A stretch of DNA of 64,000 bases from Ostrea edulis (lineage: Eukaryota). Every line of letters starts with the position of its first letter. The first letter of the stretch is position 1. This document shows, piece by piece, positions 1 through 64,000 of the stretch. The translations under genes were made by a program, and so were the position numbers. Location of the stretch: positions 31,000,001 through 31,064,000 of the forward strand of contig NC_079165.1 in assembly GCF_947568905.1 (NCBI RefSeq), in the 5' to 3' direction. The notes beneath the pieces are model-generated. The model worked only from the letters and a program-made list of their open reading frames with translations. It was not told the origin of the DNA and made no database searches.

Positions 1-220
1 AATTTCTCTAAATAAGCATAATACACTGATCTACACATATTTGTAAGAACACTTCATTCAGTTCTATCATTAATAAGAAATGTGCCGAAAAATTGAAATG
101 GCAATTATTTAAAATACCAATCAAGATTGAACACTTTACCTAAAAAAAATTCTTTGTCTGAAAACACATTGGCATTCACTCAACATTTTCAAATAAGGGA
201 TTTCTAACAAATAGAACTAG

Positions 221-256
221 AAAAAGAGGCCCATGGGCCTTAACACTCACCTGAGT
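221..256 (+). mobile_element. Terminal fragment of a Helentron/HINE-like repeat (AAGAGGCCCATGGGCC..CTCACCTGAG); inverted relative at 2827-2861
   Basis: Recalled terminal motif, present twice in the window. Confidence 0.4.
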
Positions 257-446
257 ATTACAATCTACATAATCATATATAGTAAGTACATGTGAATTGG
301 TTATTATAAATTTTTCCATAATTCATTGTCAAAGATAATTTATGTCAGAAGTGATATAATAAAGATGCTCTGATAAATACCGAAACAATTCATCCCATAT
401 AAATCAAAAATAAAACACTGTATGTATCTCTTATCTTTGTTCAATT

Positions 447-638
447 GATTGATTGATTGTTTGCTGTTTTATGCCACACTCAACAATTTTTCAGTTATGT
501 GGTGGCACCCAGCTTTTATTGGTGGAAGAGAGAACCCAAATACAATGTACCTGGGAAGAGACCATCGACCTTCCGAAAGTAAACTGGGAAACTTTCTCAC
601 TTAACTGCGCGAGCAGGATTTGAACCCACACCGACCTA
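447..638 (-). mobile_element. SINE-like repeat with (CAAT)n tail and B-box-like GGTTCAAATCC
   Basis: Second copy at 60443-60595 plus 61556-61580. Confidence 0.65.
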
Positions 639-1889
639 AACATGCATGTATCTTATTTGCAATCACAGAATTCTGTATCATTTTCAATAAATTTCCAAAC
701 AAATATGGGTCATGATGTAAACTTAGGGGCATTTGTATATGTAATATCTATAAGGAAAATATGTTGCCAGTTGGCGACCTATTAGGACACAAAACCTTAA
801 GCTGATATCGTAAAGATAATGCTACATCTGTGATACAATTAAGGCATATTATTTATTGGAGTAAAGTTACTTATCATTGTCCTCTACAACAGGTGCAATA
901 TTCTCAAAGCTTTGCGCAAAAACTTGCATAGTATACCCATGTGGCCTAGCTATTCATAACTTGTTTGAATTATTACAAACCAAGAAAATAGACGATTTTC
1001 ATGTGTTCACCTAATTTTATTGAATCTATCACAACTCATTTAACCTCAGATACTAAGTTCAATGAGTCACAGAGTGCATGACTCTCACTGCGGCACTTAA
1101 ATTGTTTTTAAACTGAGAAGAGTGAGAAATATAAATTGAAGGCATTTTATTATTTATCACTTGCTACAAGTCATTGCTTGGATACATTTATAAGTGCCAA
1201 ACCTCATTTTAATCTCATTTTAATGCACAGATATGCAATCATCACTTGGATACACAGTAGGTGCAGTGTATCTCTTAAGGCACAGAGATATGCAAATCAT
1301 ATTACCAACTTAATCAGTTCAACATTCAATGCTGACATTATCATAAGGAATTAGATTTTAAACACACACACGGATGTGTGACTTGGACATGATTATCCCA
1401 ATGTCTACAGTTGCATGAAAAAATTTTCTTCCTAGAGAAAATTTTCCCCAAATGTATAATTTCATGTAAATCCATCTTTTTTCAAAAGTTCCTCTTGGAG
1501 CCATTTTCTCATCAATTTTAATGAAATACTGGAAGTCAATAAGAGAACCTTTACATACACATTTGTGTATGCTGCATTGTTCAAAATATGGTTCTGAAAA
1601 ATAGGTACAGCCAGTACTTTTTCAGTTGGATGAGTGTAAGTAATAAATGTATGATATGTTTGGACCAGTGAAATGAGTATTGAACCAGTACCTAAACAGT
1701 TGTGCATCCTGCACGGTTGTGCAGCTCACTGAGGGGCTAATTCCTTAAGGAAAAACTGTTAAAAACAGATAACCAGAAAATTTAAATGTACACTATCTCA
1801 TTTACTCAGAATTCTGGACAATCTCAAATTAGTAATAAAAACTCTATAGTCATTTGTTATTTCTTTATTTATAGTTCTCAAAAACTAAC

Positions 1890-2437
1890 AGCCATGACAG
1901 AATAGCCCTATGGACTGGAGGCACGAAGGGAACATGGAGAAGAACTGCATGTGGAAAGAGAAAGAAAACATGGAGAAAAACTGTGGAAAGAGAAAGGAAA
2001 CATGGAGAAGAACTGTGGACAGAGAAAGGAAACATGGAGAACTGTGGAAAGAGAAAGGAAACATGGAGAACTGTGGAAAGAGAAAGGAAACATGGAGAAG
2101 ATCCGTGGAAAGAGAAAGGAAACATGGAGAAGAACTGTGGACAGAGAAAGGGAACATGGAGAAGAACTGTGGACAGAGAAAGGGAACATGGAGAAGAACT
2201 GTGGAAAGAGAAAGGAAACATGGAGAAAAACTGTGGAAAGAAAAAGGAAACATCATCATCGGAAGAACTGTGGAAAGAAAAAGGAAACATGGAGAACTGT
2301 GGAAAGAGAAAGGAAACAACTGGGAATCAGATCATGGGATGAAGCTGCCAGGGAAGCCAAAGACAGAACAGAATGGAGAGGAAATTATCCATAGCCTAAG
2401 TCTCCACATAGAGAGATGAAACTGATGATGATGATGA
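1890..2437 (+). mobile_element. 3' end of an RTE-type LINE with an internally amplified ~31-bp minisatellite and (TGA)n tail
   Basis: Reads K.RKETWRRTVERERKQLGIRSWDEAAREAKDRTEWRG, typical of RTE C-termini, followed by tgatgatgatga. Confidence 0.75.
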
Positions 2438-2572
2438 ATCCAAAAGTACTGATAATCTGACTGCCAATGATAATATCAGATCCACGAATATTGAAATTTA
2501 ATGCTGCCTTGCATCATGTAATCTCTCTTACACTGTCACGTTATTTTTTTCCCTGAGGGAATATTTAAAAAG

Positions 2573-2787
2573 TAGTGTAAAAGTGGTTATTTGCATGTGG
2601 GGAAAATTTACACTAATTATGAGGTCACATAAAAAGTGGGTAAAATTCCCCCACGCGTATTGTTATAAATATTTGATATAATATATATTATACTTAATTT
2701 ACCACATATTTTCCCCCCACGCATAATGTTGGACGTGGAAAAACGCGTACTTAACCCTCATCATAAATATAAGCCACTTTTACAGCA
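2573..2787. mobile_element. MITE with TA(C/G)TGTAAAAGTG terminal inverted repeats; inverted relative at 45493-45705
   Basis: TIRs and two dispersed copies. Confidence 0.6.
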
Positions 2788-3393
2788 ATATGTTTGGCAA
2801 TTTATCATCAGTTAGAACAAGGAGACTAAGGTGAGCAATGTGACCCATGAACCACTTGCTCATATTACACTACTGTGGGGGTCTATTCATTTCCCATCTC
2901 CAGAACTGGTCCAGGATATCGCCAGTATGTCTCCAGCCTCTACTTGCTATTTGAGAAACAGACAATAGAGATCTACTGGAGATCTCCGTACTGCAAGCGA
3001 GCAATTAAATTAGGATCACTCTTGTAGCTCTCCACCGGACCAAATGAATACAGCCTTTGTCTCATACACATATAATTTAGTATTAATTATAGTTTGTTAA
3101 TCCAAAACTATCAATCTATCATTGAAATGATTTTGTTTCTTTTGGGGAATTACAAGCAATTATTGCACATTTCTTTCTTTTATGCATTTTGGGGGACAAC
3201 AGCTAGTTCACATATTTAGGTGTATAATAATTGTAGTAATTAAATTTTCCCCACCCATAAACAAAGGGAAATATAAAATGGATGCAATCTATACCAGGAA
3301 GTCTATTACATATCGACTAGGCCCAGATTTCACCATAGCATACAGTAGTAATGGAAATATGTAAAAACTCAAAAGATGATTGATTGCTCCTAC

Positions 3394-3475
3394 CATATTT
3401 TGTGTCCTCTACCACTGGGTCAGACTCCTTAGTTGATTCTCGGTACCTGGGATCTTTTTTATCCTTTTTGCCCAT
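3394..3475 (-). CDS. Candidate alternative first exon (MGKKDKKDPRYRESTKESDPVVEDTKYG)
   Basis: Kozak context ACAATGG, ends KYG with phase-1 donor G|GTAGGA. Confidence 0.58.
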
Positions 3476-3938
3476 TGTGGATGATTACAAATACATGATC
3501 TGCATTTTTCATTGCAATTACTCTTCAATGTTCGAATGGGACATTAGCTCCCGACAACATTTATCTTATCGAACTGAGGACATGTGAGGGTCTGATAAGA
3601 GATCCCAGGTAAAAATATCTACACCCTTCATCTACATATACCTGGTAACGAAGTATGCATAAGCGAGAATCAATTTCAAACATTCTAATTAGGATTAACT
3701 TTCCCCCCTTGTGACTTTCTAGGCATATGAGGATATTAATCACACTCAGCTTGCTACACTTTCAATTTTATCTCATAATGCTTGTAAAAGGTATATCAAC
3801 ATGGATACAAGGAACAATGGTCTTGCACAATCTTTTTCTCTCTCTCAAACTGTCAGATAATTGCATCATCAATATTATGCGGATCATATCAGCCAATAGT
3901 TAAGCACCCCTACTAACTTACCATTGAAATGTCAAGGT

Positions 3939-4890
3939 CAATGTTAGATAAATCATACTGAACTACTGGGTCAACATACCCAATGTTAGATAAATCATAC
4001 TGAACTACTGGGTCAACATACCCAATGTTAGATAAATCATACTGAGCTACTGGGTCAACATACCCAATGTTAGATAAATCATACTGAGCTACTGGGTCAA
4101 CATACCCAATGTTAGATAAATCATACTGAGATACTGGGTCAACATACCCAATGTTAGATAAATCATACTGAACTACTGGGTCAACATACCCAATGTTAGA
4201 TAAATCATACTGAGGTACTGGGTCAACATACCCAATGTTAGATAAATCATACTGAGCTACTGGGTCAACATACCCAATGTTAGATAAATCATACTGAGCT
4301 ACTGGGTCAACATACCCAATGTTAGATAAATCATACCGAGATACTGGGTCAACATACCCAATGTTAGATAAATCATACCGAACTACTGGGTCAACATACC
4401 CAATGTTAGATAAATCATACTGAGCTACTGGGTCAACATACCCAATGTTAGATAAATCATACTGAACTACTGGGTCAACATACCCAATGTTAGATAAATC
4501 ATATTGAGATACTGGGTCAACATACCCAATGTTAGATAAATCATACTGAGCTACTGGGTCAACATACCCAATGTTAGATAAATCATACTGAGCTACTGGG
4601 CTAACATACCCAATGTTAGATAAATCATACTGAGCACTGGGCCAACATACCCAATGTTAGATAAATCATACTGAGATACTGGGTCAACATACCCAATGTT
4701 AGATAAATCATACTGAGATACTGGGTCAACATACCCAATGTTAGATAAATCATACTGAGATACTGGGCCAACATACCCAATGTTAGATAAATCATACCAA
4801 ACTCTGGGCCAACATACCCAATGTTAGATAAATCATACTGAGCTACTGGGCCAACATACATGTACCTAATGTTAGATAAATCATACTGAA
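3939..4890. repeat. 42-bp tandem array, about 22 copies (CAATGTTAGATAAATCATACTGAGCTACTGGGTCAACATACC)
   Basis: Period counted directly. Confidence 0.97.
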
Positions 4891-7800
4891 ATGAAGTCTA
4901 TTCTGATATTACCAAACGTTATTAACACATTGTAACATAAAGGTTGGATTCATGGAAGGGCCGGTCCTATTATAAAGAAACCACTTAATCATATACATCT
5001 ATATGTGTTTAATATGCTTTGCTATCAACTTTCTTTTGCTCTTCCAAGAATTATATACCCAATGATCAATACTAATGACTCGTGATTTAATGGATGTATA
5101 TATGTACTTCCTTCTAGAGTAAATACTGAAATATTCATAGTTTTCAGCCTACGTCATGGTACCAATACCTCTATTGTCATAGTAATAACATAAATATTTA
5201 CATTAGGTCAGATATCGTAATATCATGCACACCTTGCATTATACAGGTATCCCATTGTTTCTGAATGTTTCTGAATGTAATCTTGATAAAATTGTCACAA
5301 CTGGGTCATTTAAATCTACTAACAGTATATGTGTTAGCATTTTGGATAGATATTAATGGTTCTTAATGGTTATAAAAATAGTATACATACCTATTGTTTC
5401 ATTCAATCATAAATATGAATTTTATTCTTGCACGTTTTGTTGTAATTTGATTTGTATACATGAAATAACTGTACAATTTTGGGGGTATATGAAGTGCCGA
5501 GTGACATATATGCATGATGCCATGAATGAGGATATGTTGTAATATAAATTACTCTATATGAATACATTCTGAGTAATCTGACCAACACGTCTTTTCTTTC
5601 ATATTGTGCAACACACAACAAAATTAGTATTTCTTGTAAGCAACACTTAGGGCACACCTTTTGTGTCAAATGAGACCATCTTTTAAAAAGATCTATTAAA
5701 AAAACATGCATACTCTGCACAAGGATATTTTTTTTTTTTAACATATTTTCTTTAAATGACCTTGAACTAGAATCAGGACACAGCATAATGTCATAAGAAA
5801 CTTTTGTGTCCAGTATAAGTATCTAATCTTTCTCTGGTGCATTAAGATACATATACATGTAGTTTCAAAGATATTCCATATTTGTTACAATAATGACTTA
5901 ATCATAAACCTAAAACCAACCCTGTAGATTAATGTTAGTCTACAATGTGTTCAGTAATTCATATACCTTTAGGAAGCTAAAATTTGTTTGACTAGACCAT
6001 CGATGCTATTCAATAAGCATGCTTTTTGAATTGTACCAAAATAATAAATCATAAATTTGAAAATTACATGCAAACCCCACTTAAATTCTACTCTTACACT
6101 GTAATTCCTACAATCTGTTTCGATCAACATCAGCTTAATGCTTGCAGCTTCTCGTGTAGCTTGCACCTTGTATAGCTTGTGTCTAGCTCACACACTGACC
6201 TTGAATGTGCAATCACAATGTCACCAAATTATCAAAACAAAAATACTTTTCTCAAAATGGAAAGCATAGAAGCAGTTGAAATGATACATGTATAAGTTTA
6301 TTTGCTTGTCTTTCAAATTTAAAAAAAGGGTATGCCAAGGCAATTCTATGCAAACTGTACTGCAGGTGAAAAGTCATCTTTAGCATGTTTAGCCATTTTT
6401 AAACTTTACATATGGAGTGAAAAAAGATTAAACAAGTACATGTAGTTCCAGCAAAGAAATATAACAAATCGGTGCATATCCCTACACAAATTGTATCCGA
6501 GGTCTGTGTGAAGCATAACGGAATCACCCAAGGATTGCCGGTTGACATAATAATGCAATTGATATAGGTGTATATTGAATGCGATGTATGTATGTATGCT
6601 CTTGTTTTCAAGTTGAATACATGCATATAACCTTATATTAGTCGTAAACTAAAACATGAAATTAAAGTACTTTATAGAATAAGATTGTCACTAGAGTATC
6701 AAGATGACCACTAAAATATTCACTAAAACCTGAAATTTTTGCAAAATATAGAAATGATATCGATAATTGCCGCATGTTTTCCTGCATGGTCATATGTACA
6801 AGATCTTGCACAATGAGCGAACATTTTTGGAAAGACCATGTGCATCAGACCAATATTGCTCCCTGAAACACTTGTCCCTAGTAAAACAACATGCAATCAC
6901 ACAGAAATCTAATAATAAAATAAAAGATAAGCTAATATAAATCATTATTTCAGATACGTTTAAGAGCTTGTAGTAATTAAGAATGGCATACAACAAGCAC
7001 ATCACATTATAAAGCATGTTCAATATTTACTTTTGGAGAGTGACCAAAATCAGCTCCACGAGCTATACGAGATTTTGATACCATCTACACAACTATCAAA
7101 GGTAAATTGCATGGAGGTGAAAACTAAAAGCTACTGGTGATTTATGCTGGGCATTAAGAAATGAATGGGAAAATTGATGTGAATTCTAGAAAGCTTTATA
7201 AAGTAAGAAAAGAAACTTCGCTGTAGCGACAGTATATACTACATATATGATATTCACCCTGACCTGAAATATAGCTTTAAAAAATATCATACCGTGTATA
7301 TTCAGAAATTAATACTTACTAAGTAAAGGTTAAATTGTGGACATACAATGTACAGAGAGACAGATAAACAGATACAGTGTAGCGCAAAAGCAATTTTTAA
7401 GATATCAAAATTAATTGATAATCATCGACCTTGGTTATGTAAAATGATAAAAGACTGTCAATATTAGCAGCAAAAGATCAGGTTTATTTCTACAGTCCGA
7501 GTTTAATACAAAATATTCTTGCAGGACATGGATATTTGTCAGACCCCTCAGACAGAGTTTACATGATATTGGTTTACTGATAGCTCTGATCAAATCTTGA
7601 TCTATAATCAATAAAATACCAAGACACTTACTGTTTGCAACTAATCCCCATTATCCTCACTACCTTGAAATGCAAATTTAGGATCGATGATAACAACTTA
7701 CACCAACAACCTCCTGCAGTCCTCTATCAGTGTTATAGGCAGTGAAGTTTTAATGACACAGTTTTATATTAAAATATGGGGAGTTTTGTTGAAAGTGCTA

Positions 7801-7959
7801 GGATAAATTTATTGCATTCAAATTTATGGAATATGAAGTGTGGGTTTTTATTTATGGGTGTGCTTTTTTAAGTTTTAAATAAATAGTTATATATCAAACT
7901 TTACAGTTCAGAAGCTCATTATGACACAAGTTTGAGCTAATGTCCTATCATCAAAGCCT

Positions 7960-10012
7960 CAGTTCTCTGGGAACTAATGTCCTACCCCAATGTCCTTGTT
8001 GTCTAACTAACTAATGCCCATGCAGTGTCCTTGTTGTCTAGAGAACTTAAATGTCCCAGTATCCTTGTTGTCTAGAGGACTAATGTCCATTATTCAAAAT
8101 TAACCAAAGATCGATAAACAAAGTCTATGTCAAATGACACTGGTCAGTATGCCAATTGTAATTGAGATAGACCAAATTGTCTATGCCGATTTCTAGTTAT
8201 CCCAAAGGACCCAGCATGGTCAGTTGACGTCTGATAAATGTTATGAGGAAAGGAAGATAATGTAATGGAAATGGAAAGAGAATATGCTCTCTAAGTACAT
8301 TACATGTAAATGAAAATGTAATAGATTTGTGGGGTTTTTTTCCAATGTTATGGTCTATGCCAATTCGATGAGGTCTATGTCATCTTATTTTGGCATGGAC
8401 CTATGGTCCGAGTATACCAAGTTTTAAACCAATTTCAAACACTGAATGTCCAATTGTCCTTGTTGTCTAGAGAACTAATGTCCTACACCCAGTGTCCTTG
8501 TTGTCTAGAGAATTAATGTCCCAGTGTTCTTGTTGTCTAGAGAACTAATGTCCTGGGGTCCTTGTTATCTAGAGAACTAATGTCCCAGTGTCCTTTTTGT
8601 CTAGGGAACTAATGTCCTACACCCAGTGTCCTTGTTGTCTAGAGAACTAATGTCCCAGTGTCCTTTTTGTCTAGGGAACTAATGTCCTACACCCAGTGTC
8701 CTTGTTGTCTAGAGAACTAATGTCCTGGGGTCCTTTTTGTCTAGGGAACTATTTTTCTAATGTCCTACACCCAGTATCCTTGTTGTCTAGAGAACTAATG
8801 TCCTGGGGTCCTTTTTGTCTAGAGAACTAATGTCCTACTCCCAGAGTCCTTGTTGTCTAGAGAACTAATGTCCTGGGGTCCTTGTTGTCTAGAGAATTAA
8901 TGTCCCAGTGTCCTTGTTGTCTAGAGAATTAATGTCCTACACCCAGTGTCCTTGTTGTCTAGAGAATTAATGTCCTACACCCAGTGTCCTTGTTGTCTAG
9001 AGAACTAATGTCCCAGTGTCCTTGTTGTCTAGAGAACTAATGTCCCAGTGTCCTTGTTGTCTAGAGAACTAATGTCCTGGGGTCCTTTTTGTCTAGGGAA
9101 CTAATGTCCTACACCCAGTGTCCTTGTTGTCTAGAGAACTAATGTCCTGGGGTCCTTTTTGTCTAGGGAACTATTTTTCTAATGTCCTACACCCAGTATC
9201 CTTGTTGTCTAGAGAACTAATGTCCTGGGGTCCTTTTTGTCTAGAGAACTAATGTCCTACACCCAGTGTCCTTGTTGTCTAGAGAATTAATGTCCCAGTG
9301 TCCTTGTTGTCTAGAGAACTAATGTCCTACACCCAGTGTCCTTGTTGTCTAGAGAATTAATGTCCTACACCCAGTGTCCTTGTTGTCTAGAGAACTAATG
9401 TACCAGTGTCCTTGTTGTCTAGAGAACTAATGTCCTGGGGTCCTTTTTGTCTAGGGAACTAATGTCCTACACCCAGTGTCCTTGTTGTCTAGAGAACTAA
9501 TGTCCCAGTGTCCTTGTTGTCTAGAGAACTAATGTCCTACACCCAGTGTCCTTGTTGTCTAGAGAACTAATGTCCTACACCCAGTGTCCTTGTTGTCTAG
9601 AGAATTAATGTCCTACACCCAGTGTCCTTGTTGTCTAGAGAACTAATGTCCCAGTGTCCTTGTTGTCTAGAGAACTAATGTCCCAGTGTCCTTGTTGTCT
9701 AGAGAACTAATGTCCTGGGGTCCTTTTTGTCTAGGGAACTAATGTCCTACACCCAGTGTCCTTGTTGTCTAGAGAACTAATGTCCCAGTGTCCTTGTTGT
9801 CTAGAGAACTAATGTCCCAATGTCCTTGCTGTCTAGAGAACTAATGTCCTACACCCAGTGTCCTTGTTGTCTAGAGAACTAATGTCCTGGGGTCCTTTTT
9901 GTCTAGGGAACTAATGTCCTACACCCAGTATCCTTGTTGTCTAGAGAATTAATGTCCCAGTGTCCTTGTTGTCTGGAGAACTAATGTCCTACCCTAAGCG
10001 CCTTTGTTGTCT
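7960..10012. repeat. 32/38-bp minisatellite (CTAGAGAACTAATGTCC[TACAC]CCAGTGTCCTTGTTGT); main array 8445-10012, small outlier 7960-8090
   Basis: Direct observation. Confidence 0.96.
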
Positions 10013-10954
10013 GATGCTCTATACAGCTAGATTGAAGTTATCAAATGGTTCAGTTGACCTTGCATGATTCAAACATGCATGGATGATGCATCTAGAAGTG
10101 CACACAACCATTCATGATTTGGATGTTGCTTCTGGTCTATAGTTTTGGGATGAAGGAACAGATTATATTTTTTTGTTGCTATTCCAAATCTGAGTTACTC
10201 TTAACTTTTTCAAGGTTTTCTTGCATGGATGATAGTGTATCTATGGAATGACTTATAATTTGGTTATTGCATCTGACCATTATTTTCTGAATTAATACAT
10301 AGGCAATGGTTTTCAATTCTTCACTCTTCAGTAGCTGTAACCTCTAAGTAATTAAAATTTTCATGCTTGATTCTCATTACAATTTCAACAGATAAAATGT
10401 ATTTTGCTATTTTGATCTGCATAAACCTATTCATAATGTTGATTCAGGAAGAGTCCTTACATTAACTTGATTCATACTGTACTCTTCTTCATAAATGTTA
10501 AACCAACTCTGTTATAAATTCAGACTACAGTAAAGCATGGTTATTCTAACTCTCAATGAAAGGCAAAGACATGCATTGGAATCTGAATTTCAATTTTTGA
10601 AGTCTTGAATTTGAGCATTTGGTGCAGGAACAGTCACTACCAAGTAAAGTCTCAGGTCTGATCCAAAAACATTAGAACTCACAACTTTTGCTCTAAAAGC
10701 AAATATTTACATTCACTGAATCTTTTCTCTTATATTTCTATTGCTTTCATCTGCAACAATGAATGTATGATTGTTGCAAACTAGTTCCATCCGGTTTTTA
10801 GTACCCCCTGTCTGTGTAATCATTACCAAATATGGAGCATCATCAAGGTCAAGGGGTGCATTGGCTGTTCTGTTAACATAGCGAATGGGTCAACCATATG
10901 ATGTTTTAGTACTTAAATATAGTTTATATTTTAAAACAATGCATTAAAATGTAA

Positions 10955-11116
10955 ATAATAAAATGTCTTTTTTGTTGTTTCATCGGATGATGAAGGTAGC
11001 ATTGCATTGCAGAAAAAAATTACATTACCAGCTTCCAGAGTTATGAATTTTTTCTGCAATGCCAACTACCTTCATCACCTGATGAAACAACAAAGAAAGC
11101 ATTTTATTGTTTAAAT
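10955..11116. mobile_element. Foldback MITE (long imperfect palindrome around a ~24-nt spacer)
   Basis: gttgtttcatc..gaaggtag..gcattgcagaaaaaaatt mirrored by aattttttctgcaatgc..ctaccttc..gatgaaacaac. Confidence 0.75.
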
Positions 11117-11339
11117 GAAAACCAAATATAACATGGCATCTAAATTAATGAGAGGTCATAGCACAACCAATTTAACAAGTGTTTGTAGAGAAACTGACCT
11201 AACAGCTATTTCACAGTGCAGCAAATTTTACAATAGTTCATGATCAGTCACAAAGCAAATGTACAACTTAATTTATGGGAAATCACTGTCAAAGGGGGAG
11301 GGGTGGACAGAGGGACCCACTACACCAGCACCTTCATTC

Positions 11340-11612
11340 TCTCCTCTTCACTTCTTTCCTCTCCTCTTCCCTCCCTTCTCTCTTTCCCCTGTCTCCTTCC
11401 CCAACTTATTTCCTCCTCTCTCCTGCCCTCTTCCTTCCCTCCCCAACTTATTTCCTCCTCTCTCCTGCCCCCTTCCTTCCCTCCCCAACCTATTTTCTCC
11501 TCTCTCCTGCCCCCTCCCCCCCCCCAACTTATTTCCTCCTCTCTCCTGCCTACTTCTTCCCCTCCCCAACTTATTTCTTCCTCTCTCCTGCCCCCCCCCC
11601 CCCCCCCCCCCA
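11340..11612. repeat. C/T-rich ~42-bp tandem repeat (5 units) ending in poly-C
   Basis: Explains the Pro/Ser and Gly/Arg/Glu ORFs in the track. Confidence 0.9.
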
Positions 11613-13243
11613 TTTTATCCTGTCTGGCTCCTCCTTCACAAAGCAAACACACAAGTAAACAGATAAAATTTAGGGTTGGATGGTGTTTTTCATTTTGTAA
11701 ATTACTTCCCTGTGCCTTCAAATATCTCTTCATCATTGGTGTCATTGTGAATTTCAGAACAGTTAGAACAAAAACTTTGCTTTCAAACAATAATGCAAGG
11801 AACTCTTTTATGTTAAATTGTTACTATACTTCCTCTGACAAATACCCAGGCATGTAGGAACTACCCACTTCCTTATTTAAAGACTTCAATGGTGCATTGA
11901 TAACAGGCAGCTTAACTCACATTTATCATCTCTATATTGTGATAATTTAATTCATATTTTACCCATTCTTTCTCAAACCATTTTAAGTTTTGCTTGTCAC
12001 CAAAATGAGGAGATACACTGTAGCCTTATATACTTTTATAGATATGTCAAAACTGGGTATACATGTACATGTATACATGAGTATACATAAGCCATGCCCT
12101 ATTTCATTTTATCAAAATTTCTTGGTACACTTTTTTTCACTAACAGGCCAGGTTAGATTTATGTACCATGTATGCTTTTTTCTTCATCAAAATTTGACAT
12201 TTCGACCATCATTTAAAATTCAGGGTAATCAAAATATTTGTGCACATACTTGATGATTGACAATAGCCATAAAATTACAGTCCTCCATAAACACAGTGAA
12301 GAAGACTTGCAATGGTGAACAAAAGAAACAGCAATAAAAGTTATAAACTTGGGTATTTTGTAACATTCGACCAACAGCTTGCTAACGGTAAATATTTGAG
12401 CTATGAATATATGTAGTCGATTACATCAAAAATCAATGTTGGGGAGAAAAAGTTAAATTCATTTGGGGGGGGGGGGGGGGTGCGGGGTTATTATCAACTT
12501 TGTTTTTCCTTCAGTCACATTAATTAACATAATCAGTATATACTAAAGTGATGCTTTAAAACTGCAAAAATCATTATAGTTAAATTCATAGTTATGAAAT
12601 TCATAATTTCATAATTAAATTCATAATTATGTTGGTATAATACTGATATTATCCATTTACTTGTGTATACAACTCATTAGCAATCCATATATGTATGTAC
12701 TCGTTTCCCCAACATGCTACATCCACATGTAGTTTGCAGTCCATGTAACCTGAAATTAATGTTGTAAACTTTCTTTCTTTTTTGAAATTTCCTTCTTTAT
12801 AAGCTGTCTTGCTGTTATGCCCTCTGGGCCCAAAATTGGAATAAAACTTATCTTATCTATACTAAATGGTGTGCTTGATTTTGGTTAGACATCGAAGGGT
12901 GAAACGGAGTATAAAATTTTCATATCACCCCCTTCACATGGAAAAAATCCAAGTTACATGCACTTGTGGAATTTACCCACATCTTGAAAATCCATCTTGT
13001 TTTCGTATACATGTTTCTTTACAATATATATCTAAAAGAGGATCGTTCATGTATATTTACAAAACGAAATTCACACTACTTATGGTGACTCCTGCAAAAC
13101 AAGATACAGCTTTTTTCTTAAATCGTCATAATAGATAGAAATATTTGTTATCTTAGGCTTTATTTTGTTTCATTTCGCTAAGAGAGAGAGAGAGAGAGAA
13201 CACCCCATATACTACCCCAGAAATACAATGTAAAACATCTCAC

Positions 13244-13289
13244 CATATTTTTCCTGGACGTGCTCGGTGTCTGCTACCTTGTTGCTCAT
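13244..13289 (-). CDS. Candidate first coding exon of a second SLC44 paralogue (MSNKVADTEHVQEKYG)
   Basis: Shares KVAD and the terminal Y/M-G phase-1 donor (G|GTGAGA) with exon 1 of the upstream gene; CpG-richer region; downstream exons are not in the window. Confidence 0.6.
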
Positions 13290-13974
13290 TCTCCTCACAA
13301 GTTAGATCAAATTTATTATGATCCACTTAAAATACACGAAAGACAGCCCATTGTTCAATATTTAAATGATTGTAAAATCACATCCTGCACTGAACGCTTG
13401 TCTTTGACAACATTTAACAACAAAATGGAGATATTTTATCAGTAGATAGTAACACTCAGTTACTGACATGACGCCAGGTGCGCATATACCTGTCAAAGTT
13501 GTAATGAAATCGAAACGCACATGCAGTATCCAAGGAAACCCATGTAAACAATCCCCTTGTCGTTTGTTTCTAAAAATAGTATAACTATGTCACATTACTA
13601 CCTATCAAAATTCCGAAGACACTGTCTTACGAGGTCCTTATCACGGATAAATCGATGATAATTACACTGTAAATACTTGATGGCTGACCATACATTAACA
13701 AGATATAAAACGCGTATTTCACAGAATCCACAAAAACTTTACACCTGAGAACCACCTGTAGATCGATCACCTGTATATCTTGGGATTCATATCGATTGAT
13801 GTATTGAAATTGTGTGCAACTACAAGTGGTAAACATGCACAAGAAATGATTCTGGATCTTCAAAGGAGTGCGTGTTGTACATTATAGGAAACGACTCTAC
13901 AATTATGTACAACCTTGAATAGTGGACGAAATGACCCCACTCATTTACAACGTACAAGAAAGAAAACTACTCAC

Positions 13975-14044
13975 TTTTGGTATCGGCATCCTTTTTCTCT
14001 TTCGCCGTGTCCAAATCTTCTACTTTTGATTTTCCCGAGCCCAT
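13975..14044 (-). CDS. Candidate alternative first exon (MGSGKSKVEDLDTAKEKKDADTK)
   Basis: ATG, open frame, strong phase-1 donor A|GTGAGT, charged composition like SLC44 N-termini. Confidence 0.5.
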
Positions 14045-15292
14045 CACGAAAACTTTTTGTACATCCAAACTACCATTCAACAAAACGTGCAAAAGGCACG
14101 GAGGCCTTTTAAAAAATTAATTAATCTGGGCTCTGCATCTGCATTTAAACGCGTCTTCTCTGTCTTCATAGCCCTGTTTAATGAAGCAAAACAAATTAAT
14201 ATGCGCGAATGACGTAGACGGCTATTGTTATGAAAAATTCATGTTAAAGGTTTATCCGTTCAGGTCTTTTACATGTATAGCAGCATAAAACACAATATGT
14301 AGGAAGAAGCGCTTGGTGTGAAACATTGATTTAAATCTTCTCTGATTGGTCTTACAGTATGAAGTATTGAGATATTCCCTCTATGCACTACTCAAAAATG
14401 TTTTTAAACAATCTAAATAATGCGTCCTATAATGTTATGTATAAATAGGTCTTTTAATGTAGCATTTTCCAGCAGAGTTTATCAGCCTTCTTTTGTCAGT
14501 ATGAAAAATCAGATTCGAATCAGAAAGTTATCATATTATAAACCATAGGATTGTGTGATTATTGGAGGGAACTTTATTTACTATGATATTGTCGTAAATT
14601 ACATTATAAGAAATCATCACATTGGCAAATTAATCAACAACAAACTTGAAAAAAGGGGGGTCCTTTTTTAAATTATCTATGCTGTTTGTGTAATCGAAGG
14701 GCAGATCACTCGTGTTACAACAATAAGTTCTATCCAAGCACTACCCTATGATATACTTTAAATTTGTGGAGATGAATAAATAAATGTCCCGTTTAATTGT
14801 CATACTATTCAGTATTATTTTCTTCTTCAGTAAAGCACTGGTATCTTTTGATCATCTTTATAATGAAAAAGTACGTCTGCTGGAACTTTTTAGTACGCAG
14901 TGTAAAAAGATTGTTTAAGGATATACATACTTGCGTAAGTACGTATATATTTGTCTAATTAAAGATATAATTCATTAAGAGTGTTGTTCATCATTAACCA
15001 CATGATATACTTCCGGTAGCACAAACCCCCTTGATGTTAAAGAAATACAGGAAGTCCAGTACAATATTCAGTTTTCCCCAACAGGAAGCAGGTACTACGG
15101 CTGGGTTCATATCTTAAATACAAAACATCATATTGAAGAAAAGCTTAACAACGGCGATAAAAGGTTTTAATATTTGAGGCTATTTGGTGTTTCCAAATTA
15201 TATTTATAACACCAACTAACATTTCTAAAACTCTTTAATACAACTTTTCATGTAAACGTATTTCAGAGTTTAAAGATATCTCTATTTGTTAA

Positions 15293-15368
<76 letters not shown>

Positions 15369-15385
15369 AGAGAGAGAGAGATCTA
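15293..15385. repeat. Compound (CT)n-(AT)n-(AG)n microsatellite
   Basis: Direct observation. Confidence 0.95.
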
Positions 15386-16160
15386 ACTTAGTGATATGTC
15401 TCCTTTTCTTAGAGTCTATATATCTTCTTGTCAAAGAAATAACATTTATTTCAAAATTATTTAGAAATGTCTTTTAATTAAGGCGATATTTCACAAATAG
15501 GGTTCAAACAGATATATTCTACATTCTGACACGAAGTGTTGAAATAAATTTTGATATATCTCCTATACATGTAGATGATTCTGGTTTGGTCGTATATTTC
15601 AGTTTACCTGAATGTGTTCACTGAATGCGAAATAAGATTCTGTGCATGCATAAACTTTTTCAACGTTTGCTTACAAGTTAGCCAAAGCGGCGCTTGTTTC
15701 CGCAAATTTATATTACGCGAACAATAAGGCATTACGATTCCGCAAATATATTACCTGGATTACAGGTAAATACAAAGTATTCTTACCTGGATTACATGTA
15801 ATAGCATAGCATTTCTAAGGCATATTTATCTTAAAATTCTGACAATATAGCACTGCATAAAACACCAGCATTCATTAGCAGTAGCACTATATGAAATGCT
15901 CTAAACTGTACACGTGTATATGTATAAATTTGGTGCCAGAACATTTTACATGTCTGCATGTTCGAGCACCAACTTTGTACCTGACAGTCCTTTTAAAAAA
16001 ATCAATTCGGAAAACTTCGTGTTTCATATATAGGTACTGGACCCAGCAAATAGAAACGAAGTGGTGTGCGATCTATTACTGGATGATCGGATGATGATAT
16101 TGTGTAACATGATTGTATGCCAACATGCTTGGTGAATCAATAAATAATTGAAATTTGCGT

Positions 16161-16357
16161 CATTTTATTAATAAAATTTCACCTTATCAAAATTGACAGA
16201 AAATAGTAAAAAAAAAAAAAAAAATGACTACATAGGAGACATATTTCAAGCCCTATAAAATCTGTAAAATTCAGGGGCATCAGGGCGGCCCCCAGACCCC
16301 CTGTCTCATAAAGTTGCGCCCCCCCCCCCCAATCGCAATTCCTGGATCCGCCCCTGG
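16161..16357. mobile_element. Partial copy of a GGATCCGCCCCTG-ended MITE; fuller copy at 52233-52680
   Basis: Shared internal sequence gactacataggagacatatttcaagccctataaaatctg. Confidence 0.75.
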
Positions 16358-17419
16358 ACCCTATCCACCACTGTGTACACATGTTACGGTAAATAGTGGA
16401 GGATATCCAATTATTATGGTATACATGTATGCACATTTTCTTTATACTTTTTACCTACATGCCTAAGAATCAATTTAAAATACCCGTCTGTGTTTATCAG
16501 ATACAATGTACTTTGAATTCCCTCTTCACATCATTTTTAACCCTTCTACAAATCGACCATTTACCCCGCCTTTGTCACATACTGGTAGGCTAGAATCAAG
16601 TGGGTGGGGTGTTCTATCTTACAGATTTAAAAAATGGTACAGTCTAAGTGGATTGTCTTCACAATCATATCTCTTTAGACTGATTTACAAGTGTCACAAT
16701 GATCTTGTATTTATGTATTCAGTCTAATGTTGTGCTTTCTGCAGCATGCAGTTCAATGGCTCCATGTTTGTTGTTGACACTGACAGGTCAGATACACACG
16801 GATTCTAATCACCAGTGCAGTCCGAGGCCTATATCTTAGTGAATTAAAAATGTGTTGTGATGAGATAATACTAGTCCGACACTAATTTACTTACCTTTAT
16901 TCTGTTAAATGGCATTGGTGTGATATCCACAAAATAAACAATCTTACGGATTGTGTGACCTCATTCGATGACATCATCATAATGTGTATCAGGCGCATTA
17001 ATTCAAATGTGAATTAGCCTACTTATTTATATTTGTGGTACTCACATGCCTATTTTATTCACTTCTTACAAGTATAGATACTAACAGTAATACAATGCAG
17101 ATAATTGCCCAGAACTTTAGTTCCTACTTTTTTAAAAAGTAAAGTAATCACTTTTTACGTCTATTAGGCTTATCTGGAGCTCCAAATCACAGGAGTCAGT
17201 AGTTTTATATGTAAATGCTTACATTGTAAACAGCAATCACCGAGCTTCCTGTGGCCAAATTAACATAAACTCAAATAATTAAAGATATCTCAAATTATTT
17301 GAAGATATCATCAATTCAATGCACTCATCAAATCAATATTGCTCTCGTTGGAAAAACAAGATATTTTAAAAATGGAAAAAGGAAATATGAATTCATATCT
17401 TGTGATCAGTCATTAAAAT

Positions 17420-17625
17420 ACTTTGTTAAACACCAATCTGATTCTACCCACAAGTACTCTCAAGTTGATCAATATTAAAAGGATGCTGGAGTTCCTCATT
17501 GGTAACCAATATCTTCGTATATATAGGCTTAGCTGTATTAAGGTCTTCCTACAGTCTGTTGGAATTCTTAAGGGCATGAATTGTACGCCTTTATTAGCTG
17601 ACCTGTTTTTTCCCCCTTCTATTTC
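17420..17625 (+). mobile_element. Penelope-like element RT fragment
   Basis: IKRMLEFLI..QSVGI..GMNCTPLLADLF; homologous to 54217-55078. Confidence 0.8.
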
Positions 17626-17699
17626 TTATATATTCATATTCTTATCGCATTTAAAAGCTTAGGTAATTTTTTAAATGACTGATCAAAAGATACGAACAT

Positions 17700-18540
17700 T
17701 TCCGTGTTTCACTGATGTTGCTGTGATTGTTTCTGCGGGACCGTGGCTTCACTGCCTTACTGTTCTATTTATAGACGTCCTTACTGTTCTATTTATAGAC
17801 GTCCTTGGTTATTTGTACATGTTCTCAACCGGTGAGCTCACCTGGTCCTAGGGTTTTCTGCTGTGATATACAAACTCATGGATGGAATGTCAACATTACT
17901 ACGGAGGATCTTCTACTTCATGGTTAGTCTGGCCTTGGATCTTTTGCTTAGCAGGGTCTGTTAACTTCCAAGGTGTTCATGTTCCAGAGGAGTAGTCATG
18001 TAATTGCCCATTGCTGCTCCATGTTAATGGAGCTGATAAAGAGACTGATGTGTGAGTCCCAGACCATCACTGTGTGTTCTAGGGATGACCTTCCTATGTA
18101 GCTGTATATGACATATGAAAGACGAAGATAACGAACAGGAGCCTGTAGAAGAAGGAGTCATCAGCAAAGAGTCGGATATCACACCTTGTGCATTCTGGCA
18201 TGTTGTTAATGAAGCTTAGAAATAAAAGTGGATGAAGGACTGTTCCTTGAGGGACACCATAGATTATGTCTGCTGTTGTTGATGCATTTACCTCTCTGAT
18301 GACCTGTTAATTCCGGCTTGATAGAAAACGCTCAGTTGATGGTGTGTCCTCTTTTTCCACAGTTTTTCCGTTTCTGCAGAAGTTTTCTGTCGGGCACTTT
18401 TTCGAATGCCATTGAAAACTCCAGAGGAACTATGTACAACTGTTTCCTGACTGACATGCTCCTAAGCTGGTCTAAGTTGCGTGGTAAGCCTGGATGAATG
18501 AAATGAGCTGTGTTTCACAGGACCTCTTGGAATCAGTAAA
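17700..18540 (-). mobile_element. Decayed CR1/L2-type LINE RT fragment
   Basis: RSCETQLISFI, GVPQGTVLHPLLFLSFINNMP, IRLFADDS. Confidence 0.85.
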
Positions 18541-18644
18541 AACATAATTGTATAACTTATAATTAGTTTCCTTTTAAAACTAAGTAGCATTTCTCTCTTT
18601 TTTTATTAGCATTTCTATTAGTTAATTATTAGCTGCTGAGAATA

Positions 18645-18647
<3 letters not shown>

Positions 18648-18706
<59 letters not shown>
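18648..18706. repeat. (GA)n microsatellite
   Basis: Direct observation. Confidence 0.97.
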
Positions 18707-18708
<2 letters not shown>

Positions 18709-19126
18709 CTCTTTTAGTCAGGTCATTCAGAGAGCTGTTGAAAAAACAATGCAATGCTATGTATAGCGCCCTAATCAATTTAAAATCTCCAATACGCTTC
18801 ACATAAAAAAACATACAATTATAAGTTTTTAAAAGGTCATGCATTAAAGTAGTATTATGTGCTGGTAAAATCATGATCTGTAAAAACCCAACAATTGTCA
18901 TTTTCAGTTAAACAATAAAAGCAATGTTAAAGAAACGAGTCTTGAGATGTATAAAAATCTCCAATGATTTGGCACGACGTAATCCAACTGGTAAAGCGTC
19001 CCATGGTGTAGACGCTTCAACTATTTACATAAATGTTATAGTTCTGAGTCTTGGGAACGTTCAGAGTATCCCGTTATCCGATCACAGGTTTCCCGGCGTA
19101 CAATACAGGGTAATGGTGTCACTTAA

Positions 19127-19482
19127 TTAAGTAAGCGGGTCCAATTCCCATTCTAAGTAAGCGGGTCCAATTCCCGTCCAATTCCCATTCTAAGTAAGCG
19201 GGTCCAATTCCCATTCTAAGTAAGCAGGTCCATTCCCATTCTAAGTAAGTGGATCCATTCCCATTCTAAGTAAGCGGGTCCATTCCCATTCTAAGTAAGC
19301 GGGTCCATTCCCATTCTAAGTAAGCGGGTCCATTCCTATTCTAAGTAAGCGGGTCCATTCTCATTCTAAGTAAGCGGGTCCATTCCCATTCTAAATAAGC
19401 AGGTCCATTCCCATTCTAAGTAAGCGGGTCCATTCCCATTCTAAGTAAGCGGGTCCATTCCCATTCTAAGTAAGCGGGTCCA
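19127..19482. repeat. 25-bp tandem array, about 14 copies (TAAGTAAGCGGGTCCATTCCCATTC)
   Basis: Direct observation. Confidence 0.95.
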
Positions 19483-19999
19483 ACAACGTTGCCTGGTTTG
19501 TAGGCGTGCACAACAACTTTATATTTTACACGGTACTGAACTTTTTAAATTGGTGCGCAGCACTTCAGCCCTATACTACAGATGCTCACTGCAGTAATTA
19601 TATCTATATTAAATATGCCTTGGCTTTAAAAGGGACAGCAGCTACCATATGTACTCATCTATTGAAGTGTACAACTAAGAATATCCTATTCTTTTCTATT
19701 TTTGGTTATATTGTGTACATAGTGGGTTTTTTCTTTCTTTGTATGTATTTGTAATTATATTGATGTAAATGTATTTTCTTTATAATCTCCTAAGGGAGGA
19801 AATAAAGTATGAATGAATTTAGTTAGTTTATGTAAACCAATTATTATCCAAACACACACAGATTTGTAGGAATTCATTGGTCATATGACACCAAAAACTA
19901 AAATTTCAAATAGTTTGTTGAGGAGTTGCCTGGAGTTCTTACATGAATTAATTATATGTCATCAAATATGGAAGAATTTAATTACATAATTGATTTCAT

Positions 20000-20750
20000 T
20001 ATGTCTCCTTTTCCCAGAAGGGGGGGGGGGGTATTGTTTTAGTGTGAATTCCTCCTCTTCCGCTTATCGCACAAAGTTTGTCCGGGCCATACCTTTTTTG
20101 TTTTTTGATCTAAGCCTTTGATATTGGTATGTGGGTGTACCATGATAAGACAGTGTGTGGCGTACCATTTTTGATTACCTTTGACCTTTTGTGTAAAGGT
20201 CAAATTATAGAAATTCAATATTTGGACATATTTTTTGGTCTAGATCATAACTTTGTGTTTTGATATAAGTCTTATGGTACGTGTATGTTGGTATAACATG
20301 ATAAGACAGTATGTGGCCTACCATTTTTATGATCTTTGACCTTGACCTATTATGTAAAGGTCAATTAGTAATAGATTTTTTTGGGCACATTTTTGTCCGG
20401 ATCACTTTTTTTGTCTTTTGACATAAGCCATTGACATTTAGTATGTTGGTATACCATAAGACAGTGTGTGTGTGCTATTTTTTATTATCTTTGACCTTGA
20501 TCTTTTATTTAAAAGTCAAATGATAGAATTGTTTGAGCATTTTTTTTGTCCGGACCATAACTTTTTTGTCTTTTGACATAAGCCTTTGATACTAGTATTT
20601 GGTATGCAAGTATACCATAAGACAGTGTGTCGCGTACCATTTTAATGACCTTTTATGTAAAGGTCAAGTAATAGAAATTTTTGGGCTTCTTTTGTCCGGA
20701 CCATACCTTTTTTGTCTTTTGATATAGGCGTTTGATGTTTTGTATGTTGG
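20000..20750 (-). mobile_element. Non-autonomous Helentron/HINE-like element with ~155-bp internal tandem units
   Basis: Units starting tgtccgg at about 20079, 20237, 20394, 20547, 20693; hairpin-like G/C end. Confidence 0.6.
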
Positions 20751-20850
20751 GAAGTTTAATTTACCATCATATGTTCACAACACTGTTCCTTGGTTGAATC
20801 ACATATACTTAAAATAAGTGACTGTTATGTACCGTAATAAAAGATGTTTT

Positions 20851-21115
20851 CGTGGAGATCCGGGTTAGAATAGGTCCTCAGTAACCCTTACTTGTCGTAA
20901 GAGGCGAGTAAATGGGGCGGTCCTTCGGATGAGACCGTAACAATCGATGTCCCGTGTCACAGCAGGTGTGGCATGATAAAGACCCCTTCCTTGCCCAAAG
21001 GCCATAAGCATCGAACATAAGCCTAAATTTTGCAGCCCTTCACCGGCAATGGTGACGTCTCTGTATGAGTGAAAGGTTTTCAAGCGGGACGTTAAACATT
21101 ATGCAACCAACCAAC
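20851..21115 (+). mobile_element. SINE-like element with Deu/Nin-like core (CGGATGAGAC..GTCCCGTGTC..ATAAAGA) and (ACCA)n tail
   Basis: Homologous copies at 59198-59714; domain naming is from memory. Confidence 0.75.
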
Positions 21116-21290
21116 GAAACATGGAGTCGAGTTACCAGGATGCTGAACCCCTGTTGCCATGTTACACGACACATACATTTTGGTTACTGATTTTGACTGA
21201 AATAGTCTTTCTCTGGGACATGACCTTCAACAAAAATCTCCATATGAGTGGAATATTCTTGAGAGGGACGTTGAACAATATACAACCAAC

Positions 21291-21878
21291 CAACAGTAGT
21301 GGTCACGAATAATTACAGTGGTGACCTTTAATAGTGGTCACGAATAATTACAGTGGTGACCTTTATTACAACAGTAGTGGTCACGAATAATTACAGTGGT
21401 GACCTTTATTACAACAGTAGTGGTCACGAATAATTACAGTGGTGACCTTTATTACAACAGTAGTGGTCACGAATAATTACTGTGGTAACCTTTATTAGTG
21501 GTCACGAATAATTACAGTGGCGACCTTTATTAGTGGTCACGAATAATTACAGTGGTGACCTTTATTACAACAGTAGTGGTCACGAATAATTACAGTGGTG
21601 ACCTTTATTAGTGGTCACGAATAATTACAGTGATTACCTTTATTACAACAGTAGTGGTCACAAATAATTACAGTGGTGACCTTTATTAGTGGTCACGGAT
21701 GATTACAGTGGTGACCTTTATTAGTGGTCACGAATAATTACAGTGGTGACCTTTATTACAACAGTAGTGGTCACGAATAATTACAGTGGTGACCTTTATT
21801 AGTGGTCACGAATAATTACAGTGGTGACCTTTATTAGTGGTCACGAATAATTACAGTGGTGACCTTTATAACAATAGT
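21291..21878. repeat. 35/43-bp tandem array (AGTGGTCACGAATAATTACAGTGGTGACCTTTATT[ACAACAGT])
   Basis: Direct observation, about 15 units. Confidence 0.95.
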
Positions 21879-22212
21879 GTATACACCATGTTTTGAAATT
21901 CAAGATTGTATAAAACTTTACCCGGATTTGTTATTTGACAATAAAATCTGTCTATTCTTTCTCCAAAGACCTGCAGGCTACTTAGAATTTGGCATTGACA
22001 AAATTCTCATGCAACCAATATTAATATTCACTGACAAAGCATGTCTTTAAATTCATCCATATTTGATGACACGCTTCTTAAAATCAACTGCCGAAAGAGC
22101 CTATTTATCAACTGATACATGTAATTTGATATATCAATGAAACATCTGCATTGACAGAATTCGAAAAGCTCAAAATGTTTAGAATAGTTCAAGTTCGATA
22201 ATCTTTATTTTT

Positions 22213-22432
22213 TTTGCATCTCATGCAGATTTGCTATAGAAATTGTTTAAATGATGCAATGATTTTTTTTTGCCAATTTATATTTCAATTTTACATCCTG
22301 TTGAAAGTTTTTAAAATGCTCTGCATCTCATGCAGATTTGCCATAGAAATTGTTTAAATGATGCATTGATTTTTTTGTTGTTGCCCATTTATATTTGAAT
22401 TTTACATCCTGTTGAAAGTTTTTAAAATGCTC
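22213..22432. repeat. Tandem duplication of about 110 bp
   Basis: tgcatctcatgcagatttg...aaaatgctc present twice. Confidence 0.85.
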
Positions 22433-23471
22433 TCTCTCTCAGTGCATGCTCGATCTTTACAAACAGCATGCAAGAAATATCGGGTCATTGATCGACTGTT
22501 ATACCCCATTTGCTTTGTATCTCCTGCAAAACAAAGTTTGGAGAGTACTAGTGTATAAGAATCACTACAGTATTTGGTTTTTTTTTGTTCGCGCTACTAA
22601 TTGTGTTTGGGTAAAAAGAGACGGAAATAATATTGCTCATATGCTAAGATTGCTTATGATCTTAGGGTATGTAATATCCATTGCACAAAGTCTTTGCTAG
22701 GGTTAAAGACATTGGGTGCAAAGGTAGAAAATTCATGTCCAGTTCAGGCCATAAATTTATAATAAATGACAAGTGTACAGTATATGACCCGAGGGTGTGT
22801 CATTATCCTGGGTTAAGGTATTCCATGTATAATGAAAGGATAATGAACAGTTTTGAAGGATTTAGATCAACATAAATGTTTATTGTTAAATAATGATGAA
22901 AGTGAAGCAGATGAAATTCACATGACTGGTAAATGATTAGAAGCTGACCTTTTTGCACTTAAGACTTTTTGGAAGAGTTGTCTGCCCTTTGTAAAATCAA
23001 GAAAAATCTAATTTTCTAAAAATGTGTGTGGTCAATGATTAATTTTATTTCATATTTTCACTAAGAGAAAGTGTTTGTAACTTTCTACCAAGAGATTTGT
23101 GTGAAAATATAATTTCTTTTTAAAATATTGTAATAAAACATGCTTTTCCCATATACTTCAATGTTAAATCCTAGGTGAAATAAATCAAGCAGTAAACAAA
23201 ATTTTGAAAATTCCTACGGTGGATTATTTTTATTTGATGAACCCTTCAAAATGATACCATGATTACAAAAATTCCACCATCCATTTATTAGATATGAAAT
23301 ATGGTCATTACACATTGAATACCTTAAGGTCATCTAGATAAAGTTAAAGTCATGTGGAAAGATCAAAATCGATTGTATCAACTTGATAAAACTAAGGAGT
23401 TCAAACAAACATAGAGGTTGCATATAACCGCTGGGTTCAAAGGTAAAATTCACTGCGAAATTGCTATACTT

Positions 23472-23784
23472 GCAGGGCCGTAAATTAACCTTCAATTTGG
23501 AGGAGGCAGGAAATTAGGCGGCCCCCAGACCCCCAGACGCTGAGCACATTTTGTGCACACTGAACACGTTTCGTGCAAAATCCTTGATTCTAGGGCCTTC
23601 TAAGATGTTACTTGACTAACTCATTCTAAAAGAAAGATTTGGAATGCTTTTTAAGGGAGGTATCATGTTCTTAGTTATTGGAAACAACATGAATTCTAAT
23701 GAACTTTAAATTTTAATTTTTTTTTGGCTCAAAAGTTGGAGGAGGCAGCTGCCTCCTCCGCCTCCATGTAATTTACGGCCCTGC
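23472..23784. mobile_element. MITE with GCAGGGCCGTAAATTA TIRs
   Basis: Perfect 16-bp TIR, flanked by actt on both sides. Confidence 0.85.
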
Positions 23785-23979
23785 ACTTGTCAAGGACATG
23801 TAATTAGTATTTGTAGTAGAGAAACCTTACATACTCAAATGATAGTAAAGAAATAGCATAACAAGAACTATATTTTGTCCTAAATTTCAACAAGAAACGA
23901 TATACAATACTCCCACCACAAGCTTATGTCGGGTGTTTTTTCTTAAGCCACAAGCTGCGGAACTTTACTGAAGCGTTGG

Positions 23980-24118
23980 CACAATAAAGAACCCTCACTG
24001 CCACGGCCCTGAGCGCTAAACATAGATCTAAAATTGTGGAACTTCACCTACAGCTGGTGACCTCTCAATAGGATTGAAAACTTCTCGACGGGACAAAAAA
24101 CAATTAATCAATCAATCT
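23980..24118 (+). mobile_element. 3' fragment of a tRNA-type SINE with (TCAA)n tail
   Basis: Matches the 3' part of the copies at 55280 and 57079. Confidence 0.65.
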
Positions 24119-24315
24119 GAACAGACTGATGTACAGACATCCCTGTACCATAATTGATGGGTACCCGGCATATAAAAAAATCAATATGAAAAAAAGTCAA
24201 TATGAGAATACTCATTTCAAAACCATCTGATCTTCCCAATTAATGTATACTCATCATCTAAGGAAGGTAGATCAAAAGTAAAGGTAAGTGTAACCCCAAG
24301 TGGGGATGATTATTC

Positions 24316-24348
<33 letters not shown>

Positions 24349-24543
24349 CTATAATAGCCGATTCCAAAAGTGGCCAAGGTCACAAGGGCAAATATCTTGG
24401 TATCGGTAGAAAGATCTTGTCACAAGAAATTCTCATGTGAAATATCAAAGCTCTAATATTTAACATTTAGAAGTTATGAACATTGTCAATTTAAAAAACA
24501 AAAAGTAGGTCAAATGCAAAGGTCAAAAGCTTTAGTACCCATG

Positions 24544-24595
<52 letters not shown>

Positions 24596-24694
24596 TGCTG
24601 TTCAAAAGTTATTAAGCAAGGTTAAAGTTTTCAAAAAGTAGGTTAAACTCCAAGGTCACAGGGTAAAAAATGTTAGACCCATGGAAAGACCTTG

Positions 24695-24733
<39 letters not shown>

Positions 24734-24771
24734 TTTACTGTTCAAAAGTTATTAGCAATGTTAAAGTTTCA

Positions 24772-24802
<31 letters not shown>

Positions 24803-24841
24803 CCCCCCCCCCCCCAATCTTCGATCTCGGGGGCATAAAAA
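24316..24841 (+). mobile_element. Non-autonomous Helentron/HINE-like element
   Basis: AACAAGATGTG start, about three tandem core units with catgtgaaatatcaaagctcta, GACA microsatellite, 3' C-run/GGGGGCATAAAA hairpin. Confidence 0.8.
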
Positions 24842-27784
24842 TGTTGGATATGCAGTTACTAACACACACTACTAAATGATTGTTCAGTCCTTGAAAGATC
24901 ATCAAACTGAATGTACGGATTCAAACACTGGAATGACTAAAGGATATGGAACGCTTTGTATGATGTCTGGATGTATTTTATTGTAGAAAGGGAAATAAAT
25001 GATACAAAACTACAATTACGATTTGTATCTTATAAGTAAATTATATATAGCAGTAAAAATAAGTAAATAAAAAGACAAAGTAGATTTCTTTATACCAAAG
25101 ACAGTGATGATGGTGAGGCATCAGTCATACTGGTACATCTCATTACAGAATAGCTGATGGTACATGTGACTTCATACTCTCTTTATAACATCACTTTCTT
25201 CAATGGACATTTTTCCAGTTATTCTCCATAATAGTATCATATTGCAGTGATGTCAATGATATGAGGATTTGTACAATTTGATTACTACCGAGAGCAAAAG
25301 AAGAAAAAATAAAGATGAATTTGAAAAATACTATGACACTCATTGCATAAATTAAAACATCATTCATGAACAAAAATAAAAGTACAGTCATTCAAGTTAT
25401 TATGCTGATGAAATCCAAGAATAACACTTTAAAAAAACCATTTGGGGTAAATTAACATCTATTAGCAAATCATTAAAATGCACAATCATTCAACAGCTTA
25501 AATATTGCATGTGCATACACAGAAATAGGGTACAATACACAATAACAATGGGACCTGTGGTTTGGACCAGCCAAGACCGCAGAGTTCAGGAAAATATGGT
25601 CAACACACACACATGTATATATATACAAAAATAGATACTTCAAAATCATATGTACATTCACTGTTTAACAGTCAGATTTCATTAAAAATTTTAATTACTG
25701 TATAAGACAAAATTTTTGCCCCCGTTTTATTTTTGTCTTCATCCTGATAAGCAAATTCAAAAGTGAGCAAATTCATCTTTACTCATTATCTTAGACAAGT
25801 AAATGGTTTGGGGCAGATTTATTGACACTTGATACAAAAAAACCCCCTCCAAATAAACCAAGAAAGAAAACCCCCAAAAACAAAAACAAAAAACCCCAAT
25901 AAATACCAATGCTTGGGCTGATATATTTATTGGCTTAGTTTGGTTGTAATAAGTAAAAAATTTAAAATTTGTAAAGGATACTAGTAAATTTTCTATGATG
26001 ATCAAAATTTGAAATATATGTATATTACCCCTTCCTATAATATACTTGAGAAATTATAGGAATAAATTACATTCAATACAGTAAATTGAATAAATTTTAC
26101 TTTTAGTTTTCATCATTTTTGAAAAAAGGTTTGTAGTAAAGGTTGTTAAATTTCAAATAACATGGAACCAAAATCCCCAGTATAGAAGTCCGACATATCA
26201 ATACTGAATGTAACAAAATCTAAATAAAATATATAACTAGTAAAATATAGTATACCATTTTAATCTCAGATATTTACAAGGGACTTGATCAATGGATTTG
26301 ATACCATACATGTTTAGTCTACAGTACACATGGACCAGGTCCCCCCCCCCCCCCCCCCCCCCATATACGACTGTCCTCAATACAAATACCACACAAAAGC
26401 TTTCACAAAGCTGCAAATTCTTAACTCTGTTTACAGTGCTAATCATTGACTAGACCTTGTCACTATAGGCTTTTAATACTTTGTACTAATTGTGTATTTT
26501 TCAAATTTCTTAAATTTGACTCTATATTTCTATGCATTGACTTTTTAATTTTCTCTCAGTTAAGCAGCAAGTATCTTGTTTGCAAGCTAGCCTCTCTCAA
26601 TTATTATACAGTGACCATTACTATCAATGTAAAATATACAAAAATAAAATACGATAAAAAATTAAATTGGGCAGCTAGAATATAATTTCCAGAAAAACTC
26701 TGAGTATCTGATAGAAATTTTCATTCATAATCATATATACATGGACTGTAAAAATGAAAATTAATGAAGACAAGAGTAGCAAAAACTAAAATTTTTTTTT
26801 TTAAAAATGGATGATTGGAAATGGTTGAATATTAAATGTGTATTATACATATAGTTGAAATAACTGCTACATTTTTTGAAATAGTTTTATATAATTTTTT
26901 TTTTATATAAATCAGTAAAATAAACAACTAAATATGTTGAAAAGATATGAATGCCTCCGCTGAAGATCAAGCAATAGCTGTTAAATGACTATGCCACAGA
27001 CGAACATTTACTTGAATTCAATATAAAGCTTGTCACTACTACATATTAGAATCATTCCGGTAAATATTCACAGATATGTCTTAAAAGTTTAAATTTCAAA
27101 ATCCATGATCCAAATAATAACTGAACGAACTTTAATTCTTTTCATATCTGGAATAATTTAACCTTGACCTCAGCTATAGGCAAATATACACAATTAGCAT
27201 GAATTCTGTGTCAATAAACTTAAAAATATAGATGAATTGTCTCTAAACCAACAACGAAGGATGGATGAACAAGGCAACACTATATCATATCGACCCTTTC
27301 CGTGGGAGGGCGATACCGGTAAAACTTACAATTAAAATACATGTACAAATATCACAGATAATAAGGAACATCTACTCCAAGTAACTTACATTACATGTAA
27401 CATAATTCAATATTCACCGAATATTAATGATAATTTTTCTGTATTTGCTGAGGCATACTCTATCAAATAAAACCATATAGTGGGAAAAGTTATCTTTAAC
27501 AACTACACGTAAAAGTCAGACCTGCCAATGTTTCCTTAAAAAAAGATAAACTAGATGAACTTTTACTAAGATTGTCCAACATCATCCCTGAAATTAAGTC
27601 ACAACTCTGTCTTTAACTTTAATATACAAACAGTACTCTAAATGTCTTGAATAAATATCCAATAACATTTACAGTAATCTCAAATAACCAAAATTAATAA
27701 CCCAACAATAACACCGTTATATTGTTATATAACTCTCCTCTCCACAAAGGATCCGCTGATGTTTGTGCGAGTACAGTTCAGGTC

Positions 27785-27912
27785 TCAGCAGCAACCACAG
27801 CATTTTTTCTTCTCTCCCGGCTTGAGGTTCTTCTTACCCAGAATATTCATCAGTCCTTTACTCATGAAGTATGGCTTATCTGCTGTTCCATCATTCATTT
27901 CAAGATCCTCCA
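27785..27912 (-). CDS. SLC44A2: SLC44 exon 23 ([18 protein letters not shown]...KKKCCGCC stop)
   Basis: EDLE.NDG...PY.MS motif, TGA stop. Confidence 0.95.
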
Positions 27913-30900
27913 CTGTAAATTACCAAGACCAAAGTTTTAACACGGCATTGTCACAGGGAATTCGTTCTACACAGCAAAATCTTAAACTGCAGGATCTTCT
28001 CTAAACACTTATTTTTAGGACTGTATCACATTCATTTACAAATTAACATGTCCTAATAAAAGTTCTTATTCTTAAGATAACCCTACATGGCAAGGAAAAG
28101 ACCAGGAACAGGAATATAATTATGACAAGTTATTCCTGGGCTGCATTCAAGATCGTAGCGCCTAGCCTAGGGGCTAGGTATGGTGGCTGATTTGTGCCAT
28201 TGTACAATTTGTCGTCTTTTCGTTATTTTGAGGCGAAAAGTAGCTTATATTATCATTTAGTCGTCTTCTCATTATTTCGGGATGAAAAATCGCTAAATAT
28301 CACTTTGTTGTCGTTTCTCCTCGAAATAACAAACAGACAATAAAGTGCATGTAAAATTGCACAAATCAGCCACCATACCTAGCCCCTAGGCTAGCCGCTA
28401 TGATCTTGAACACAGCCCAGGTGATTAAAATCCTATCCAGAATGTTGCACTCCTGCAAAGACTACGACCATGTTTGATGTTGTGACAAATCCTTTGAGCA
28501 CATCACCAGTTTAGGTCTGTGGTTACTTATCAGGACGTTTTTTTTTTTATTATCTGAGTTTATCAAATGAGGTAACACACACACTCCATTTTTTCTACTT
28601 ACAGAAACAAAGGAAGAGAGTGTCCACAGCCATTTCATAGACACTGAAGAAGCAACAGCATATCAGGTAGGTCCCTATGATTACAATCTGCAATAAACAG
28701 GCAAATGCATATAAATTAAAAATGCTGAAGATCTCAAAATGTTCTGGACAGGTGATCTACATGTAATTAAGTGGTGATGATTTCGATGACAACGAAGAGG
28801 AGGAATACTTTCATAGTGGCAATAATCACAAAATGTTTGGTGGTGATGATTGGGGATAATTCTGATAAGAATGAAGTTGAAGAGGAGTCCTGACATAGTG
28901 GCAATACTGAAGAAACAAGCAAAGGCTTTAGAGAAACATAAGTTTTGCATATACTCACAATTACAGGCGTGATGTAATAATTCAAATCGGTGGGCAAATA
29001 GTCAGCAAAGAACTGCACTTTCCCTTGAAACCAGAAGTAGGCAGCCACACCTGTGCAGTACAATGTAAATGTTCTTACACCACAGTTAACAACAAATACA
29101 GTAGAACCCTAACAGAACTCTAATTACTATACATTGAATATCTGAACTTTTCATCATTTAAAAAAAATAAAAATCTATACTATTCCTTTTCTCATTTAGA
29201 ATGATTCAATGTTTTAACTAGTCTCGATAGTCTTAAGTTATTCAATTCTTAGGTATTCCAATCTTTTCTGTTTAGTATTCAATAATTTGAATGTTTTCAA
29301 AAGAAGATGGGTGACTTTATCGAGCCAAGAACCGACAGTAGGACAAATATCAAAGTTTAAAATTGAAACTCTCCAGAAAAAAAAAATTTGCATTCTAGTT
29401 GAAACAATCAATCCATAGTTTCCACAAATGCTTTTTCGATGTGACCATTTAAAAGGAACATTGAAAAAATCCTACTTAAAATCACATACATGTATATGTG
29501 AAAAATGCTCAAAATAACAGTAAATTTGACTTTTCCAAGCAGATTTTCATATGGAGTGGGCCAAGTCTCCATTGTGAACTGAGTAAAATATGTTAGTACA
29601 TGTTCAGGTGTAATATGTTTTGTGATTAAGAGTATGGAGACTTGACCTATACTTTATGAAAAAAACCTCTTGTGTATAACTTTTGTCATATTATCAAGAA
29701 AATTTCTATGTCCACGACGGGTGACATTAGATAGCTTGAAATTCGGAAAAATTTCATGGGATGGATAGCCAAGGTGGTATAGCGACAGTCTCATTGAAGT
29801 TTTGGACAGGCCCAGATTGCGTATTTGTGGTTCGAATACCAATTTTTCCTAGTACCTATTTTTTTTCTCTTATGAATTATTAGACTTCCCATAATTATTT
29901 GTGTCTGGCATTTTATGCTAAGTTTATGAAGTCTTAATGACGATCACAAGTAATAGATTCCAACATGCGGCTAGTGAATAAATGTAAACATGAATGGGGC
30001 CTCCTGTGAAGTACAGATGTTGTTTATGTAATTGATGACTTAAGGTGGGTCCTTAGTCCTGGAATTTTGGGGTTTTGGTAGCATTTTTTTGTTTGGAATC
30101 AATAAATTAACATTCAGAGTAATGAAAAAAGGCAAAACAGTTAAGGATTTCCATATTAATTTTCATTACAGACACTACTGAAGTCGTGTTCCCCTATGTA
30201 GATTTTTATGAAATTCATTGGAAACAGTTATTTGTTGTTATTTTAAAATAAAAACAACAAAAATATTTTTTGAATTGCATTTATTTATCGGGAAACACGT
30301 CAATAACTAAAACACATGTCATTTTCAATATATTCATCAAGTTTTAAAATGATATGTGCAAAATTATTGAATTAGCGTTATTCTCCAAAATGTTAAAAAA
30401 CAAACAAATGTGGACGCATTTTCCTTATTGCATGGTTTACATATTATTTTTTCTGTTTATATTAGTAGATGTACATCTGTTATAGTTATTTATGAAAAAT
30501 AATCCATACCTTTCCTTAATAATTTCAAATCTATAGCTTTCAGAGTATGTATACCCCCATAAAAAAATGAAGTCTGGCACCATACAGTTGAGCTATTCAA
30601 AATCACTCGGGATTAAAATTTTATGTAATTTCATGAAAAGACACAGATAATGATTCCTTATCACCTTGGTAAAATGTTTGTCAAAAATAAAGGAAATCTA
30701 TCGCATAATGAACTTGATAAAATAATTTAATGAAAACAGAGTTATTGTCCTTGGATTCAATATTTTGAAACATATCATTGACTTTTCAAATATAACTAAG
30801 ACTTTTGCAATATTTTATGGCTAACAAGATTTTTTACAATAACTATTGAAAAAGGCTCCAACAAAATTTATGTTCCTGTCATTAAATCATTGACTTTGCA

Positions 30901-33900
30901 AAATCTTATGACGTCACAGGAGTGTGGAACTCCGTTAAAGGAAAGTTAAAGAGAACAATTTCAACAATGCTTAAGAAGTTACTTGAAGAGATCAAGACAA
31001 GCCAAATATGCAACCAACTGGTGCAGACGGTCTAAAAGGCACAGTGAACTACAGTTCAGTATGAAAACAAAAGCAAATCAAGTGTCTGTTTCTGTCCCAT
31101 TTGTATTTGCTGGGGAATCTTAACAGCAAATGTGTGTTCTGTAACTGTAAAACCAGCCTCAGAGTTGTACCAAAAGAGGTGAGAACTGATGTCTTTATCA
31201 TATTCGGTATATTAGTACCAGTAGGTTGTAAATGCTGTTCAAAAACATCTGTTGGGGGAAAACTGAATCCAAATCAAAGCATTAATACTGCACCATACAG
31301 AAAACGCTATTCCTCATTTGATTTACTCCACAAAACGTGAGGTTTCTCGTTCACATCAATTAATACATACAATATGTATGTCAATGGAAATGCAGAGTAC
31401 GTACTGTTGGATGTTGTGAGCATATATGCAGTGTCATTTGGTACCTTAGGTACTTCAGGCATCAGTGTAATTATGTGCGTGTTAAAAACCACTTAATGTC
31501 CAATATACATAATGCTGCCTGCGAAACAAATTCTGATGATGATTTTGATTAAATATCATTCTTTGAAGTATGATCTATATATTTGTTTTTAATTCTAAAT
31601 ATTTTGGACAGCGTTATAGTACAGTACTGTATCTATTGTAACCGGTGCCCAATCATGAATAGGCTTATTGTTCGTCAAGTTCACCCATCTTCTTTGAATG
31701 CAATTCTCTATCTTAAAAATAAGATGATCATTTAAGTATAAAATATCAGTATGCCTGCACTCACCCACTGATGCCGTTACAAGTAATTTACTGAGGAACA
31801 AAACATAGTCTGTAATTTTGTCCAACACCACTACCCTGAAACACAAAAAAAAGCAAAATTTTAAGAGTTATTTCCCTGACATAATGCGCTGAAGATCACT
31901 GAATCTAGGGACAGTAGAGTACCATACCTGACTATATTTCTTAGAATCAGGAAAAAGGCATCTTTAGCAGCTGTGCAGAAATTTTTGCCATAAACAGCAA
32001 TCTGTAAACAAAAACAAAAAAATTACTTTCAAACTTAAAATATAGAGACAATACAAAAACTAAAGAAATTGATATTGCCATAAGTATTGATACACAATAG
32101 TAAGGTTATCAATTCTATATATTAATTAGAAAAAAATGGGTTTTTTTTCATTGTGGTCATGCATACCAATATATATGCATTTCTGTTCAAAAATCTCATG
32201 AATTTCTCTAGACACCAGAAGCAGCATTTCAGACACCTGCAAATTAAAAATAAAATAAAATAAAGCTAGTACAATGTAATCACAGGGTTGGCACTCTTCT
32301 ATTTGATTTTATCAAATTTTCATGGATCTGTAGATAATAATCTCCGAGTTATTTTCTTTCCAAAATAAATTATAAATTTCAGATGAGTAACTTACGCTAA
32401 AAAGAATTTGGCCACTACATTTTCGGAGCCTTTGAGCTTATGGTCCATATATTCTAAAGCCACTCTTATCATCTGAATAATGGCAATGATTAGAGATCCA
32501 AATGCTAAAGATCCAAAATGGTATCTGTAAAAAAAATATAATACGCACACTATATAATTCTCTGACAGAACTAGAATCAAGTATTCAAAATACAAACAGT
32601 ACATGTGTTATAAAGGGCAAATAACTCTCAGTTTTGGCTGATACACGCATTACAGTTCAAGAGTATGCTCTCAATGTATTCTGTCCACCTGAAGCAATAT
32701 CATACTCATTTGTATTTTATCTGTATTAAAACTGTTTACAAGCTTAGGGCATGTCTTATTTACCCCCCACCCACCCCCAACACACACGATAAGAAAAAAG
32801 ATAACCATTCAAGCTTGATGAATGTACACTGTATTTTAGTATTTAATTAAAATTCTAACTTGATGTGGAAATTTGCTCAGCATGTTACTAACCTGAATGT
32901 TCTGTACAGTGATGCTGACAGAGGGAATGCTGGGATATCTTTGGGTTTCTCAAATGCCCAATAATAGGAAGCGAAGGCACCGGCCAGCACCATCTGCCCC
33001 ATAGCAACCACAAAGTTCATAGTCCAGAAAAACATAAACAGCATGAAAACCATCATCACTGTAATGTATCTGAAAGAAAATACATTCTCGTTCTTCAAGA
33101 TGTTCAATGGGAAGTACATTGTATCATGTTCATAAGAAAGACTGCAAAGAACATCCCACCCTAAGCCTGTAAAGCATGCCTACATTATTACACCCCTCTG
33201 AAAATGAGTCTATGATATGTTAAACCATGTCTACATCATTATACACCCCTCTGAAAATTATTTTGATATGTTGAAGTTAAAAATTATTTTGAAATGTTGA
33301 AGTTAAACACCCCTACATTATTACATCATGTAGACACATTTTTTTTATCAGAGCAGAGTTATACTTACTCTGTTCCTCCATATTTCACAAAATCACAATA
33401 GGAGCCTTGTGTAGTGCCCTGCAACAGATTCATGAGCATCATTAAATAACTCATCCTATCTTAGTCTCAGTAATACTGAAAATTCTGAGAGAGAGAGAGA
33501 GGGGGGGGGGGAGAGAGAGAGGAGGATATATATAGAGAGAGGCTTACATCAGGTTCACAAGGGATTCTGGAGAGATAGTAGTTGATCCCATCATCAGTGG
33601 TGTTGGTTCCATTTGTATAGTACTTCTGGTCCCCAATGGAAGCAATGTAACTTGCAGAGTTAAGAAATTGAAGTGTTTCAGAAAACTGTTCTCATTACAT
33701 TACTTTACTTGAGATACATGTATAACAAAATGATAAAAATATCAATGATGGAATTGGTCCAAAATCAGATTCGAGATATACAGCAACTTACAGGTTTACA
33801 ACTGTTAACTTGGAAATTAATGAGTGGTTATAATCTAATTTAACAATTCTTTTGGGAGAAAGAACTTTTGATATAAAAACCCCATATATTAGTTTCCCTA

Positions 33901-36900
33901 ATGTGCTTTTGTAAACAAAATATATTAATGTTGCAGAAATATCATCCATGCATAAGGCTTATCCAATGAATCTTCGTGATCATAATTTCGATACAATGAA
34001 CATTTTCTGTAACTCATCATTCAGCAATGTTGACAATTGAACAAGGATACACTGAGCTCAGTCCAAAGTACCCCACAATTACTAGCTGGAAGGCAAAGGG
34101 GAAGATTGGCCATATTAAAGTGAAGATCATGTTTCCAATGGCTCTAAAAATAGTAAGTCATAATTCAGAATTATTATCAGAAAGAATATGAAAGTTGATG
34201 GTAGAAAAAATTATCTAATGCTAAATGCATATATTCCTGTTACAATAAAATCTTTTAAAGAATGAACAGTTGATAGTTATACTAAATATCTCACCGGCTT
34301 CCTTCTTTGATCAACTCAATAGCAATACAAATTCTGCTAAGGAGGAAGATCAGCAACAGGACAAATATGGCCAAAAATGTGGCAGTTCCACAGGCTGGAA
34401 ATTAACAAAAAAGAATCTTATCCTCACAATTGATATCAAACATACCATATTAAAGCAATACAAGCTGTAACTGATGGTATTTTGTCAACTATATATCCAA
34501 TTATGCACCAAATGACACATATCTATATAACTAAAATAATCTCCCAAGATCTGAAAAAAAATTCAGCAAAATAAACAAGGGAATATTGTTTGAGAGCATT
34601 ACCGTGAACATGGGAACGTTCGATTGCTGAATATACAAAGTCATATACAAAGATGGAAACTGATGTGAGTAACTACATGTCATTTGTTTTAAAATATTAC
34701 ATCATTTCATGAATGACAAAAAAGTACAAGTGTAAGAAAGTAATTATTATGCAAATGTGCCACTCATGAAATTTTGATTGTAAATTTTCTATAAAATTGG
34801 CCTGTTAAATTGTTTACAAATCTGACACGTGCTCAGTGCCTCTTCTTCGCTTTTTTCCAAATTGGTGACCTCCGAGGTCAATGCACATCAGAGATTACGA
34901 GAAGAAATTACTGACAGGATGACAACGATTCATGAATCCATATTTTCTGCTGATTGGACGGGTTTATTGCTTCAGATTCACTCTGATATTCTATGAAGTT
35001 ATATATATTCAATCACAAATATTCTAAATATTTGTTCTTTTATTTTTTCAATTTATTTGCCATCAGTTAGAGCTTGTATTGCTTTAAACATTGAAAAATT
35101 AATTCCTGTTAATTTCATTGAAAATTTACCTCCGAGAACTACAAAGATTCTGAGATGAAAAAGTGTGTAGAATTTTTTTTAGACGTAATGAAAAATTATA
35201 TTTCTTCCATGCTCAGATCATGCTTACCAAAAGCCAGCCATGTTTCTTTGAGCTGTAGGTAGTAGCTGAAGTTGAGGGCGAAAGCCTCGGAGTAACCCCA
35301 TTCTCCTGTCACATTCTTTGTCTTTAGATCGTAGTACTGAACATAACTGTAGTAGCAGGCTACAATTCAGAAAACAAAGTCAATCAGGTTCAGGAACAAT
35401 TTGTGGATCAAGATTACGGGGGACATATTCCACTACAGTCACTGCAGAGATCAAAGAAATGCCGCTGCCATTATTCTGCAATATTCCTGACTAGATATTT
35501 TGTATTGCCTTAAAACAGCTGTTAAATGTATAATTTATGGCTGTTCTGTGATCCTCCCTACTGTTTTTACACTTTGTGTCTCAAAGCTAATAAACCAATG
35601 AAATTATAACTGATCATTTTATTTAATAATCATAAAAATCATTCCATATAATGCACAAATAAATTTATAAATGACTGATATATACCTACATGTATATTAC
35701 AACAGTAATACAATATAACTGGTACCTTAATATTAAACACGAACTACAAGTCAAAACAACAATCATATATGGAATCTAAGAAAAAACCTTGTTCATTCCT
35801 TTCTTTGCAAAATGATAGAACATTAACCTACCATATGACAAAACAGCTAATACTGCGAAAATACTGAACCACACAATAATTCCCGTCAGCCATCGCATCA
35901 GAACAATCCAGATAAAACATGTCACCATGGCAGCACCCATAAACCTGTGTTAAACGTCAAGACATCTTTTATCATGAAGCATTCCTTTACTGGTTGTAAA
36001 ATAATGAGAGTTTAGGATTCACAGTAACACAAGTAATTAATGAATGAAGTTACATTTTTTCTGTGTGTAGGTTACATTTTACTGTACCGATACTTACACA
36101 ATCAGTCAATACCAGCATTTCTTCTGTGTGATTGTTAGATTTTACTATACCGATACTTACACAATCAGTCAATACCAGCATTTCTTCTGTGTCTATGTTA
36201 CATTTTACTGTACCGATACTTACACAATCAGTCAATACCAGCATTTCTTCTGTGTCTATGTTACATTTTACTGTACCGATACTTACACAATCAGTCAATA
36301 CCAGCATTTCTTCTGTGTCTATGTTACATTTTACTGTACCGATACTTACACAATCAGTCAATACCAGCATTTCTTCTGCGTGATTGTTAGATTTTACTAT
36401 ACCAATACTTACACAATCAGTCAATACCAGCATTTCTTCTGTGTCTATGTTACATTTTACTGTACCGATACTTACACAAGCAGTAGATACCAGGAGGCAA
36501 CAACGTCCTTGAAGATCCTCTCCACAACTTCACTGACCGACATAAATTTAGCCAGCCAACTGGAAGATCAGAATAATTTACTTTATCATTACGATACTGA
36601 GAACAAAGTAAGCTGTTATATATAAAAATGCCATAAAAATGACTCAATTTTGATAGCAACTGCATGGATAAAAATTAAGGGCTCAAAGATCATTGATGAA
36701 AACTCAACATATTGATCAGGTACTTTAAGATTGTACAGGTCTCCCAAATAAACAGAACACCTTTAATCTGTTGTAAATAGTGCTTCATAATAATGCAGAT
36801 TATCGTAAGCCTGAAGCTGAGATTTCTACTATGTACACAGAGTCAGCTACAACTGCAGTGGAATATATAATATGTACATGTATATTTCACTAAATGTCAA

Positions 36901-39900
36901 TAGCAAAAGATAATACATATACAAATGTATGTCAAGGTCAAATTGTCACAATGTCATTGACCTTGGTTTCATTTGAAATAAGATTCATTAAAATGTACAG
37001 TAAGCCATCCATTAAGTCTAAATCTCCCAAATACTTAATGTGTACTGTAGTTGAAAAGTAGCTGCAGAACTGTAGCTCTCGGAGAAAATATTGGGATAGT
37101 TCTGATCTGTCCCTATATTTTCTCAGAGAGCTACAGTTAAAAAGGTATGAACAAGGTTTGAAACAGACAGGTAAACCCTACAAATCAAGCTTAGGGCATA
37201 TGAATGAAACTCTCTGTCCATATACTCACTAGCTAGCCTCGTTCATGGCATCTCCCGTGATTCCTTCACCGGCAGAGTTGGTGAGATTGAAGTCGGTACT
37301 GCCATCAGTAACATACAGGTTCTGAGCCCAGTCTGTTATCTCCAGAAAGAAGGAGGGGATGCAACGACCAACCACTGTTCAAAAATCACACATCACCACA
37401 TTAAACATATGCAAAGGCCCATTCCTTTTTCTTGTGAGAATGGACATTTGGAACAAAATGTACTGTGACAGTGCGAAAATTAGAAAAAGGATTTTCTGTC
37501 AAACACTATATATATCAATTCCCTATATGCTACACACACATTTCATTGGCCTTCTACCAGCTAGTTAACCACAAGAGTCAACACCTGCATGTATGCGTCC
37601 ACTAGTGCTAATAGATCTCAGATAGTGTAGCAAGTATGATGCTTGGATTTGGAGAGGGGGGGGGGGGGGGGGTGTCGAGGTAGTCCCAACCCCTACTCCC
37701 TGGAATTTGCTTTCATTCTTTTAAAACCTATTTGATGTTAAATTTGAAAAATAATTATAATAAAGTAACAAAAACTTTTATTTTATATGACGTGGAGCAA
37801 TATTGCCATAGCAACAAAATGGAAACAGAAAAAGCTAAAACATATTGTGATGTCATTCCTAAGACATCGATCATATTGCATGACCTAGCTATCATATCAA
37901 TCAGTTTATTCAATATAAATGATGTTCATAAAGTTAAAGGAACCATTCAAATTACATTTTAAATCCAGGAAATGGCCAACAGGAATATGGTAAAGCCCGT
38001 GCACAAAATGAAGGTATACTTAGTAAGCAATCAAACAAAACTACGGGCCCATCACTTTATTAGGTGCACTTAATGGAAAATCTTCATTAGCGCTCATCAT
38101 ATGAACGTCTTTATAACTTTGCTGATGAAATTGATTAGTACTGTACATGAAACTCGGACAAGATTCAGGAAAGCTTGAATTATTGTACTGCTGACAATGT
38201 TATTGATTTTTCTTTGAAAATGATGAACCTAGCTCCTTTCTTCAAAATTATAAACTTTGATACATAATCGAGTAAATCATCTTCGCTGAGCCAAGTGTGA
38301 CGATACACGCAGTGTTTCTCTTTCAAAGAGAAACATCGCGTACTGTCACCCTTGGCTAGCAAAGATGAGAGTAAACTTTAAGCTTTTATGCATTGAAATG
38401 TGGGGTTTTTTTTCAGAGTAAGGTATTAACAGATTTTATAGAGTGTACATCAAGAGTTGATACTAGTGCATATTCTATTACTATTACCATTATAGAATGT
38501 TCCAAAAAATGTCTAAGAAAGATATGGTTTAATTCAATATTTTTCAATACAGATGTCATTGAAAATTTCATTTCAATACATGTAGTGAAAACTGCCTAAT
38601 CTGACACCTGCGTATAATCAGTGAAAACTGCCTAATCTGACACCTGCATATAATCAGTGAAAACTGCCTAATCCGACACCTGTGCAATCCATTTCACTGG
38701 ACACTCCGACCCTTATTTTCATCCTCACTCTCATATTTTCATTGTTCTTTTTTACAATGTTTATTTCAACACACTGTGCATACTGACAAAAAATTGTCTC
38801 CCAGTGCAAGTTGGATTAGACAGGTTTCACTATATATAAAGAAATACATGACAATTCAAAACTTTCAGAGCAATTGTTGAAAAGTATATTTTACACTACA
38901 AGTATTTTGTCTCAAAATGTATTAGAAATCATATGAAAACTGGTAGCATGCTAAAAATGTATAATTCACTGTATACAAAAACATTTCTGCACAAGTGCAG
39001 GTTTCTGCAACTTGCTTAAATTTGGATATAATCAATTTGTTGTTCTTTTAAATACTATAATTAACGAACAATTCATATTTGCTGCTTAACGTAGTTCCAC
39101 ACTCGTGTGATGTCATAGGATTTTGCAAAGTCAATAATTTAATGATAGGAACAAAAATTTTGTTGGAATCTTTTTCAATAGTTATTGTAAAAAATCTTGT
39201 TAGCCATAAAATATTTCAAAATTCTTAGTTATATTTGAATAGTCAATTATATGTTTCAAAATATTGAATCCAAGGACAATAACTCTGTTTTCATTCAATT
39301 ATTTATCAAGTCCATAATGCGATATATTTCCTTTATTTTTGACAAACATTTTACCAAGGTGATAAGAAATCATTATCTGTGTTTTTTCATGAAATTACAT
39401 ACAATTTTAATCCCGAGTGATTTAAATAGCTCAGCTGTATGGTGCCAGACTTCAGTTTTTGATGGGTATACATAATCTGGAAGCTATAGATTTGAAATTA
39501 TTAAGGAAAGGTATGGATTTTTTCCCATGAATAACTATAACAGATGTAACTCTACTAATATAAACAGAAAAAATGATATGTAAACCATGCCATAAGGAAA
39601 ATGCGTCCACATTTGTTTGTTTTTTAACATTTTGGGGAATAACGCTAATTCAATAATTTTCCACATATTATTCTAAAACTTGATGAACATATTGAAAATG
39701 ACATGTGTTTTAGTTATTGACATGTTTCCCGATAAATAAATGCAATTCAAAAAATATTTTGTTGTTTTTATATTAAAATAACAACAAATAACTGTTTCCA
39801 ATGAATTTCATAAAAATCTACGTCGGGGTATATGACTTTAGTGGTGTATGTAATGAAAATTAATATGGAAACCCTTAACTGTTTTGCCTTTTTTCATTAC

Positions 39901-42900
39901 TCTGAATGTTAATTTATTGATTCCAAACAAAAAAATGCTACCTAAACCCCAAAAATCCAGGACTAAGGACCTACCTTAAAAGCAAGAATAATTAATACGA
40001 TCATATTTATGTATTCACTGCTACACAGTGAAAGCTTGACTGATTCTCACCTGGAGTTGACTTAACATAATAACTGGCACATGCATCTGCGTCGACCAGA
40101 TCTTTTATAGAACCCTGAAATAAGAGGAAGGTTTAATTCAATTATTCTTCCATCTGAATAGGTATTTGTTTAATATAATGTAAATCACATTTCATTTGTG
40201 AGACCATTATTTACTCGTTATTAGTGATGAAGCGATTGTCGCTGATGATCGATTATCGGTCGTTGAGAGACCTACGATGCTACTAATCGATTACAATATA
40301 AATGTTTTTAGTCCGAATGCCCATCACTACTCGTAATTTCATTTTCACTCGGTTCCTGCTTTACAGATCCTGTAATGTAACTAATTATCATGGAAGTGCC
40401 AGTTTCTGTTTTATAATGTAATATAACTTACCACTGATTGAGGTGTTAGTTTCTGTTTTATCATGTAATGTAACTTACCACTGATCGGGGTGCTAGTTTC
40501 TGTTTCATAATGTAATGTAAATTACCACTGATCGGGGTGCTTAAGTTTCTGTTTTATAATGTAATGTAACTTACCATTGTTTGGGGTGCTAGTTTCTGTT
40601 TTATCATGTACTATAACTTACCACTGATTGGGGTGTCAGTTCCTTGTTTTATAATGTAATATAACTTACCAATGACCGAGGTGTTAGTTTCTGTTTTATA
40701 ATGTAATATAACTTACCACTGTAGTGTTAGTTCCTCCTTTACAGATCATGTCAGTGGCTCTGTCTGCTTGTGTTTTTGAAACACCTTCCAGTGCCTCTTG
40801 ATAAAGATAGTGCCAGTACGATGACGGACAGCTACTCACACAGACCTGTGATGGAGCAACATGGAACAGATTACACACCCAGTAAAAATCTCATGAAATG
40901 TTCAATAAATAGCAGTTTATGTACCAAAATTGACTATAACTATGATACATGTATTTAAAGATCAATACATCTTTGTATATATGCAAGATCTGGGGTCATC
41001 ATCCATGCAAAAGACCTTATTATACATGTAGCTTACATGTCAACAATTACAATACTAATGTCATTAACTGTTTATTCTGAAGTTTGGTCATACAGCGCAA
41101 AGCAATATTTTAAATTTAAAATGGTGCAATATCATTGTGTATTTTGTCAATGAAATAAGTTCAGTTTAACAATATTATCTTAATTGGGTCTTGTGACAGT
41201 CAATCAATATCTCCAATTAAAGTAATAAGTATTTCAATGACAAAGCTTTTCTAACAATTTCTACTGAAAATCTTACCCACATATGATATTTAAAAAAAAT
41301 CAAACATCAATGAGATAAAAAATTTGTATTACTTTTCAATCATAAAAAAAATGTTTGTGTCAGGTAAAAGTGTTTTCATGCAAAACTTTTCATTTCATTG
41401 TCTAAATATGGTATACACCTTTCTGTAACAGAAATCAACAGAGACAAGAGACCTTACAGGGTCCCTACACACTATTGAATGTCCTTCAAGATATTTTAAC
41501 AGTCCAGGTGGGACTTAAATATCAGTCACTGAGCCAGAACTACAACCTGTGACTTTGACCTAGTCCACCTAAAATTGTGTCAGGTGTAAGGATCTGATGC
41601 TTCATCATTATTACAAAGTTATAATTCACCCATACTCAGTGGGATAAAACAGCCTGACATTTAACACAGTGATTCTAATTATACCCCCAACATTTCATAG
41701 TGGACAGAGGAAGGGGAAGAGCATTAGCTGATCCTTCATTTTAAATTCTCTAACAAGGTAATTACGACTGAAATCCTACCAATGGTAATTATGACTGAAA
41801 TCCCACAATACAATGTTTCATGCTCAGGCGACTACGAGTTTGATAAAATCAGATGATAAAGATGACGAACCTGAGGTGTGGGACACCCGGTAATAATGAC
41901 TGCTGAGCCTGTCTTGGCACACTGTAACATGTCAAAGTACACAAGATAGGGCTTCCCTCTGGAATAAATAAAAAAGTAACGACATAAATACTAAAACCTC
42001 TTCACTCCTATTTCAGTCACTGATACAGACAATACTAAAACCTTTTCACTCCTAAATCAGTCACTGATACAGACAATACTAAAACCTCTTCATTCCTAAA
42101 TCAGTCACTGATACAGACAATACTAAAACCTCTTCATTCCTAAATCAGTCACTGATACAGACAATACTAAAACCTCTTCACTTCTAAATCAGTCACTGAT
42201 ACAGACAATACTAAAACCTCTTCACTCCTAAATCAGTCACTGATACAGACAATACTAAAACCTCTTCACTCCTAAATCAGTCACTGATACAGACAATACT
42301 AAAACCTCTTCATTCCTAAATCACAGCCACTAATACACACAATACTAAAACCTCTTCATTCCTAAATCAGTCACTGATACAGACAATACTAAAACCTCTT
42401 CATTCCTAAATCAGTCACTGATACAGACAATACTAAAACCTCTTCACTTCTAAATCAGTCACTGATACAGACAATACTAAAACCTCTTCACTCCTAAATC
42501 AGTCACTGATACAGACAATACTAAAACCTCTTCACTCCTAAATCAGTCACTGATACAGACAATACTAAAACCTCTTCATTCCTAAATCACAGCCACTAAT
42601 ACAGACAATACTAAAACCTCTTCATTCCTAAATCAGTCACTGATACAGACAATACTAAAACCTCTTCATTCCTAAATCAGTCACTGATACAGACAATACT
42701 AAAACCTCTTCATTCCTAAACTGATACAGACAATACTAAAACCTCTTCACTCCTAAATCACAGTCACTGAATCTGATACAGACAATACTAAAACCTCTTC
42801 ATTCCTAAATCAGTCACTGATACAGACAATACTAAAACCTCTTCATTCCTAAATCAGTCACTGAATCTGATACAGACAATACTAAAACCTCTTCATTCCT

Positions 42901-45900
42901 AAATCAGTCACTGAATCTGATACAGACAATACTAAAACCTCTTCATTCCTAAATCAGTCACTGATACAGACAATACTAAAACCTCTTCATTCCTAAATCA
43001 GTCACTGATACAGACAATACTAAAACCTTTTCACTCCTAAATCAGTCACTGATACAGACAATACTAAAACCTCTTCATTCCTAAATCAGTCACTGATACA
43101 GACAATACTAAAACCTCTTCATTCCTAAATCAGTCACTGATACAGACAATACTAAAACCTCTTCACTCCTAAATCAGTCACTGATACAGACAATACTAAA
43201 ACCTCTTCACTCCTAAATCACAGCCACTAATACAGACAATACTAAAACCTCTTCATTCCTAAATCACAGCCACTAATACAGACAATACTAAAACCTCTTC
43301 ACTCCTAAATCACAGCCACTAATACAGACAATACTAAAACCTCTTCATTCCTAAATCAGTAACTGAATCTGATACAGACAATACTAAAACCTCTTCATTC
43401 CTAAATCAGTCATTGAATCTGATACAGACAATACTAAAACCTCTTCATTCCTAAATCAGTCACTGATACAGACAATACTAAAACCTCTTCACTCCTAAAT
43501 CACAGTCACTGATACTGACTATAATCCTTGCGTTCTGCACTATATACTCATTTAAATTATACATAATAATAATGAGTGTATATTCACTATAACTCCCAAC
43601 AGTAATTGCACCCTCCACGACTGTCATTTAATTAAGAATTTTGTCCCGAATATTAAGCTGTACTCATTCTTCCAACAATCAATAAACATATGAACAGGAT
43701 AATGAACAGTGATCGATCTCATAAATCTTATACAGAATACAAAATTAAGAGAAGGGCAAACACCGACCCCTGGATATACATGTACCAGAGGTGGGATCAG
43801 GTCCCTTAGTGAATAGATATTCACTTTATTCCAATTTCTTGTAGACTGGACTCATAGATCCATAATCTGCACTTAATTAAAATATCTATAATCTGACACA
43901 ACCCATAACCACCCATATCTGCTTTTATTCACTGTCTAAAACAAAATGAACCCACTTACAATATATATCCACAATCTGACACAAAACATACCCACTAGTA
44001 TCCAAAATCTAAAACAAAATATATCTGCTTGTATCCACAGTCTGATACAAAATGTACCCACTCAATCAACAATCTGACACAAAATATACCTACTTGTATC
44101 CAAAATCTAAAACAAAATGTATCTACTTGTATCCACAGTTTGACACAAAATGTACCCACTTATATCCATGATCCAAGTGAGCCAAAATGTAGCCACTTGT
44201 ATCCATGATCTGACCCAAAATGTAGCCACTTGTATCCATGATCTGACCCAAAATGTAGCCACTTGTATCCATGATCTGACCCAAAATGTATCTACTTGTA
44301 TTCAGAATCTAAAACAAAATGTACTCCTGCGTATCCATAGTCCACTACAAAACGTAACCACTTATATCCAATCCAACAGAAACTGTATTGCTTGTATATA
44401 CAAACCATACACATAAACTCTTTCAGTTAAAAATAAATTTTCACTCATTCAAATCCATAATCACACTCACGTGTATCCTGTATCATATCCACATATATTT
44501 CCTGAGGAGTCTGTAGGATATAAGAGCTTGTATGGGTTTCCTCGGGCATATCCTACAAAATGTTCCAAATATACATCACTTATTTCACATGTAGCAAAAC
44601 GTGCTTCAATGAATTGGAAAAGTAACTTTCTGTAAAATTAACCATCAAACATTTATCAATATCCTAGAAAGAACATTGTCTATAGTGGACTTATGTACAG
44701 AGCTAGCTGAGGTCAAAGCACATGCAATTAGGCTCTACATGTCAAAATTCAGAAATTGTTAACAAGGAATATTTGACACAAGTTAATCTTTATTCTTTCA
44801 ATAAGATTCTTACCTATTGCAGAACACACTACCATTCCAGCAATGAAGATCAGAAATAATAAACAGCAAATGACATCTGTGCATGATCTGTGAAGAGATT
44901 GAAAACATTAATTTACATGGATTTCATAAGAGTTGTTTCCCTTTAAGCAGCATTGCATTTCTTAATCTTTTGATAAATTGTACAATTTCAGTAAAATGTT
45001 ATAAGCTGCTATTTAATTCATTACCTTAAATTTTAAAGCATTTAGAAAATGCAAGTTAAACTATAGGAAGTGATTTCTTATCTACACAATTTCAATTAAG
45101 TCTCTCTTAGATCCAATTTAAAATGCAGTCCATAATTCCTTATCAAATCAAAGAGTTTCACAGAGCTCGACAATCAATTCCAAAATCACGTCAGAACAAA
45201 ATTACAATCAAAATGAAATACCAACTTCAAATTAAAGCCACAAGAGACCAAAAACTTCTGTCAGAGTTTAAAATTCTATCCTATTCCCCACACCCAGCTA
45301 ACAAATGGACGGGGTTAATAGCAAGTAGAAGATCCGACTATTTAAAAAGATTTGAGATTTCAACATTACTTTGACACACGTCGAGTACTACATGTATCAG
45401 ATATACATGTAGATATGAACATTCCAATTTTTATTTTGATATTCAAATTATGTGAATTTCTAATCATACATAACGTACAAATATTAGCCACATACTGTAA
45501 AAGTGATAATATTTATGCTGGGAGTTAGGTACACGTTTTTCCATGTCCAACATTACCAGTGGGGGAAAATATGTGGTAAGTGAATATGATACATGTATAT
45601 ATCATATCAAATATTTATAACTAAAAGCGTGTGAAAAAATGTTCTTATTATGATTGTGTAATTAGTGTAAATTTCCCTCACGTGTAAATAACCAATTTTA
45701 CAATATTATAAATAAAAATATTTCCCTTTTTCGTTTAGTTGGAACATTACAGATCCATAAAAAATTGATACAGAGATGTGTGGCAAATGGGTTGTTCATT
45801 CAGATTTACTTTGCTTCATGAGAAGTGTATGATAATTAGGTCCTTCTGCCTCATGCTATTTAATAAAGACATGCTTCAGTAATTTCATTGAAAGGAATGG

Positions 45901-48697
45901 ACTGATGGGCACACTGATTATCACAATATTTTTAAGATATTTGAACTCTGCACCCCACATCAGTTTTAAAGGCCAACAAAAAGCATAAATTTTTAAATTT
46001 GTTGTACAATTCAAACTAAAGTTTTACTTTCATAATCTTTGAATGGTGTACTTTTAAAATTTGATTGTTTAATCTGCGACCTAATTCTAAAGCTTAGGTT
46101 TGTATTGCATTCTTCTTTGTTATTTAAACAAGTCATAAATGCATACTTGATATCAATCTACATCAGTTCCGAGACATATACAACAGAGATAAGCAACTCC
46201 TACAGCGGCATGTTTACCGCTTAAAATATGTGACGGTCACACCCATAAATTGTTAATTCCTATTTATTGGTTTGATAAAAGTTTATTTCACTCCTATCAT
46301 AAAATGGAACCAAATGTAACAAGTTTTGGAATGATTTTATGATCAACAAATATACTATTAACAAAAAAGCAGGCAAATCGTAAACATTTCCTGAAACCTC
46401 ATCGATTTTTTTTTAGTTTGGGTCATATTGTGTCACCTTTTGAAACTCCACTTTGTTTTACTTTTGAATGGAAACATCTTCTAAAAATATTGTATCTTGA
46501 ATGTTTTAGTGATAGATTTGGGAGGTTTTAACTTGACAACTTTCATTCTTAAGTCAGCTAGCATAGCAATAAAAAAAATTTACCAAAAAAAAAAAAAAAC
46601 GGGACCGTGAGATGATACGAGACTTGGGGGAAGTTGCTTACCTCTGTTAAATCTGTCTATGATTAGGAATACAAGTATATAGGTGTCCATAAATCTTTTA
46701 AAATCATAAATGATTCTAAATTAAGTACTGCAATTACCAGTTCAGTTTATTTGATTAAATGCTTGTCACGGTTGGTACATGTAGAAGATTTCAATGCATT
46801 ATTCATGATAATCTTTGAAGTCACTGTACATGCAGAAGATGAGAGTAAAGCAAAACAGAATCCTAAGGTTGGTGAAGGTGGAGTATAATTCTTCGAGACA
46901 GTTGTATTGTCACACCTTCATATTTAATCATCTCGGTTTTACGTCTTCTAATGATAATCAACTGTAACAGGAAGGGAGAAAATGCAACGGACCAGACCGG
47001 GATTCAAACCCGGGCCCCCTGAATCGCCAGTCAGGTGCTCTACCAACTGAGCTATCTGGCCAACGGCGATCAAACCCAGCTGACTGCTACACAACAGTGA
47101 TATATGCCCTCTGTTACAGTAAAGTTTAGCCCTCTCTGTTCCATGGCCCTAAAGCCTGCATCTTATACATTTTGTACCTATCAAAACCATGGGTAAATCT
47201 TTTACTTCATAAAATGTTCCGATAAAAAATTGTCTATGCTGTTGATCGAAGGCTTTTGTTCACTCTTGATAAGGTAAGATTGAAACCCTATGTCCCAGAA
47301 AGTTGAACTTGCTAATGATACTCAAGAAGTACACAGCATTGAATAGGAAGTTTAAAATTTGCCTAGTACTTTCAAAGTAAATATATCAAATACTTCACAT
47401 AGAGTTGACATATAGGAAAAAGGACACTGTGCAAGTGTGTTTTCTATCCATTGCACAGCAAGTAGACATTATTCAAAAAACATTCGACTGAATTCCCGAA
47501 TTCCCCTAAATAAAATAATATAGAAAGTTAGTCTTCAACACCATTTCATCCCTTCAAAAATTCTGTTTTTTCCCCGGGGTGGGTGGGGTGTGTGTGTTGA
47601 ATGGTTCAGTAGAACGTATATCAGACTAAGCACTCCTTTCTTGTGATCTGATTACTATTAAATGTAACATAAATATATTACATTTCTTTTAGATATGCAC
47701 TTTGTGTTTACTACATCATTAATATGCATTTTATTGAATATTTCTGCAAAATTTTACAATTTCATCTTAAGGTAGTACTAAACAGATACATAAAAAAAAT
47801 TCTTCATATTAATATTTAAAAAAAAACTTTAAATATTTTGTTCTACTATAGGAACACAACTTCTTACTGTGCATGATATATATGAAATCTATCCTATCAT
47901 TAATTTGTCCACAAAGTTTCAAATATAGGATATCAAAGAGCCCTGTCGGAAGAGAGTGAAGTTACAGCGAATTACAAAATACCAAATACCGGTTGAGTTT
48001 TCAATTGCCTGCTGGATTGATCAACAGACTTTACAATTTGGTCAGCAAAGTATCACATTTGGTCTGAATTTAGGTCACAAAGTTACTCAGGTATGACAAA
48101 GAATTGACAACTTTTTTCTCTCAGTGTGAGTGACAACCCCAACACTTCAGTTTTACTGATTATTTCAGGAAAAAGAATTTCTCTAATTGTATAAGTTAAT
48201 AATTTCTTTGTTAAAATATCTCTCCATCTTATTTTTTTCATGGTTATAAGCTGAATAGGTGTTGTAAAATTCCCAAAGGTAGATGTGCACTAACCAACCC
48301 TAAAAACTATAAATAGAATAGAAAGACTGAACTTGAATGGTTAGCTATAATAACAAGAATTCTATTGGTCAGAAACAGTAACAATAGAAGAGTTTTCTGG
48401 AAGTTTTCTTTGTGTGATATGAATGGAATGACCTCAAATATAGATTGACAAACAGATGAATGGTACATGTACATGTGGACACTTTGTGAGATGTCTAATG
48501 AATTTTTTTAAAAAGTGAAATTGATAAGAGTTTAGTAAAGTTCAATTTAATCAATAAAAAAAATTGTATTTGAGAGAGAGAGAGAGAGAGAATGCACCCT
48601 TTTCTTTACTTAAAGTAATCAAAAGTAATTTTGAAAAATAATATAATCAAATTTGATTTTAAATTTATTGATTTAAAAACACTTGAAATAATATTTC

Positions 48698-48743
<46 letters not shown>

Positions 48744-51257
48744 ACCTTTAATTAAACATGTTAAAGTAATTAAATGAATACCTGAGAGAGAAATATATTA
48801 AATTTGATTTAATTGATGTTCACTTTGAAAAATAAAATCCTTGGGAAATAGCTGCAAAAGACACTGAAATCAACTCAGATTTACCTGTAAAAGCAATATA
48901 CGCTTGAGTAACTTTGTAACCTAAATTCAGACCAAATGTGATTCTTGGCTGACCAAATTGTAAAGTCTATTGATCAATCCAGCAGGCAATTGAAAACTCA
49001 ACTGGTCTTTTGTAATTCGCTGTAAATGTTCGTGAAAATTCGTGCCCTGTGTAAAGATTATCTAGTAGAGATTTTACAAAAAATGATAATACTTTTTATA
49101 AATCTGACCTAATTATTATTAAATCCCGAACAAACTATATAATGAAATTGATATATTTGTGTACTCCAAGATGTCTATATAACATACATGGCTCGTCAGT
49201 GAAAAGAAAAAACATGCTACATATCAAAAGATCTCTTAATACAACGAACAAAATGATAAAAGAAAATTCAACCTAGGATTTCAGATATTTTGGACTTTTT
49301 AAAAAAAATTTGATTAAGAAAAAATTTACACATTGGGCAAATAATGTCATATTCAACCTTAAGGTATGACTTTAACCTTCATTATGCTTTAACATAAGAG
49401 ACTGCTTATAATAATAATAATGATTGGTTTTATATAGTGCTTTTTCCAGCGTATGCTGCTCAAAGCGCTTTACAATGCATTATTACCCCGGCAGACCTTA
49501 TATCAATCTAGACCTTTCTCAGCCTCCTAGAAAGCATACAGTACAAGCTGCCATTACAAGCACTAGAGCACTATCATTCTAACAATATCTTTCACTGTCT
49601 ATAGCCTGGTACCCCTATTGTATTGCATCCTTCATTTGTTTCCTTTTGTCTATCGTAATTTTATTGTAGCACATTATCATAATTATAATGTCACATACAT
49701 ACATGTACATATTTCAATACTGTGGCCTACCTGTTTTTGATAGGACCATTAAAGTTTGGATCATATTTTCGAACTTCGCCTGCAATAAAAAAGTAAATGA
49801 ATAAAATATCACCATGATCTGAACATATCTTATCGTCATATATATATATACAGTATTACAGCAGCTTTACAATTTAGATTGCATAATAATTACTCAAGCA
49901 AATTTAGCATAAAAGTGCCTAATACACCTTAATTTGACTACATGTATTAACTATAATTAATGCAGTTATAATAATTAACACAAACAAATGCCTCTTTCTC
50001 ATTAGGGTCTTTTGTAACAACTTGAGAAAAAAATCTACATGTCAGGAGAGCATAGAACAGATTATGGTTGAAATATATCACAATAAATGCTTTATCATAC
50101 TTTTGAAACCAAGGTTGTAAACGGACACTGATTCTGAAACTGACAGGCAGAGAGGCGGAGTACAAACAATTTGTTGAAATCTTTGATGACATTGGGTTAC
50201 ATCATGAGTTAAGTCGGTTATGTGTATGTATATAAATGTATATATTTATGTACAGGGTCCCATATACAGACAATAAATAGATGGGAATCTACTGAAAACT
50301 TGAACACTATTGCTTTATGTCATGCCAGTTTGAAATTTAAAAATGTAAAATTCAATAATGTAGAATAGACACATTCACAGTGAATAATTAATACTCAACA
50401 TTGTATAGGATGAACTTTAGCATTGAAACATTGGACAGATTGAGTAGACATTTGATATATTACAGATCACATTATGCGATACCCATGTGCTCTTTTTTGC
50501 CTGTAGGTTTTTCTGTTTCAGTTTGTGCTTTCACCTGGTCTTCAAGCTCAACCTGTTCAGCTTTTGTGAGTGTAAAAAAATATTTTTAAAAAAATAATCT
50601 GAAATGTGAAAACTGTATACAAGATTTAGATTATTCTTTTCCATTCCACAATAATATCAACCATGTATATAGATTCACTCCACTAAAAGTTCAGTGACCC
50701 ACACATCAACATACATGTACCACTTGTAAAGACAACGGGTAGTGATAATTAGGATATCATAAATCTCATTTCGGTTAGTCTAGCTCAACGCGAAGATTGT
50801 AGAAATGACGACAGAAGGATCGGGTTTCTAAGTGTGAAACCCCGATTGTTTAAATTAACCAGGAAGAGACTCGTGGACTTGCTGGAACACAGACTTTCTC
50901 AATGGGCGTTAAGTCTGTGCAGCTAAGCTATTATTCCCAGTATTCAATGAAACGGGTTTATGAAAATCATCGGGGTGTGTAAAATTTATCCTACTGTAGT
51001 CCAACCGTAAATTCAACACATCAATAATTTTTTATCGACATCGATTTCCTTGCCGTGTTTTGCCTGGCTGTAAGCCCACAACTGACATTAACTTTCCTTC
51101 CCCGAAACGGACTTTTGTAATTTAAATCCACTGAACATTCGCGTCATGCAAATTTCCAAACAATAGTCTGAATAGACGGTTAAAAACTCTTACCCATGTA
51201 CTCTTTCTTCTCGTCTGAAGATTTTTCGTCTGATTTTTCATCGGCAACTTTCGTCAT
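27785..51257 (-). CDS. SLC44A2: Choline transporter-like protein (SLC44A2/4/5 group), complete 23-exon gene, 731 aa
   Basis: Exons join with consistent phases and GT-AG ends (2196 nt incl. stop). Family motifs: [97 protein letters not shown]. Exact vertebrate orthologue (A2, A4 or A5) not resolvable. Confidence 0.95.
28135..28421. mobile_element. MITE with ~65-bp TIRs in SLC44 intron 22
   Basis: cctgggctg..ctagcctaggggctaggtatggtggctgatttgtgc mirrored at the right end. Confidence 0.88.
28603..28687 (-). CDS. SLC44A2: SLC44 exon 22 ([28 protein letters not shown])
   Basis: Signature motif. Confidence 0.96.
28959..29050 (-). CDS. SLC44A2: SLC44 exon 21 ([10 protein letters not shown]...LNYYITPVI)
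   Basis: LNYY..P motif, phase-consistent. Confidence 0.94.
30040..30938 (+). mobile_element. ~0.9-kb TTAA-flanked non-autonomous DNA transposon (Kolobok-like), intron 20
   Basis: TTAA at both ends, short TIR; highly similar inverted copy at 39086-39979. Confidence 0.85.
31765..31835 (-). CDS. SLC44A2: SLC44 exon 20 ([24 protein letters not shown])
   Basis: Signature motif, also in the ORF track. Confidence 0.96.
31928..32001 (-). CDS. SLC44A2: SLC44 exon 19 ([25 protein letters not shown])
   Basis: Signature motif. Confidence 0.97.
32167..32236 (-). CDS. SLC44A2: SLC44 exon 18 ([23 protein letters not shown])
   Basis: Signature motif. Confidence 0.97.
32396..32524 (-). CDS. SLC44A2: SLC44 exon 17 ([25 protein letters not shown]...)
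   Basis: Signature motif, also in the ORF track. Confidence 0.97.
32893..33069 (-). CDS. SLC44A2: SLC44 exon 16 (YITVMM...[16 protein letters not shown]...YRTFR)
   Basis: Strongly conserved motif, also in the ORF track. Confidence 0.97.
33369..33418 (-). CDS. SLC44A2: SLC44 exon 15 ([17 protein letters not shown])
   Basis: C.F..Y motif, phase-consistent. Confidence 0.88.
33548..33650 (-). CDS. SLC44A2: SLC44 exon 14 ([10 protein letters not shown]...RIPCEPD)
   Basis: Phase-consistent; preceded by U12-type branch site and AAG acceptor. Confidence 0.9.
34051..34143 (-). CDS. SLC44A2: SLC44 exon 13 ([16 protein letters not shown]...GLSS)
   Basis: Family motif; followed by U12-type donor GTATCCTT. 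Confidence 0.92.
34295..34394 (-). CDS. SLC44A2: SLC44 exon 12 ([10 protein letters not shown]...[13 protein letters not shown])
   Basis: RI.IAI.LIKE.S motif. Confidence 0.95.
34450..35087. mobile_element. TTAA-flanked element with AGCAATACAAGCT TIRs (Kolobok-like), intron 11
   Basis: TIR about 26 bp and TTAA on both sides. Confidence 0.8.
35228..35359 (-). CDS. SLC44A2: SLC44 exon 11 (CYYSYVQY...LKETWLAF)
   Basis: ETWL motif, phase-consistent. Confidence 0.93.
35832..35944 (-). CDS. SLC44A2: SLC44 exon 10 ([25 protein letters not shown]...)
   Basis: TM2/TM3 segment, canonical sites. Confidence 0.95.
36050..36480. repeat. 63-bp tandem array, 7 units, overlapping the exon 9 donor
   Basis: acttac every 63 nt from 36097 to 36475. 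Confidence 0.96.
36476..36559 (-). CDS. SLC44A2: SLC44 exon 9 ([28 protein letters not shown])
   Basis: IF.D...SW motif, phase-consistent. Confidence 0.93.
37230..37374 (-). CDS. SLC44A2: SLC44 exon 8 ([15 protein letters not shown]...AMNEAS)
   Basis: GRC.P motif, phase-consistent. Confidence 0.92.
38278..38367. mobile_element. 90-bp hairpin/mini foldback element; relative at 58874-58944
   Basis: Near-palindrome, two dispersed copies. Confidence 0.7.
38583..38830. mobile_element. MITE (TAGTGAAAACTGCCTAATC TIR) with its left end repeated three times
   Basis: gattagacaggtttcacta at the right end. Confidence 0.65.
39086..39979 (-). mobile_element. Inverted copy of the 30040-30938 element, intron 7
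   Basis: Reverse-complement match, TTAA at both ends. Confidence 0.85.
40051..40114 (-). CDS. SLC44A2: SLC44 exon 7 ([21 protein letters not shown])
   Basis: Phase-consistent, canonical sites. Confidence 0.9.
40401..40730. repeat. ~47-bp tandem array, 7 units, overlapping the exon 6 donor
   Basis: Donor copies at 40431, 40478, 40525, 40574, 40621, 40669, 40716. Confidence 0.94.
40717..40845 (-). CDS. SLC44A2: SLC44 exon 6 ([11 protein letters not shown]...GGTNTTV)
   Basis: VCV..CP motif, phase 0-0. Confidence 0.93.
41871..41958 (-). CDS. SLC44A2: SLC44 exon 5 ([29 protein letters not shown])
   Basis: KPYL.YFD and CPTPQ motifs. Confidence 0.95.
41987..43517. repeat. 44-bp tandem array, about 34 copies, intron 4
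   Basis: AATACTAAAACCTCTTCATTCCTAAATCAGTCACTGATACAGAC. Confidence 0.97.
43657..43805 (-). mobile_element. Terminal fragment of a Penelope-like element
   Basis: Reverse complement of the tail at 62560-62695. Confidence 0.7.
43900..44372. repeat. Degenerate ~33-bp tandem array (ATCCACAATCTGACACAAAATGTACCCACTTGT)
   Basis: Direct observation; explains the [14 protein letters not shown]. Confidence 0.85.
44471..44552 (-). CDS. SLC44A2: SLC44 exon 4 ([27 protein letters not shown])
   Basis: YPTDS.G..CG motif, canonical splice sites. Confidence 0.95.
44814..44887 (-). CDS. SLC44A2: SLC44 exon 3 ([25 protein letters not shown])
   Basis: TM1 motif, canonical splice sites. Confidence 0.95.
46963..47091 (-). 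mobile_element. Solo LTR carrying a tRNA-like sequence (Helenus-type TRIM)
   Basis: TG..CA termini, CAAC 4-bp TSD on both sides, tRNA-like cloverleaf with A and B boxes at 46990-47060. Confidence 0.8.
47965..49022. mobile_element. ~1.06-kb element with ~130-bp TIRs and TA TSD (Tc1/mariner-like MITE) containing (GA)n tracts
   Basis: TA|CAGCGAATTACAAAA ... TTTTGTAATTCGCTG|TA. Confidence 0.85.
49408..49607 (-). mobile_element. SINE/LINE 3' fragment with an L2-like tail
   Basis: Reverse strand TGTAAAGCGCTTTGAG..AAAAGCACTATATAAA plus (TTA)n. Confidence 0.55.
49731..49779 (-). CDS. SLC44A2: SLC44 exon 2 ([17 protein letters not shown])
   Basis: Family motif; tgcag acceptor, gtagg donor. Confidence 0.95.
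50483..50560 (-). CDS. SLC44A2: Candidate alternative/cassette N-terminal exon ([27 protein letters not shown])
   Basis: 78 nt, phase 1-1, open frame, ends KKEHMG like exon 1 KKEYMG; AAG acceptor after a T tract; weak donor GTATCG. Confidence 0.55.
51194..51257 (-). CDS. SLC44A2: SLC44 exon 1 ([22 protein letters not shown])
   Basis: ATG, 21 codons +1 nt, donor G|GTAAGA; phase 1 matches exon 2. Confidence 0.8.
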
Positions 51258-51400
51258 TTTGCAGTAATTTCACCGTATCTCCAAAAAATGTGAATTATTT
51301 AAAACACCCAGCTTGTAGTTTAGATTTGTAAGAGGTATCAGGGTAGATCTAATTCTGATCCCTCTTTAAACCTAAAACGTCGATATCGCACGCCTCACCT

Positions 51401-51410
51401 GGTCACGTGG
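51401..51410. promoter_or_regulatory. E-box GTCACGTG in CpG-richer region about 150 bp upstream of the SLC44 ATG
   Basis: ggtcacgtgg seen; function inferred. Confidence 0.3.
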
Positions 51411-52232
51411 TACTGGGTTCCTTATTCATTGGCAACAACGTCAACATAAAGGTGTGTTTGTCACGATCCATTCTGTCTATATTCCATTTCTCCTGCGGAC
51501 TTTTAATTCATTTCAAAAAATCACATACAGTCAAAAATTAGTAATTGCCCATTTCGCAGTGGTAATTGATTTGTAAAAATTCGTCATTTGTTAAAAGTAC
51601 GCTTAGGTCATTGCATACGGATGTGCAAGATTACAAATAGGATTAGGTGATGAATAGATTTCCTGCTGATGGGAGTCGAACTACCGATTATGCTTTATCT
51701 ATGATAGATAAATTTAATATAATGTAATGCACAATTGTTTCTAGAAGTCTGGAACAAAAATCTTAAACGCTTTCTTGAACTACACGGTATTCGGTTCTGC
51801 ACACAGTCGTACATGTGTAAGTACGTGTAAACGTAAATTTCATACATGCAATTCAACTACAAGTAACTTGTTTACTTCCATTCGCAGGCCTATATGAACA
51901 TAAGAAGTGGATGAAGAAGTACATTTATAATTATACATGTAAATACATGTACTGAATCAGCATCTGTAAAAACAAAACCCATTATAATGCGAAATCCAAA
52001 TGTGAGAAGAGCAGGGAATATGCACAGGTTAAGGTATTATGAACGCATCATGATATCACGAATGCATGTGTATCAATAAATTTCACTGCAAGAGTCATAA
52101 AAACATTTGTATACACATTCAGAATATCACTACTCTTATTTTATCACTATTTGAAATTTTACTTTGATATATTTACGGTACCATATATTCTGTTTATAGA
52201 AGAAGGTTTTTTTTTTTTTTTTACTATATCTT

Positions 52233-52680
52233 CGGTGACGGATTTAAGGGGGGGGGGGGGCCACAGACGGTGCATACTCCCCTAAAATTTTCAAATTTTA
52301 AGGTAAATTGTGGTCTCTAATTTTGAAAAATGTAAACGATAAAAGAAGCAATAATTTCTTGCACTCCTAGAGCAATAAATGGCAAAATCTTTTGATTTAT
52401 TGAATTATTTTTATTGAGAGAACTTACATTTTTTCCAAAAACCCTTAGAATTTGCGTCATTTTATTAATTTCTCTCTATCAAAAATGACAGAATATAGTA
52501 AAAGTGACTACATAGGAGACATATTTCAAGCCCTATAAAATCTGTAAAATCCAGGGGCTTCGCCCCTCTGGGTCCCCATGAGGGCTTCGCTTTGGACCCA
52601 CTGGGGGCCTCAAGGCGGCCACCAAATCCCCTGCCTCATAAAGTTGCGCCCCCTAACCACAATTCCTGGATCCGCCCCTG
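52233..52680. mobile_element. MITE ending in GGATCCGCCCCTG
   Basis: Degenerate TIR; partial copy at 16161. Confidence 0.75.
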
Positions 52681-52828
52681 ATAAAAATCATGTACACAGT
52701 TGTACCTTAATTTGGTATGCATTATATCAATAATATCAATTTAGCTTTGGTCAAATGCTACATGCGTTATAGTAATGAGGCAAATGATCACGGAACGTAC
52801 AAGGACTCAAACTAGTAGAACATTACCT

Positions 52829-53104
52829 CAATGGCGGATATAGGGGGTGGGGGTGGGGTCGGAAAACTCCCAGCTCTTCGTGGTTTCTTTTAAAACCACA
52901 CCACGACTATAGATGAAAGGAAGAAGGAACAAGAATTTCAGTCGAAAATGCATTAAAATGCACCATTTTAAATCAATCTTTTTAAAATTGTCCATGGGGA
53001 GCCCCCCCCCCCCCTCACATAGGGGATAGGGCCCCTCCCATGCCCTACCCCTTCGGACCTCACCCCCCCACACACACACACAGTAAGGTCTAGATTCGCC
53101 ACTG
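52829..53104. mobile_element. MITE with CA(A/G)TGGCG(G/A)AT TIRs; relative at 63064-63223
   Basis: TIRs, G/C-run interior. Confidence 0.7.
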
Positions 53105-54216
53105 TACATTGTACTTTTAAGGAGAAGGCTTATACAGGAGCTACCTGTTGCATAATCCTTATTATGCTATACATAATGAAATACTGTTCAAATAAATAAT
53201 TATGCTTTATTTAGGCGAAATATCATTGGCCTTGTGGAAAAAAGTAAGATGTAGTCCATGACTTTGAATTTTTTTTAAAAAAAATACTGTTTAAATATTA
53301 TGGATACCCAACTTGACTTTGTAGCCGAACTACAACATGTTTACTGCTGTACACAGGAATGTGGATGGCTATTTTAGATTAAATTGTCACTTGTACAACA
53401 CGTGGATTTATTGTGAAGTAATTGATTATTTGTCATATTTAAAGAGAGGTACTGGTAAGTTATTAGATTATGTTTTCTATCCTTTTGATTGTATATCAAT
53501 AAAATATGTTAAAAACATCTAATTATCATTAAATCTATAAATGAATTTATTTCACGTACTCGTGGTACTGTTGAGATAAGTTTGAACCTATCACCAAAAC
53601 TCTTGACAGACATTTTAAAAGGAAATAATTGCTAATCAATTACCATTGCTCTTCGGAGATCATAAAAGGTTTTGGCAACAAAGAGTTAAAAGGGAAGGAT
53701 GCACGTGGTGATATCTAGTCATTTCATCTATGCAGTAAGTCCTTGTAGCTTCTATACCGAGAGGACTTGTATATACAGGTATATAGACAATGCCTGTTGA
53801 TTCGACCCTGTTATACGGTTCACTGATTAAATCAAATCTGACCAAGTTCATTTAATAACATTCACATTTCCAATATTTTTACTTTCCACATCATTAGGCC
53901 TACCAATTGAAATAATAGCCATCTCCTCATGATGTGAACAATGTGGGTTTGAATCTTGATAAATACAGTGCGATTGACTATTTTAACGGCTGGGATTATT
54001 CCGACAGATATGAAAGTAAAATGTAAATATTAAAAAAAAAACACCCCAAATTTTCATTTTTGGAATACATGAAGGTTAATCTCAGCTGAGATTCGGCTTG
54101 ACTAAATATCTGGGCTGACGCTTTCACCGAATCTCGGAGCAGTCCTTCATAATTTATTAATTAGACAGTTGATTCTTCAACAAAATTGAAAAGTGATCAT
54201 TCATCCAAAAAATTAA

Positions 54217-55078
54217 TTTGTTAAACGCCACTCAGATTCCACGAACAAGTACCCTCAAGTTGATATAAAAAAGATGCTGGAGTTTCTCATTGACAATGTC
54301 TTCGTAGTCTTTGGTGATCATCTCTTCCAACAGTATGTTGGAATTACCATGGTCACGAATTGCGCTCCTTTATTGGCTGACCTGTTCTCATATTCTTATG
54401 AGACAGAATTTATTTAAAAGGTTCTACAAGAGAAGAAAAACTCTAACTGTGACCTTCATTTTGACATTTAGATATATCGACGACGTTTTATTTATCAACA
54501 ATAATCATTCATATGTCAATTCGATACATCCCAGTAAACTCGAAATAAAAGACACAACAGAGTCTTTCATATCTGCTTCGCACTTAGATATTTTATCGAA
54601 CAACTCAACTTTATCACAAATTCTGCTTCTCCATCGTCAACTTTCCATATTTATGTAGCAATATTCCATTATCATCTCCATATGGTGTTTATATCTCTTA
54701 ACTGATTCGATACACGAGAGCATGTCTTCTATGTAATTATCAATTTTTAAACCGAGGGAGGCTTCTGACAAATAAGTTGATATTACAGGAATTCGCAAAT
54801 TCTTTGGTCGTATAATGATCTTATATGCAAAATACAACAAAAAAATTATTGTCCTTAAGTCAAATGCTGTCTGATTTTTACCGTGGATTACCCTGATTAC
54901 CTGATCAAGAGAGAGGGCTCACGGTGGATGCGACCGGTCAAAAGGGGATGCTGACTCCTCCTTAAATGATACCTTATCCCACTGTTGTTTTCAAGAGTCC
55001 GTGTTTGCCCTACTATCAATTTGTATTTTTATAGGATTTTGTGATTGACAATTAATTGTTATCTTCACCCTTTTCATA
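54217..55078 (+). mobile_element. Decayed Penelope-like retroelement (RT plus 3' tail)
   Basis: KMLEFLIDNVFVVFGD..QQYVGITMVTNCAPLLADLF; FRYIDDVL. Confidence 0.88.
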
Positions 55079-55279
55079 TAGAATCAAGAGAAGTCAATTC
55101 AATAAATTCAGTGGCCGTATAGTTAAAAATCTTTCAAAACCATAGACTTATTTTGCATTTGGCAAAGTCTGTCTAATATTATTCACACTAAATTGAACCA
55201 CAACCGCGTTCTTAAAATCATTATTTATTCAGAATAAATTCTTGAATGGATTGCATTCTTAATGTTCTTGTTGCATGTT

Positions 55280-55564
55280 TTGGTTGGTTTGTTTTACGTC
55301 CCGCCGAGTATTTCTCACTCATATAGAGAAGTCACCAGTTGTAGGTGAAGTACCACAAATATAGACCTGTGCTTACGGCAGTAGAAGTGAGGGTTCTTTA
55401 ACGTGCCAACACCTATCGCTCTCAAGGTCATATCCGGTAAACCCGTGATACTCACTTCTAAAAGCCTAGCGTAGTTTTGACGCGATCATGGCCCGAGTGA
55501 GACTCGAACTCACGACCTCTCGGTTAGGAAGCGAACACTCTACCACCGAGCTACCGCGATCGGT
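55280..55564 (-). mobile_element. tRNA-derived SINE
   Basis: A box TAGCTCGGTGG, B box GAGTTCGAGTC, (AACC)n tail. Confidence 0.85.
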
Positions 55565-56099
55565 CTTTGTTGTGTGTAAAGATATTTTAATGTTCGAAGT
55601 GATCTTTTTAACAGTCTGTACATTGTCTTGGATATCACAAATACACCTTTTACATTTAGGTTTATTAGAACTGCGCCACAGCATTTTTTCTGCTGTTTAC
55701 AATTTCACATTATATGTAAATTCAATTTCTAATACTTTCTTTGCAATGACAACTGTTCGTTTATAGAGGAGAGGAACCAGTCCTTTTGATGTACATGATA
55801 AAATCTTGCATTGATTGCATGTGCTGTCTAGTAACTTTTACATGTGGTGTATCTGTGAACCTTAAATCAAACAAAGTTAACTAAAAAAAAGTCAAATATA
55901 TTGACGCATTAGACTTTTTTTCTAGGAATTTGAGATCAAAAAAGCAAAACCACATGACACTTGTCACTGATTTCGTATGCGTTTATGGTTGTTCGCAGAA
56001 GGCAACAAATGGCATTACAAATGTAGCCCCCCCCCCCCACTTTCTCTTTGACAAGTTAATGATACACTAACATAACATTCAAATCTGTCAGAATTATAT

Positions 56100-59000
56100 T
56101 TATATCAGCCACGGAAGTATGGCGCTGCTGAACACTGTTCGATTATTGGGCCATTCATTGTGCGCCACTCCAGAAATGGTGTACGTCTTGATCTTCTTCT
56201 GGTTGAATAACGTCTGTAAACCGAACGAATCATCCAGAAAGTACTGAAAATATAGTAAAAGTACATTTACTGTATATTTGATTTCTGTGCTGATTTCTTT
56301 AGCGAACACTTCTAAGGAAGTTGCAAAACATATTCGCAAGCAAAGTGTCCCATTTGCTTACGTTCATCTTCCCTTAGCATGTTTACCGGTAATTCCATTT
56401 CCACATGTCCACTATCTGCCCTTCTCCGGACTCTAAGAGTTATCGTTCTTTTACAAATAAAATTATCAGCCAAGCATAGTCAATGGTAACACAATTGTGA
56501 ATATTTATAATAAACACACGTGTAGCGAAAATTGATGAATTCAAATCGAGTGATTTAGTGTTAAATTTTAAATTAGAGATAATCAGATAAAATTGATTAC
56601 TAACAATGCACAAGATTTCTGGAGCACTGAAACAGGTAGCGGTAAATTAATGATTTATGAAGGTGTGCCAGTCGTTTTTTTCTGACACAGTTCTTGTCAT
56701 TATTGCACGACTTGTATTTATTTTGAGTTAACAAACTGGTCAGCCATAAACTTTTCATCAAATATAGTTCATCAAATTCCCATAAGATAGAAGACGTAGC
56801 AACTCAAGCATGTGTGTCGAAATTACAGTACATTGTATATAATCGATAACATGCGAGTGTGAAGGAGGCGATATGCTTGGATGTTCTGGAAAGCAAAGAC
56901 GCTTTATATAATTTGAATGTTTATGAAATGGGACAAAGTCTCCCAAGGGGGAGATGAAAATAAGCGAACCAGACACCTGACTGCCAAGATGCAGTCGAAC
57001 CATAAATTTTACTTGTAAGCTTTTAAGGTATTCAACCCATAATAGAACGAAAGTCTACATTTTTATTCAAACAATGCATTGGTTGGCTGGTTGAGTCCCG
57101 TCGGAAATTTTTCACTCATATTGAGACGTCACCAGCTGTTAAACCTATAGTATGCATAGCGCTACGGCTGTGGCAGTGAAGGTTCTTGAACGTGCCAACG
57201 CCTGTCGCAACACGGGACCTCTGTATTTAAGGTAATATCCGGAAGACCCGTTATTCTTACTTCTAAATGCCGAGCGTTTGGCGAAGGATCAATCACTACC
57301 TATGTTAGCGTTTTAGGTTTAACGCGGCCATGGCACAAGCGGGACTCTAACTCACGACCTCCCGGTTACGAAGCGAACGCTCTACCACTGAGCTACCATG
57401 ACCCGTGAACAATGCAATGAGACCAAACTACAAAATCATTGAGATATTTGTGTAAATATTATGTATGGAAACCGTAAAACTATCTCAGTGATCTTTTTAC
57501 ATCAGTTATATTCCCTGTTTATAAATGTTTGTTGTTATATGTACATGTACGCTGTTTTACGTCCCTTTTAAGAAGGTTTCACACGTGTAGAAACGTCAAT
57601 AACTTGTGAGTAAAGCGTAACAAATTCTAACTTTTGAATTGTGCTCGTCGCAAACCACGGTTTTGAGTACACACACGCTCCCGGATGATGGAGAGAATCA
57701 ATTAGAAGCACCTGTGAATAACCGACGATGTCAGGACCCTAACAGTAAGGATTCTTTATTGTGCCAACGCCTACTGAGACACGTGACCTTTGTTTTCAAG
57801 GTCATATCCGAAAAAACTCTTGCCGTTTACTTCTATATGGCGAGCGCTTGGCGAAGGAGCAGTCACTGCATGCACGTGTGTTCTGTGTAAACGTCTTAGC
57901 TACGACACCGGAATGGGGAAATCAAACCCGTACCTCCCCGTTACAGAGAGCGTCCTAACCACTAGAACACAGCGTCTGCTTACTAATGAGAAAAAAATCA
58001 TTAACAAAACAATGGTATTAAATCTTATAGGCAGTAGTTCAATAAATATCTTCTACTCTGAGCAAGTCATACCGTAACATATAGTCCCTATCGGTTTAGA
58101 AAAGAGACAGTAAAGTTTAGGTCCCAGGAGGGATCCTTGTGGAACGCCAAAGGAAATCTCATGCTCGGTGACTTTGACAATGTGAATATAAACATACTGA
58201 CACCGATTCTTTAGGCACGTGGATTGATTGATTGTTTTTACGTCCCGTCGAGGATTTTTCACTCATATTGAGACGTCACCAGCTGTAAGTGATGTACCAC
58301 ATTTAGACCCTATGCTTAGCATTCAGAGTCGTAGCAGTGAGAGTTCTTTATCGTGCCAACGCCTGCCACGAAACGGGGCCTCCGCTTTTAAGGTCATATC
58401 CGAAAGACCCGTGATTCTCATTTCTAAATGCCGATTGTTTGGCGAAAGAACAATCACTATCTATTTTAATGTCTTAGGTGTGACGCGGACATGGCACGAG
58501 CGGGGCACGACCTCAGGGACAACTTCACAACTGTTATCTAAGGTCGCAAACCCCTGGAAATACTGCGAATATACCGGGGTGTGATTTATATTTTACAACA
58601 TATGCTGGAGAAACGGTGTTACTAGTATGTCGAGCTTTCAACAGAAAACAAAATGATATTAAGGAGGTAATACCTTAATGCGACAACACACTGTGATTTT
58701 CTTGTTGGCTCATTTATTCAAATAAAAATGCGTCACTTCCTGCTTACATATTGTACTAGTGTTCTTTAGAAAGAATGATCATTTTGGCAAATTTCAATCT
58801 AAGGATGATAACGCCATTTAAAAGACTTAAATTTACATATGTCAAGTTGAAAGATGATAATTCTCAATTTTACCATCTTCGCTAGCCTAGGGTGACGATA
58901 CACGGAGAAATAACATGCATCGTCACCCCTGGCTAGTGAATATGCAATTTTACAAACAATCTACCACTGTGTCTAAAATGTGGAGAAATCTGCACTATTA

Positions 59001-59391
59001 TGCACATAATACACTAGAAATCCCTTTGGAACGAATGCAGAAGATAATTCAAATCCTAACTTAATAAATATCTTCGTGTATCCCTGTTTTCAACCGGTTT
59101 TATTACTTCATTTCGAATACGTGACTGGTGGAAGTTAAACCTATTAATTTTGTAGAGACTAGGTAAGTTTATGCAATAAGAACAATCAATTTAGGATTGA
59201 TTGATTGATTGAATATTGTTTAACGTCCCTCTCGAGAATATTTCACTCATATGGAGACGTCACCACTGCAAGTGAAGGGCTGCAAAATTTAGGCCTTTGC
59301 TCGGCGCTTATGGATTTATCGTGCCACACCTGCTGTGACACGTGACTTTGATTGATTGATTGAATATTGTTTAACGTCCCGCTCAAGAATA

Positions 59392-59423
<32 letters not shown>

Positions 59424-62400
59424 TGAAGGGCTGCAAAATTTAGGCCTATGCTCGGCGCTTATTGAGCAAGGAGGGTTCTTTATCATGCCACACCTGCTGG
59501 GACACGGGACCTCGGTTTTTGTGATCTCATTCGAAGGACCGCCCCATTTAGTCGCCTCTTACGACAAGCAAGGGGGTACTGAGGACCTATTCTAACCCGG
59601 ATCCCCACGACACGGGACTTTGGTTTTAGCGGTCTCATCCGAAGGACCGCCCCATTTAATCGCCTTTTACGACAAGCAAGGGGTACCGAGGACCTATTCT
59701 AACCCGGATCCCAACTTAGGATGATTTTAAAACACAGGCCTAGGACATTTGGAATGTAGAGAAATTATAGGACAAAATAAATGGAAATACCTTATGGGAA
59801 CAGACATTTTAGGAATTTATGAAGAATTGATTGAACTTGAAGTCTGATTTAAATTCCTAGAATCCAGAAGGAATGTTGTCAGTTGATGAACTTTTAAGAT
59901 ATTGGTTGTTCAAGAGGAGTTGAAAATTTTTGCGTTGATATATGATAATATTATATTACATGTAGCACATAAGGACGGAAGTGCTTGGACAAATACTATA
60001 AACATCCCAGCATACAATTTTTTGTAGGATTATTAAATTCTTCCCTGCAAATTTTATTAAAGAATCTTGGTAAATAATCCCTTTTTGTATTCAAGCGAAA
60101 TTCTTATTATATCAGCTAGATTTTTCGGGGGAAAAGGATTTATACATGTAGTTCCCACCTAAAAAAAGGAAACGATGGAAAATAACTTTTGAAGAAAGTG
60201 TGAATCCAGATGGAATTTGGAACTTTTTATTTGGAATGTAGAGAAATTATTGGACAAAATAAATGGAAAGACCTTATGGGAACAGACATTTTAGGAATTT
60301 ATGAAGAATTGATTGAACTTGAAGTCTGATTTAAGTTCCTAGAATCCAGAGGGATTAGGGGAAAGGGATATAATCCAGAGGGATTGATCACTGTTCGTTA
60401 TCTTCACCTTTCATTTGCAAAATGGATCAGTATGCACAAAGGATTGATTGTTTTGACATTTTCCGCCACACTAAAAAAAATTTCAGTTATCTGGCGGCGC
60501 CCAGTTTTTGTTGGTGGAAGAGAGAACCCAGATACACTGTACCTGGGAAGAGACCACCGACCTTCCGAAAGTAAACTGGGAAACTTTCTCACTTATGGTA
60601 CCTTCACATTCACGGATTTTTCTTACGGATCCTTACGTATTCCACAAATCCGTAAAAGTACACAGATTGTTACGAATTAGACTCTTTAAAGAGCTATATA
60701 AGAACGTTTAAAGAGTATTTACGGGTCATTTCCGGTTTACTACGAGTTCTTGCGATGCATTTACGACAAACATTTACGATTTTTTCCGAGTGAACACGGA
60801 TAAATACGAGCAATTTACGACATTTTACGAGCTTTTTAGGGATTGTTACAAGTATATCACGGGAATTTACGATTTAGCTTAGCTTTTACGTGTAAATCAC
60901 GACCTGTTAACGTGTTGATAACGTGCTGTTACGAATAGTTAGGAGTTAGTTACGATTGTTTACGTTTTTGACTCCAAAGTGTTCGCAATTGGCTTTGTAT
61001 TAACATTCGACAACTGACATTAATGTGTAACTTCTTTGATGTCTTGATAACAACTGAAAGAAACTGTCAGATTTTGCGTCTTTTATACCTTTCCTTAATC
61101 GGAAAGTTTAAGTATGTACTCGTAAAGTAATCGTGTCTATACGTAAAGCGCTCGTAATGACTCTGAACAATCCGTAAAGCGATTGTAACCCGACGTGAAT
61201 GAAATCGTAAATATCACTATCCGTAACATATCGTAAACTAACCGCAAAGATTCCTAAAAAAAATTACGAGTGTTTTACGGATTCTTACGAGCAGTTTACG
61301 TGTTCTTGCGACCAGTTTACGATACTTACGGATTGTTACAAGTTATTTACGGAAAACGAAATCCGTGGAGAATCGTGAATTTTTTTTTGACATGTCAAAA
61401 AATTTGACCCTACTTTCACGGATCCTTACGCGTGTGTGCGAGTTGTGACGAGTTATTAACGGATACCGAAGAGTGATTTACGAATGCTTGCGATTGACTA
61501 CGAGTCGGAGATCCGTAAGGACTCATAAGAAAAATCCGTGAGTGTGAAGGTGGTATTACCGGCGCGAGCGGGATTCCGCCTTCAATTCACCTTAGGAAGT
61601 AGCCCGAGTTCTCTTCCAACATCAAATGTAAACGATTGATTGATTCTATAAACTATAGAAATTGCATAAAATGAGAGATAATTGCAATTGACAAAGTTCA
61701 TTTTAATTGGACAATGTAATGAAGCAGCAATTACCGGTAGACAATGCGATACAGAACGCGGCCATTTTTGTTGTTTCAACCAGTTGTTCTTTGAATATTC
61801 ACCTGATCAACGTACAAGTTATCTTGACAATTACAAGTATAGTTATCGTTCTTTACTTTAAAGAAATAAACAAACCACGATGTCCAAACACTTACTTTAT
61901 GTGCTACTTATTGATTAATTTTTATTTTTATGGTGAATTTAAGCAAATAAGACGTTTAGAATATCAAAATCCAACATTATATCTAATGTAACTAACAAAA
62001 AGTCTACAAGCCCATCGGACTTCCTGATTTTTTATTTTCACTGACTCGACCCAAAAATTCACTGGCCTCGGTCTTCGGACCACTGAGTTTTCGTGAAGAC
62101 TAATTGTCAGTCGTTCAGTTCTGCTTCATACTTAGATATTTTATTGAAAGTAGACATTGACGGCAACCTGACAACTCAACTGTATGGCAAACGGGGTGAT
62201 TTCAGCTTCTCCATCGTCAACTTCCCATATTTATGTAGCAATATTCCATTATCACCTGCATATGGTGTTTATATCTCTCAACTGATTCGATGAGCAAGAG
62301 CTTGTTCTGCGTATAGTCAGTTTTTATATTGAGGCAAGCTACTGACAAGCACGTTGATGGTACAGGGGTTTCGATTGAAGTCAGCATTTTGCAAATTCTA

Positions 62401-63868
62401 TGGTCGTTATATCGATCTAGTTCGTCAATACAACCTATCATTGGGTCAAATGCTGTCTGACGTGTTTCATACCGATTGTTAAGCCGTTCTTGGCACGCTG
62501 ATGTTGACTACGGATAACTCCGTTTACCTGATTAGGATATAGGGCTCACGGCGGGTGTGACCAGTCGACAGGGGATGCTTACTCCTCCTATGCACCTGAT
62601 CCCACCTCTGGTGTGTCCAGGGGTCCGTGTTTACCCAACTATCTATTTTGTATTGCCTGTAGGAGTTATGAGATTGATCACTGTTCGTTATCTCCACAAA
62701 CATCCGTGCATCAAAGGACCCCATTGGAAATAAGCTTTCGAGCTTTCATGGGTTATCCTTGGTATTTATGTACGTAGTGTTTGTATGTATGTATATACCG
62801 AATAAACATTTATTTATTTATTTTATTTGATATCGTTTAATGATATTGGCATTATTACATGTACATTACAGATAGAGGGTAACTTATATGGAAATATTTT
62901 AGAGAAAGCCACATTTAGAAAAGTAAATCTTTTTGTTTGAATAACTAGGTTTATGAATGTACATGTCAATCGCTGTAAATATTTCATAACTCAGTATGAT
63001 AACTGAAACGATCGTGTGATGAAAGTAAAAATAATTTTTAACACTTCCAATGCATTGGACAGATAGTGGCGGATCTAGAGAGGGGTTATGGAGGCTTCTT
63101 TGAATGAATGTTTTTATCAAAATTGGTAATGTTTTGCCATTTTGGGGTCCTCACCCCCTCCCTTTGGGTGGAAAAGGAACATACTTGGTGCACCTCCCCG
63201 AAAATGTTCTGGATCCGCCACTGGATAAAATAACATTTTATAAGCACGAGTACATGTACATAGAGACATCTACTCAATATCACACGTGACCTATGGTATA
63301 TTCATTGCAAAATAGTTAAGGTAACAACATACCCTTTGTTGCTCCAGTTCAACAACTTTCTCTTGAGAGTCGTAAAATGCAAAATGACTGAAAAAAAGAT
63401 ATAGAATCATGATTCGAAGAAACAAAGCATATTCTGGATGAAGCCCTACTTTGAAAAGCAAACTCAGCTAACACAACAAGCTACAATTTAATCATCACTC
63501 AAATCAGTCCAAAACTGCAAATACCTAGTGCTATTCTAGTATTAAGTAGCGTTAGTAGTGCATTGTTGGGCATGGACAACATAGACTAATATAATATGTA
63601 CCTTGATTCCCATGGAGTAATGACACCATCGTCAGGCCCACCAATCAGAATTAGTCTATTGAGTCTTAAGAAATTTTGCTTGTATTCTGAAAGAGGAAGA
63701 CCAAATATTTGCACTCTTTTTATCGAAATGTAAATCAATCATTTTCAGATCATTACCGAGATGTCATTTAAGATCTCATTTTACCGTTCATTTCGGACGT
63801 ATAGGTATCGTTGTTTAAGGATGCCAGAAAATTACAATATTTTGTGTACTTCTCCAGTTGGTGAGGAT
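56100..63868 (-). CDS. PPT2: Lysosomal thioesterase PPT2-like, 3' four exons: 63785-63868, 63602-63686, 63333-63387, 56100-56243; 5' part beyond the window
   Basis: [15 protein letters not shown] / [32 protein letters not shown] / [32 protein letters not shown]; parallels PPT2 including the catalytic Asp and His motifs; phases consistent. Confidence 0.92.
57079..57405 (-). mobile_element. tRNA-derived SINE, full length
   Basis: A box TAGCTCAGTGG, degenerate B box, same body as 55280. Confidence 0.85.
57730..57975 (-). mobile_element. Degraded related SINE
   Basis: aaggtcatatccg and gcgcttggcgaagg blocks shared with the other copies. Confidence 0.65.
58062..58215 (-). mobile_element. CR1/L2-type LINE RT fragment
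   Basis: [19 protein letters not shown] in the ORF track. Confidence 0.8.
58222..58512 (-). mobile_element. 5'-truncated tRNA-derived SINE
   Basis: Same body, (CAAT)n tail. Confidence 0.8.
59198..59714 (-). mobile_element. SINE copy (59351-59609) nested in another copy of the same family
   Basis: 13-bp TSD acacg(t/g)gactttg at 59338-59350 and 59610-59622. Confidence 0.85.
59745..60350. repeat. Local direct duplication of about 125 bp (59745-59870 and 60228-60350)
   Basis: tttggaatgtagagaaatta...cctagaatccaga present twice. Confidence 0.8.
60596..61555. mobile_element. 960-bp TIR element with TTA TSD (PIF/Harbinger-like) inserted into a SINE
   Basis: ACCTTCACA(T/C)TCACGGATTTTTCTTA TIRs; the host SINE resumes after the insertion. 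Confidence 0.85.
62105..62695 (+). mobile_element. Penelope-like element 3' fragment
   Basis: [53 protein letters not shown]. Confidence 0.88.
63064..63223. mobile_element. Short MITE with AGTGGCGGATC TIRs
   Basis: tagtggcggatctag ... ctggatccgccactg. Confidence 0.75.
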
Positions 63869-64000
63869 CTAAAATGAATGAATTATAGAGGATCTAATAT
63901 GACTTGTATTCGAAATTGTTTTACATAAAAAATCTCAAAATTCACCAACATTTAAAAAACAAAACAAATATTGCCTCATATGATCCTTAACGTGATACCT

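Follow-up and report, generated by a model that had tools for sequence, protein, structure and literature searches.

Minisatellites that reiterate a splice site because they cross an exon-intron junction are a known kind of repeat in humans and lancelets. In intron 7 of the human F7 gene (IVS7), a 37-bp minisatellite starts on the exon-intron border itself, and experiments on this intron showed that its pseudo-sites are functional yet silent, the most upstream site winning in a manner termed 'oriented scanning' (PMC1557585). Similarly, only the authentic site is used in LMNB2 and PDGF, and the units whose pseudo-sites stay silent measure 37 (F7), 81 (PDGF) and 100 bp (LMNB2) (PMC1557585). The first one or two pseudo-sites are constitutively used as well in CBS and IFI6 (6-16) (as summarised in PMC1557585). 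The amphioxus 'mirage' minisatellites, described in Adh3 and the globins BflGb6/9, are reported to leave splicing undisturbed (PMC3087553). No paper on such junction-spanning minisatellites in molluscs was found in the literature searched. Rows of identical donors of this kind are natural experiments on 5' splice-site choice in which sequence cannot decide, and F7 has provided, in mammals, the rule that the upstream-most site wins. The present analysis concerns such a row in the oyster Ostrea edulis, within a window of 64,000 nucleotides (NC_079165.1, positions 31,000,001 to 31,064,000) to which all coordinates refer.

The oyster repeat is a 63-bp minisatellite of 7.0 units on the minus strand (36053..36493), delimited from the output of Tandem Repeats Finder (TRF) and from the register and variants of its units. 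TRF describes it as one array of period 63 with 7.0 copies, 92% matches, no indels and a score of 756. Each unit combines 18 nt of exon tail with 45 nt of intron 9 head (-18 to +45), and the first unit is made of the last 18 nt of exon 9 and the first 45 nt of intron 9. The initial annotation had placed seven copies of the exon 9 donor in this array, and the TRF register and motif positions put them exactly where it did: the minus-strand motif GTAAGTAT has its G(+1) at 36475, 36412, 36349, 36286, 36223, 36160 and 36097. The copies had been described as identical from -3 into the intron; the seven sites match without a single difference from -4 to +8. The corresponding 12-mer TTGTGTAAGTAT (TTGT|GTAAGTAT) occurs seven times in the window, compared with 0.02 expected from shuffles, and all seven occurrences lie inside the array. 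The first of them, the authentic donor (36468..36479, minus strand, G(+1) at 36475), is the site used in transcript contigs, while the other six are reiterated pseudo-donors (36090..36416, minus strand) that equal the real site from -4 to +8.

Differences between units are confined to other parts of the repeat. The intron-derived part, from +1 to +45, is identical in four units (that of unit 1 equals those of units 3, 4 and 5), a second variant is found in both unit 2 and unit 6, and a third in unit 7, giving the order A-B-A-A-A-B-A' along the array. In the six downstream units, the 18-nt exon-derived tail is always the same and departs from the real exon end at three positions, -11, -10 and -5. 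Open reading frames of 127-165 aa cross the array, which is trivial because 63 nt is 21 codons. A search against Rfam found no known RNA family in the repeat.

The oyster array is thus structurally of the 'mirage' or F7-IVS7 class, in that it has a tandem unit, takes in the end of a real, expressed exon and carries unchanged copies of the splice site. As in the F7 VNTR, the first unit lies over the exon-intron border and the authentic donor is followed by sequence-identical pseudo-donors. It differs from F7 in its longer unit (63 compared with 37 bp), in the larger contribution of the exon (18 nt compared with 4) and in the strong intron-side match of its donor (GTAAGTAT), which in F7 is the weak gugggu. 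The host is also a mollusc, and polymorphism and pseudo-site competence are F7 data, the oyster array being known from its sequence. The donor is likewise reiterated by junction-spanning minisatellites in the human CBS intron 13 (a 31-bp VNTR) and IFI6 intron 2. The amphioxus globin units are 150-160 bp long and include acceptor-side cases, whereas the oyster array is a 63-bp donor array; moreover, allelic and somatic length variation has been shown for the mirages, whereas the length given for the oyster array is that of one assembly. Interior units that evolve in concert, with the boundary units left out, are common to the oyster array and the amphioxus mirages (PMC3087553).

The host gene was placed by searches with a single exon and by aligning homologous proteins to the window. 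Used as a query, a conserved host exon at 32892-33068 (minus strand) retrieved 425 relatives, including proteins of 712-736 aa, and the closest full-length relatives belong to clusters named choline transporter-like protein 2 from Crassostrea and Mytilus. Searching bivalve CTL2 proteins against the window with tblastn gave about 20 collinear minus-strand exon matches running from 51257 down to 27803, and these HSPs align with CTL2 proteins of 733-735 aa from the same two genera. The nearest proteins retrieved, CTL2 of Crassostrea and Saccostrea, are about 66-69% identical over the HSPs, which places the animal among oyster relatives outside Crassostrea, and PF04515 (Choline_transpo) is on record for the matched proteins. 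By homology, then, the host is a CTL2/SLC44A2-like gene of the choline transporter-like (SLC44/CTL) family. The label 'exon 9' used in the initial annotation is appropriate, since mapping bivalve CTL2 proteins on the window makes this the ninth coding exon. It spans 84 nt (36476..36559, minus strand; 27 residues plus split codons), corresponds to conserved residues of CTL2, is preceded by an acceptor AG at 36561-36560 and coincides with the ninth tblastn HSP of the bivalve proteins P0005/P0007 as well as with the spliced contigs. Intron 9 (35945..36475, minus strand), a GT..AG intron of 531 nt according to the sequence and the spliced contigs, ends with an AG at 35946-35945, and is followed by the tenth coding exon of 113 nt (35832..35944, minus strand), which is covered by tblastn and by a piece of the X2 contig (35832-35942). 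Six extra units account for 378 of the 531 nt of intron 9, which before expansion would have measured about 153 nt.

The choice of donor has a direct bearing on the reading frame. Exon 9 ends in ...CTT GT and the first G of exon 10 completes the codon, while the unspliced frame continues as GTG TAA, with the in-frame TAA at 36472..36474 (minus strand) right after the first donor. The initial annotation was therefore right that any distal donor brings an immediate stop (36474-36472). As 63 is a multiple of 3, any downstream donor restores the frame yet keeps this TAA. This is unlike F7, where splicing at pseudo-sites five and six is said to avoid a premature stop (PMC1557585). The TAA lies at least 59 nt upstream of the next junction that a downstream donor would create, and twelve more junctions follow, so by the usual exon-junction rule downstream-donor mRNAs would be NMD substrates.

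Two public runs of one study, X1 and X2, from an organism referred to here as organism A, are not on record as RNA, but each contains one contig of about 2.5 kb that covers exons only and skips the introns, and these contigs are therefore spliced. In the X2 contig, window positions 35228-35359 correspond to contig positions 1267-1398, 35832-35942 to 1399-1509 and 37230-37374 to 1596-1740. The 86 nt left between the exon 10 and exon 8 pieces equal the 84 nt of exon 9 plus a GT that fits either side of the joint, and the X2 depth bins locate them at 36474-36559. In X1, the gap from exon 11 to exon 8 is 197 nt, the sum of 113 and 84. Increments of 63 nt at the joint between exons 9 and 10 are absent from the assembled contigs of X1 and X2. 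In the dominant assembled transcript of both runs, exon 9 is thus joined directly to exon 10 through the first donor (36475). Assembled contigs keep the dominant form, so that isoforms at a few percent, lowered further by NMD, are invisible in them. The organism A contigs, from a close relative or haplotype, differ from the window by 1-11% per exon, and those animals may lack the array.

Two further observations concern these runs. The divergence of organism A from the window is uneven, with 1-2 differences each in exons 9, 10 and 11 but 11/145 in exon 8 and 15/131 in exon 6, which could mean that organism A is a close species, that its haplotype is recombinant or that the transcript is a mosaic with a paralogue. 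X1, the putative RNA run, also holds a low-depth contig inside the array (36145-36343, bin depth 0.86) that may derive from pre-mRNA, from contaminating DNA or from the use of a downstream donor.

The outcome in the contigs is that of F7, with the most upstream site found in mRNA, although on the oyster side this is known from dominant assembled contigs; undisturbed splicing is also the behaviour reported for the amphioxus mirages. CBS and IFI6 differ in using their first pseudo-sites, where the oyster contigs show use of none, low levels being undetectable in contigs. The initial annotation had spoken of a proximal donor prevailing over the others; this holds in so far as the first donor adjoins the exon, but the donor in use is the most upstream of the seven and the furthest from the acceptor. 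Its advantage is not apparent in the site itself. The authentic donor carries TGT rather than CAG at -3 to -1, has no exon-side match to U1 and depends on the intron side, and the computed U1 duplex energy is -7.3 kcal/mol at all seven donors. RNA structure hiding the copies was considered and rejected, as in a partition-function fold of exon 9 and intron 9 the seven donors are similarly accessible (unpaired probability 0.21-0.38). Since neither sequence nor predicted structure separates the seven donors, position must decide. A pre-mRNA with seven identical U1 sites would be spliced at the most upstream one, either because exon definition extends from the acceptor as far as the first donor encountered or because the first site is committed during transcription, as the analogy with F7 suggests. 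The six copies would then behave as ordinary intron sequence and be removed with intron 9, and transcripts leaking to a downstream donor would gain 63n nt that start with TAA and be destroyed by NMD.

The repeat is local and specific to its lineage. Origin from a dispersed repeat or transposon was rejected, given that a search of the 895-Mb assembly with the 441-bp array returned one match only, and it follows that the array arose locally. Crassostrea orthologues keep the intron position and GTAAGTAT (the C. angulata site reads GC|GTAAGTAT). In C. angulata the same 84-nt exon ends in GC|GTAAGTATTT, and the intron behind it, about 462 nt long, contains no tandem repeat. Neither the C. angulata nor the C. 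virginica orthologue has an array or a second donor at the exon 9 junction, and C. virginica has no array at any junction of this gene. Absence from the Crassostrea orthologues makes the array younger than the split from Crassostrea. Its history may have begun with the tandem duplication of a 63-bp segment over the junction between exon 9 and intron 9 (18 + 45 nt), followed by expansion and homogenisation through slippage or unequal exchange. The leftmost unit would have kept the true exon end, leaving the coding sequence untouched; if the outermost tail is never replaced by unequal exchange, this would explain why that end has survived although unit 1 has been homogenised with the interior units in its intron part.

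A second junction-spanning array, with 6.8 copies of a 47-bp unit, sits on the exon 6 donor of this gene (40401..40721, minus strand; exon 6 at 40850..40717, authentic G(+1) at 40716). It is unrelated to the 63-bp array and contains five intact pseudo-donors and one that has decayed to GTAATT. In the X1 and X2 contigs, 67 nt lie between exon 8 and a piece at 40720-40850. These correspond to the 64 nt of exon 7 (40114..40051, minus strand) plus 3 nt of exon 6, and consequently the first donor of the 47-bp array is used too. The two arrays differ in where their copies vary. Among the six copied units of the 63-bp array, all nine variable positions fall in +9 to +45 and none in -18 to +8, a distribution with a probability of about 0.01-0.02 under a uniform model, calculated post hoc. 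This could hint at constraint on the copied donors, but the 47-bp array shows the opposite, with its variation concentrated in the copied exon tails.

Taken together, we consider it likely that the 63-bp array is a lineage-specific minisatellite across the junction, neutral or nearly so, and that an upstream-first choice of splice site passes over its copied donors. Absence in Crassostrea and the presence of a second array in the gene suggest that it arose as a by-product of mutation rather than as a device of this particular gene, and a neutral or slightly deleterious effect is far more probable for it than a regulatory role. The initial annotation had left two possibilities side by side, a natural case of the frame-consistent first donor beating six equal sites and a splice-choice/NMD rheostat. 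The former fits the contigs of both runs, in which exon 9 is exactly 84 nt. In the latter, a fraction of transcripts would use a downstream donor, reach the TAA and decay, so that more units would mean more loss and copy number would tune CTL2 output. Such a device is in keeping with seven sites equal in sequence and computed U1 pairing, with every extension containing an in-frame stop 59 nt or more ahead of the next junction, with the use of the nearest pseudo-sites in CBS and IFI6 (PMC1557585) and with the copied -18 to +8 segment being free of variation. However, the downstream-donor isoform is absent from the assembled transcript contigs (which drop rare isoforms), and the orthologues in C. 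angulata and C. virginica lack the alternative site, which regulated unproductive splicing would lead one to expect in related species. Moreover, the second array in the same gene argues for a mutational process, one decoy of that array has already decayed, and the pseudo-sites of F7, PDGF and LMNB2 are silent. Control of CTL2 output by copy number is therefore unlikely.

A broader proposal, for which we see rather little likelihood, is that junction-spanning minisatellites are frequent in the oyster lineage and that a low, copy-number-dependent leak through them produces heritable expression variation (cis-eQTLs, VNTR-encoded poison donors), the CTL2 array being one example and its invariant -18 to +8 segment reflecting selection or biased conversion on U1 sites. 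Intron-bound U1 can promote the use of nearby 5' splice sites and suppress premature cleavage. The extra U1 sites might accordingly be beneficial, either by reinforcing a donor with a weak exon side (TGT at -3 to -1) or by suppressing premature intronic cleavage. The missing exon-side U1 match of the authentic donor agrees with this, but in the Crassostrea orthologue a site of this kind (GC|GTAAGTAT) is spliced with no array present, and the array is not conserved, making a benefit very improbable. That the array or its copy number is an assembly error is scarcely credible: short-read contigs do break at the array with none spanning it, and the best DNA run may be the assembly's own source sample, but the DNA contigs of X4 stop at 36100 and restart at 36450, as the variants private to the last and first units would predict and just where 31-mers lose their uniqueness (through the last-unit variants and the first-unit difference at -5), which places the array in the reads, while array words are at raised depth in X6, a run from another study, and interspersed A and B unit types are unlike collapse or stutter.

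On the preferred reading of a neutral by-product, the oyster CTL2 array is an instance of a repeat already known from humans and lancelets and is probably otherwise ordinary. Together with its exon 6 twin, it shows in the assembled contigs of a mollusc the same outcome as F7 in mammals, here with a perfect intron-side U1 match and a spacing of 63 bp. This suggests that the positional, upstream-first rule is old and general. The locus also carries a warning for annotation, as gene predictors can pick a copied donor and thereby produce truncated models.

The surrounding sequence is AT-rich and free of N, with a G+C content of about 30-42% in 2-kb windows (mostly 30-37%), and is rich in minisatellites, with 45 TRF rows in 64 kb. 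Two of seven arrays in this gene span a donor, compared with about 0.25 expected under random founding duplications; as the window was chosen for the first array, only the second counts (P of about 0.17), and no enrichment is claimed. A random genome sample of 200 kb held 35 minisatellites, none with GTAAGT, the sample being small, mostly non-genic and uninformative. Other arrays lie close to exons. Some 30 nt separate the end of a 44-bp x 34 minisatellite (41987-43523) from the exon 5 match downstream of it (41957 downward), so that this repeat occupies the branch-point/polypyrimidine side of intron 4. Exon 4 is followed, after about 100 nt, by a 33-bp x 12 array (43966-44370). Intron 8 contains a short palindromic element (37059-37138) with a word depth of about 125,000 in DNA runs, compared with about 100 in its flanks, and with sub-threshold mir-3199-like Rfam matches on both strands (37068-37138); it is probably a high-copy MITE-like repeat. 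Intron 7 is, between 38530 and 40300, largely a high-copy repeat with an X4 depth of up to about 620,000 and many discordant joints, and this repeat is probably transposon-derived. Near the left end of the window, two minus-strand segments (3389-3475 and 13988-14044) match the N-terminal exon of other CTL2 isoforms (Saccostrea P0236, P0233) and are likely to be alternative first exons of a second SLC44 gene with its body beyond the left window end.
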